A stretch of DNA of 64,000 nucleotides from Novakomyces olei (Eukaryota), in NCBI GenBank assembly GCA_016906335.1, contig JADEYG010000009.1:1364001-1428000 (forward strand), in the 5' to 3' direction. The notes under the pieces were generated by a model, which had not been told where the DNA came from, ran no database searches, and saw only the letters and a list, made by a program, of their open reading frames with translations. This document shows, piece by piece, positions 1 to 64,000 of the stretch. Made by a program: the position numbers and the translations under genes. Within the stretch, counting starts at the first letter, position 1. Each line of letters starts with the position of its first letter.

Positions 1-1120
1 CACAATCTCGTCCAGTTCTCCTGACAAAAACAAGAAAGGCGGGCGCTTAAGGTTTCGAATAGCACGCTGGAATGTATTAGACTTTTATACAAAATATAGT
101 AATTGCTTACCTCGCTCTCCCATTTCTCGTGGCACAGCACTGTAAAAGGACGTGCGAGTGGGAGCACGCTTGAATTAGTAAATGGGACATGATTCAATAA
201 AGCCCTTTTCATTTTGACCTCTTTTCTCTAAACATTTTTGTTTTGACTTTTAATATAGAGTCTGCTTTCTGATTCTGATTCATTTCTTCACTTACACAGG
301 TATCATATTCGCCATTGACGTAAACGTATTCTCTAGAATAATGCCAGCAACCTTGTCGGGATTGCGGGCAGCAAGAGCAATAGCAAGAGCGCCTCCAATA
401 CTACTGCCATAAAGCACAATACGCGTATGGTCCACGTCTGACCGGGACCACAGATGGTCTAGGGCTGTCTGCGCATCATTGACGAGCCCTTTCTCTGAAG
501 GCACTCCCGTGCTTTTGCCATACCTGATGTGAGCAACATGTCCATGGCTGATTTTATTTTATTTTATAAAAGTATTTTATGTCGGATTCAATTTCGCTCT
601 TGACTTTTCGTCTATTTTTATCTAGTTTTGATTTTCCATTTTCGCTTTATTTGCGTCATACCCCCGATAGGACAAGAGAAACACGTTTGCTCCGATTGGA
701 TAGCTGTTTAGCGTACGTGCAATAGGCAGTCTGTGACCGATATTGCCCCCGTTCCCATGTAAAAGCAGAATAGTCGGCGCGTCACGACGCGTAGATGAGC
801 CTATAAAATAGCACGGAAGCCTCTCATGGTCGGGTGTGGTCAATGTAACCAATTCGTACCGCAAGCCGAAAGCGTCTGAATACCATAAGAATTTGGAATC
901 ACGCCAGCAAGGACCCTACCTGGCGTATCGACCTGGGTTCGTGATCCAGCGGGAAAGTTTGCAGGGTAGATAAGGCTCGCTTGAAAAGTGTACAGTAGCC
1001 CGACAGTGAGCGACAGAGCTTTGTGTATTAACAAAAAGATGCTTATTTGTACATTTAAGTTTATTCATGAGCCAACTTACCTGCGGCCGATCCAACTGCT
1101 AGCTTGTAAACAACGGACAT
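1..1120 (-). CDS. bem46: Alpha/beta hydrolase, BEM46/ABHD13 family; 3' end runs off the window
   Basis: Exons 1120-1081, 1018-920, 875-662, 523-296, 168-111, 66-<1 joined at GT..AG sites. Protein has an N-terminal TM, LIYPANFP, HGNGGNIGHR, SYRGYGKS, GSSIGGA nucleophile elbow, ENTFTS and LFLSGELDEIV. Confidence 0.9.
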
Positions 1121-1241
1121 TCTGGATTACAAATCGCTGTTTGCCGATTAAACAGTTTTGCATGTGCCCAAGGGTAAAGTCGTCCCCGTATTATGTGCCG
1201 CCGTCATGTCATCAAAGCGGAGTCGACGAGGAGTCCAGCGA

Positions 1242-1640
<399 letters not shown>

Positions 1641-1981
1641 TACCGTTCTACTGCTGCGCCCGCCCGCTACGACGGCCAGATCGCTCACAAAACAAGGCCA
1701 AGCGCGGGTCGTAAAGCCCTGCAGCAAAGTGTGCGCGCTGATCTGATTTGCAAAAAGCAGTCAGTTACGTTTTTAGCGCTTTGCAATTCCAATTTCGACA
1801 GCTCTACGAACCAATTACATTCGACGGCAATGTGGACACTCTCTTGTTTGGACGCTTAGCGTGGCCAGTCCGCTGCCGCCGCTATAGTCTGCATTGCTGC
1901 TGGACTGTTTGCCTTTTACACAGTGGCGATTGCAAGAGAATTGTTTATTTAATTGGAAAAGCACAGTGTTCCGCTTGGGCC

Positions 1982-3869
1982 ATGAGTTTCCCTCCTCCGT
2001 CGGCTGCCGCTCCTTCAAGCACCGCTCTGCCTTCCGGCTCAGCGGCTTTTGCTGTCGATCCACGATCACAGATTGCCGCGGCTGCTCACGGCCACGGCCA
2101 CAGCCACGGCCACCACGAGCCGACAGGCGCTCCGGGGTACTTTTTTCCGCCAAATGCTCCACACGTTTACCCGGGACAAGTGCCTGTAGCGCAACACGCT
2201 CAGGTCGTACAGCCTGTGCCAGAGGCGCAGGCTGCTGAGCAGTTTAGCGCTGCCAACGTCGGTGTTGAGCCCCGTATCGTTCAAGCACCACACCACCCTG
2301 CTGGCCTACCTTTTCGATCTGACCCTAACCCTAACCCTAACCCTCGTCAGTTTGCCGTACAGCAGCCGGCACTGGCGCCCCACCCTTCTACCCTGCCTCC
2401 TGCTGGCGTCGGCGGCAGTGGCCAGTTTAATACTGGCCTCGTGCACCCTCAAACATTTTACTCTACTCAAATTCACGACCCTGCGCAGCCGGGTCTTCAT
2501 AACTATTACCACTCTACTCAGCCGGCACTACTACAATCAAGTGCTGCGGGCACGACTGACCCGGCAGCTCAGGCCTTCAATGGTCCTGCAGCTTTGAATG
2601 CTCAAAGCTATGCTCAAACTGGGCCCGGCCAGCCTGCTGCTGCTCCGGCCCCTTGTCAGGAGGATGCTAATGCTGGCCAGAGCCTGCAAAGCACCAATCA
2701 AAATCGCAACGAAGCCTTGCAGGACGTTAACCACTGTACGAGCGAGCAAGTAAGCGAACTGGAAGCTGATCCTTATGCTTATGTGCCCCCACACGATGGG
2801 CAGCCGCACCTTGACCTGGCAAATTACCCGATAGCAGATCTTTTAGTAATGCTGGCTGCCTTGCTCAACAAGATTGCTACAGCCAATGATTCACTGCACA
2901 GAAAAATGCACCATCATCATCATCGCGACGCACACGGGGCCTCCTCCTCTGTCTTTGCTGCCCGTGATACTTCATTACTTGCCTTTCATGCACGTAATAT
3001 TCCCAGTATAACTATTCACGGCTACCTTGTTCGCATCCTGAAATACTGTCCCACAACGAACGAAGTATTTCTAAGCTTACTAATATATTTTGACCGAATG
3101 AGCCGGTTTGCTACTCACAATTTCGATGCGTCGTGCCCCTCATCGGAGCCTGAGAGCCAAAGGGAGAGGCGGCGGCGGAGGCAGACTACTGCAAGTTTGG
3201 AAGAGGACGCAGAGCCTTCTGACTCTTCTTCTATAAATTCACCACAGGTTGTTTTTGCCATTGATAGTTATAATGTTCATCGGCTCGTTATCGCTGGAAT
3301 CACTGCCGCATCAAAGTTTTTTTCCGACGTGTTTTACACTAATTCTCGCTATGCAAAGGTACGATTGGTAACTTTTATTTTTATCTTGTTTTTAAATAGA
3401 TTTGTTATTATTATTATTACTATAATTATTATTATTATTTTTTTTCATTTTTTCATTGTAATTTTTTCCCCTTTGTTTCAATACATGAGACTATGTGAAT
3501 GGCCAGAACTGCATGGGCATGTATTACCAGGACCGTAATACCAAGAATGTCTGCACAATTAGTCTTATCAGTTATTAATCATTTCTCGAATTATACTAAT
3601 TCAAGGTCGGTGGCCTTCCTCTCGGAGAACTTAATCATCTTGAACTGCAGTTTCTAGTAATGAACGATTTTCGGTTAATGGTTCCCCTGGAAGAAATGCA
3701 GCGGTACGGGGATCAACTGCTGCGGTTTTGGAAGGCAGAGAATAGCCAGACTGTACCAGCGCCTTTAAGCCCTCAATATTCCGAGTTGGAAAGTACTCAG
3801 CAATCGCCAGCTTCATCAGCTACACAGCAAGTTTCGCAAGCGTCGGGAACAGAGGACGCGCAGACATGA
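1982..3869 (+). CDS. Pho80/PCL6-7-type cyclin (Pho85 cyclin) with Q/P/A/H-rich N-terminus
   Basis: FHARNIPSITIHGYLVRILKYCPTTNEVFLSLLIYFDRM, NVHRLVIAGITAASKFFSDVFYTNSRYAK|VGGLPLGELNHLELQFL. Intron 3359-3605 (gtacga..tactaat..aag). Confidence 0.9.
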
Positions 3870-4434
3870 AACTGGTAGAGGATGGATTCAGGAAAGTTTG
3901 AAGGCGCTGTCGTCTTTGTATTATAATGATTATGATTAACATGAAATTTGATTGCTGTTTTGGAAACGCCGTTACAGCGTTCCTCTCTTTATATTTGTCT
4001 CTCGAATTGCCGCTTTATGCGCATAAACATACAGTGGAGAATGGCTGCTCTGTTTGTTTAATTTTCCTTTTATCAATTTATCGAGATATTTTATTGGATG
4101 CCTTTACACTTTTGTCTTTTTGCCGTGCCTTGACATTAGGGTTTCCCGCTTTGTTTTCACGAGCCGTACAGGGTTTAGCTGTGGCGTTGTATGATCATAG
4201 ATATATTGTAATAGCTAATAAATGTTCTCACCAAGAATGATACTGCACTGTGATGGTAAGCGTGCCTGAATGCTTGATCACTGTATTTTTTCGTATTAGT
4301 CACCATCGCTTTTAGCAATAAACCTATACAAGATTGCTTCCTTCTCCATGCAAACGTTGGAATTGCCACTGTAAAAAGAGCACCCACCGTCATGCGCGCC
4401 AAATACTACACAAAAATAAATACAAAAAAATTAT

Positions 4435-4452
4435 TAACCCTAACTAACCCTA
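4435..4452. promoter_or_regulatory. Telobox-like TAACCCTAAC TAACCCTA ~100 bp upstream of SVP26 (candidate Tbf1/Teb1-type site)
   Basis: Motif visible and recurs at other promoters (16858, 44840, 54231); the binding factor is inferred. Confidence 0.5.
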
Positions 4453-4550
4453 TAATTATCACGCGTATATTTATATTGTATGGGCAAGGAGCCCTATGAT
4501 GTATACAGTTTTGTACACACAGTGCACGTCAAATCCAGAAATCCAGCTGT

Positions 4551-5456
4551 ATGGCCCTCTTGAGCGTCCTTGCCGTGATCGGCACTCTCCTCGGGTTTAT
4601 ACTCTTGACTCTTTGCATTGGTAAGCGGCAAGAAGGCGAGTGCGCTAATGTACAGCGGCCGGGCTCGTGCACGTCTCCGAGTTCATTGAAGAGCATACAC
4701 AGCTTTCGCGACGATTACTCCAGCGGACAATATGGGTAAGAAAGACGAATGATCTTTGAAGATACAAGCCAATGAACAGAGTATAAAAGGGAAACAACAG
4801 CCATAACGGCAATCCTGAAATAAGGCACGAATTAAAAGAACAAGGACACAAATAAAATCAGGAAAAAATAGAAAATAGAAAAAAATAGAAAAAAATAAAA
4901 TAAAACAAAACAAAAAATGGCACGCATTTCTAACAGTCAGGCTGTAATAGGGCTCCTTGTAGCCCTTTGCGTGGTTGACCGACTGCCAGTGTGGCTGGTG
5001 CTTTTGAGCATATTTAGTCACTGGGTCTATTCTCTTCATTTGCGTACTTTCCCCGTGATCCCTGTTGTATCGCCCTTGGCGCTTGCTTCCCTGGTACTCG
5101 TGGTGTTGAACCATATACTCTGGTTCCGTTACTTCAACGCGGTGAATCGTGAAGCAATGGCTTATAATTATGGATCTCTGTACGGAGCTGAGCCGGCTGT
5201 TTCCTTTCGACAGGTTGCGTCCTTTTTCTCTATTTGTGTATGGCTTGTGCCTTGCACGCTATTCGTGTCGGTGAGCACTGGAGAGATGACACTTCCTATC
5301 ATTGGATCAGACGGGGTCCGTATTGAGCCCGAGTCTCAGAGATCTTCGGGACTTGTGAAGCAGATATACAAGAAAATGGGAGAGTATGTAGAGCGCTTGC
5401 TCGAAGCCGTGGGCTGGGATGAACGGGGTCTTTCCCGTGAAAGTCGTTTTGTATAG
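4551..5456 (+). CDS. SVP26: SVP26/TEX261 family ER-Golgi membrane adaptor
   Basis: Exons 4551-4620, 4656-4735, 4941-5456 (35-nt first intron). AAGLVHVSEFIEEHT, LNHILWFRYF, QVASFFSICVWLVP..FVSVS.GEMTLP. Confidence 0.9.
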
Positions 5457-5945
5457 ATGTGAAAAGTGGTTTCGAACAAGTGGCAGTCTGTGCATGAATA
5501 ATCAGTTTATAATTTGTGAATGAATAAACACATAAACAGGAAAAACTGGATGCTTTTCCATTATAAAGGTACAATACCACTCTTTATAGTCTACAACTCG
5601 ATTAGTCTATCTCTATCATACACAAGATATTATTTGTTGCCGCCTTTGCGCGAATAAATATCCTTTACGCTCGCCTGCCACAGGCTTCCCATTGTTTAAC
5701 AACAAGGAGAACGTGAGTTTCGAATACGCCTAGCAGGCTTTAACCGATTAGAAGAGCCAAACCTTTTGTTACAAGAAGGCCTTATACACTCGCCATCTGT
5801 GAGACTGTCGATTTGAAAAGTTCAAGACTGGCGTTGTACATACAATAGCAACAAAACTGCTAAACTTTTCCAGGGATCAGATATACTCCATTCAACGGGC
5901 CTAAAACTTTCGCTTTACTTTGAATTTGATACCCTTCTATCTAGT

Positions 5946-8258
5946 CTAATGCTCCACACTCCAAACACGAATAAACGAATTTAAAAACCTTTGTTCATCG
6001 GCCGAGACAGCAAGCTCCTCTGCTTCCTCCAATTGCCAGACTCTTAGCCCGATCAACGCATGAGCCAGGCGGGCAAAGCAGTTGTCGTGATCACGCCTAA
6101 AAGTAGCACTCGCAATGCATCCTGCCTTTAGGGTTACATGAGCCATTATCCCACCGGCATCGACGTCCACAGAAAAGGCGGGAGTCGCACCATAGACCCA
6201 ATCGTCAGACGCAAGTTGCTCCATCGTATCGCGGACAAGGAGCAAGGACTCTGGTGTACAAGTAATATGGCTCACACTGGCTCCCGGATATTGGCGCCGT
6301 AGGCCTCTTGTCAAAATTGCACAAAAAAGAGAGTGAGGGATACGGATATTGGCAACAGGGCTCCTTACACTAGCAATACCTCCGGCTTGGTGAATACTGT
6401 CAGCCATTGGACTGTGCAGGAACCTTCCAAGCTCATGTAAATTGCAGTTTAAAAGCATTGTAGCGTGGTGATAAGCTCCGACTTTGGCCAGTTTAAAGGC
6501 AGAGCCAGAGACTTTAAAACCCCGTGGACCCGTAACGAGATCGTGACGCTCATTGACTCGGACGTCAATTCCAGCACGTTGCAATTCCTGTGCAAATAAT
6601 TGTCCATAATAATCACGATCAAAGGCATTACGGGGCATCATTACACAGAAGTTTGTGTTCTCCAGATCATGAAAGACGGTGCCGCCGCCGCTGAACCTGC
6701 GTACAAGAGGGATATTGCTCTTGTTTATCAGTGGCAAGTTGCACTCCTTCCAAGGGTTTTGGTTGCGGCCGATAACAACACAGGCAGAATTGCGGTAAAT
6801 AAACAGGATTCTTTCCGATTCACGGTGCCGGTGCAGATAGTCTTCGTAAGCCAGATTGAACAGTGGATCGGTCGAGTCGGAAATAACGATTTCTGCATTG
6901 CCCTTTGCAGGAGTCGTAGAGTCATAGAATGTAGAGTAATGACGACACAGAAAAGTGTCAGAATTAGTGCAAAGGTTTATCGAGTGCAGCCTTGATAGAG
7001 AGCTCGATCTGGAGACAGAGCTGACGGAGGAGAAATGCCTTTGGCCTGCAGACTGGCCGATTGTACGGGCCAGGGGCGTTGAGGTATGAACCGTTGATCT
7101 GGCAGGCTGCTTCCAGGCTGCCTTTGGCTCAGAACCAATTTGTTTTAATTTTTTATCCAAAAAACGAGTTGAAAAAGGCCGTGGAAAGAACCGTCTTGGG
7201 CAAGGTTCGTACAGAAACATAGCCCGCTCATACGCCCTTTTGTAAGAGTCGCTAGACTCTGTGATGCCAGTGCCGGCAAACACTATTCCTTTGAGCCAGT
7301 CAAGGTTCCGTGTCCATACAGGGCAGCCGTTTGAATGCGCAAGCATATCGAGGAACTGGCTCTTCCACCGCCGACAGTGGTCGCTGCCGGCTTTAAATCG
7401 TGTGGGAATACGGTCGTTTTGCGAGTCTGGAGAGCCAAGTGTTTGACTTGAACCAATACTTGAGGCTTTCCCATTACGATGGCTCTTTGTATGTGAGCCC
7501 TTACCATCACAAGTACTCGAGTCCACACTGAGCTGCACTAAAACTGCCGGGACTGGCTCTCGGAAGGCTATGGAGCCATTAGACGTTTTGATCAACTCGC
7601 AAGTCTCTGAAAATACGCTCAAATAAGCTCGACGCCAGCGCCGAGCGATGCCTGGGAAATGCCTTTCCATACGTGCAGACTGAGCGATTGACAGCCCTCC
7701 AGCTGCTCCTCTTTGTAAGCGGTCTATAAGGAAAGGCGACAGAGGCGGCCGAATGGCTTCCATAATCTTCTCAAACACCTTCCACTCGTGCTTGGCCCAT
7801 CTTTGCAAGGGAAAAGGCGCACCAACAGAGGCAGCATTATGGACAAATGGAACTCTTGATATTGTCACCGTTCTAGCCAGCTTTTCAAGGATGGGCGGGT
7901 ACACGGGAGGCCTGGAGTGTGGCATTGAGGCAATGTATGGAGCGGCCGCTTCAACAGGTTCCATAAGTAAAAGCTTCAGGAGCGAAGTGCGCCTCGAGCC
8001 CGGCGCGGCTCCGTAAGCCTGTGCCAGTAAAGGCCGCAGAGTTTTTGGCTGACCAGAGATTACATCCTTTATAAACCGCACACGCTGACGAGCCCGGCGT
8101 ATATGCACACACGCGTATCGCTCATCGATCCACGTTTTGCGAGTTCGAAAGCCGTTACGAATCTGTGCGGCCAAAAAGTTACGGACCAGCTCGTCTTCAA
8201 CACAGGCCGCATGACGTAACAAGTTTCGGTATAGCTGAAGAGCTTCTGATTGGCGCAT
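5946..8258 (-). CDS. 770-aa fusion ORF: N-terminal LYR-motif domain + unknown middle region + C-terminal lipoate-protein ligase A/lipoyltransferase (Aim22/Lip3-like)
   Basis: N-terminus ALQLYRNLLRHA..QIRNGFR (LYR..F signature). From aa ~456: DPLFNLAYEDYL, VVIGRNQNPWKE, RRFSGGGTVFHD, KVSGSAFK, HHATML. No stop codon between the two parts. Confidence 0.85.
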   Translation of the reverse strand: MRQSEALQLYRNLLRHAACVEDELVRNFLAAQIRNGFRTRKTWIDERYACVHIRRARQRVRFIKDVISGQPKTLRPLLAQAYGAAPGSRRTSLLKLLLMEPVEAAAPYIASMPHSRPPVYPPILEKLARTVTISRVPFVHNAASVGAPFPLQRWAKHEWKVFEKIMEAIRPPLSPFLIDRLQRGAAGGLSIAQSARMERHFPGIARRWRRAYLSVFSETCELIKTSNGSIAFREPVPAVLVQLSVDSSTCDGKGSHTKSHRNGKASSIGSSQTLGSPDSQNDRIPTRFKAGSDHCRRWKSQFLDMLAHSNGCPVWTRNLDWLKGIVFAGTGITESSDSYKRAYERAMFLYEPCPRRFFPRPFSTRFLDKKLKQIGSEPKAAWKQPARSTVHTSTPLARTIGQSAGQRHFSSVSSVSRSSSLSRLHSINLCTNSDTFLCRHYSTFYDSTTPAKGNAEIVISDSTDPLFNLAYEDYLHRHRESERILFIYRNSACVVIGRNQNPWKECNLPLINKSNIPLVRRFSGGGTVFHDLENTNFCVMMPRNAFDRDYYGQLFAQELQRAGIDVRVNERHDLVTGPRGFKVSGSAFKLAKVGAYHHATMLLNCNLHELGRFLHSPMADSIHQAGGIASVRSPVANIRIPHSLFCAILTRGLRRQYPGASVSHITCTPESLLLVRDTMEQLASDDWVYGATPAFSVDVDAGGIMAHVTLKAGCIASATFRRDHDNCFARLAHALIGLRVWQLEEAEELAVSADEQRFLNSFIRVWSVEH

Positions 8259-8330
8259 TGCTGCTGTTATAATGCATATTGCGCTGCGATTGGGCGCGCG
8301 ACTGAGCAGGACATGAGTGCCAGTCCAGAA

Positions 8331-8530
8331 AATTAGTTAATTAATTAATTATTTAATAAATGTTTATTTAATTAATAAATTGTTTATTCATTTATTCATT
8401 TATTCATTTATCTCTTCATTTATTTGTCATTTATTATTTATTATTCATTATTCATTATTCATTATTCATTATTCATTATTCATTATTCATTATTCATTAT
8501 TCATTATTCATTATTCATTATTCATTTATA
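8331..8530. repeat. AT-rich block with (ATTCATT)n 7-mer array in the divergent promoter of the LYR-LplA gene and TRS130
   Basis: Directly visible. Confidence 0.95.
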
Positions 8531-8658
8531 GGTAGAATGCGCTTGCAACGCCTTTTACATGACACCAATATGGCCTTCAGCAACTCTTACAGTTGCTGCT
8601 AAACGTCGAGTCTTGAACAGACGCGTGCGCGTTTGCGCGCACGCGTTTTTTGATTAAT

Positions 8659-13371
<4,713 letters not shown>

Positions 13372-13429
13372 TTATAGTGGCCCATACCGGCTCTCCTCTG
13401 CCTATTGATATCCTCATATAATAATACAT

Positions 13430-13560
13430 TTATTCTTATATTTATTTTCTTTTATTTTTTATTCTTCTATTTTTTATTCTTCTATTTTTTATTCTTATAT
13501 TTTTTATTCTTACATTTTTAATTCTTACAAATTATTATTCTTACAAATTATTATTCTTAA
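13430..13560. repeat. Degenerate T-rich tandem repeats (TTTTTATTCTTCTA / TTATTCTTACAAATTA) between the TRS130 and RPS28 3' ends
   Basis: Directly visible. Confidence 0.85.
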
Positions 13561-13814
13561 AGGCTTTACTGTAGCTTCCATAGAGCCTTTAGACTCAATA
13601 ATCTTACGGCACTTTGTACACTCGTACGCGACATGCTTGTACGTGAGATATTGGCATTAAATAATGTTTGACAATACGGGGGTGTGCATATCTCTGATAT
13701 GCGCTAGTGCACAGTGGGTATACACTTGATGCAAATGTAGTCCTCAATCAGACAGACAATTGTGTTGCGAATGGAGATCGATTTAGTAGAATGACAGACA
13801 AAACCGGTTCCTGC

Positions 13815-14068
13815 TTATCGCAAACGGCGTGCCTCGCGCTCAGACTCGAGCAGACACAGGATATCATCTTCGCGAACGGGTCCCTTTCACATTAGAATCG
13901 AATCCAAATTATATCATTGTATATACGCACCTTCACGTTGCGAACGATCGAGCGGCTCACATCGTCCATAAACTCGACACGTACTTGTGTAACACCGCCA
14001 CGGGAACCAGTGCGGCCCAGTACTTTGGTGACTTTTGCAAGCTTTACGGGTGCTTTTGCAGAGTCCAT
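13815..14068 (-). CDS. RPS28: 40S ribosomal protein eS28
   Basis: [68 protein letters not shown]. Intron 13884-13930. Not in the ORF track. Confidence 0.97.
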
Positions 14069-14119
14069 TGTGTATTGTTTGATGTTGCTGTGCTCAAGCG
14101 TCGGTCTAGTTTATCGACA

Positions 14120-14139
14120 TGTGACTGCTACCCTACCCT
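14120..14139 (-). promoter_or_regulatory. HomolD (TGTGACTG 14120-14127) + HomolE (ACCCTACCCT 14130-14139) ribosomal-protein promoter elements
   Basis: Exact matches to the S. pombe HomolD/HomolE consensus, ~50 bp upstream of the RPS28 ATG. Confidence 0.9.
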
Positions 14140-14409
14140 AATTTTATACTGATAGTGAGCGTTACCATTATACGTGTAATATTTAAACACTAAATTATTA
14201 TTATTCAAATTATTCATAAATATTATTTATTATTATTATTATTATTAACATTATTTATTATTATTATTGACATTATTTATCAATATTATTAATATTATTT
14301 ATTTTATATAACCTGACGCAGATCATAGACGACTAATGACAGTGCAATTATAGTATGTTGCCGTTTTGCTAAACAGTACCATAGTCATTGCGCAGACTCG
14401 CGATGCGGT

Positions 14410-15529
14410 ATGGAACTTCCTCAAGTAAAAGGCGCCACCCTTGATGAATTGCGTCTTGGCCTTGATAAAGTGGCATTGGCCCCGTCAGCTTTTGATCTTG
14501 GGCGGTTGCGCGATAGCGTTTCTGATCGAGAAGCAATACAGTGGCTCACGGCCATAGTCGCTTCACCGTTAGAGCAGCTAACGCCCGAGCAACGTGAGCA
14601 TATTATAGACGCTGCTAGTACGCGTATCGCCGAGCGTTGTGGGCGCGATGCCGCTCCGTCTATGCTGCGCGATTTTACGATTGAGTGTGGTGGGTCCAAG
14701 GTGCAATTGCGGCTGCAAGAGCCGCAATTGACCTACGAAACTCTTGGGTTCAAGACTTGGGGTAAGCTTGAATTGGTTATACAATAAACCAGAATTGAAA
14801 TAGAAAGCAAACCGGTTTATACACAAGTTTTACCTGTATCTTGTTATTCCTATCTTTTATTTTTATTTTTATTTTTTATTTTTTATTTTTGATGCTGCTC
14901 TTTTGTAAGCATACTTAAATAAAGGTGCCGCCTACCATCTTGCGTGTAACGCATTCGCACTTGGGCTCGGGAGAGATGCAAAAGCTGTAGAGCTGGGATC
15001 CGGGACCGGATTGGCAGGAATGGCCTTGGCCGCTTTGCTGCATTGGCAGGTCATCATGACTGATATAGCGGCAATTGTACCAAATTTACAGTCGAATGCT
15101 GAACTAAATAAAGAACAAATAAACCACAGCGGAGGCCGCGTGAGTGTGCAGGAACTGGACTGGGTGAAGTTTCACAAAATGATTAGCGGCAAAGGCGGGA
15201 ATGATTTCGGCGACGAGGACAATATTATTAGCAAGGAGCATGTAACAGATAACGTCGATGGTGTCATTGTCTGTGATTGCGTATATGAATTGAAACACGC
15301 TCAAATATTGCCGCCTATAATTTCGTATCTAACTCGAAACAGCCGCAATCCGTTTATTGTCGTTTGCTGGCCAGAACGCGACACACATCAAAAGGAAATA
15401 ATGGTTTTCCAACAAGGCCTTTTAGAGATTGGATTGCAGCTCAAAAAAATAGCACGGCAAGAAGGATGGGATGATTGGAACGCACCCGTCAATTTTGTTA
15501 TCGCCGTCTATGCCCGCGTTTCAAATTAG
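14410..15529 (+). CDS. Seven-beta-strand protein-lysine N-methyltransferase (Efm2/Rrg1/METTL21-like)
   Basis: Intron 14762-14924. RIAERCGRDAAP, LGFKTWGAA, VELGSGTGLAG (SAM motif I), MTD, ELDW, CDCVY. Confidence 0.85.
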
Positions 15530-15909
15530 TTTGAATGGTAGATTAATTTTATCCATTTGTTCTGGCTCTGGACAACTAACTGGTCCAAATAAAATGTCCC
15601 GTACGAGTCAAGGATATACGCTTTTTTACGTTGCCTATACTTTGCAGAAATCACGTTTAATTCAACGGCCACTAAACAAATTTAAACCAAAGGTTATAGT
15701 CTCACAACACATCTGTAAAACTTCATTACCGTGCGTGCTGCGTGGTACATTGAAGGATTTACTGCTATTGCCCCAGACTGCTAAAGTGCATGTCCATATA
15801 TTAGTATCATGTAATAATGTAATATTATGTGCCGTGCTAAATACAGGCTTATTCTGTATGAACTATTATTAGGAGGACAGCAATATATGAGCAATACACA
15901 GACTGTGTT

Positions 15910-15934
15910 AGGGTAGGGTTAGACCGCAGTAACA
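15910..15934 (+). promoter_or_regulatory. HomolE (AGGGTAGGGT 15910-15919) + HomolD variant (CAGTAACA 15927-15934) upstream of RPS25
   Basis: Exact HomolE; HomolD with one mismatch; ~60 bp before the ATG. Confidence 0.8.
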
Positions 15935-15994
15935 AATGGTATACCAACAAGCGCAACCACACGAATTGACCCACAACCAAAAAGCTAAATCAAG

Positions 15995-16305
15995 ATGGTA
16001 AGATTGGTGGTACAGAAGCGAGGCTAACTGCTTAGGCTGAGGGCAAAGGAAAGAAGAAGTGGTCTAAGGGCAAAGTTAAGGAGCGCAGCCAAAACGCCGT
16101 TCTTCCCGATAAAACGCTGGTTGACCGTATCAACAAAGAGGTCCCCGGTTTCCGATTCGTCTCTGTCTCAATTCTTGTCGACCGGTTCAAGATCAATGGT
16201 TCACTTGCACGCGTCGCTATCCACGACTTGCAAAGCCGCGGTATAATCCGCGAAATCGAGAACCATCATTCTCAAAAGATCTACACCCGTGGAGGTACCG
16301 AGTAA
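15995..16305 (+). CDS. RPS25: 40S ribosomal protein eS25
   Basis: ATG-only first coding exon, 38-nt intron 15998-16035, then AEGKGKKKWSKGKVK..INKEVP..VSILVDRFKINGSLARVAI..IYTR. Not in the ORF track. Confidence 0.97.
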
Positions 16306-16707
16306 TGGACAAGCATAATTAATATCATTGCACATGTTTTCATTGAGGCATTTGTATCAGCTGAATCTATTGTCATTGTAATGCCTTTTTCCTGTTTGAA
16401 TACATATCCGTGAATGACGGGCTGCGTCGAATTTGTAAGCATAGCTGCACAAGTGTCCGGCCAAGATTGTACGCCCGGTTGCTACTAGTAGCTTCTGCTT
16501 CATTGGCTATAATCGCCATTGACAAATTCTTTGCTTGTACTTTTTAGGTCTATCCAGTGGAGCCAGCTGAACCTCCTAGTCTCATTTCCTGCTTTTTGTG
16601 CGTGCTCCATGTCGGATAATGTAAGATTTAACCTTATAATTTCGGCCACTATTGCGTCGTTATGAATTTGCCTTTCTATTAGTGTCATACATGCTTGCTA
16701 ATAATAA

Positions 16708-16800
16708 TCTTTTGATGAACACGGCCTGACATCGTCCATTCAGTCGGTTTGTTTTAATTGACTGAAAAATCGATGTAAAACAGCCAATAACCCGAGGCCT
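16708..16800. ncRNA. Candidate structured ncRNA (C/D-box-like on +, or intronic RNA on -)
   Basis: TGATGA (16713-18), CTGA (16726-29 and 16762-65), nested helices GGCCT/AGGCC, ACATCG/CGATGT, TTCAGTCGGTT/AATTGACTGAA; no convincing ORF. Confidence 0.35.
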
Positions 16801-17249
16801 TACTGGACACCAAACTTGAGTCGAATCCGCCAATAAGCAATGCACCTTGAAACTAACTAACCCTAACCCTATACGACTTTTAAGTATCTAGTGTTCATTC
16901 AAGAGTAAGTATTCTACTTATAGTATTCTTGTGAACAAAGTAAGCAGTTTTAAACGCGTGCGTAACATAGATATCTATCTATATACAATGTTACTCATTC
17001 GCACTATTATAGTACTGATAAACGAAAAACAAGTCCAGTATAATAACGCAAGTAAAATACCACACGCTAGCTCAGGACGGCCGGCCGTCTTTCTCCGTTT
17101 ACATTCAGTTAGTGAGTTGTTCTGGCGTGTTGCTAGTTCCCGTGCGAATAGGCTATACGCACGCGGATAAGCACAAGCTCAAGGCTTCAAGATTCACGTA
17201 CTAATAGCGTCTAAGCTTCTCGGCTGTGCCAAAAGCACACACGTACACA

Positions 17250-18181
17250 ATGGGCAGCAATTCTGCAGGAGTAAGCGATGCTGATCCTCAATCTCCACAC
17301 CCTCAGCCGGCCTCACATGCAGAGCAAACCAGTGTGAAAAGTATGGATAACACTTTGCTTCAAGATGAACAGCAGCAACATCATCGTCAGCAAGGAGGAG
17401 AAGGAGATTCAGTACAGTCAGCCAAAGTGGAGCCATCACAAACGGAGCAAAATAGATTGGATCAAATAGGAGAAATAGGTAAAATTTCTTCAAACACAAG
17501 TGCAAAGTCCAATCGGGACAAGGGCCAGGTGAAAAAGGCGCGACGGCGGATTATATTCCTACACGAAAATGGCGTTCGTTTCGGACTTGGCGTTCTCCCG
17601 GAGGAACTGATCCAGGCCGCTGGAGTCAAGAATTCTTCATTGGATATAAGCGTTGGTGGCACTGCTGCTCCTCTGGCAGGTAGCAATGATATCGAAGATG
17701 AGTTTGGTGGTCGTCTGGGGACTGTGAAGGCCTTAAAGCGGGTTTTACTATCGCACTGGCCTAGTGGTAAGGATGCCTGTGCATATTTTGCGGCTTGCGT
17801 ATACTAACTTTGTCTAGATTTTGGAGAGGCTCCAGATACGTATGATCGGCTTCGGTTCATATACCTGGGACGCCTATTGATGGATGACCTGCTACTTAAG
17901 GGTATCGATAATGATGAATTAAAGAGGAATTCTAACATGATTTGAAGATGCTCTGAAATTGGCACAGAGTAATGTGGTACATGTGTCCGTGCGGCCGGAG
18001 GATTTTAGTCTCAAAGACGCTCAAGGTTGGTGTTTTGTCTTTTTTTGTTTTTGTTTTCTTCTTCTTTTTTCCTTCGTCGTATCTCTTTGCACCGTTTTGC
18101 ATGTTTTTCGATTGATCAATCAATGCTAATTTCATAGTATCCGAGCCCACGACTACTTCGCGTTGCTGCATCGTCATGTAG
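17250..18181 (+). CDS. UBL3/MUB-like membrane-anchored ubiquitin-fold protein with C-terminal CaaX
   Basis: Exons 17250-17766, 17818-17901, 17948-18025, 18138-18181. TVKALKRVLLSHWP..DRLRFIYLGRLLMD..NVVHVSVRP..SRCCIVM*. Confidence 0.85.
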
Positions 18182-18574
18182 TCTTGTGTATATAGTGTCC
18201 CATGAAGCTTGTTTATAGTGGAATTTTGCGTGGAATCTTCGGTTATTGGTGACGTTTTTGTGTAATATTATTGGATTTAACGTATTCAGTAGAGACAGGC
18301 AGCGGTCATGCTCTTGTATTTATTTCTCCCTATTCATTTTGTTTGTATTGCAATTGTAACGTGCTTTGTGAATTCGTTTCTAGAAAAGTATGCAGGCCTA
18401 TCTATTTAATGCTTCTCTAATTGTGCTCATGGCAATTTTTAATCACTAAATTATGGACTTTTTGGTATTTTTGTAGTATTTAGTACCTTTCGAGTTTGTA
18501 GTATTTTTGTGATACAATGTCAACATTATTGATTGTGTTTATTTAACCGCTTTTGCTTCCTTTACTTTAGATAC

Positions 18575-18735
18575 CTTAGCGTTGAACCATAGTCCCCGCC
18601 CAAACTAAAGGTGGGGTAACGACAAATACTGTGTATTGAGATTGTTGTCTGCACACGTAGCAATGCCTCGCTCTGAATCCACTAATCCTCTTTCCGTAAT
18701 AGGAGTGTGGATCCCGAGGCCGTCTTTCACGTGAA
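18575..18735 (-). ncRNA. Candidate H/ACA-like snoRNA
   Basis: Minus-strand hairpin with lower stem CACGUG/UACGUG, an internal pocket and upper stem GCCUCG/CGAGGC; ANANNA box (AGACAA) 14 nt from the upper stem; a second GC-rich hairpin follows; no clear ACA box. Confidence 0.4.
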
Positions 18736-19189
18736 ATCGAGATTATAACGTCCATATTATTATACATCAGGCCATATGCTATTATTTTAAATATTTATAT
18801 TTTAATTATTTAGCCCTTTTGATGCAATATATCTTCACCTCCGTATCAATTCAAGCTCGATATTCAGTCGGACAGCCAGAAATATTCATTTGCTGCCACT
18901 GTCATTAGCCTACGAATGCCATTATCTATTAATCTGGATCGATTACCTTTTTAGATACTTATCGCCAACTCGAAGCTTGGTTAAAAAGTCCTAATTGCTG
19001 TTATATTGAATGGATAATTAATCGGCTATAATATTTGAAATACAAAATAATAGTGCTACACAAACGATCAATTCCATTCTAGTTAGCGTGTGCTTATCCA
19101 ATCCACTATATTAAGCTTCAATAACTAACGCGTTGACCTATAAACCTGAGTAAATATATTATATTACCGGCTCTCCCATCTGGTGTCTC

Positions 19190-20273
19190 ATGTTCAAACA
19201 GAAGCCGACTATACAAGTTCCTGGAGCGTATGCGCTACCAGAACGGAGACCTCGTTTATGGCTTTTTGGGACAGGGCGACGCCGCTGGATTGGAATTGTC
19301 GCTCTTTTGGGGGCGATTATGATCGTCGGTTCAATGGCAGCCATCCATCTTGCACGATTAGAGAACTGCCTTTTGACGACTGCCGTTTTCACGGCAGCAG
19401 CACCAATAAACGGTGGTAAACTAGATCACTTGGTCATAGTTCCTGGGCACGCAATATGGCTTGGCGGTGGTAATGGCTCAACTACCGACGAGTGGTTCTT
19501 GGAATCTTATCAGATGGATGACGCACCGCAATTTACCCATCATATCGATACAGCGGCAAGCATAGTCGAAAATGATGAAAATGCATTGCTAGTTTTTAGC
19601 GGGTAATTTGCACTGAATTTTGTATTTATTTTTCAAATGGTTTGAATATTATTGTTTTTGTGTGTGTGTGTTTTGGCCCGTTTTTTGCCCTGTATATGGT
19701 ATCTATCGAGGGTCTAATGTATTTTAGAGGCCAAACACGACGTGCAGCCGGCCCACGTAGCGAAGCGCAGAGCTACTATGAGCTGTGGAGGACGCGTCAC
19801 ACTTTTCATGAGCGTGTAGCTCTTGAAGAATACGCACGTGATTCTTTAGAGAACCTTTTATTTTCTCTTGCAAGGTATTCCCAATCTTTTCTTCACCTTT
19901 GGTTTACAAGATATTCCCATTAACATGCAGATTTCACGAGTACACAGACACGTGGCCCGGCAAGGTGACCATAGTTGGATTCGCTTTTAAACGGCGGCGG
20001 TTTGAAACTTTACATCGAAGGGCCGTCGGGCTTCCGAGCCATGCGTTTAATTACATCGGAGAGGGCGACGAAGACACGAAGGAGGCTACTTTGGACGCGT
20101 TTGCGCATGATCTTTATGCGTGCCATGATGATACGCTAATGGAAAAGCGTAAAAAACGTAATCCATGGCGTCGGCGCCATGGGTATGACATTTCTTGTCC
20201 CCTATTAGCCCCGCTTCTTGCTTATTGTCCTACGGACGGAGTTTCAGTATACCCAGGGGCATTACCTTGGTAA
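19190..20273 (+). CDS. DUF218/YOR238W-like membrane-anchored protein
   Basis: Introns 19603-19727 and 19875-19930. HLVIVPGHAIW, LLVFSGGQTR..SEAQSY, EEYARDSLENLLFSLARFHE, GFAFKRRRF, KRKKRNPW. Confidence 0.85.
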
Positions 20274-20520
20274 GATCAACAGGAAAGGATCACAGTGGGA
20301 ATCGGGCATATAGAGATATCAGGCCAGGCTTTGGGATAGTGTGCCCGCCTATGCATTATGCATACAGCTCTTCTTACAGGCTTACTATATATACAGTGTT
20401 AGATATGTGTGCATTCATTTGTGGCCAGAATGAGCCAGTCTTCGTAATGGCTATAGACGCAGACGAAGAGATTGATCTTTTCCAACTAAGACTTTTTTTC
20501 AACTAGATAGTCGTTTAATT

Positions 20521-20551
<31 letters not shown>

Positions 20552-20887
20552 GTCCTTTTAGTTTCGACTTAATTTCATTGCATTACCTATACAAACTTCA
20601 ATTATATAGACTTAAACTAACAACGTATCCCACACGAAATATTCTATATATAAAAATAGTCTGGGTTAATGTAACCAATTTATGTCGGCGCACACTAGTC
20701 ACAATTGTCGAGTACTAGTCTCATAACATAATCCATACACGACAAGTACAGGCTGCTGCCCAGACTCACGCCAACGTGGGTATGACGGCCAACTGCGTGG
20801 GGTAAAGTACAGCGTACGATTACCAATAACTACGAATCAGTTTTCCATAGTTTGACTGGGACCAACAGGCTTCTTGTAAGCAAAGCT

Positions 20888-22400
20888 ATGCGAGTTCCGC
20901 GCTTTAGCCGGCCAGCAGTATTGACAAGATGCATCTGCCGGCGGAGCTCCGCGGCTTTTGCGCGCAAGATTACGACGCAGAGGGAAATTGGCCATGGATT
21001 TGACGTCTATCGCTCAAGCTCCGAGCTGCCGATCGGATTTGGGCGCAATCAGCTGATGCCGATCGACGCTGAAATGCGGGAAAGGTTACGTGCATTATTA
21101 TGGGACTTTCGTGCTCCTATTCGCGTCGCTTTTGCTTATGGCAGCGGAATTTTCAAGCAGACGGGGTACGACAACAAGGTACTATTAGTCATTGACTTTG
21201 TCAATATACTAATTTACGTTTAGGAGCGGCCAATGGTTGATCTTGTTTTTGGCGTAACACACGCTCAGCATTGGCATTCGCTCAATATTGCCCAACATCC
21301 CGAGCACTATTCGTTTTTGGGCCGATTTGGTTCGCGCGCAGTTAGTTTTGTGCAAGAAAACATGGGTGCCCGTGTGTATTACAACACTTATGTTCATATG
21401 CACGATATGGTAAGTGCCTGGTCCCGTTCCCGTAGTGGGCGTCCTCTTTATTCATGAAAATAAGGCTGCCTGCAATGGCGCGTACTTTTTTTGTCGTTTA
21501 TACGAACGCGTATGGCCATGTGGTGCTGCTTCATGTTTTGTTACCGGTGCCCCATAAGCATGATCAATCTACGCTCTACATGATCAAGATCGTATATATT
21601 ATAATTAGCATTATTTGTTTGTATTCATGTCTTTTGTTGGCAAATATCTTACTCATCAGGTACTCAAGTACGGTGTGATCACGTTGAGCGACTTGCAGAG
21701 GGACCTTACCGAGTGGGAAACTTTATATATGGCTGGTCGACTACACAAACCGGTAAAAATCTTGAGGGACACACCCGATTTCCGGCTCGGGAACCAGATA
21801 AATTTGATATCTGCCTTGAGGCTGGCACTTTTATTGCTACCTGAGAATTTTACAGAACCACAACTGTATTACGTACTAGCAGGCTTGTCTTATCGCGGTG
21901 ATTTACGAATGGCGCTGGGGGGTGAAAACCCTAATAAAGTGCGTAATATTGTGGAAGCACAATTGCTACAGTTTCAACGGCTATATGCCCCACTGATAGA
22001 ACAACTACCTAATGTTGCCAGAGTACAAGGCGCAAGCGATAATGCAACACTTCAGCAAGACATGGACCCTCAACGCCGTGGAAATATGGTGCATCGGCTA
22101 CCTGCACGATTACGGGCTCTGCTCTATGCGGCTTACCGCCGGGAGGCTCGATCCGCAGAAGAGCAACAGGAAGCTATTCAGGCTATTGCTGCTCAACAGT
22201 CACAGTCAAGCGCAGGAGCAACTGCTTTTGACTTGAGAATAGCACAAGATCAGCGGCTGGCCGATCAATTAGAGCGCGCTGTGACTGCAACAGTAGGCTG
22301 GTCTAGTGCAATTCAAAGTATAAAGGGCCTCCTTACTGCGGGACCCATAAAAAGTTTCACTTATGCCGGCGCAAAACTGGGCAAAGCCAGTCGGCGGTAG
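20888..22400 (+). CDS. TAM41: Mitochondrial phosphatidate cytidylyltransferase Tam41
   Basis: Introns 21179-21223 and 21410-21659. R-rich presequence, AFAYGSGIFKQ, MVDLVFGV..HWHSLN..HYS, KYGV, LYMAGRLHKPV, SYRGDLRM..GENPNKVRNIV, QSIKGLLTAG. Confidence 0.95.
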
Positions 22401-23136
22401 TGTTGCTTGTTATAGATAAAAGTAATGATATTATGCTCAATATGCCCAACATATAGTCACGTGACTTTGTATTAGTCTAAGGTTACTTGTTTGTGACTTT
22501 GTATGTATTAGAACGGGGCGTCGAAATGCAAAATACTAGTAACCCAGCGCCTTTGGCCATTGTCCCTTGGGTGAGCAGCTCATTTTAAGAGACGCGAAGC
22601 TAAACTGTGTATACCAGAATAGCAATTTTGAAGGCGCAATAGTACTTTTGTCTATGCTTTCATGTATTCATTGAATAAAGTATTTGGTATCACGATTGGC
22701 ATTTCATTTGGATCAAGTTTACCGAACCTTTTAACCGAAACTTTTTATGTGACGTTTGCTCTACAACTACAATAATAATCAGTTTAATAATCAGTTTAGC
22801 CATGTACACAGCAAAATATTGGTCACACCGTGGCCGAGATGGAAGATAGTAGAAACGAGGCCAATATTTCAAGCTGAGTCATCGCGAGACTTGAGCTGAT
22901 AGACATGTCGAAACCAAAAATTTGCGCCAATACGATGGGGTTCACGTGAAGTGCGTACGAGATACTTGGGGTTTGGATTAATAAGCGGATAAAGGAAGAC
23001 AGATATGTAGAAATATATTGCAATTAAACCGCCACGAGTCGCATCGTCTTCGACCTTTAACTTGTTCAGGGTCGATACTAATGGGTAACAGCTACAGCAT
23101 TGCGCTGCCAATTGCTAACAAGCTTCCATAATGCAT

Positions 23137-23350
23137 TTATCGGTACTTTTGAGTTGTTAGCACCAGTGATAAAGATCCATTGTAATACCTTGGTGAAACC
23201 AATATCGTTCGCCTTCTCACGGAAGGACTGACGGCAGAGATTGATGCCGTACTTGCGGACGATAGCGTTGCGGTTGGACGTGATGCGGCACCGCCGGCTG
23301 CCCTTTCCGTATGTCTTTGGGTGCGAGTTCCAAACGTTTGCGTGAGCCAT
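23137..23350 (-). CDS. RPS29: 40S ribosomal protein uS14 (S29)
   Basis: [44 protein letters not shown]. Intron 23146-23188. Confidence 0.96.
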
Positions 23351-23406
23351 GTTGAGTAGATGGGAAACGTTGTGCGCCTGTGTCTCTTCACGGTTTGTTA
23401 TGTGAG

Positions 23407-23423
23407 CAGTCACACCCTACCCT
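23407..23423 (-). promoter_or_regulatory. Overlapping HomolD (CAGTCACA) and HomolE (ACCCTACCCT) upstream of RPS29
   Basis: Exact consensus matches sharing base 23414, ~57 bp upstream of the ATG. Confidence 0.9.
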
Positions 23424-23489
23424 AACGCAAATGGATATTATTATTATTATGTAAGTAACTTGTTATGCATAACATATTAAGTATAACGA

Positions 23490-23553
23490 ATTAAGCGTAA
23501 CGTATTAAGCGTAACGTATTAAGCATAGCATATTAAGCGTAACGTATTAAGCA
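23490..23553. repeat. 14-bp tandem repeat (ATTAAGCGTAACGT)
   Basis: Directly visible, ~4.5 copies. Confidence 0.9.
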
Positions 23554-24708
23554 TTATTATATGGCAGATATACCAGCTTATCGTTCAGGCAATTTCAAGA
23601 TTGCACAATTCAAGTTTGACTCAAATATTTTGATTGCAAACTTGTATGACAAAAATCTTACTTATATTGATGTGGGACAGTACACATGTCACTTTGAATT
23701 CATAATATTAAATGTTCAGCAGGTTGCAAAGCTAAGTTTATGGCGAGCGATGATTAATCTGCGGAGTATGTTGTTGCTTGCTGAGACTTTTGAACTAAAA
23801 TAAATAAATAAATGAACGGAATATATAGAATTGTGTCTAGCTCCCAGCTTGTACCAGCCCTGGCCGCCAAAGGCCCCGGAGCAGGCTCGGTTTCCAGATA
23901 GTACCGCGTGGAGGGGTATTAGTACTTCTAACGAGTATTTCTGCTTACTACGTATTATAATTAACGACACTTAATTATATTTTTTGGATGTGGCCATCTT
24001 GAAATAGACGTGAGATCTATGGTAAGCTTTAAATTGTATTTTGAAACTACTTCAAGACGTTCCGTGACACAACTAAAAAACACAATTAATAATAGTACAA
24101 TTTGTAAAAGGTCGCGTTCACGTGACCGTGATTACGAACAGTCAAAGTAACGCGACGAGTATTAGTAAAAGAGTTCAAGTAATCACGACTATACTACATT
24201 ATTATTTTTTAAAGCAGTAGACAAGTGACGATGATTTCTAGGTATAAATTCCAAAATGATAGCAATGTTTTTACTTTCATCAGTCTGGTAAAAGCTCCCG
24301 AAAGGATTATTGATGTATGAAGATCAGAGACGAATGCTTCAACAGTCCATCTTCATTCGGCATTCGGTTTAGAATTTTTTATCGTGATCTCCATGATAAA
24401 TAAACATGGGATACCTGTTACATGCAGATTATGTTTAACAAAAAGTACACATATTTATCAATCGACTTGCTCCAAACTAACAATGCTAAATACTAATGTG
24501 ACATATCATATCATATCTACACTCTATTATGCAATCTAATTTAATAAAGATTGTCCCGTTCCACGACTCAAATCGGTATCGTAGTAAACATAGCAAGCAC
24601 ACACAAACTCGTAGCCGTCATACTTTTAATTTCCTTTCCGTTTGACTAGTCCGTCTAGTCGCCGATTCTTTTCCTCTAATTCCACGATCGACCTCTTTCC
24701 CTTAATCA

Positions 24709-26538
24709 CTAATGTTTTTCCATTGCGATTTCTTCATAAAACCCGTCATTACGCTCACTATCCCAATCTTTCTCTTCCCTTGAATGAGGAAAAAGACGTT
24801 GATGCAAAAGTGCGAAAATGCCCACAAATGCAATACACGCTCCTAGCAAAAGCATAAACCCAGACACGAGCCATCTAATAGAAACCACACGAGGTTCTTC
24901 CCATAATTGCGCAGACGGCTGATTGCTTCGAATGTCCCAGCGCCTAGTTTTGCCCAAAAGCCGACCATCTGCAGAGAACGCGTGTACAGTCACAACAAAG
25001 TCGCCACTGTCTGCTACCTGCATAAAACTTGTAGTCTCAAACCCGGTCCGTGGATAAGTCTGAAGGAGATGTAGCACAGAGGATACGCGATACAAACTGT
25101 AATAAGCAACTTCAGTAGCACCGTTCCACGAGACAGATACATAGTAGCCGTCAGCACTAGACTTGGAATCCGAACTAGCATCAGCATTAGCGGCGGAATT
25201 AGTGCTAGTATTGGCAAAACTACTAGAATTAGCACAATTTACAGTGCTAGAAGAAATAACAAAATCTGTCTCTGGAGGTTCCCCCCGCCATGCGTGTAAT
25301 CGTGTACGATAAGAACCCATAACTCCGTTTGGCCCAAACTGTGCATGATACAGTACCTTTCCGGAAGATCGGCCATGGATGCTGAAATGCGGATCCCAGC
25401 CCCATCCAAGCACAATAAAATCGTCATATAATTGCATACTGCCTTCAGCACGGGAGACAGTATCCACAGTGTACTCTGCCACAGTAGACGCTCGCATACG
25501 CGTCAGATCCAGCTCGAGCAAAAGGCCGCGCGAGGGCCCCCTGCGATCAGGGTCATTTTCACTTTCCGTATGGCCATTGTCAAATAGTGAAACTACATTT
25601 GGGTACTGTTGGAAACGAGCATCATGCTGGTAGCGGAAGGTTGATGATGTGTCAAACGTAAAATCAGATTTCTTTCCGCCAAGTGTCCATATTATTTTAC
25701 CATCTACCCCGGAAACGAGGCAGATAGCGGAATGGTAACGGAAGGAAACGAGATAATCACCGTGTGGCGTCTTTTCAATCGAGTTTATGTGTGCGTAATC
25801 ATACGGGAAATCGTTTCCACGAGGAGCGTTGGGCCGATAAGAATCCCAGTGGGAAAGATGGTCACGAGAAGACCAGGCAAACAGCAGCTCACCCGTTTCG
25901 ATATCAACCTCCTGGAAAAGGCTGTGCAGTATTAACGTTTCATTGGCTCCGTAAGATTTGCTCCAAGAACTAGCGTCAATTGTTTCGTACTCGTATATTG
26001 TAAAAATTGCCGTATCTTGGGCAGTAATAATAAACTCGTGCATGTCGCCCCCTGGAAATCCAACAGGCCGGACGCGTGCCACTTCAATGTATGAAGAGTC
26101 CAAGATGACATAGCTTCCATCACCGAAACCAATGCTTACAATATTACCGTCGAAAAAAGTTAGAACTTGCTGGTCCTTGTACCGCTGCACTGCGAGATTT
26201 TCTGCATTGCTAATGGCCTTTTCTGCTCCAATCCAGATAGGCGAACCTCCGAGGTCCATAATAATGGGTCCACGAAGGGACCAGCCTTCGTCTTCATTAT
26301 GTTCATTGTAAAAAAAATTGCAAAAAAAGAGGTATGCGCTGGGGGGTAGGGTCTCCACGAATGACTTGCCATTCGGGACGGGTTGCAGGATATTGAGCTC
26401 GGGGCAATTTAGCGCTGTGGAATTGAATTTTTGTACGCGAGGCTGATCTGTCCAGCCTTGAGCACGAAAGGACACAGAGTCGCACTGTACAAGCAAAGGT
26501 AGAAATAGTGCTGTTAAAAAGAGACGGACAGGCTTCAT
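24709..26538 (-). CDS. Arylsulfotransferase (ASST)-like protein with signal peptide and C-terminal TM
   Basis: Intronless. GDMHEFIIT, FQEVDIETGELLFAWSS.DH, DYAHINSIEK..GDYLVSFR, IWTLGGK, FRYQHDARF, LFDNG, VSWNGATEV. Confidence 0.88.
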   Translation of the reverse strand: MKPVRLFLTALFLPLLVQCDSVSFRAQGWTDQPRVQKFNSTALNCPELNILQPVPNGKSFVETLPPSAYLFFCNFFYNEHNEDEGWSLRGPIIMDLGGSPIWIGAEKAISNAENLAVQRYKDQQVLTFFDGNIVSIGFGDGSYVILDSSYIEVARVRPVGFPGGDMHEFIITAQDTAIFTIYEYETIDASSWSKSYGANETLILHSLFQEVDIETGELLFAWSSRDHLSHWDSYRPNAPRGNDFPYDYAHINSIEKTPHGDYLVSFRYHSAICLVSGVDGKIIWTLGGKKSDFTFDTSSTFRYQHDARFQQYPNVVSLFDNGHTESENDPDRRGPSRGLLLELDLTRMRASTVAEYTVDTVSRAEGSMQLYDDFIVLGWGWDPHFSIHGRSSGKVLYHAQFGPNGVMGSYRTRLHAWRGEPPETDFVISSSTVNCANSSSFANTSTNSAANADASSDSKSSADGYYVSVSWNGATEVAYYSLYRVSSVLHLLQTYPRTGFETTSFMQVADSGDFVVTVHAFSADGRLLGKTRRWDIRSNQPSAQLWEEPRVVSIRWLVSGFMLLLGACIAFVGIFALLHQRLFPHSREEKDWDSERNDGFYEEIAMEKH

Positions 26539-26935
26539 ATAGGAACCACAATGCTATTCTTTTTCAGACACAATACAAGTTCTATAAAACGGCAGGCAAT
26601 AAAAGTACATAAAATATACACAAGACCTCTAGAGGTAGAGCAGTGTCATTGAAATGCAAGAGGAACGAACGGTCAGTGCGAAAGAAAAACAATAATCAAA
26701 CAATGATATCAAATGCCAAATAGTGAATCAAAGAAGGTGCGGCATTAGCCTCAAAACTGGCGTACAGCGTCAAACGAGATAAATCAACATTCGATAAAAA
26801 ATCAATTTGATCAGTGGCTTTGCTTTAGGTGATGCATTAAAAAATTTACGCGACCAAAATATAAAACTATATCAAACGATAAATTAGTAAATCGATAGAA
26901 TCTCTACGCCTTTATGGCCTGTTGGGACAACCAAC

Positions 26936-27007
26936 GGTCGCGTGGAACAATGGTAGTTCGCCAGACTTCGGATCTGGAAGTTGCGAGTTCGAGTCTCGTC
27001 GTGATCG
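26936..27007 (+). tRNA. tRNA-Arg (anticodon TCG), intronless
   Basis: Acceptor GGTCGCG/CGTGATC, D-arm GAAC/GTTC, anticodon arm CCAGA-CT TCG GA-TCTGG, T-arm GCGAG-TTCGAGT-CTCGT, downstream T-run (Pol III terminator). Confidence 0.93.
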
Positions 27008-27471
27008 CATTATTTTTTTCGATTTGTTTCCCATGTATATTTTACTTGATTATTTGCCCAATGCCTACGTATAAGTGTATAATTTCGATATACACAATCC
27101 ACGATCAGGCTCACCATACACATTGGAAATCGAGCCTTTGGATAAGTTGAAACGCTTGTTCAGAGCAATAGCAAATCAATCTATAGTGGGCCATGAGAAT
27201 CAATAAAAGTATAAATATTAGTATTATTTACGAAAATATAAAACAGCAATACAAAAAAATGCATTACTCCCACAAACCGCTTCAAGTGCATCATCGCCTT
27301 TACAAGCATTCTAGTAAACAAGAAACAAAATTAGATAATGAATCTTTTGCTCACTATTCTCAAGACGATAGTGGCCCAATTCTTGTCACTAGACCATTTC
27401 CGACCTGCAACAGTCCTCCAATGTTCGGAATTCAGAGCTAAAAAAGGTGACAATCAAGTGAACGCTCTCCC

Positions 27472-28971
27472 TTAAAATTCAGGAAAGAGCTGACCATATG
27501 GATCGGCACCTTGTGATCCATATTCATAGTTTTCCTCCGGATACCGATCGTAGAGACTTGCGTCACCACCACCAGCTCGGACGGGCGGAATATAAGGCGC
27601 TTCGATTTCGCGTCTTAGCAACCGCTCCCAGTTGACCTCTTCAAACCACGGATGAAGCATAATGTCCTTGCTGCCATTTGCCAGATTTCCATAACGTTTA
27701 CTCAGATCAGCAACCAATAATTTCTCCAGCAAATCACGTGCCATAGGATCAAAATAAGAAGGATACCGAACTTTACCTTCCAAGATATTTTCGTACAGCT
27801 TCATGGGATTGTCTGCATAAAAAGGCGGATAACCGGCAAGCATTTCAAACGTCAAGATACCCAGTGACCACCAATCGATGCTTTTATTATAGCCCTTGGA
27901 GGATACTACTTCCGGCGCCAAATAGTCTGGTGTTCCACACAGAGTCCACGTGATATCCGGAACCTCTTTAGCAAAGCCGAAATCCGTAATCTTTAGGTGC
28001 CCGTGCCGGTCGAGCAAAAGGTTTTCCGGCTTCAAATCTCGATAGATGATATTGTTAGCGTGCAAGTAGTCGAGGGATAGAGTGACCTCAGCAGCGTAAA
28101 ACTTGGCTACCGGGTTAGGGAAGCGTTGAGATTTGCGTAACAAAGAAAATAACTCCCCACCCTCCACAAAATCCATGACCATAAACAAATTCCTGCTATC
28201 GCAAAAAGTGCCCCATAGAGTAACGAGAAAGGGATGCTTTACTTTGGATAACATGGCACGCTCATCGTTCGTGTGCTCTACCTGCTTCATTTTTATTATT
28301 TGCTGCTTTTTCAACACTTTTATCGCATAAAATCGTTGATTATGCCGAGACTGTACCAAATGAACCCGGCCAAAGGATCCAGTGCCGAGCGTTCGTAGCA
28401 TAACAAAGTCTGGCAGCACATACTTTTGCTTGGTTACGCGTTCTAACGAAGGCTTCGACCGTTGCAACGCGTAAGCAGCGTGAACCGAAGCCTCATTCGG
28501 ATGCCTGCTAGCCTGAATTGCAGTAAAGGCACTAGGCCCCGTTAAAGTAGCAAGCGGATCCAGACTTTCTTGGCCATCTGTCGCAGCTGACGTGGGCAGG
28601 TATAGCGGTTCTCCCGGGATACTGATCGAATCCTGCTGTTGCTGCTGTTTTGCCAACAAATTTTCATCATACCCGAACGCATTAGTGTCCACTGGCGGCG
28701 CGTAATACGAAGCTGCTGATGTATTTATATACAGGTTTGAATCTTCAGGAAACGCGTTTCCAGCTTGGATTGAAGAGGCAGAAAAGTCATTTTCGTCTTG
28801 ACACATACTGCTGTCCAGACCATTATTGCCCGTTGGTACAATTGGCGATTGCTGATGCTGCTGAGGTGCAGTCTGCCGCGATTGCGGTGCCTGAGCGGCT
28901 ATTGGCTGCTGCTGGTTCTTTCTCGCAATTGCGGCTGCGCCTTTGTTTTTAAAGAGGCCAAAAGCGGGCAT
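27472..28971 (-). CDS. pka1: cAMP-dependent protein kinase catalytic subunit
   Basis: [56 protein letters not shown]-terminal FPEF. Confidence 0.97.
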
Positions 28972-29458
28972 GGCGGGTAATGTGAGCAGCCTCGAATCGT
29001 GGTGCCTGTTACGGCTGCCTCCGCCAAGGCGCTACCGGCCTGCGTCTGATTTAACGTGAGCGTTTTGGCTTGTGTTTATTTTGATCGGGTAAATGTGTAT
29101 TTAGAAGGGTGGTAGATTCTGGCTGAGAGAGGATAGTAGCGAACATTATTATATGATCATCCTATACCGAATACTATTATGGCGAGTATTATAATTAAAA
29201 TGCTCGAAATGTGAAGTGTGATTATATACTAATCTTCAATTATACGTTATTTGCGGAGGGAATAGCCGTGACGATGACAAATCACGCAAGCAATGGACGC
29301 AGCCGTTCATGATTAAAAGCAAAAATGGTATAGAATCCAAATTACTCTTGGCATTGTCTCTGGCATTGTCTCCAATGTCAATGCAAAATCTGCTAGACCA
29401 GCTGTTTTCGCATCTCCTGTCCAGCCAGCCTATAGTGTACAATTATAATTTATAGTAT

Positions 29459-29525
29459 ATTATTTATTATTTATTATTTATTATTTATTATTTATTATTT
29501 ATTATTTATTATTTATTATTTATTA
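29459..29525. repeat. (TTTATTA)n array in the divergent PKA/APC1 spacer
   Basis: Directly visible. Confidence 0.92.
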
Positions 29526-29994
29526 TATTCAATTTTATACAATTTACTCGTCTTACGCGTTTTATTCTTGGATTTTTATTTTGTCTGCTATACAGCGTAT
29601 GAACAAGCGGTAGACCATTGAAGTGCGGCCTTATTCATGATAAGGTACTGTCCAAGCGACTGAGACAACAAAAGGGAGACGAAAAGACTGGCTAATGCCT
29701 GCGTGGAAAATTTTCTAGAAACTTTTCGGGATCGTTTTAGTCTTCATTGCTCTGGTTGGCAGTCTGTCAATCTACTCACTTGTGCACTTTGCCTGCCTTT
29801 CTCGCAAGAGTTTATTGATTGATTGATTTATTTATTTATTTATTTTGCTGTTTGGTTTTCGAGTCAAATTTGCTCTTTTTCCTGCCGACTGTCACCGGCC
29901 TTCAACAGCTTATCAACACGTTTTATCTTTATCTTTGGATCTCAGTCTTTTCAGCCTTCCAGAGTAGCCTGGCTGTGAAGGAGAAATGAACTGA

Positions 29995-32900
29995 ATGGCA
30001 CTTGATTTGCAGCCGTGCCTGCTACCAACCAACCCGCTGCGCGAGGGCAGTGTGACGGCGGAAGAGCATTGTGTAATTGATGGCCGGCGTGTACATTACT
30101 TTTGCGCGGGCAAAAGAATCCGAACTCTACAGTTTGAGCATGATCATGATGATCCTGCTCTTTTCGCCGTGATTAGCACGTTTGAACAAGAGCCCAATGG
30201 ACCAAAGCGCGCTATAGTCGTAGCGTTTGAACGTATTTGCCATGTTGTTTTCTTGAATGGCCCCAGTTTCCTTGTCGCTTTGCCTCAAAGGCCACATGCG
30301 CTTTTCGCAACAGCCAATGGAGTCATTTTCGATACACAAAGGCTGCAGAACCGATTTCTCGTGCTGACAGACCCGTTGCGTAAAATGGGATTCCTTCAGT
30401 TTGAGCGGAAAGATGCAAAGACTGTACAGAAAACTGATCAGCTTGTGTATGTCGGGATCCTCTGTGATCAATGGGTCTGCATTACGAAATGCGAAGCCGA
30501 CAACTCTGTAGCGCTGTGGACGCTTACATATGCTACCAACTTGGATGACTGGCTCATAACTGCGGAAGAGGATTTGCTACTTGGCTCAGAGGCAGAAGGG
30601 GTAGCTCAGCAGCCTGGATTACTGGACAGCACAATACTAGAAGCGGGAGAAAGCGAGATTGAGGAAAAAGAGTCAAAGGCTTCTTCCAAAAGCAAAGGCC
30701 GGAAAGCCAAGAAAGAAAAAGATAAGAAGGAGGATCATAGTATTAAACAACGCGATGAATATATTCATAAGCGTGAATCTTTAGTGCCTGAAAGCAGACG
30801 ACGCTCATCGGCTCACAGTCGGAGCGCCTCCGCCTCGGCTGCGACTATGACAGTCCCCGAAATTGACCGGAGAATGAGCACGCTTTCAGCGACAGGAGCA
30901 GGAATAGAGGGCATTGGAGCAGAGCCAGGCGGATCAGCTTTCACTAATGTATGGATGGAAGGCAGTACAGGGCCTGAAGACCAAGAGTATAGCCCTGACG
31001 CTAAATGCGTATTATTAGAACAGTTTTTCCTGTCGAGTGTGCACGAGCTGGAAACGTTTATTGTGCGGGACACTTCAGTACAGGTTGTCTGCCTTCTCAG
31101 TCCGAGTTCTGAGCAGCTGACACTGCTCAGTTTCCAAAGGCTGCCGTGTCTGCATCTCTCTGATGCCTCTGTAGTGGCTGCAAAGGCAGCTTGTGCTCTA
31201 AGTATGGGGGGACCACAGAGCACTAGAGTCTGTATCCTTTTGCCCAGTGGCAAGGTCACTCTAGAACAACCTATGGCTCCTCGTTTTGCTCTGGAAGGCA
31301 GCCACTTTACAGGCATTAAAAAATTGGCACAGACCCTTTTGTGCTTGGATACGGCCGACAATGGTTCGGTTTACATGTGCACTGAATCGCTGACACATAC
31401 TTGCCGGCTAGTACAACACTGCTTTTATGCATTAAGAGCTGTCTTGTCGGAACGCTCTTACCAGCTTATTGTTACCTGCTACCACTACAAAGTACTGTAC
31501 TATGCTGCCTCGCTAGGACAGGAATCGTCATCAAAACGTGTCCCAGATTCGGTGCAGTTTGAACTTTTTTGCATAGCAATATTTGCTGCCGTTTTGTCAC
31601 AGGGCAATAACGCCGTACCAGCTGCGCCGGATGGGTTCTTGCCTCCCAGCTCTCCACAGTTTCTTTTGCCCATAATATTTGCAGCGCATGAACTGTGTGA
31701 GCACATGGACTTTGACTCTATTGCGCCTGAACTGCCTCTACTGCTTCTGGCTCTGCATGTGGCCTCGGAAGACTTGAAACTGGACGCCGCTGAGCGGCAA
31801 TTGAACAACTGGCTGGTTCCAGTACTGGCTCAATTGGCTATTTGGCTTCGATGGCCGGGGTTTCTGGCCCTATACCGCCTGCATAATGCGGATATGGGCA
31901 ATATAATACTCGACAGTGACCATATAGCCGGACTGCAGTTTCCGGCTCCGCCCTGGATGCCTCCGTCTATCATGGATTGGCTGGCTGGGCAAATGGGACT
32001 GGACGCTCATTCGTTTTTCCCACAATTAAGCAATTTATACCGCGAGCAGCCGTACCTCGTTCAACGCGAGCCTTCCATTGGCGATACTTCTGAGCCAGAC
32101 TTTACCCACAAAGAGTTTGACGGCAATAATAATGCCAACAAAGATTACTACAGCAATGCCGATGGCAAACCAGAAATGGGCAGGATCGGCACACTGACGC
32201 GTGCTTACCGGCTCATACTTTCACAACGGGATTTGCACTTTATTGTGTCCCAACTGGCTCGCTTGCCTGGGTTCCAGCACCTTCTTTCCAGTCTGCCACC
32301 AGGCATAGATGCTCCACTACGCCAAGTCCTGGCCTGGGCAAAAGACACAGCTGAGAGCAGTTGGGCCAGAGCAGAACTCGACCTTGTTGGCCGGAGAGAT
32401 CTAGTGGCACTGTACGACAAGGCTCCAGTGCCTTTTGTTAAAGAGGCCAAGGAGTCTCGACGCCAGGTGGATATGGCTGATTTGATAAACAGCACTTGTG
32501 CTCTTGATCTTTCTTCTTCAACGACTAATACAAGCGATTGGACGGCAGCTTCAGTAACAAATGCTGTGACTGTTGCGTCTCAAAATCTCACTATGGCCGA
32601 TGAGTTTGATCGCGACATTTTCCGTCACGACCGTCGGCTGGACGAAGTGTTTAAATGCCTAGATTTCTCAATTCCCTGTACTGTTTGGCGTCAGTCGGAT
32701 AGAAGCGAAGAGTCTCTCCCAGAGCACGAGCAAGTAGCTCAGCAGAGAGGAGTAGCAATGAGGACAATGGAGCGGATAATGTCGAGCCCTGTTGGCTGGG
32801 CAGCTCTAAGGTACAGTACAAAACAGCCCTCTGTCCTTGAAAAAGTAAGGCCGTCCCGGCTTTGCTTTAGCGTCAGATTACTGCCTTGCGGAACCATGGT

Positions 32901-35319
32901 CACTGTTGAACGAGGACATTTAGATGCATCTGCACTCGCCTGGACAGAATTTCATGCGGGTGTAGCGGCCGGACTGCAGATTGATCCGTCCTCACACGAC
33001 GTTACGGCCTCGTGGATCGTGTACAACAACATAACCAAATTAAATGATAACCCTAACCCTAACGGTAATAACAAGGAGGAGTCAGCCGCTCGACACGCTG
33101 GGCTATTGTTAGGGTTAGGGTTAAATGGCCATCTCAAAGTAATGGCAACCTGGACAGCGTTCAATTACCTTGTCAGCAAGCATGCGCTCGTATCTGTCGG
33201 GGTCTTGCTGGGAATGGCCGCCTCATTTAGAGGCACAATGGACGGCATGGTGACCCGCCTGCTCTCGGTGCATGTTTTGGCTCTTTTGCCGCCAGGATCA
33301 ACTGACCTGAATTTGTTGCCGAGCACACAGAGCGCTGGCCTTGTTGGCATCGGGCTGCTATACATGGGATCAGCACAGAGGCGTATGAGTGAAGTCAGTC
33401 TGGCCGAAATCTTTACCGGCGGTCTCCAGCGAGTGCCTGATTTTGTATTACGAAACATGTACCAGTTATCGGCTGCTTTTGCTCTGGGTCTAGTCAACCT
33501 GGGCAAAGGTGAGAGCAAAGGCCTTGGCGATCTCGAGATCAGCCGCCGGCTGCTTTCTGTAGTCGAAGGCAGTAACGATTATAATACCAATTATAATTAT
33601 AATAGCAATTTTAACAATAACAATTATACGTCTGTCGAAGCGTGCCTAGCGGCCCTGGGTTTAATGTACTTGCAGACAAACAATCGTGCTATCTCTGACC
33701 GACTGGCTTTTGCTGGAAGCAACGAGTTTAGCGCTGACTATTACCCACCGACAGTTGTTCTGCTAAGGCAAATTGTCCGGTCGATTATCGCCTGGGACGA
33801 TGTGCAGCCTACGGCCGAGTGGATCATGGCCCAGTGTCCTCCTGCGCTACTGCCCGGATCAATGGACGATCTACAGAGCAAGAAACCCAGAGTCAAGGAC
33901 CTGATGGTGTACAATATAATCGCTGGCGCCTGTTTTGCCATCGGTCTGCGTATGGCCGGGACGGGGGATGAGGCCGCCAAGGCCGTTCTGCTCTATTTCC
34001 TGTCTATATTTGCCTCTCACTGTGACTTAATAGGAGCCCAAGACGAGCGGAAAAAGAGCAGTAGGCCAAAGCTGCCTCTTCAGCATGAGGATCTGGTATG
34101 CCATCGGTCGTTGCTGAGAGCGTGCGATATGATTGCTCTGTCTGCCTCTTGTGTTATGGCGGGCACTGGTGACCTGCAAGTTCTACGCTGGCTCCGTCTG
34201 TTTCTGCTCAATAGCTCTCCGCCTGCTTTTGCTGAGCAACAGAACTTGCATCCAAGCTCTTGCGTTAATTATGGAGATTATATGGCTCACAGTCTGGCTA
34301 TGGGGCTGCTTTTTGTTGGAGGAGGCAAGTTTTCATTGTCTCGATCTCCTGAAGCAATTGGTGCTCTTTTTATTGCCCTCTTTCCAATGTTTCCGTCTTG
34401 TGCCGGGCAGAACCGGTTCTATTTAGAGCCTTTAAGGCACTTGTGGTGCTTGGCTATCGAGCCCCGTGTACTTGTAGCCCGCAGTTTAAAGGCTCCCCAG
34501 AGTGTATGTATCGGGCTCCCTGTTGAACTTGTGCGCAAAAAGCGTGCGGGCGAGGGAGAAGGAGAGCGGCATAAGCGAGCAGAGAAAGAGCAGGAGAGAG
34601 ACACAGGGGATAGCATTCAGAGCGATGAGCAATATAGAGCAGCAAGGTTGAATAGAAAGGGAAAACAGACGACGGCAAGAGGGAAAATTAATAAGAGAGG
34701 TGAGCCGGTCGGAAAGGAAACCCGAAAGGGAGACTTGACGAGAGCAGGTTTAAACAGAATGGGAGACATTAGCAAAATTGCACAAAACAACAACCGTACT
34801 GCAACTCAAAATAATTTTGAAATAAGCCCTAACCCTAACCCTAACCCTAACCCCGATTCAATTCAATCTCAAGAGGAGATTGTTCGACTCGACTCTCCGT
34901 GCTGGCATCCGCCATTGGACGAATTTTCTACAATACGTTTTATTGGAGACCAGTTTTGGCCTCTGGAAATTGCTACTAGCAGCTATGCCCAACTACCGGG
35001 CCTCGGGTCGATGCGAGGCGTTGCTTGTATCGAGCGGCAAAGCGGTCAATCCGTAGACTGGCTGGCTACTGCAGCAGGAGTCGACCGGACAAGAAGTGCG
35101 GCAGAACAAAAGGAGGCAGAGGCTATTCGCAAAGCATTACTGGAGGCTGTGAATGATGCGACAGAGAGGGATAACTTGGTTATCGTTAAACTTGTTCTTG
35201 GGTTTTATGATAATTTGAGCAAGTTTTTCCCGGGTCACAATCAGCAGGATTTGCTGTTGGCCCCTGAATTTATAGATTCTCTCAAATTGTCCATCTGGCG
35301 GAGGAAATATCAATTTTAA
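29995..35319 (+). CDS. APC1: Anaphase-promoting complex subunit 1 (Apc1/Cut4/BimE)
   Basis: 1774 aa. IFRHDRRLDEV, WTEFHAGVAAGL, HAGLLLGLGLNGHL, PC repeats, YGDYMAHSLAMGLLFVGGG, NRFYLEPLRHLWCLA.EPR. Confidence 0.95.
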   Translation: MALDLQPCLLPTNPLREGSVTAEEHCVIDGRRVHYFCAGKRIRTLQFEHDHDDPALFAVISTFEQEPNGPKRAIVVAFERICHVVFLNGPSFLVALPQRPHALFATANGVIFDTQRLQNRFLVLTDPLRKMGFLQFERKDAKTVQKTDQLVYVGILCDQWVCITKCEADNSVALWTLTYATNLDDWLITAEEDLLLGSEAEGVAQQPGLLDSTILEAGESEIEEKESKASSKSKGRKAKKEKDKKEDHSIKQRDEYIHKRESLVPESRRRSSAHSRSASASAATMTVPEIDRRMSTLSATGAGIEGIGAEPGGSAFTNVWMEGSTGPEDQEYSPDAKCVLLEQFFLSSVHELETFIVRDTSVQVVCLLSPSSEQLTLLSFQRLPCLHLSDASVVAAKAACALSMGGPQSTRVCILLPSGKVTLEQPMAPRFALEGSHFTGIKKLAQTLLCLDTADNGSVYMCTESLTHTCRLVQHCFYALRAVLSERSYQLIVTCYHYKVLYYAASLGQESSSKRVPDSVQFELFCIAIFAAVLSQGNNAVPAAPDGFLPPSSPQFLLPIIFAAHELCEHMDFDSIAPELPLLLLALHVASEDLKLDAAERQLNNWLVPVLAQLAIWLRWPGFLALYRLHNADMGNIILDSDHIAGLQFPAPPWMPPSIMDWLAGQMGLDAHSFFPQLSNLYREQPYLVQREPSIGDTSEPDFTHKEFDGNNNANKDYYSNADGKPEMGRIGTLTRAYRLILSQRDLHFIVSQLARLPGFQHLLSSLPPGIDAPLRQVLAWAKDTAESSWARAELDLVGRRDLVALYDKAPVPFVKEAKESRRQVDMADLINSTCALDLSSSTTNTSDWTAASVTNAVTVASQNLTMADEFDRDIFRHDRRLDEVFKCLDFSIPCTVWRQSDRSEESLPEHEQVAQQRGVAMRTMERIMSSPVGWAALRYSTKQPSVLEKVRPSRLCFSVRLLPCGTMVTVERGHLDASALAWTEFHAGVAAGLQIDPSSHDVTASWIVYNNITKLNDNPNPNGNNKEESAARHAGLLLGLGLNGHLKVMATWTAFNYLVSKHALVSVGVLLGMAASFRGTMDGMVTRLLSVHVLALLPPGSTDLNLLPSTQSAGLVGIGLLYMGSAQRRMSEVSLAEIFTGGLQRVPDFVLRNMYQLSAAFALGLVNLGKGESKGLGDLEISRRLLSVVEGSNDYNTNYNYNSNFNNNNYTSVEACLAALGLMYLQTNNRAISDRLAFAGSNEFSADYYPPTVVLLRQIVRSIIAWDDVQPTAEWIMAQCPPALLPGSMDDLQSKKPRVKDLMVYNIIAGACFAIGLRMAGTGDEAAKAVLLYFLSIFASHCDLIGAQDERKKSSRPKLPLQHEDLVCHRSLLRACDMIALSASCVMAGTGDLQVLRWLRLFLLNSSPPAFAEQQNLHPSSCVNYGDYMAHSLAMGLLFVGGGKFSLSRSPEAIGALFIALFPMFPSCAGQNRFYLEPLRHLWCLAIEPRVLVARSLKAPQSVCIGLPVELVRKKRAGEGEGERHKRAEKEQERDTGDSIQSDEQYRAARLNRKGKQTTARGKINKRGEPVGKETRKGDLTRAGLNRMGDISKIAQNNNRTATQNNFEISPNPNPNPNPDSIQSQEEIVRLDSPCWHPPLDEFSTIRFIGDQFWPLEIATSSYAQLPGLGSMRGVACIERQSGQSVDWLATAAGVDRTRSAAEQKEAEAIRKALLEAVNDATERDNLVIVKLVLGFYDNLSKFFPGHNQQDLLLAPEFIDSLKLSIWRRKYQF

Positions 35320-35451
35320 TGAGGAAAAGTGTTTTTAGAATCGTTGTATATAGACATAAAAAAACAAACAAAAAACTAGAGTGTTCATACTTTGGAAATC
35401 GAAGTTCATGATTTATAGTTACAGTTGCCGCCTTGTTCTATACGCATTCCA

Positions 35452-36701
35452 CTATTTTTTACCAAGACCAGCCGCGTGGTTAGTAGCAGCTTCAATCGTC
35501 CGGGCCAGTGTGCTCCGTACCTTTCCGTCCTCCATTACAAGGATACCGCTAATCGTACACCCACCAGGAGTCGAAACAGCACTGCGGATCTGGTAAGGAT
35601 CGTCACCGTCGAGGACCATGCGGGCTGCTCCTTGCATCGCTAAACAGTTAGAATGAGGAGAGAAGATTGTGATGAATTCCAGACTGGAGACTGAACAGGT
35701 AGACTAGTTTCAGACTGCGAATAAAACCCGAATAATTGAGTTAAAACATAGACGGTGCTAATAATGCAAAGCTGAAATAAAACAGAATTGTAGTGGGAAA
35801 CAACTTGGTAATACTGAAAGCTTCCATACTTTGAGCGACCAGAGTCTGAGCTTCAATGCGAGGCAACCCCATCATGACTCCACCATCGGTCATTGCCTCC
35901 ATCAATACTGCAGCAAACGCTGGGCCGGAGCCACAGAGAGCGGTAGCGGCATTGAAATGCTTCTCGTCCAGAAGCATAGAGCGGCCGATTTGGTCAAACA
36001 TCCATCGAACGACTGCAACTTGTTCCGGTGCAACAGTATCGTCCGCGCAAATTACAGACATGCCTTGTCGTATCTGCTTGTCAGCAACCAAACAGGAATC
36101 ACGCATTTAATGAATGGCAAAGGGCACAGAAATGTAGAATGCAAAGAGCAAATAAACAGGACCAAATAAACAGGACCAAATAAACAGGACCAAATAAACA
36201 AGAATAGTATGGAAAAGAACGAAATTGAAACCAAAACCAAATAAAAAAACGATAAGAAGAGCGTATAAATTCTTATACCCTGCACGGCGTATTCGGCATA
36301 ACGCGCAGCAGCCTCGTAGAGCGAGGAACCAAACTTCGGAGCTGTTCCAAAGTGACACCGGCGCAAACGCTGAACAGCACTTTATTCTCCAAAGCCTCTT
36401 GTACATCAGGAGCACTCAATATTGACTGCACCATGTAAGGCTTGCAACCGAGCATTATATAATCAGCGTCCTTCACGCCTCGCGCATTGCCGCCGGCAAA
36501 GACAGTGACACGGTCTCCGTACTGAGAGCGTACGCGCTGAGCGGATTCTTCACGATTCACACACGCGACAAAGCGCTCAGGAACTGGGATCTCGGGACTC
36601 TCTGCGCCGTCTGCTCCCAACGAATCGAGCACTCCAGACAAAATTGCTCTGCTCATTGTGCCACAGGCGAGCAGACACAAACAAGGTGCTTTGCTTGCCA
36701 T
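35452..36701 (-). CDS. PRO3: Pyrroline-5-carboxylate reductase
   Basis: Exons 36701-36279, 36073-35830, 35639-35452. LACGTM, LGCKP, SVCAGVT, RVMPNTP, ALCGSGPAF, VSTPGGCTI. Confidence 0.95.
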
Positions 36702-36804
36702 TGCGACTCGGTGATCGGTTGGAAAACTGAACGTTTCAGGCAAAGACAATTGCTCAACTGTGCGGCGATAATGCTTATCAATTTCTTTATATTTATATAT
36801 TTAA

Positions 36805-36880
36805 AATAAATAATAAATAATAAATAATAAATAATAAATAATAAATAATAAATAATAAATAATAAATAATAAATAAATAA
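36805..36880. repeat. (AAATAAT)n array upstream of PRO3
   Basis: Directly visible. Confidence 0.93.
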
Positions 36881-37228
36881 TTACTTTGTTTATCTACAGT
36901 ACAAATCACCGGTTTGCTTTATTATTATCCGTTCCTATAATATGTGGATAGTGGGTGGATAACTGTGATTAAATAAAAATGAATAGGTCCAAAAACTGGA
37001 TTAAAATAATTAATAGTATACGGCAGCCACAATCAACCACGAGAAGCATCGCAATTACCAGAAATTAATGCACGCTGTAAGCGCAGGACACCGTAATTTT
37101 ACAAGACACTCCCTACTTGACACCTGGGCTCTTGGACTACTGTGCTACCATATTCTTTTGCTTAAATATCATGTTTATTGTAAGCCCTGTGGAGAAAATC
37201 ACATTAAATACTTCAGTACTGGACCATG

Positions 37229-37857
37229 CTACTCGAGCGTAACTTTTGCACCAAGCCCCTCAAGAACCTTTTTGACATTCTCAGCGTCCTCCTTTGGCAC
37301 GTTATCTTTGAGCAGCTTGGGCGCTGCCTCCACCATCTTTTTCGCGTCTACCAGATTAAGTCCCAAGAGAGTCTTGACCTCTTTGATGACCTTTGCCTTT
37401 TGAGCAGCATCAAAGGCTTCCAATTTGACATTGAACGAATGCTTCTCCTCTACTTCTTCTTGTGCTTCTGCGGGCGCCGCTTGAGCCGCAGCAGCGCCGG
37501 CTGCTGGCGCTGCGGCTGCCGCCGGCATTGCGATCTCTGTGATATTAAGCCGAGTCTTTTATGTCAGCATTGACAGAATACAACGCAGTCAACTCCTACT
37601 TTAAGCTCAGACACAAGGCTCGCTGTCTCGAGCAGTGTGAGCTGTGAAATCGAATCGACAATTGAGCTGATTTTGGGATCGGTACTCGCTCCAGAATTGA
37701 AACGAATATTTCGCAAACTGTGCCGCGTTAGACGTCTCAGCCAATAGTCTGTACAGAGATTGCTGCCAGCATCAAAGCACGGCAAAGGCACTTACACTGG
37801 TCGGCTTGCTGCCAATGCGCAACGCCGTAAACCACAAACACCGTGTCTCGAGGCCAT
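37229..37857 (-). CDS. MNP1: Mitochondrial ribosomal protein bL12m
   Basis: Introns 37763-37795 (33 nt, tentative) and 37556-37599. IVDSISQLTLLETASLVSELK, A/P hinge, KAKVIKEVK..LNLVDAKKMVE..LGAKVTLE. Confidence 0.92.
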
Positions 37858-38140
37858 CGTGTACTCGGTATAAATTTTTGCTACTGATTTTAATAATTTA
37901 ATTAATTATTTAAAATAAAGAAAGGCAGACGTTTACACTGTATTATTATACAATTGGCGGGTTTCTTTTTCGATAGACTTTTAGAAATAGTGACCTTACA
38001 GTAATAGTGACTTTACAGTATAGTTAATGGAGTATATTCATAATAAGATATAGGTGCCGTATATAAAAAAATAAAGCAAAAGCAAGAGAATCAAAGCGCA
38101 GGCGGATTCGTCAATCAATCAGGTTTCCAGCGCAGTGACC

Positions 38141-38553
38141 ATGTCAAACCAGTACTGCCTGGAATGCAACAATATGCTGTATCCTAAAGAAGATGTGCAG
38201 CTGCGGCAGTTGCGTATGGCGTGTCGCAACTGCGATTACTCAGAAGTCGCACGAGACCCACGTGTATTCTACAACGAACTCCAGTCGCATTCGGGCGAAA
38301 CGGCCGGTGTGACTACCGACGTCGGTGCTGATCCTACTCTGCCGCGCAGCAACAAGGAGTGCCCAAGGTGCCACGCTCAAGAGGCAGTGTTTTTCCAGTC
38401 ACAAGCTCGGCGAGCCGAAACAAAGATGGTAATAGACTCATACACGACTATGTTTGCTTTGCCCTACTTGCTGCTAACGTTTCTCCCATTTAGACTCTGT
38501 TTTTCGTCTGTGTACACTGCGGAAAAATCTTTGAAGACGAGGCGGCAGATTAA
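38141..38553 (+). CDS. RPB9: RNA polymerase II subunit Rpb9
   Basis: CLECNNMLYPKED..ACRNC, DPTLPRS..CPRC..AVFFQSQ..M|TLFFVCVHC. Intron 38429-38493. Confidence 0.96.
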
Positions 38554-38987
38554 CTCTGTCGGGCGGATACCCTTTGTAAAAGTTGTCGGTTTTATGTTTT
38601 TTTATGTGTTTTTTATGTTTTTAATTGATTAATTAAACAAATAATTGATTGATTGATTAAATAATTTATTTTTTGGTTGGAAATATCGCAGAGCCTGATT
38701 CCGCAGGTCCTTTGCCGAGCTTGTGGATGGATCTCTTGAAAACAAACTTGGAATTATTAATAAAAGTACAAATGGCATGACTATACTGTCGCTTCTTGAA
38801 TATGCGCTTGCTTTGCGCTGTGGTGCTACGCTAGAGGATAAAACCTTTAACCCAAATGAACGCTAATAGGATACGGAGCTCAATATCGCAGTAGACAATT
38901 TTGTAAAGGTAGAAATAAATATTAATTCATATAAGCTTTCTAGAGTGTTGTTGCACGCTTCGCGTCGGGTCAGCCGAGCATTCGACA

Positions 38988-39495
38988 CTATACTACTTTC
39001 TCCGCGATGGCCAAGATCTTGTTGTGACCCCGCCGCCGTAGATCTAACGATACTGGGCCTTTAGATTAGCCACAATTGCCACAAACTCCAGCTTACCATT
39101 AATGCGGGTGCCAATAGGCTCCTTTTTATTGTTTACGAGAACACAAGCGCTGTCGTCAAACCTAATGTGCCGGCCGTCATTGCGTCGGTCGTTTGTTTTG
39201 GCTCGTACAACTATAGCGCGCCGAATATCGCCAGGTTTCACTTTTTCTTGGCCCCTCTGCATACCCAATATCCGTGCTCTTTGCACTACGACTGTCATCT
39301 CATCGCCTAACGCAAAACTTAGTCCCAAGCTGACAATATAAATGTGCCTTACCCACTCCGGCCCAGCGACCCGCCTTGATAACCTTGATGCATTCTACTA
39401 GCTGAGCACCCTGGCACAGTGATTAGATATACGACGCCGAAAATTAAGCTTACCGAGTTGTCGATGCAGCGCACGATGCTTTTTAATTGCAGCAT
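38988..39495 (-). CDS. MRPL38: Mitochondrial ribosomal protein uL14m
   Basis: Introns 39411-39453, 39307-39352, 39059-39096. MLQLKSIVRCIDNSGAQLVECI, GDE, RAIVVR, RFDDSACVLVN..PIGTRINGPV. Confidence 0.94.
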
Positions 39496-39670
39496 CGCTG
39501 TGAGACTGCTGAACTTGAATTTAGTCTCAAAGGCCGTCCGTTCCTTTGACTGAAATATTATTTATTACCTTTTTTTTTATCCAATATGATACACATACAA
39601 TAGCGTATGGCGCCTAGTGTAAATTATCTTTGTCAATTAATTGTCAATTATTTTAAATTATTATTGTAAA

Positions 39671-39743
39671 TTACTATTGCCAATTATTATTGCCAATTAT
39701 TATTGCCAATTATTATTGCCAATTATTATTGCCAACTATTATT
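39671..39743. repeat. 13-bp tandem repeat (ATTATTGCCAATT) containing CCAAT, in the MRPL38/SET9 divergent spacer
   Basis: Directly visible, ~5 copies. Confidence 0.9.
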
Positions 39744-40363
39744 ATATTGTAAATTATTGTCAATATTAACACGCCAAATTAACACGCCAAAACACTATTA
39801 ATAATTGATGAACAAATATTGGGGTCTCCTTTATATTTACGCATCTACGTGACGGTGCAACAGAGGGCAAACGGCCAATAGCCATTACTGTCCGCGCCGC
39901 CGTCGGGAGAGACAGCCTGCACACACTTTGATTGGCCAGTCTGAGTGTATCAGCTACAAAGCCTTCGAGATCAGACAGAAATAGCGGATTAGAACGGGAT
40001 TGTTTGAGAGCAAACGGAGCCGGAGACAGTTGGGGCCGATATTTTGGCCAAGTGATCGGGTTTTTGGCTGTAGGGACCAATTTTCATGCTTTGCTTCTGG
40101 ATCTTTAATCGTCAAAACTATGTTGCCAGCGAGAACCACACTATTTTTGAAAAATAATGCACCTAGTCGAGCATCGAGATAATATCTAAAGTGAGCAGCT
40201 GACGTCCGTGGGCATCGCGGTATTGATTGTTCGTTGCGTCAGGTTTTGGCACTCTACTTTTTAACGTCCCGACTATTAAAGTAAAGCACAGGTATTGTGG
40301 GGATTGAAGCGTGACTGTGCTTATTGCCACAGTACTCGTGGCAAATATAGGCTCTACGCCATT

Positions 40364-43292
<2,929 letters not shown>

Positions 43293-43302
43293 GGCAATTC
43301 TG

Positions 43303-44736
43303 TTACTCTTGCATGAAATTGACCACCTGTTTGACCGTACACTCTCGAGAATTGGCGAGCTCAGAGACCTTTTCAAGATCCGGTAGTGCAATTTTCCGCC
43401 AAAGGCCGTCGGTGCTCGTGCACAGCAGATGCTGATTGTGCCACGCAAGCCGTTTACGACTCATATCAATAACGCTGCGTCTGTCTGCCGGTGCAAAGTG
43501 AGCCTGGAACGAGCTCCATTCGCTCGTAAAATAGCCGCCGGGCAGAAAACTGCCTAATCGTTGTAGTCGTGAACGGACGTTTGTACTTTCTGCGTCAAGT
43601 TCAAGATCGAAAAGGTGAAGAGTCGGCTTATCCGAAGCTACACATAGTAACTGCCTTCCATTGAGGGCAGCAATTGGCGGAGAGAACACGAGATCATCTA
43701 TTCTGGCATGATCAATACCTCGACGCAGCTCTGCTAGTAAAACACATTTTTGTGTGTCCCATACTCGGATCAATGTGCCTTTGACTGAAGCTGTAGCGAG
43801 TAGGGAAGCATCATTATTCAGAGCAAGACAAGCAATAGTAGAGTCATGAGCTCTAATTAGAGAGACATTGGGGGCAGAATGGGGCTGGCTCGCCTCAGCA
43901 AGAGTCACGAGCTGCACGTGACCAGCCTGACGGCTCTGAAAGGCCAGCAGTCGCCGGTCGTTTGTAACAGTAAGGGCGCAGGCGCCTATTCAGCATTAGT
44001 ATGTATAATATTTATTTTGTTATATATAAATCAATAAATACTTTAATTAAATAATTCATTAATCGAAATTGCTGTTTGTTTCAAGACTCACCTTGTGGAT
44101 TGTCTGCTGTCTCGTAAAACAAGCGTTGCTGCAAAGGAAGCGTGTATACGAATACAGCGTTGGCGAGAGACACGGCGATCCTGAAATAGTTAAAAGATGG
44201 CAAAAGATAGGAAGAATACTACCATTCCCTCGTGAGACATACGCGTTTCACGTCCGTTCGGAACTCCGCGTCAGCTATAACTCGGCCTTTTGTATCGTCC
44301 CATAATTGTATTCTGTTCAAAGGGAATTTTGGTGCTTTTCCTCCGCCAACAAGCACGAGCAAGTTACTGCGGCCTAACATTTCAGCCATACCAAGGCCTC
44401 CGTACTTGCCAAAGCCTGGACACGTGAGTAGCTTGATACAAAATCTTCTACAGTAAAACAAAAAATAATTAAAATAATTAAATTAAATTAAAAAAACAAA
44501 TAAAAAAAAGACAATAAATGTTAGAGGCAGATTGTGGAAAAGAAATGTTTCTTCCTTGTTGACTTACTCCGTGAAGCCCGAGGTCGCGGAGGATCGGAAG
44601 AAAAGACGCGGAATCCATTGTCTGTCGCGGCTGTGAAGAAAGACCCGTCCCGATTGAACGAGACACCCAAAAGTGTAAGCGCAGGAGTGGCAGCGGGCGG
44701 AGTTCCACGCGAGGAAAAGGCGCCGCCTTGGATCAT
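43303..44736 (-). CDS. HSV2: PROPPIN WD40 protein, Hsv2/WIPI3-4-like (Atg18 family)
   Basis: VSFNRDGSFF..NGFRVF, MAEMLGRSNLLVLVGGG..PKFP, AHDSTI..ATASVKGTLIRVWD..ELRRG (LRRG PIP-binding motif), SDKPTLHLF, YFTSEWS. Multiple introns, not all mapped. Confidence 0.9.
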
Positions 44737-45415
44737 AATATATTGCTCATTGCTCCACGTGCAAGCGTAAACAAACAGGTGTGGAGTAGATTGTGTCGAT
44801 AATATCCTTATATTCAAACACACATATATCAAATCCAGTTAACCCTAACCCTTGCTCGTCGTATAACGATCAGTGTCTGAGAAAAGTAAAAATATGAGAA
44901 GGCCTCATCTGCTATTATCAATGACTAAACACGAGTATTTTTGTATGAAAATAAAAGACCAAACGGCCAAGCAACGTGTATTTCGATCAACGTACTATCT
45001 CACGTTTCTCCAATGTACCACGCAAAGAGAAAGATGTTTCAGTTGCCGCTCATACACAGCTTTTTAGCGCTGTTTGGCCTTTATGATTAAGGCTTTTCTA
45101 ACCCTGACATTGGCTACTCGCAGCCAATGAAATGCCAATTCTACCCGCAAATCTACCCAGTATTACCATTTTTGGTAAAAAAGAACTTTTTTATGTGGGA
45201 TGGTTGTTGTCTCGGAAAGCCGCACGTAGAAACAGTATGGCAAACAATTAATGTTATTATTGAATAGAGTTATTATTGAATTGAGCTATAATTGAATAAA
45301 GTTATAATTGAATTAAATTATTGAATTAAAGTAATAATTGAATTGAAAATGAAATAATTGACATTTGTCTCCCCACAGACAAATATTAGCCGCGCTAAGA
45401 GCGCCCGGGATTGCA

Positions 45416-46864
45416 ATGCAGCCGGAAAATAATACAAAGCTCGACTGGCGGCAGCACAAAAAAGCATTGGCTGCCGCCATTTTTGCAATGCTGTATGCTG
45501 GGCTGTGCGATGCTACTTTAGGCGTAAGTGATTTGAAATGGAATATTATTTAAATTGGCAACGGCCCAAAGAATAAGTAAACGCTTTCCTGTCTAACTGT
45601 CCAGTCGCTCCTTCTTCATCTGCAGCAGTTTTACAATCTTAATTACTCTGAAGTATCGGTGATTTTTCTCGTACAAATTGTCGGCTATGCGACATTGTGC
45701 CTCTGTAGCGGATGGCTATATTCACGTATTGGAGAACGCGGACTCGGGCTGTTTGGTGCTCTTTTGGGAGCCGTTTCCATGTCAACAGCGGCGGCTGCTC
45801 CTCCGTATTTTTTCATATTTGTCGCAGCTTACGTTTTACAAGGCTTTGCAATTGGATCAATGGAATCGTTATACAATGCTATTGCCGCCTCAATGACGGA
45901 TTCAATTCATATCATGTCGACTCTGCACGGCTTTTACGGACTCGGTGGCACTTTGAGCCCAGCGCTTATTTCTTTTTCGGAGACTACGCTGCACCTGCCG
46001 TGGAACGGTTACTACTTTTTCCTTACTTTTTGCGCTATCGTCCTCATAGTCCTAGTGTTGGTAGGTTTGAGGGGGTCAAGCCCAGATGCAGCTAAAGATT
46101 ACTCACTCGTCCCGGACTCTGGTTTCGACGAGGAGAGCATTGAACTCCAACACACTTATGACGCTGACAAGGAAAATGAGGCAGCCGAAAGAGCGGACCA
46201 AGGAGACAATGGTCAAAGGAATATTAGAAATAAACGCGAGGATAGCACACACCAGCACGGGGAGCTGATCAAAGCAGATCAAGGGAGCATTAAACAAATA
46301 CTTGGGTCACGAAACATTCGACTGCAAGCGTGCTTTCTCATGTGCTACCTCGGCTCGGAGATTTGTTTGAGTGGCTGGATTATTGCGTACATGGTCCGTG
46401 TCCGAGGCGGCCAGGCCACGCAAATGAGCTGGGTGCAAACGGCTTTTTGGCTAGGGCTCACTGCAGGCCGTTTTGTCTTTAGCCATTTTATTGTATGGGC
46501 GGGAAGGCAAGCTGCCATGTACAGCTTCCTAGCGCTTTGCCTAGTTGCCCTGCCTCTAGTGCACTTTTCACCATGGATTCCACTCAGTGGAGTCGCAGTG
46601 GCAGCAATCGGACTCGCATTGGGACCAATGTTTCCCTTGCAAATGAATATTGCCACTGAATTTCTGCCCCCGGCTCTTCACGTCTCCGGAATCGGGTTCC
46701 TTGCCGCTTCTGCTGCCATTGGAGGAGCATTACTGCCTTTTTTCCTGGGTCTTTTAGCCAACGCCACCGGACCGGGTGTGCTCATTCCCTACCTCGGCGC
46801 CTTGATGGCGACAATGGTACTTTGCTGGTCAATGCTTAGGCACGAAGTGTCTGTAGCAGGATAG
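45416..46864 (+). CDS. MFS transporter (Bsc6/TsgA-like)
   Basis: Intron 45524-45604. GLCDATLG, LHGFYGLGGTLSP, YLGSEICLSGW, FWLGLTAGR, GPMFP; ~12 hydrophobic segments. Confidence 0.88.
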
Positions 46865-47079
46865 ATAATTGTTCTCGTGAGCGAGGAGAGGTGGGTGTAT
46901 CCATTGCCATAGTTGTTTGTGCATAGAAAAAAGAAAGATCAATTGGCAAATTCATTCGCGGTACAGTAAACATGATTCCCACTTTAATCAGTGTGTAGAA
47001 AAGGCTGCTCTTGACATGGCGCAGGATCGACGACGAGAAAATATATATTCATTTATTATATAAATAAATGAATATACAT

Positions 47080-47577
47080 CTATGCTTTCTGCGGTTCCTC
47101 CATACAAATCCCCTCGTCAACTGCCGTCGGCTCTTCACCTGCCGACTCTTCATCAAACCACCGATCTTGAGCATCACGTGACACGATATCAATATCGTCA
47201 TACTGTTCGTTGTCATCGACCTGTTTGTAGTACTCACTCCACTGAGGATCGCAAGTGCCGATAATAAACTGCTCACTCAACCGTTTTTCCCGGCGAGAAA
47301 CACGTGAGCGCAAATCTTTTGCTTCTCCATCGTCGTCCTCGCTCTCGCTGTCGCTCTCGTGAGAGTCAATACGATCTTGCTGCAGTCGCCAGCGGTCATA
47401 GTCGTCCAGTACGGGAGCACTCAAGGCGCCGCCGATAGAGTCGGCTCTGCTATTCTCCTGCTGAAGAACTCCAAGCTGCTGAAGCGCTATTTGCCGGATA
47501 AAGTCTGGATGCATTTGCAGGTAACGTAAGCGGCGATTACGGACTGTCGTCGACGGCCACGCGCCGCTCGATGACAT
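47080..47577 (-). CDS. CCDC97/DUF2052-like acidic protein
   Basis: TVRNRRLRYL, EQFIIG.D..YKQVDDNEQYDD..RDAQDRWFDEE. Confidence 0.75.
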   Translation of the reverse strand: MSSSGAWPSTTVRNRRLRYLQMHPDFIRQIALQQLGVLQQENSRADSIGGALSAPVLDDYDRWRLQQDRIDSHESDSESEDDDGEAKDLRSRVSRREKRLSEQFIIGTCDPQWSEYYKQVDDNEQYDDIDIVSRDAQDRWFDEESAGEEPTAVDEGICMEEPQKA

Positions 47578-47819
47578 GACCTTTTGATAATTGCAACTGG
47601 CCAAGCTTGGCTAATACGCCATACTATATGAAAATATATATAGCGAATAAAAGCGAAATATAGGGAATATTACTACAGGAATAAATATATAAAGTCTAGT
47701 GCGCCTGTAACTGTGAGGGGAACACAACCTTGCGCATAACGCAACAGTCAATTCTGATTACAATGCCGCACTCTACACTTGACGATTACATTTTAATCTC
47801 ATAGTGCATCAAGCCATTC

Positions 47820-48090
47820 TATTTATCAAACACTTTTGTTTATAAACCATTTATCAACCAATTTATTCATGAACAATTATTATTTACAAATAATTTATCA
47901 ACATTTTAAATATTTATCAACAATTATCTTTCAACAATTATTTACCAAACAATTTATTTATCAACATTTTAAATATTTATCGACAATTATTTATCAAACA
48001 AACCTGTTTATCAACAATTTATTTATCAACCATTTATCAACATTATTTAGCAAAGCCTGTGCAAGGCATCTCGATAATTATTTACAAAAT
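47820..48090. repeat. Degenerate TTTATCAAC-based AT-rich repeat region
   Basis: Directly visible imperfect repeats. Confidence 0.8.
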
Positions 48091-48119
48091 ATACATTATC
48101 CAGTAGGCGTGCTCAAGTG

Positions 48120-48905
48120 CTATACAGTCTCGTGCTCTTGCTTGATGGCAAGCAAAACACTGTCGACGCATTCAGCAAGGAAAAACTTTACACGGCCGCC
48201 CACGCTTAAAAGCAGCCCACCGCAAGCGATACTACACAATTGCAGCCCTCCTTCGCTGGCAAACGGCATGGTAGTAACGCGCTGCAAGTGCTGGTGGACG
48301 AGAGCGGTAAATAAGCCATTCCCACGAATAGTGCTCACATCGTTCTGGCTCAGGCCGACGGTGAGCGTATTAAGGCGGCCGCGTACGGTCGCTGGGGCAG
48401 AGTAGACACATTCAACGGGCTGTGCTTCGCCCGACTGTGCCATATAACTGTCCAAGACAGCGGCAAGCGTTGCCGCCCGCACACTTACGACGGCCAAGTG
48501 GGCGTCAAAAGTGGCAGAGAGGTAGTGCACCAGTGCATTCGCCAGCAGAGGCGGCATTTTTACGAGGAGTAGAGGGTAAATGGCAAATTCGGCAAATTCA
48601 CTGCCAGCGCTCGGCATATGCAAAAGCAGAGCCGTATGGGTCCGCACCCGCTCGCCGCCCGTTGAAATCTCAAACAAGATCACGTGGTCAATGCCACGTG
48701 TCGCGTGGGCGCGTTTCTCTATGCGCACAGAGACGATATCGATGTGGGAGGAACGCGTCTCTTCGCGTACAAACGCGTCCAGATCGCGCGAGTAGGTATG
48801 CGCGTGCAGAGCGGCAGTGGAAAAGCGGAACAGCGGTGACACGCGCCACACGGTGAAGGACGTATTGAGGAAAAGATCACTGACCGGTCTTTCTCTCGTC
48901 GCCAT
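48120..48905 (-). CDS. Kinetochore subunit Fta1/CENP-L-like
   Basis: FLNTSFTVWRVSPLFRF, PLLLVKMP..LVHYLSATFD, F..ALVHQHL, IACGGLLLSVGGRVKF. A 15-bp repeat (48918-48982) extends the ORF upstream of the likely ATG. Confidence 0.75.
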   Translation of the reverse strand: MATRERPVSDLFLNTSFTVWRVSPLFRFSTAALHAHTYSRDLDAFVREETRSSHIDIVSVRIEKRAHATRGIDHVILFEISTGGERVRTHTALLLHMPSAGSEFAEFAIYPLLLVKMPPLLANALVHYLSATFDAHLAVVSVRAATLAAVLDSYMAQSGEAQPVECVYSAPATVRGRLNTLTVGLSQNDVSTIRGNGLFTALVHQHLQRVTTMPFASEGGLQLCSIACGGLLLSVGGRVKFFLAECVDSVLLAIKQEHETV

Positions 48906-49569
48906 TACGCCTATATCATTGCCGCCTTTAAAATTGCCGCCTATAAAATTGCCGCCTATAAAATTGCCGCCTATAAAATTGCACAATCACACGTTAAAGC
49001 GTCAATTGCGCGTCGCTCAATTGGCAATCGCTGTTTACGCGTTTGCACACACACACATTGATTGTCTCTGCAGTTTTATGCCGTTTGCGTATACAAACAA
49101 TTAAAGGCAATTTTTAGTATCGCAGACTCGCCCGTTTTCTCCATCATCCACCCACGTTTCTTGACGCTGTGCATAAGTAATAAACCTAGAAGTTTGTGTG
49201 CCATAGGATATTGACAGTTAATAACGTTTAAAAGGGTTATTACACGTGATAATATTAGTTTGTTTATATGCACATTAATGTACAGATATATTTTTATATA
49301 CAATTAATATATAAAATGTATAAAATATATCAATAAATCTGTTTAGCACGGCAAAGTACATTTGACGCTGCTGAAACGGCCTTTTGGCCATTGCTGGCAA
49401 TTATTGGCGCGCGCTAGGTCTCTTGTGTATCTCGCCAGAGTCTAAGCATTTAAACTGTCTTTACGCGCTCGGATTCCGGCTCGGATTCCGGCGCAAAGCC
49501 GTTCATTTTAATAAGGCGCGATCGTAAAATTGAACAGAAATCGCAGCCTCGTTGAGCAGCGACGACGCG

Positions 49570-50115
49570 ATGAACCATAAAGACTTTGCCTACTATGGGG
49601 CACCTCCAGGGTATTTAATGCACTATTGGACTCGGCCATAGTTTAGTATTGCGATAACTAACCTCTAGACCTCCAATGGGTCCTGCTCTGAATATCGGTT
49701 ACGACCATATGGAACCCGAGCCGGTGGCTACAGCACCGACTCCTGTTTTTGATGGGGAGGAAGAGCCTTTGTTTGTGAACGCAAAACAGTACCACCGAAT
49801 CCTCAAGCGTCGTATTGCTCGTGCGCGCCTCGAAGAAACCTTGAGGATAAGCAAAGAGCGAAAGGTAAACTCTATTCGAAATTTAATGCCGTTGCTTATC
49901 GTCAGCCATATATTCACGAATCGCGGCACAAACACGCTATGCGCCGGCCCCGCGGACCTGGTGGCCGGTTCCTTACCGCTGAGGAAATTGCGGCGCTTAA
50001 CAAGCAAAAGGAGCATCAGCCCGCTACAGAGACAGCGAATGATGGATTAAATTCTGGAGCTGCTGATGCCTCAGCACTGGCTATGGGACAGGCCGGTGAA
50101 GGTACCGAGTCATAA
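49570..50115 (+). CDS. HAP2: CCAAT-binding factor subunit Hap2/Php2/NF-YA
   Basis: Introns 49611-49668 and 49865-49905. EEPLFVNAKQYHRILKRR.AR..RK|PYIHESRHKHAMRRPRGPGGRFLT. Confidence 0.96.
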
Positions 50116-50149
50116 TATACTACGGCACGCTCAATCAATTCGTGTACGG

Positions 50150-50197
<48 letters not shown>

Positions 50198-50930
50198 ATA
50201 TTTATAATTTTTTGTGAGTGCCAAGCGTGTCGAGTCTACTCTCGCTTGCTGAGAAGAAGGAGCGCAAAATCGACGGTCGAGTTGGGGCTTTAAATAAAAA
50301 ACATTGAACAGCCTCATTAGACTAGTCGAGTGTGAAGGTGTAATTTATAGTATATCAGGATGCAGCGAGGCACGTTAAATAATTTAGGTATTTTCTTATC
50401 ATCTTGGCGATGTAGAGTTGTATGAAGCGTTTGCCTGTTGATTGGAAATCCTGTTTTTTTAATATCGTTGTTGTTTGATTAAAACGTTTATCAGATTCAC
50501 GTTTGCACCACCAGTAGCACATAATCTCTCTCTTAACCTTTTTCAATGTTTCGCGACGCTGCCTTTCTTCCTAATATACTACAACTGTTTCGACTATACT
50601 TGCTAGCAACTGTAAATGACTTGCACTGGCAGCGTATTTTGTTGCGCCTACGCTGGTTGCTGATGGACAGCATTTCCCTCAGAATCAATCAGGATCGAGA
50701 CGCGTTCATTGACTATCGATACATTGTCGTCAATGTCTAGTACCATGAAATTAATACTGCTAAGGGCCCCGTCTGTATATTATTTAATAAAATATTATTT
50801 AATAAAATATTATTTAATAGAATATTATTTAATAGAATATTATTTAATAAAAAATACGTAATAATAAATTCGCGATAAAGGTGCAATCACCGATAACTCC
50901 AATTTGATATGAGCTTTGCCCAAATAAAAC

Positions 50931-51495
50931 ATGTCAGAGGCGACGATACAGCCGCGCATTGCGGCTGTTATAATAATGAGCCGACGCAATACAATTCTCT
51001 TCATGCGCATTGTATCACAAACACCGCCGCGCAGCGACGCTAGTGCAGCAGAGCGGATAAAGTTTGAGAAACTTGCCGCACGAAGTAGCGATGTATTTGC
51101 CGAGCGAGGTAAGGTAAAGTGCGGTATTGAGATCTAATCATCTGCAAAGTTGCTTCTGGCGAAGTAATTACAGACTCGTATTTTGGGATTCTGACGGCTG
51201 ACGAGTCCTTATCGGTATACGGCGCACAAACAAACACCGGAGTCAAGATAATGCTGGTCGTGCACGAGACGGATTTCATTATACGCGACACCGAAATTAA
51301 ATTGGTATGTACACTGAAGAGTCTATTATTAACCTGCTCCAGTTGCTGAGGCGGGTACATACAGCGTATATAAACCAGGTCATGAATCCTTTTTTCTCTA
51401 TCGACTTGGACACGCCTATCACAGGCAAACGGCTACCACAAACCATTGACCAGATTGTTCGGAACTGGCGACCCGCATCAGGTGCCCGTACCTAG
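50931..51495 (+). CDS. Sedlin-like TRAPP subunit TRAPPC2L/Tca17
   Basis: Introns 51109-51149 and 51305-51342. IAAVIIMSRRN, SSDVFAER, YFGIL..SVYGAQTNTGVKIMLVV, RRVHTAYI..MNPF. Confidence 0.85.
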
Positions 51496-51679
51496 AAATG
51501 CCATCTGATTCATTGGAATGGCGAAAAATTTGAGTCCAAATGATTGAACACTCAAAAATAAATTATTAAATTATTAAATTATTGAATTATTAAATTATTA
51601 ACTTATTAAATTATTAACTTATTAAATAAATAAATAAATTAATTAATTATAGCGATATACTATTCCAAAGATCTGAGCA

Positions 51680-52459
51680 ATGCCTTCCCCGCATGAGTGG
51701 GTACCGCTCGAGTCAAATCCAGAGACGCTTACTTCCTTTGTACGCGGCCTGACTGATTCAAATGCCTTAGAGTTGTATGACGTGTTTAGTCTTGAAGAGC
51801 CGCCAGAGTATATACCTCGACCGATATACGCTCTTTTGCTTGTCTTCCCAGTGTCAAAGGCGCGGGAGCAGTTAATGGCCGAGCAGGACCGCGGCCGCCC
51901 ACCGTATTCTTACAACAGCAGTGGTCCAGAAGACACAGAAGAGGATGCAATTTGGTACCCACAAACTATACCAAATGCCTGTGGAACTATTGGCCTTTTA
52001 CACGCTCTTTCAAACGGCCAAGTTCCAGAGCTAATTGGTTTGTTTTCCTTTTGTACTCTGCTACAACGCTAACGTGTAGGCGATTCACCACTGGCAAAGT
52101 TTATTCAAGAAATTAAATCCAAGTCTTTAAAAGACCGCGCTGCTGCTTTTGAAAATTCTTCTATTATTGCACAATTACATACACAGGTTGCCCAGCAAGG
52201 CGATACAAGGCCGCCAGAACCAGGAGAGGACGTCGATCTGCATTACGTGGCTCTCGTTAAGGGCCGAAGCTCTAACAAGATTTACGAAATGGACGGCCGA
52301 CGTGCTGTTGGTCCCGTCGTGAGGGCGACACTGCCCGAAGGTGAAGATCTCGGCGGGCCTACGTCATTGGCAGTCGTCCGTGAATTTGTCGATGCAGAGC
52401 GTGATAATCCACAATTTTCTATGAGCTTTAGTCTTCTGGCTCTGGCTCCTTCGAGCTAG
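51680..52459 (+). CDS. YUH1: Ubiquitin C-terminal hydrolase (UCH family)
   Basis: WVPLESNPE, QTIPNACGTIGLLH (catalytic Cys), DLHYVAL (His), YEMDGRR (Asp). Intron 52038-52079. Confidence 0.95.
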
Positions 52460-53039
52460 AGCGCGTGAAACGAAATTTAAATCGGAGGTTTCCCTCCTTT
52501 TAATCGAGTCTTTCAATCTATATGTATCCAAAAAAATCTACACTGCAGAAGCCGCATTCAACGGCAAAGCAATATTTTGTTGCCGCTAAATCCTCTACTG
52601 AGATCAGAATAAATGGTTTTTGTTTTCAATTACCATATCATCTCCGCACTATCTACCTTAATCTCCACCGTTTTTTACTCAACCCTTGCATCCCATTCCA
52701 AACTTTTCTTTAGTAAATATTCACCAGTCAAAAGACACAGATAAAAACGATTGCTTTCCACCTCAAGCGTACCCGGCTAAAACACGCAAAGTCAAAGAAA
52801 TGCACAGTCAAAGAAATGCGCCGACTGTACATTCGACAATAGAATAAAAGCTTGGCCGGGAGCTCAGTCCTTTTTTGATCAAGGCTGTTTCCGAAACTAA
52901 AATAATTTTCCAAGTTTCGGTTTATCCCGCACTTGAACAGACGCAGGAATCAAGCTGATTTTAAAAGCCATGACAAAAAAAAGAACATAATATATAAATA
53001 AATCCTGAAACGACTAAACCAACGTAAACCAACCCTTAA

Positions 53040-53969
53040 TCAAATATCGTCCGCTCCCCATCCATTCCGGCCAATCGTGACTTGTTCGCCAGGCTTGAAC
53101 GCGGGCATACCCAGGTAAGGGCACGATGAGCATCGGAAAGCATCGCCGAGGTAGCAGCTACCACAGCTAGAAACCGGCTTCCCTGGTTTTGTAAAATCCA
53201 CCTCTGACTGATCCATTCCCAAAGAGCTCAGGCTTACTGCCGCCTGCGTTGTGGCCCGTGCATTCTCCTCCTCTTCTTCCATCTCACGCAGGCCACAGGT
53301 ACAGTTCTTGCACGCCTTCTTCTTTTTTCCCGGCTTCGGTTTACATTCTGGAGGCTGCACAACAGGCCGAAACGAATCCATATCGTCTAAGAAGGTGTCC
53401 TCGTCTATTAAATCATCGTCATCTCCTTCATTTTCATCATCAATGGAGAGGCCTAAAGCCGCCATCCGTGAGTGCGAAGAGCCATTCTTGTTCAGCTGCC
53501 TTTGCTGGCGTAGTGGCACAGCCGTCGCTGCCGCCTCTTCTGGCTTTGTCAAGTAAAGCAGACCAGCCTTCTCCTCGGCAACAAAGCCAGACATAATAGC
53601 AGCAGTCCGTAAGGCGTTGCTCTCAGCCGACACGACTAAACTTTTGCCCATTTTTAGAGCCGATTTGATTTTTGGTAAAAGCGAGATAAACTGCTGCATA
53701 TCATTTTCGTCAGCAGCAACATAAATGTGATCGTATTTCTGCGGCGGCAATTGCGCTATACCCATTTGAACACGGTCAATCATTTGTAACTCTTGCCGCT
53801 CGGGAAAGGCTTTCATCAGCTGCTCCAGCTGTTGGGCTTCTGTAGCAAAAGCAGCAGTAGCAAGTATGAGGCCCTGACCCCGCGCTGATTTTGCGGCCGC
53901 CAGCCTTGCTTGTGAGTTGTTCATTTGTGCAGAGGTAGTGTCCCTGCTGTCGAGCAAAACTACCGTCAT
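53040..53969 (-). CDS. DRE2: Fe-S cluster assembly protein Dre2/anamorsin
   Basis: [54 protein letters not shown]. Start codon inferred. Confidence 0.95.
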
Positions 53970-54412
53970 TTCGTGACTAGCGGAGACTGATGATGGCCTC
54001 GTTTTTGCCTGGCGCAAACAGTCTTTTAAAAGATCACTCACTAATTATACAATTTTTTCTTTTTCGTTTCTTGTATGTCTTATTACTAATGATGAATTTG
54101 CGATGGTCGCCTAAGGAATAAGAGACGTTTGATACGCTAATGCCTATTTGTAAATATCTATTAGTAATGAATGAGTAATATATCAGCAATAGCTTTACGT
54201 AATATAATATAATAGCAAATAGTGACCTATTAACCCTAACCCTTGGTCGTAATTATAAAAACATTTCAACCATGTTGCTGGTAACAACCTTGGTTATCAA
54301 TAATTGAGGCACTACAAGTAGAGATTAACTTTTACACTTGAAAAATTGCTAATAGAGAGAATCCGCATAGACAAGTGTTGTCCAAACAATCATATTAGTA
54401 TTATCCGTTTTT

Positions 54413-56591
54413 TTAGCTCTCCTCGCCATCGCCATCGCCATCGCCATCGCCTTCTGCGTCGACCTGTTTGGCTTCCTGTCTCCGTTTCTGCCACTCTTGT
54501 GCCATAGCCATCATCTTCAGCATCTTACCAGAGCCCTCATCGCGATCTCCAGGGAAGATATAGTCATGGTACTCCTCTGAAGAGCCATCTTGAAGGCGCC
54601 GACGCTTAGTCACTACCCGTGGCAATTGCGCTTTCACTCTAGCCTCGGATTCCTTGTTGCCGTGTACGCTCTCAAAGGCCTGCCAGGCTTCCAGCAGCAC
54701 AAGACGCTCCTCCCGTAGTCGTAAATCGCGCAGACGCTCTTGCGCTTTGACAAAGACCCGGCGAGCCCTCTCGATGGCTGTGGGTGAAGCTTCGTCTTCA
54801 CGCTCTGGTTCTTCGTCATCGTCCTCCATGTGTGATACTTCAAAGTTGGCAAAACTGACCCAAACTTTAACATGATTTGTACGCTCCAGAAGCCTTTCGT
54901 ACAGAGCCCGAGCACGCTCATACTCGTCTTGCTCAAACTCATAGTCGATGTACGCCTTCCACACTGCCTCGGGCATTTCTAATACAGGCTGGGCAATGGC
55001 TAAATCGAAAACGGCCCGGGTCCTCTCCTCATCGCCCAGCCGAGCTTCCAACGAGGCAAATCCAATCCAGGCTAGGCAGTGCGAAGGATCGTACTCCAAC
55101 CATTTTTCGTACAGTGTACGACAGCGATCAAACTCTTTTAAATCGTCCTCAAACTTTATATAACCGCTAAACAGTTTTGGCTTGGGGCACTGGCCGATGG
55201 CCTGGCCAAGGGCTTTACGGGCACTCGGCAAATCCTCCCTGCGTAAACAAAACTGAGCAAAATTCAGCCAGACTTTAGCAAACGTAAATTTTTTATGGGG
55301 CACTAGTCGCAAACACTGGCGGTACACCTGCCGAGCCCTATCGAAATCCTGTGTCGTTGTTTCCTCATACAGGGCGTAAAAGAGCCAGAGGTAAATGTAC
55401 CTTCGCCAGTGCCTTTTTTCCTCTGTCGGGGGCACCTGTGCTACTGCCCGCTCATACACGTCACGCACACGCTCAGGATCAGCACCAGCACTCTCCTCCA
55501 GCGCAGCTAAATCAAACCAAGCGTCGTAATTGCGAGGAGAGGTCCGCACTTCATTCTCATACCCGACTCTGCGTTTGCCAATGACCACCTGCTCAATACC
55601 CTCACGGTCCCCGTACTGCTTTTCAAACTGGGTATACTCCCTGTACAGTGTTTGGCTTTGGCCACGAGGCAGCTGGTCGAGAGCGTAGCGGAAGATGACT
55701 CGAGCCCGCTCGAGTTCGCGTTGCCGTGCTTCAAACAGGGCAAATCCAATGTAGACACGTTCATCAGTGTGCTCCTTCAGCGTATCAATAGCCAGAGTAA
55801 AGACCTGCCTGACTGCGTTTAGATCACCAATTTCCTCTTCAAAGTGAGCCCACCGCAGCCAGTTGCGTGGCTGCGGGTGTACTATTGTAAGCCTCTCGTA
55901 TATACTACGAGCCTTGTGTGGCTCACCGTACCGCCGCTCGAGCCGTACGTAATTGAGCCAGACAGACTCGTCAGGCTCCCACTGCATCCATCGCTCGTAT
56001 ATCTGCCGCACACCGGCAGTATTGCCCAGCGTCTCCTCCATGTATACGTACTTGTACCATAACTTATCGACCCGTGGCAGTATCGTTACCGCCCGATCAA
56101 ACAGGTTCCGTGCATGGTTTATGTTTCGCGTCCGCATCTCTGCGTCAATGTACTTGATCCATACTTGCACTTTAGTCGCGTGCTGCAGGAGAGCACGCTC
56201 AAAGACACTGCGGCCTCGAGCGTACTGATCGTGCTCAAACTCCCAAAGCGCATACTGCGTCCACGTGTTGGGGTTCTCTGCCTTGCGTCTAATGTACGTC
56301 TCAAAGGTATTGCGCTGCCGAGCCATTTCGTCCAACAGCTCATCTTGGTCAGCCAAAGCCAGAGCGCGTCCGTCAGTGTCGGGTTTTGTCTCGCGCCTCT
56401 CAAAGGACTCTCGTAAAAGCTGCTCCGCCGAGATCTGACGATTAGAATACTGCTCTCCATTGGGGAACTTGAAAAAGAAAAAGAAGGAAAAGAAGGAAAA
56501 ATAAAAGAGAAAAAAAAATAATATATATATATCTCACCTGAACAGGCGCAGGCGCCTTGTTCTTGACACGCGGAGGACCGCGTTCCGACAT
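54413..56591 (-). CDS. CLF1: Crooked-neck/Clf1/Cwf4 HAT-repeat splicing factor
   Basis: RVKNKAPAPVQ|ISAEQLLRE (intron 56435-56537), INHARNLFDRAVTILPRVDKLWYKY, EKRHWRRYIYLW, HKKFTFAK. Confidence 0.97.
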
Positions 56592-56844
56592 GGCGGTGTC
56601 TCTGCTGTAGGGCAAACTGACTCTACGCTTGCTGACTTGATTGTAGGGTGGTAATTATTATTCTCCAGCTGAAATTGCTAATAAAACCATGGAAACAAAT
56701 TATATATGAATATATAATGTTCTACAATTATTGTTTTATTTTGCCAATATTATTATTATACCTGCCAATTTTGATAATTTATTATTTATTATTTTTAATG
56801 ATTCAATTATTCAATTATTTTTGATAGTAATAGTTTAAATATTC

Positions 56845-57010
56845 AATAATTTAATAATTTAATAATTTAATAATTTAATAATTTAATAATTTAATAATTT
56901 AATAATTTAATAATTTAATAATTTAATAATTTAATAATTTAATAATTTAATAATTTAATAATTTAATAATTTAATAATTTAACAATTTAATAATTTAATA
57001 ATTTAATAAT
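56845..57010. repeat. (AATAATTT)n 8-mer array in the divergent CLF1/RAD1 spacer
   Basis: Directly visible, ~20 copies. Confidence 0.97.
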
Positions 57011-57041
57011 ACGTCTTGAACGGCACTCTCAATGTCCGACA

Positions 57042-59894
57042 ATGACAGACGAGGCAGAGGAAATGGCAGACGTCGGCCTGCAACTGCCATTTCAGCTCGA
57101 ACTGCTTCGCGAGATTCATGAGCAGGAAGGGTTAGTTGTGGCAGCGCGCGGCCTTGGCCTTTTGCAGATGGTCGCCACACTGTTGCACGCGTATGACAGA
57201 GTGGGAAAGCTCGTGATTCTTGTCGGCGCAGATGCTCGGGAGAACGAGTACATTGGCGAGGCAATGGCCATGCAAGCGGAGGCGGCACAAGTGTCTGCTT
57301 TCCCAGAGCCAAAAGGAGCCAATGGCAGCGCAGCAAACGGATCTACTTTACACCGTAAAGGCCTCCGAGTCATAAACAACGAGTCAATGTCGGTAGAAAA
57401 GCGGGAGCAGTTGTACAAACTGGGCGGCATTTTCAGCATTACTAGCCGGATTCTTGTTGTAGATTTGCTGACGAGTATATTGCCGCAGTCCAGTGTCACT
57501 GGTCTCGTTGTCCTGCACGCGGAGAAGGTGACGGCTGCTTCAATGGAGGCCTGGATTATGCGTATCTTTCGCAGGCAGTCGGAAGACGGATTCATTAAAG
57601 CCTTTTCCGAAACACCAGAGCCTTTTGTGACCGGGTTTAATCCGCTGGCGAATATGCTGAGGAACCTTTTCTTACAAAACGTTTACCTCTGGCCCCGATT
57701 CCATATCGGCGTATCGGCCAGTCTGGACGCGGGCAACGGACAGGTCATTGAACTCGATGTGGCAATGACGGAGCGAATGCGTGAAATACAGCACAACTTG
57801 ATTGAATGCACAGAGGCAACTATAAAGGAAATCAAACGGCTCAATTCTGGTGTTGTAGACTTGGACGAGGGAGAGGAGAATCAGGACTCTTGGAGTATGA
57901 CATCATCAGCACTTCATCGGCAGTTTGATTTAGTTGTGCAACGGCAACTTGACCCAGTTTGGCACCGTGTCTCCTTTAAAACGCGTCAGTTATGCAGAGA
58001 TCTTACCGTACTGCGTAACTTGTTTCAATACTTGCTGTGCTATGACTGTGTAGATTTTTTACGAGTGGTGGAGACTATAATTGCCGCTAATGCTCACGAT
58101 GGAATCCACCGTGTTCAGTCGCCCTGGGTCCTGATGGACGCCGGTCAACGCGTCTTTCAGCTGGCACGTGATCGCGTTTATGAGCAGCCAAGTACCAACA
58201 GTGCAGGAGCTGGACAGGGCCGTCAGGATACAGCTCCAGTCCCGGTACTTGAGCCGTTGCCAAAGTGGCAAATGCTGGCTGACATTATGCAGGAGGTAGA
58301 GGTCAATTTACAGATGCATCCGCCTCCACCGTCCTGCTCTCGCACTACTCTAATCATGTGCGGCGACGAACGTACGGCGAGGCAGATTCGGGAGTACCTG
58401 CAAAGCTGTACCCTAACGAGCAATAACGACGGGGACCGTGAGCCTTTAGCACAGGATAATGTACTGCGTGAAAAGTATACCGATTTTTTGGTCTGGAAAA
58501 ACACATTATTGAAAATGAGGAAAGCTCATTTTGGCAGTAGTGCGAATAGCGCCTGGTCCGCTGCTTCTCAGGCGGCAGCAAGTGCAACTACAAATTCCAG
58601 TGCAAATATAGTGCCTCGATCAGCTGCTCCACCGAATAAACGTAGACGGGTACGGGGCGGCGGAGGCAACTCGGCTTCTCAAGTGCCTTCACGGCCACCA
58701 GTAGTAACTTTGCAGGACGAAATATCACAGTTTGAAGCGATAACAATGAACCTTAGACCCTCTGATGCAATGGCCGGCCAAGAAGTAATGGACGAGTATT
58801 ACGAACTGCTGGATCAGGACAGCCTTGTGGTCGTTTTGCCCTTTGATGGAGACATGGATTTCCGAGCACTGACTGAACTACAGCCGCACTGTGTCGTCAT
58901 GTACGATCCCGACGCCAGTTTTGTACGCAGAGTCGAAGTTTACAGAGCAGGGCAGCAGGCGCACTATGATGTTCGCCTGTACTTTATGTACTATGGCGGC
59001 TCAATGGAGGAGCAACGGTACCTGTCGGAAGTTCGGCGGGAGAAGGATGCGTTTACTCGCTTGATCAGGGAGAAAGCAGAGCTGGCTCTGACGCTCAAGA
59101 CGCCAGCGGAGCTGGTTGGGAACGATGCACTCGACGCTCAAGACCGGTTTTTCCATACATTAAATACTCGCATTGCTGGGGGCGGAAGGGTAAAGGCAAG
59201 TGCTGAACCTCCGCGTGTAATTACGGATATTAGAGAAGTGAGGAGCTCATTGCCCGCACTTTTAGATGGCCGCGGAATGATTGTAATACCGTGTCAGCTG
59301 ATTGTCGGTGACTATATAATTGCACCTGACTTGTGTATCGAAAGAAAGTCTGTAAAGGACTTGATTCAATCACTAAACAGTGGGCGACTGTACTCGCAGT
59401 GTGAGATGATGCTGGCGCATTACGCAACGCCAATACTGCTTATAGAGTTTGGGACCAACAAGTCATTTGCCCTCGAGCCTTTTATAGATCTCTCTGGCGG
59501 CATTGGACAATCAGATTTGCAAACAAAGCTCGTCATGCTGAGTCTAGCATTTCCACAGCTTCGTATTATTTGGTCTTCAAACCCTGAGCAGTCGGCGCAG
59601 ATTATTGAGGACACGAAGAGATTGTACGATGAACCTGACCTGCACAAGGCAGTCTCTGCCGGCGTCGAGCCTGGTCAGGATGCCAGTGGGACCATGAACG
59701 AAGCCGCCGTAGGCCTCATGAAAGCCATGCCCATGATGTCGTCTCGGAACTTTCGAAACGTTGTATATGACAAGGAGATTCACAACGTCCGAGACTTTGT
59801 TAATGCTCCGGAAGCAAAGCTGGTAGAGATTCTTGGGCCCGAAGCTGGCCACACGCTGTACAAGTTTTTCAATCTCGATGCCCGGTCGACTTGA
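57042..59894 (+). CDS. RAD1: XPF/Rad1 (S. pombe Rad16) structure-specific endonuclease
   Basis: ARGLGL, TSRILVVDLL, LWPRFH, SMEEQRYL..RREKDAF, DIREVRSSLP, VGDYI..IERKSVKDL..SGRLY.Q. Confidence 0.97.
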   Translation: MTDEAEEMADVGLQLPFQLELLREIHEQEGLVVAARGLGLLQMVATLLHAYDRVGKLVILVGADARENEYIGEAMAMQAEAAQVSAFPEPKGANGSAANGSTLHRKGLRVINNESMSVEKREQLYKLGGIFSITSRILVVDLLTSILPQSSVTGLVVLHAEKVTAASMEAWIMRIFRRQSEDGFIKAFSETPEPFVTGFNPLANMLRNLFLQNVYLWPRFHIGVSASLDAGNGQVIELDVAMTERMREIQHNLIECTEATIKEIKRLNSGVVDLDEGEENQDSWSMTSSALHRQFDLVVQRQLDPVWHRVSFKTRQLCRDLTVLRNLFQYLLCYDCVDFLRVVETIIAANAHDGIHRVQSPWVLMDAGQRVFQLARDRVYEQPSTNSAGAGQGRQDTAPVPVLEPLPKWQMLADIMQEVEVNLQMHPPPPSCSRTTLIMCGDERTARQIREYLQSCTLTSNNDGDREPLAQDNVLREKYTDFLVWKNTLLKMRKAHFGSSANSAWSAASQAAASATTNSSANIVPRSAAPPNKRRRVRGGGGNSASQVPSRPPVVTLQDEISQFEAITMNLRPSDAMAGQEVMDEYYELLDQDSLVVVLPFDGDMDFRALTELQPHCVVMYDPDASFVRRVEVYRAGQQAHYDVRLYFMYYGGSMEEQRYLSEVRREKDAFTRLIREKAELALTLKTPAELVGNDALDAQDRFFHTLNTRIAGGGRVKASAEPPRVITDIREVRSSLPALLDGRGMIVIPCQLIVGDYIIAPDLCIERKSVKDLIQSLNSGRLYSQCEMMLAHYATPILLIEFGTNKSFALEPFIDLSGGIGQSDLQTKLVMLSLAFPQLRIIWSSNPEQSAQIIEDTKRLYDEPDLHKAVSAGVEPGQDASGTMNEAAVGLMKAMPMMSSRNFRNVVYDKEIHNVRDFVNAPEAKLVEILGPEAGHTLYKFFNLDARST

Positions 59895-59945
59895 GATTAC
59901 ACGATTCGGCAGAGTAGCATTTATCAGTTCTGGTCGCAACTCCGA

Positions 59946-61270
59946 TCATAAACGGGGTTGCAAACAGAAATTGGGGCTTGGCGTGGGCCGATGCCAATTG
60001 AAGTCTTTAACTTTTGCCCAACAGTTTTCCGGCTAGAGTTAGAGCTTGCCTCCCGTACATAAATGTCCTACATTATCGCCGAATGGCTGAAACACGAGGC
60101 CATGGCTATCCTCAATTATAGGATTACTGCGACAGTCAATTCGGAAAGTTGTATTCTGGGTTTCGTGTACTCGCAACTGTTCCTTGTTAGCATTGGTGCG
60201 AATACTTTTGAGCCGTAAATGGTTCGCCTTTGAGATGGATTCGGCGTTTTCCGACTGCAGAATTGAGAAAAGAGAAAGCAGGCTTGCATGAGAGAAGTCA
60301 AGACTACTTGACCAGGAGAAAAATCAAAAGTAACACGATTGGGATGATAAGCGTCTATACTACATGTGATGAATAATGATGGACAATATTTGTAAAGAAT
60401 GGAGAAGCAACCGAGGCAAAGATGTAGCACTCAAAAGCAATATAGGAATGGGAGAAAAAAGTCAAAAGGAAACCTAAACAAAATAAAATAAAACAATGTA
60501 AATTAAAATAATGTAAATTAAAATAATGTAAATTAAAATAATGTAAAATAGATGTTACCTGGTGGCAGGTTGCAGTAATTGTAGAATCTTGTGCGCCAGT
60601 AAGATGCACTGCCGCCTTGGCAGACTCGTCGACAAATTCACAAGTGCACCGTATTAATCCCTTAATATGCACAGCAGCCAAAGAGGCTTCCGCAACGACC
60701 TTAATATCACAGTCAGCCATATCTTGAAGCACCAACTGTGTCTGTGTATCCAATCGTTCGTGTACCGATTTATCGTTGCGATAATGGGCCAAGCGCAGTA
60801 CATGCAATGACGCCTCACGTTCAGGCAAGGCATTGCCCACAGACTGCTCTTTTACTTTTTGCTCATGTACCGTTGGCACTGATTCCGTGGCGGTAGTCTG
60901 CGCAAACCGAAACTTGGGTTTTTGGTAATAAGCGGCCTTGTGCCGGGAAAAGGCGTCGAGTAGAGCGTCGAGTGACTACAGTCAGAGTTTAAATGGTCCA
61001 TAATATTATAGTCAGAAATAAGAAAAATCATAAAATCACAAGTGCGCACAAGCATACCTGAGAGCACTGCTTCAGCCCAAAAGGCACGAGACGCGGGACC
61101 GCATCGTTCAGCTCTGCTCTTAATTCCGCAATTTGTGGCACAATTTCCGCAGTCAATATTCCGGAATTGTCTCCCGCCTCGTCAATGTCAGATAATTCGT
61201 CAAGGCGACGACGCAAAAGTGCCACTTTTCCTCGAAACTCACGCGTAAACGCGTCCTCCTGCCGCGGCAT
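59946..61270 (-). CDS. Tubulin-folding cofactor C
   Basis: Exons 61270-61058, 60975-60559, 60176-60072, 60032-59946. PKFRF, TCHQ|LRVHE..SNPIIEDS..F.PF, WAKVKDFNW..SPNF. Confidence 0.9.
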
Positions 61271-61314
61271 TCTCTGGTGTCACAATGCCTCAAGTCTCCT
61301 CATTTTATACCATG

Positions 61315-61377
61315 GTCACGTGACTCATATATTAAATTTTAATCAGATAAATTCGGCACGTGACCTGGTCACGTGCC
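61315..61377. promoter_or_regulatory. Three CACGTG E-boxes (Cbf1/bHLH-type) in the TBCC/MET8 divergent promoter
   Basis: GTCACGTGAC 61315-61324 and the palindrome GGCACGTGACC-T-GGTCACGTGCC 61355-61377. Confidence 0.75.
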
Positions 61378-61437
61378 AAAGTTATCTGATTGAGCTTTAA
61401 TTCATAAAATTCTGTCCGCGAACGGTCAGTGTGCACA

Positions 61438-62523
61438 ATGTCTTTAGCAGAGACCGAAAAAGTCGAAGGCGGCGGGTACGATCGTGGTCTTTGAGCCACT
61501 GTCAATTGTTCATTTGCGTCATACTTTCTTCTCCAATGTTTTCCCCGCTAATAAAAGGTCTTTACTGCTCGCTTGGCAAGTTCGCGATCGGCCGGTACTG
61601 GTCGTAGGAGGCGGAGAAGTGGCCTCTGGCCGCGTGCAAAAGCTGCTTGTGGCCGATGCGAGAGTAACGGTAGTGTGCCCAATTGTCAAGAGCCCGGAAA
61701 TTCAGAGCTATATCTCCTCTGGAGCAGTGAGGCATTTGCAACGTGAGTTCATGCCTGAGGATTTGAATGGCGCCGCCATAGTAATGACAGCGATCGATGA
61801 CGGCAACGCCAGCCGAGAGGTTTTCAAGCTGTGCAGGCAGCATAAAATCCCGGTGAACGTGGCAGACGTTCCGAGCGAATGCGATTTTTATTTCGGCTCA
61901 GAAATTCGGGATGGCCCGCTTCAGATTATGGTATCCACCAATGGCAATGGTCCAAGGGTCGCGCGTTTAGTGCGCCAGCGGATCGAGCAGGCTCTTCCTC
62001 CTAATGCGGGGAAGGCTATTAAAAATGTGGGGCGGCTGCGTGAGAAATTGCGAGAACGTTGCCCGGAAGCTGAAGCGTCGGGACGACGCATGAAATGGTA
62101 AGTTTAAACTGTGCGGGACTCTTAGATTGAGATTTGATGATTGTTTGATGTCTATAGTATGAATTTAATTGCCATGATTTATCGGTTTATTCCTTATGGC
62201 AAGCTTGTATCCGTTTATGCGGTCTTTTGACTCAATGTTTTCTTTTAATTTATAATATCTGTTTATCTATGGTCCCTTTGATACGCTTGCTTCTAACAAT
62301 ATCTAGGATGTCGGCCGTTTGCGATACGTGGAACCTGTCTGAGCTTGAAACTCTAACAGAGCCACAAATGGATTTTTTAGTTGATTCATTTGAGCGCGAT
62401 ATTGTGCCGGAGCCTGCATGGCGCACTCTTCAGCGGCTTGCTACAATTGCCGCTTTTCCTGCTGGGATGATGCTGTATGAGATTCCAACTTTTCACCTTG
62501 GTTTGATAATTTTGACATGCTGA
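61438..62523 (+). CDS. MET8: Precorrin-2 dehydrogenase/sirohydrochlorin ferrochelatase
   Basis: Introns 61476-61557 and 62098-62306. GGGSLLLAWQ, VLVVGGGEVA, IPVNVADVPSECDFYFGS, LQIMVSTNGNGP, RRMKWMS.VCD. 3' end uncertain. Confidence 0.93.
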
Positions 62524-63171
62524 GGTTTTTTCACGCTTCAATTGTGCGTTGTCTATTTCTAACTGTTTCCATCAAGTTGTATCATTTGATTTGGCACGAC
62601 TATATTTTGACTTCTCGCTATTTTATTCTAATATTTTCCTTTCTGTAGCAAAATAACTCAACACCTCTTTATTATTCTGACTAGTGCTAATGCAAGTGGC
62701 CTGGCTTTGGCGCGGCGCCTGTTCCGACGAATTCATTAGGCACTTTTGCTTTGGTTTGAATTATTCGGGATATATCGCGGTATATAATAATGTATATATG
62801 TGGCTCAAAAAATAATAAACGATCAGTAGAACAAGCCGTATAAAGTATGAAAGATGTGTTGAAGAGACCAGCCAAGCAAGCACAAAGCAGCAATTAATAA
62901 ATTGCTGTGATAGAACCGTAATATCACACGTGACATCGAATGCTTCCCAGAAGAATCACTTGTATTTATGGTAGAGACACGACCCAACAAGTATCGTTTG
63001 TTTGATATTTATTTGAGAATTATTTTTTGTCAATTATTTTGCAACGCAATTATTTTGCTTTTTAATATAATATGTGACTATTTCAAAGCAATAATCGCGT
63101 CAAGAGATTTTGTGGAGAAGCTGTTGCAATACACGGCAGCCAATAAAATAGGACTCAATGGGCTGGCTATA

Positions 63172-64000
63172 ATGAAATACGTGGTATCAGGTACAGCTGC
63201 GAGCCTGGCAGTTGCCATATTGCATCTCTATGTGGCTCCCTTCACAAAAGTAGAAGAGTCATTTGCACTACAGGCTGTCCATGATTTCATACTATGGTTT
63301 CGCGGCGAACTGCCACTGTCAAAGGTAGATATCGCTGCTTTTTCTCTGGTCTTGGCCCAGCACTGACTCCTCAGTTTGATCACTTGACTTTCCCTGGCGC
63401 TGTTCCCCGGTCTTTTTTGGGGCCTTTGCTGATCTCTGCTGTGGTGAACCCTTTCGCTATCGTATTCGACCTGAATGGCTTGTCATTGCAATTCGCTGCC
63501 CGCTTGGCCGTGGCGGGTTTCAATTGCATCGCTATTGGAGTGCTCGCACAGGCATTGCAAAAAGGGTTTGGTGCGACTACAGCTCGATTCTACATTGCCC
63601 TTCAATGCACCCAATTTCACTATATGTTTTACGCGTCTCGAACGTTATACAACTTTATGGCTCTTCCATTTGGTATGATTTTGACACTAATGTTTAATTT
63701 GTACAGTTGTGTTAGAGTTCTTGCACCGCTTCTTCAAGTTCATTTTTGTGCTTTTTTTTTTGTTTTGCTTTGTTTCTCTTTTATTTTTATTTTTTATTCT
63801 TTTTTATAGCTTCATATGCAGCTCCGTTACATTTTGTTAGCGCTCACCCTTATGTTTTGTCCTTTGCAATTCTTGAATGAACCTATTCTGATCGTCGACA
63901 GTCACGTTGGCCTATTCGTTTTACCTTCGTGAACAGGCTCAGACGGCAATTGCATTACTTTGTTTGGCCGCGGTCGCTTTTCGTGCAGAGATTGCAGTAG
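63172..64000 (+). CDS. ALG12: Dol-P-Man alpha-1,6-mannosyltransferase Alg12; runs off the window
   Basis: APFTKVEESFALQAVHD, FDHLTFPGAVPRSFLGP, QFHYMFYASRTL.N, AFRAE. Introns 63325-63374 and 63673-63901. Confidence 0.93.

What the first reader, a model, noticed from the sequence alone, without database searches (positions are those of the whole stretch)
5946..8258. LYR-motif protein fused to a lipoate ligase through an internal presequence-like linker: candidate mitochondrial polyprotein
Seen: one uninterrupted 770-codon ORF. Residues 1-~240 carry a LYR..F motif protein (LQLYRNLLRHA..IRNGFR, then AQAYG..RRTSLL, tentatively like fungal Cup1-type LYR proteins). Residues ~456-770 form a complete LplA/Aim22-type domain. 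The linker at ~385-445 is rich in Arg/Ser/Thr, almost free of acidic residues, and has two MPP-like motifs: RHF-SS (R407, nt 7040) and RHY-ST (R439, nt 6944). Known: LYRM proteins bind acylated mitochondrial ACP; octanoyl-ACP is the lipoate precursor; Lip3/Aim22 acts in protein lipoylation; fission yeast has MPP-cleaved tandem precursors (Rsm22-Cox11, Cox15-ferredoxin). Inference: this is either a tandem precursor cleaved in the matrix or a Rosetta-stone fusion coupling an acyl-ACP-binding module to lipoyl transfer. I do not know of this fusion being described.
Basis: partly seen in the sequence, partly recalled or inferred. Interest (0 to 1): 0.8.

Follow-up and report, generated by a model that had tools for sequence, protein, structure and literature searches.

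The report
LYR protein fused to lipoyltransferase
One uninterrupted fungal gene joins a complete mitochondrial LYR-motif (Cup1-like) protein to a complete lipoyl-transfer enzyme that still carries its own start codon and import signal in the middle, a pairing not seen elsewhere but so far found only in this one genome and without expression data.

Summary
Window 5946-8258 (-) is one 770-codon ORF. Residues 3-222 match the fungal Cup1-like/LYRM2-like LYR family (Pfam PF20263 E 9e-9; homolog-only profile, probability 99.6%, E 9e-24). Residues 456-770 are an LplA/Aim22/LIPT1-type lipoyltransferase (PF21948 E 2e-49).

The N-terminal module ends at residue 346; standalone relatives are 280-399 aa long. 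M347 follows directly, then a presequence-like linker of 109 residues, mostly predicted disordered, with three R-x-[F/Y]-S-[S/T] motifs (R360, R407, R439).

No spacer, alternative frame or consensus intron separates the halves.

The same fusion was not found elsewhere: 0 of 17 Cup1-like representatives, 0 of 240 listed LplA homologs, 0 of 80 kept metagenome loci. No close relative, RNA data or reads were available.

Best reading: a genuine lineage-specific fusion that encodes a composite mitochondrial precursor, probably cut at the internal presequence. A stable two-domain protein, an extra internal start at M347, or a single-base error at the junction remain possible.

New variant of a known kind; interest moderate.

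The parts
5946..8258 (-). Whole ORF: 770 codons plus stop (stop at 5946-5948)
   Evidence: Only frame 0 is open across the junction.
7983..8234 (-). LYR three-helix bundle (residues 9-92): L9-Y10-R11 and F37
   Evidence: Pfam PF20263, E 9.2e-9, 36.1 bits against cut-off 26.8. AF2 pLDDT is about 90. The top 10 Foldseek matches are ISD11/LYRM4 chains, rmsd 0.8-1.0 A over 62-67 residues, E 0.14-1. VIA-align gives 6nzu_B Z 8.4.
7593..8252 (-). Conserved core of the Cup1-like family (residues 3-222), including the RRWRRAY motif at residue 206
   Evidence: hhalign of a homolog-only profile against the query: probability 99.6%, E 8.9e-24, query residues 3-222. phmmer against cluster representatives: 17 hits, best E 2e-9. 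The model is confident over residues 1-225.
7221..7592 (-). Poorly conserved tail of the Cup1-like module (residues 223-346)
   Evidence: The coding score of residues 241-346 is 0.105, against 0.103 for 101-240; it is exceeded by 0.1% of off-frame and 2% of antisense control segments. GC is 0.52. The family profile has about 92 unmatched tail columns. pLDDT is low, with weak elements at 298-350.
6894..7220 (-). Internal Met (M347, nt 7220-7218) and presequence-like linker (residues 347-455): the retained Aim22 N-terminal extension
   Evidence: Start Mets of standalone Aim22 homologs align near M347. Their N-extensions have a median of 72.5 aa. Presequence-likeness exceeds the 99th percentile of mature windows at 341-365 and 401-445. 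pLDDT is below 50 at 351-366 and 376-455. There is no Met between 347 and 540.
7167..7181 (-). R-3-type motif RPFST (R360-T364), 14 residues after M347
7026..7040 (-). R-3-type motif RHFSS (R407-S411)
6930..6944 (-). R-3-type motif RHYST (R439-T443), 13 residues before the LplA core
5949..6893 (-). LplA/Aim22/LIPT1-type lipoyltransferase (residues 456-770). K582 (nt 6513-6515) aligns with K133 of E. coli LplA.
   Evidence: PF21948, E 1.8e-49. TIGR00545, 204 bits, below its cut-off of 280. 1x2g E 1.5e-44 and bovine LIPT1 2e5a E 3.6e-39. The query carries all 42 invariant columns of the 16-sequence fungal alignment.

Best explanation
This is a genuine, lineage-specific gene fusion in a fungal nuclear genome. 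The host is an ascomycete, weakly placed near Taphrinomycotina.

A complete Cup1-like LYR-motif protein (residues 1-346) is joined head-to-tail, with no spacer, to a complete Aim22/Lip3/LIPT1-type lipoyltransferase (residues 347-770). The second half still has its own initiator Met and its own mitochondrial presequence.

Inferred mechanism: the 770-aa product is a composite mitochondrial precursor. The former Aim22 presequence, now internal, serves as an internal targeting and processing signal. The mitochondrial processing peptidase cuts at one or more of the three R-x-[F/Y]-S motifs (after F362, F409 or Y441). This releases a mature lipoyltransferase and a separate LYR protein, as in Arg5,6, Atp25, Etp1 and Rsm22-Cox11. 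The effect would be co-expression and co-import of the two proteins.

Shown: the ORF, both homologies, the full length of both halves, the presequence-like junction, and the absence of a spacer. Inferred: expression as one polypeptide, import and cleavage.

My confidence that the fusion is real at DNA level is about 0.8. The 0.45 given here is for the whole statement, including cleavage.
For: - One ORF. Frames 1 and 2 are closed in the linker. The stretch without homology is open in 1 of 20,000 shuffles.
- Both halves are full length. The N-module is 346 aa; standalone relatives are 280-399 aa, and five of the nine best are 341-348 aa. The profile match covers residues 3-222. The C-module from M347 is 424 aa, and homolog start Mets align near M347.
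- No intergenic spacer. GC is 0.45-0.57 through the ORF and 0.50 at the junction. Five other spacers in the window are 489-1027 nt long with GC 0.29-0.38. The coding score of 241-346 equals that of the homology-supported 101-240.
- No consensus donor in the ORF.
- The linker looks like a presequence. Its composition score is above the 99th percentile of mature windows at 341-365 and 401-445. It is mostly predicted disordered. R-x-[FY]-S-[ST] occurs three times in the query, all within 347-445. In homologs it occurs in the N-extension of 20 of 174 and in the mature part of 0 of 174.
- Precedent: internal MPP cleavage at presequence-like junctions of fungal composite precursors (PMC8734313, passages; PMC4381221, section 10).
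Against: - The fusion was seen nowhere else: 0 of 17 Cup1-like representatives exceed 495 aa or carry LplA. None of the 120 listed rows or the 120 carries an LYR Pfam domain. All 80 kept metagenome loci match only query residues 438 onwards. So there is no evidence that selection keeps the fusion.
- The two genes lie on different contigs in 3 of 3 species where both were seen: Arthrobotrys entomopaga, Orbilia ellipsospora and Geopyxis carbonaria (contig lengths).
- No RNA or read data could be examined.
- The fusion's own N-terminus is not presequence-like (score -0.10, net charge -1). Friedl et al. report that internal cleavage needs a strong N-terminal presequence.
- An intact Met with a presequence motif 14 residues later fits a still-used internal start, or a very recent fusion, as well as it fits a polyprotein.
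- The coding score of 376-445 is below all 232 true coding control segments. This is expected for a presequence but proves nothing.
- My presequence profile is a crude composition score. It also peaks once inside the enzyme (631-665).
Confidence: 0.45

Rival explanations
1. Stable two-domain protein (a Rosetta-stone fusion). The linker is a flexible tether that is not cleaved. The LYR module binds acyl-ACP and so makes the attached lipoyltransferase's stability or activity depend on mitochondrial fatty-acid synthesis, or brings acyl-ACP to it.
For: - The LYR bundle is intact: L9-Y10-R11 and F37, and R11, R26, F37 and R57 are near-invariant in the family.
- The fold matches ISD11 chains from ACP-containing complexes.
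- LYRM proteins act as acyl-ACP-dependent adaptors of partner enzymes (PMC7470841, passages).
- The fusion lacks the strong N-terminal presequence said to be needed for internal MPP cleavage.
Against: - Three presequence-type cleavage motifs and an intact start Met are kept in the linker.
- Lip3/Aim22 takes lipoate from the H protein (abstract of PMC7831266), and octanoyl-ACP is used by Lip2 (recalled), so ACP recruitment has no known use in this step.
- The fusion is not conserved anywhere.
Confidence: 0.2
2. Dual expression. Besides, or instead of, the long product, a transcript starting inside the LYR coding region is translated from M347 and gives an ordinary Aim22 precursor with an N-terminal presequence. 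The long ORF would then mainly be the way the LYR protein is made, carrying a redundant enzyme copy.
For: - M347 is retained exactly where homologs start.
- The motif RPFST begins 14 residues after it. In homologs the motif most often sits 19-26 residues after the start Met.
- There is no other Met between 347 and 540.
- GC dips mildly to 0.447 at 7125-7274.
Against: - No stop ends the upstream ORF, so any transcript from the upstream promoter still encodes the fusion.
- The 5' flank of M347 shows no AT-rich promoter-like spacer of the kind seen at every other gene start examined in the window.
- No transcript data.
Confidence: 0.2
3. Artefact. These are two genes or two cistrons, and a base-calling error (homopolymer indel or substitution) removed the stop of the LYR gene just before M347; or the contig is misjoined here.
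For: - Frame 2 has stops at codons 335 and 343.
- An A4 run sits at 7238-7241. A one-base insertion error there would hide a stop about 10 nt before the ATG.
- The fusion is a singleton.
- None of 8 window proteins is in the public collection, so no independent assembly confirms it.
Against: - Even with such a stop the two coding regions would be about 10 nt apart. That is not a normal two-gene arrangement in a window whose spacers are 489-1027 nt long and AT-rich.
- The coding signal stays in frame 0 up to the junction.
- A misjoin falling in frame exactly at two gene ends is improbable.
Confidence: 0.12

Closest known systems
Fungal composite mitochondrial precursors cleaved internally by MPP: Arg5,6 and Atp25 (S. 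cerevisiae); Etp1 (Cox15-ferredoxin) and Rsm22-Cox11 (S. pombe)
   Same: Two complete, unrelated mitochondrial proteins sit in one ORF. The junction is a presequence-like segment with MPP-type motifs, here three R-x-[F/Y]-S sites (PMC8734313 passages).
   Different: The partner pair is different. The upstream half has no presequence-like N-terminus. The fused form is not conserved in any relative found, whereas Arg5,6 is reported as conserved across fungi. Cleavage is untested.
Cup1 of S. pombe and the fungal Cup1-like proteins (Pfam PF20263, LYRM2-like)
   Same: LYR...F motif at the N-terminus. The family profile matches residues 3-222 (E 8.9e-24). The module length of 346 aa is typical. Cup1 is described as an essential mitochondrial LYR protein whose loss causes respiratory deficiency (PMC12811382 passages).
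   Different: Only 21-30% identical to any relative. Here it has no stop codon and runs on into an enzyme. Its molecular target is unknown in any species.
Aim22/Lip3 (yeast), LIPT1 (mammals), LplA (E. coli)
   Same: Catalytic domain PF21948. It aligns with E. coli LplA over residues 456-727 and with bovine LIPT1 over 457-701. The Lys equivalent to K133 is kept as K582. It has an N-terminal targeting extension, as in fungal homologs.
   Different: 34-47% identity to the 120 listed hits and up to 48%. It scores below the NCBIfam equivalog cut-off for bacterial LplA (204 against 280 bits). It is preceded in frame by a whole LYR protein.
LYRM fusions listed by Angerer 2015 (LYRM8-HSP20, LYRM7-CS domain, LYRM4-RF1, ACN9-RRP7, FMC1-RapGEF and others)
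   Same: An LYRM joined to another, often mitochondrial, protein. The author raises the same two readings: a cleaved tandem or a functional coupling (section 10 read).
   Different: The text of that section names no lipoate-ligase partner; its Table 2 was not visible to me. Those cases are database gene models that the author says may be annotation errors. This one is an uninterrupted ORF in raw DNA.
ISD11/LYRM4-NFS1-ACP
   Same: Best structural match of the N-terminal bundle. It is the textbook case of an LYRM that couples an enzyme to acyl-ACP.
   Different: That association is in trans, with a cysteine desulfurase. Binding of ACP or of the lipoyltransferase by this module is not shown.

Membership tests
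LYRM superfamily (Complex1_LYR-like) | L-Y-R/K tripeptide near the N-terminus and a conserved downstream Phe | tested here: met
   L9-Y10-R11 and F37. R11 and F37 are near-invariant in the 23-sequence family alignment.
LYRM superfamily (Complex1_LYR-like) | A family HMM score above the curated cut-off | tested here: met
   PF20263 scores 36.1 bits against a cut-off of 26.8. The general model PF05347 scores 23.3 bits, just below its cut-off of 24.8.
LYRM superfamily (Complex1_LYR-like) | Three-helix bundle fold as in ISD11, NDUFA6 and NDUFB9 | tested here: met
   The predicted model has helices at 2-18, 23-38 and 46-67 with pLDDT of about 90. The Foldseek top 10 are all ISD11 chains, target TM 0.75-0.85, though E is only 0.14-1. 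VIA-align gives Z 8.4, a value common for helical bundles.
LYRM superfamily (Complex1_LYR-like) | Binds acylated mitochondrial ACP | not testable with these tools
   The organism's ACP is not available because no genome is held. No job was run.
Cup1-like / LYRM2-like family (PF20263 with the family-specific extension) | Homology beyond the LYR bundle, through the P-P, W-R-H and RRxY blocks | tested here: met
   hhalign of the homolog-only profile: 219 aligned columns, query residues 3-222, probability 99.6%.
LplA / Aim22 / LIPT1 lipoate-protein ligase-transferase family | Catalytic domain HMM above cut-off, with the conserved Lys of the KVSGSA motif | tested here: met
   PF21948 scores 168.8 bits against 27. 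K582 aligns with K133 of 1x2g; that this Lys is the catalytic one is recalled.
LplA / Aim22 / LIPT1 lipoate-protein ligase-transferase family | Equivalog of bacterial lipoate-protein ligase A (TIGR00545) | tested here: not met
   204.1 bits against a cut-off of 280. I therefore file it as a eukaryotic Aim22/LIPT1-type member, not as an LplA equivalog.
LplA / Aim22 / LIPT1 lipoate-protein ligase-transferase family | C-terminal accessory domain (PF10437) | tested here: inconclusive
   Not reported at E <= 1. However, residues 640-727 align with E. coli LplA up to residue 287 of 337, and some close homologs carry PF10437.
MPP-cleaved composite mitochondrial precursor | Two complete proteins in one ORF, joined by a presequence-like segment with an MPP motif | tested here: met
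MPP-cleaved composite mitochondrial precursor | Strong N-terminal presequence on the precursor (Friedl et al. 2020) | tested here: inconclusive
   The composition score of residues 1-25 is -0.10 with net charge -1, which is not presequence-like. The score is crude, and LYRM proteins are imported without one, so I do not file this ORF as a member, only as a candidate.
MPP-cleaved composite mitochondrial precursor | Separation of the two halves inside mitochondria | not testable with these tools
   Needs protein work.
MPP-cleaved composite mitochondrial precursor | Fused architecture conserved among relatives | tested here: inconclusive
   No fused relative was found. No relative closer than 48% (enzyme) or 30% (LYR part) identity exists in the collections either, so the test has no power within the lineage.

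The most novel reading that the evidence does not exclude
Cup1-like LYR proteins are the missing acyl-ACP-dependent adaptor of the lipoyl-relay enzyme Aim22/Lip3/LIPT1. The two are fused in this fungus and would act in trans in other fungi. The two outputs of mitochondrial fatty-acid synthesis, lipoylation and LYRM activation, are currently treated as separate arms (PMC7470841 passages). On this reading they meet physically at this enzyme. That would also give the essential but uncharacterised S. pombe Cup1 a molecular target.
Probability: 0.12. Interest if true: 0.8.

Novelty: new variant of a known kind. Interest (0 to 1): 0.5.

Why it matters
Composite mitochondrial precursors are rare, and each one links two proteins functionally. 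The molecular target of the Cup1-like/LYRM2-like proteins is unknown, although S. pombe Cup1 is essential and its loss causes respiratory deficiency (PMC12811382).

A fusion with the lipoyl-relay enzyme gives a concrete hypothesis that is cheap to test in a model yeast: does Cup1 depletion change protein lipoylation, and does Cup1 bind Aim22 or ACP?

If the protein is cleaved, it adds a case in which the upstream half lacks a classical presequence. That bears on how MPP finds internal sites.

If the junction turns out to be a base-calling error, the finding reduces to two ordinary genes in an odd, nearly spacer-free arrangement.

Tried and rejected
- RNA evidence: no RNA holder was listed for 5700-8600.
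- Whole genome: none is held.
- Word-index search with the family alignment A1 returned only 3 proteins because the candidate list was saturated. It says nothing about fused forms.
- ESM Atlas: no usable hit.
- Metagenome scan: 234 relatives, 80 kept, all LplA-only at 29-43% identity; none looked at further.
- Complex prediction, LplA domain (456-770) against the LYR module (1-346): no answer (scores 0.02 and 0.09, mark 0.34, controls not run). This is neither for nor against binding.
- Morchella importuna 706-aa model (P0151): first suspected to be the same fusion, then rejected. Its C-terminal part is an unrelated neighbour with no Pfam hit.
- Intron hypotheses: a strict donor scan found none on the minus strand within the ORF. 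A permissive scan gave 8 weak candidates (donor score 3 of 4, GC 0.39-0.53). The three in the 196-252 region are in frame, the 49-nt one at residue 215 would cut the conserved RRxY block, and none separates the halves cleanly.
- Frameshift hypothesis: frames 1 and 2 carry stops at codons 371 and 427, and at 335, 343, 368, 376, 431, 433 and 445.
- 5' exon hypothesis: no in-frame ATG in the 26 open codons upstream, and no Rfam hit in the GC-rich island 8550-9000.
- Fold of residues 85-225: no match in either structure search. That part was not folded alone, so nothing can be said about its novelty.
- Exact look-up of the fusion, both halves and 5 neighbouring proteins: none is in the collection.
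- The careful tree did not finish. The quick tree is reported.
Full report
**Observation**

The minus strand of window 5946-8258 holds one uninterrupted ORF of 770 codons. M1 is the first in-frame ATG. The frame stays open for only 26 more codons upstream, and none of them is an ATG.

Pfam finds LYRM2-like (PF20263) at residues 9-92, E 9.2e-9, 36.1 bits against a cut-off of 26.8. It finds the LplA/LipB catalytic domain (PF21948) at 464-639, E 1.8e-49. The general Complex1_LYR model falls just below its cut-off, 23.3 against 24.8 bits. NCBIfam TIGR00545 covers 457-740 at 204 bits, below its equivalog cut-off of 280. E. coli LplA (1x2g) aligns over 456-727 (E 1.5e-44) and bovine LIPT1 (2e5a) over 457-701 (E 3.6e-39). 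The Lys of the KVSGSA motif is kept as K582.

The linker 385-445 has 1 acidic, 6 basic and 22 Ser/Thr residues out of 61.

**What the N-terminal half is**

I ran an exhaustive phmmer search with residues 1-455 against 1.84 billion cluster representatives. It gave 17 proteins at E <= 0.001. All are 116-495 aa long, the best identity is 30%, and they match query residues about 5-190.

The nine best are 280-399 aa long, and five of them are 341-348 aa. Where named, they are called 'LYR motif-containing protein Cup1-like'. They come from Pezizomycetes, Orbiliomycetes, Glomeromycota and Mucoromycota.

A profile built from 19 homologs without the query aligns to query residues 3-222 with probability 99.6% and E 8.9e-24. 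About 92 poorly conserved profile columns remain beyond that point. The query has 124 residues between 222 and M347, so the N-module of 346 aa has the size of a whole family member.

AlphaFold2 with a 23-sequence alignment gives a confident helical domain for residues 1-225 (pLDDT about 90). Residues 228-294 are below 50, and 298-350 have weak elements.

The top 10 Foldseek matches are all ISD11/LYRM4 chains from ACP-containing complexes (rmsd 0.8-1.0 A over 62-67 residues, target TM 0.75-0.85). The E-values are only 0.14-1 because the match is short. VIA-align ranks ISD11 first (6nzu_B, Z 8.4), followed by chains of complex I and mitoribosome assembly-intermediate entries. Z-values of this size are common for helical bundles, so I use this only as agreement with the sequence result. 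Residues 85-225 matched nothing, but that part was not folded alone.

**What the C-terminal half is**

From M347 the protein is 424 aa long. Start Mets of 15 standalone fungal Aim22 homologs align near M347, and each has an N-terminal extension before the conserved core. Among 174 homologs with a recognisable core and an extension of at least 40 aa, the median extension is 72.5 aa. The query's is 109 aa.

The query carries all 42 invariant columns of the 16-sequence alignment. Identity to the 120 listed hits is 34-47%, and up to 48%. The hits are spread over many fungal phyla.

A quick IQ-TREE of 48 sequences puts the query inside a set of 20 ascomycete rows (SH-aLRT 95). It sits weakly next to Pneumocystis and Protomyces (SH-aLRT 83), on a long branch of 1.37. 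The careful search did not finish.

**Is it one gene?**

- Only frame 0 is open across the junction. Frame 1 has stops at codons 371 and 427. Frame 2 has stops at 335, 343, 368, 376, 431, 433 and 445.
- The 233 codons without detectable homology (223-455) remain open in 1 of 20,000 composition-preserving shuffles, analytic P 2.7e-5.
- GC is 0.45-0.57 all along the ORF. It falls to 0.13-0.35 just upstream and 0.32-0.43 downstream. Five other spacers in the window are 489-1027 nt long with GC 0.29-0.38. The junction has GC 0.50 and no spacer at all.
- I trained a codon-usage score on 11 other ORFs of the window. It gives 0.105 for residues 241-346, the same as the homology-supported 101-240 (0.103). 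That value is exceeded by 0.1% of off-frame and 2% of antisense control segments.
- The stretch 376-445 scores -0.039, below all 232 true coding controls and within the non-coding range. However, no Met lies between 347 and 540, so the enzyme core cannot be translated without it. Presequences also have atypical composition.
- Introns exist in this genome with varied donors. The two Tam41 introns begin GTACTA and GTAAGT. No consensus donor lies in the ORF. A permissive scan gave 8 weak candidates. The GTAAGG one, paired with the first acceptor found, would be 222 nt long, in frame.

I conclude that the DNA encodes a fusion and not two conventional genes.

**The junction**

I built a composition log-odds score from the first 35 residues against the mature parts of 128 fungal Aim22 homologs. 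It peaks at windows 341-365 (0.34) and 401-445 (0.30-0.37). These values exceed the 99th percentile of mature windows (0.25) and the mean of true N-terminal windows (0.24). There is one further peak inside the enzyme at 631-665. The fusion's own first 25 residues score -0.10.

AF2 predicts 351-366 and 376-455 as disordered.

The motif R-x-[F/Y]-S-[S/T] occurs three times in the 770 residues, at R360, R407 and R439, all within the linker. In homologs it occurs in the N-extension of 20 of 174, most often 19-26 residues after the start Met. It occurs in the mature part of 0 of 174, across 63,314 residues.

So the linker is the retained Aim22 presequence region, start codon included.

**Is the fusion found elsewhere?**

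- 0 of the 17 Cup1-like representatives carries LplA or exceeds 495 aa.
- 0 of the 120 listed rows (of 129 hits, 423-1348 aa) lists an LYR Pfam domain. The same holds for the 120 listed rows (of 2017 hits, 233-742 aa).
- All 80 kept metagenome loci (of 234 relatives) match only query residues 438 onwards.
- A 706-aa Morchella importuna model in the Cup1-like cluster is a merge with an unrelated neighbour.
- In Arthrobotrys entomopaga, Orbilia ellipsospora and Geopyxis carbonaria the two genes sit on contigs of different length, so they are not neighbours.
- None of 8 window proteins, including the fusion and both halves, is in the 15-billion-protein collection. No relative closer than 30% (LYR part) or 48% (enzyme) identity exists there.

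The fusion is therefore a singleton, and the searches have no power within its own lineage.

**Literature**

Full-text searches for LYR or LYRM together with lipoate ligase, lipoyltransferase or fusion found no description of this architecture.

- Angerer 2015 (PMC4381221, section 10 read in full) discusses LYRM fusions in database models. The partners are HSP20, CS domain, NOS2, RRP7, RAB8, RapGEF and RF1. No lipoate ligase is mentioned in the text, and its Table 2 was not visible to me. The author raises the cleaved-tandem reading, with Rsm22-Cox11 as the example.
- Friedl et al. 2020 (PMC8734313, passages) show MPP cleavage of Arg5,6 at an internal presequence-like site. They list Atp25, Etp1 and Rsm22-Cox11 as further composites. 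They state that internal cleavage also needs a strong N-terminal presequence.
- S. pombe Cup1 is described as an essential mitochondrial LYR protein. Its repression gives respiratory deficiency. Its role is only predicted, as an assembly factor (PMC12811382, passages).
- Lip3 transfers lipoate from the H protein to the E2 subunits (PMC7831266, abstract).
- Nowinski et al. 2020 (PMC7470841, passages) describe acyl-ACP-dependent stabilisation of LYRM proteins. They treat lipoylation and LYRM activation as separable outputs of mtFAS.

**Mechanism**

The best-supported reading is a composite precursor whose internal presequence is cut by MPP, so that the two proteins are made and imported together. 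My confidence in the whole chain is 0.45, and about 0.8 that the fusion is real in the DNA.

- Shown: the anatomy.
- Inferred: translation as one chain, import and cleavage.
- Against: no conservation, no expression data, and no presequence-like N-terminus.

Rivals:
- A stable two-domain protein in which the LYR module couples the enzyme to acyl-ACP (0.2).
- An additional or main Aim22 product from M347 through an internal transcription start (0.2). This is compatible with either of the first two readings.
- A base-calling error that hid a stop just before M347 (0.12). One extra A in the A4 run at 7238-7241 would give TGA three codons later. That is my reading, consistent with the frame-2 stop at codon 343. 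Even then the two coding regions would lie about 10 nt apart, unlike any other gene pair in the window.

A complex prediction of the two halves gave no answer and is not used.

**Verdict**

It is a new variant of a known kind: a composite mitochondrial precursor or LYRM fusion with a new partner pair.

Interest is 0.5. The pairing suggests a testable link between an uncharacterised essential LYR family and protein lipoylation. Without read, transcript or comparative support, it remains a lead.

Noticed in passing
window 1243-1640, 8429-8526, 8998-9248, 41008-41172, 56828-57010: Intergenic spacers are filled with long AT-only microsatellites: (AAT)132, (ATTCATT)14, (TTAT)63 with GC 0.00 over more than 200 nt, (ATTT)41 and (TAATAATT)23. 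Coding regions sit near GC 0.5, so gene boundaries show up clearly in composition.
   Followed up: partly
window 8550-9000: An island of about 450 nt with GC about 0.5 lies between two microsatellites, just upstream of the fusion ORF. It holds only a 116-aa ATG ORF on the plus strand (8659-9009). It has no Rfam match, and no protein-family search was run on the ORF. Its nature is unknown.
   Followed up: partly
window 9286-13371 (+), repeats at 10383-10452 and 12306-12792: The TRAPPC10-like ORF (1361 aa) carries in-frame coding tandem repeats: a 12-nt unit x5.8 (NNTE) and a 27-nt unit x18 (SVNHxSVD).
   Followed up: no
public proteins P0004, P0012, P0014, P0024, P0116; P0003, P0116, P0230: Several public gene models join an Aim22/LplA domain to unrelated domains: ribosomal S17, U1-C, poly(A) polymerase, metacaspase and ABC ATPase. 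Three models with long N-extensions keep an R-x-[F/Y]-S-T motif just before the LplA core. They may be merged models or further composite precursors.
   Followed up: no
public protein P0151 (Morchella importuna, 706 aa): This gene model merges the Cup1-like gene with its unrelated downstream neighbour. Sister species annotate the two as separate genes of 292-293 aa and 300-361 aa.
   Followed up: yes
window 20786-22400 (+): The Tam41-like gene has at least two introns, a short one of about 49 nt (donor GTACTA, branch TACTAAT) and one of about 250 nt (donor GTAAGT). Splice donors in this genome are therefore variable.
   Followed up: partly
window 26936-27008 (+): tRNA-Arg (TCG) lies between two minus-strand genes.
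   Followed up: no
window 41211-43292 (+): A 693-aa ORF has no Pfam family at E <= 0.001.
   Followed up: no
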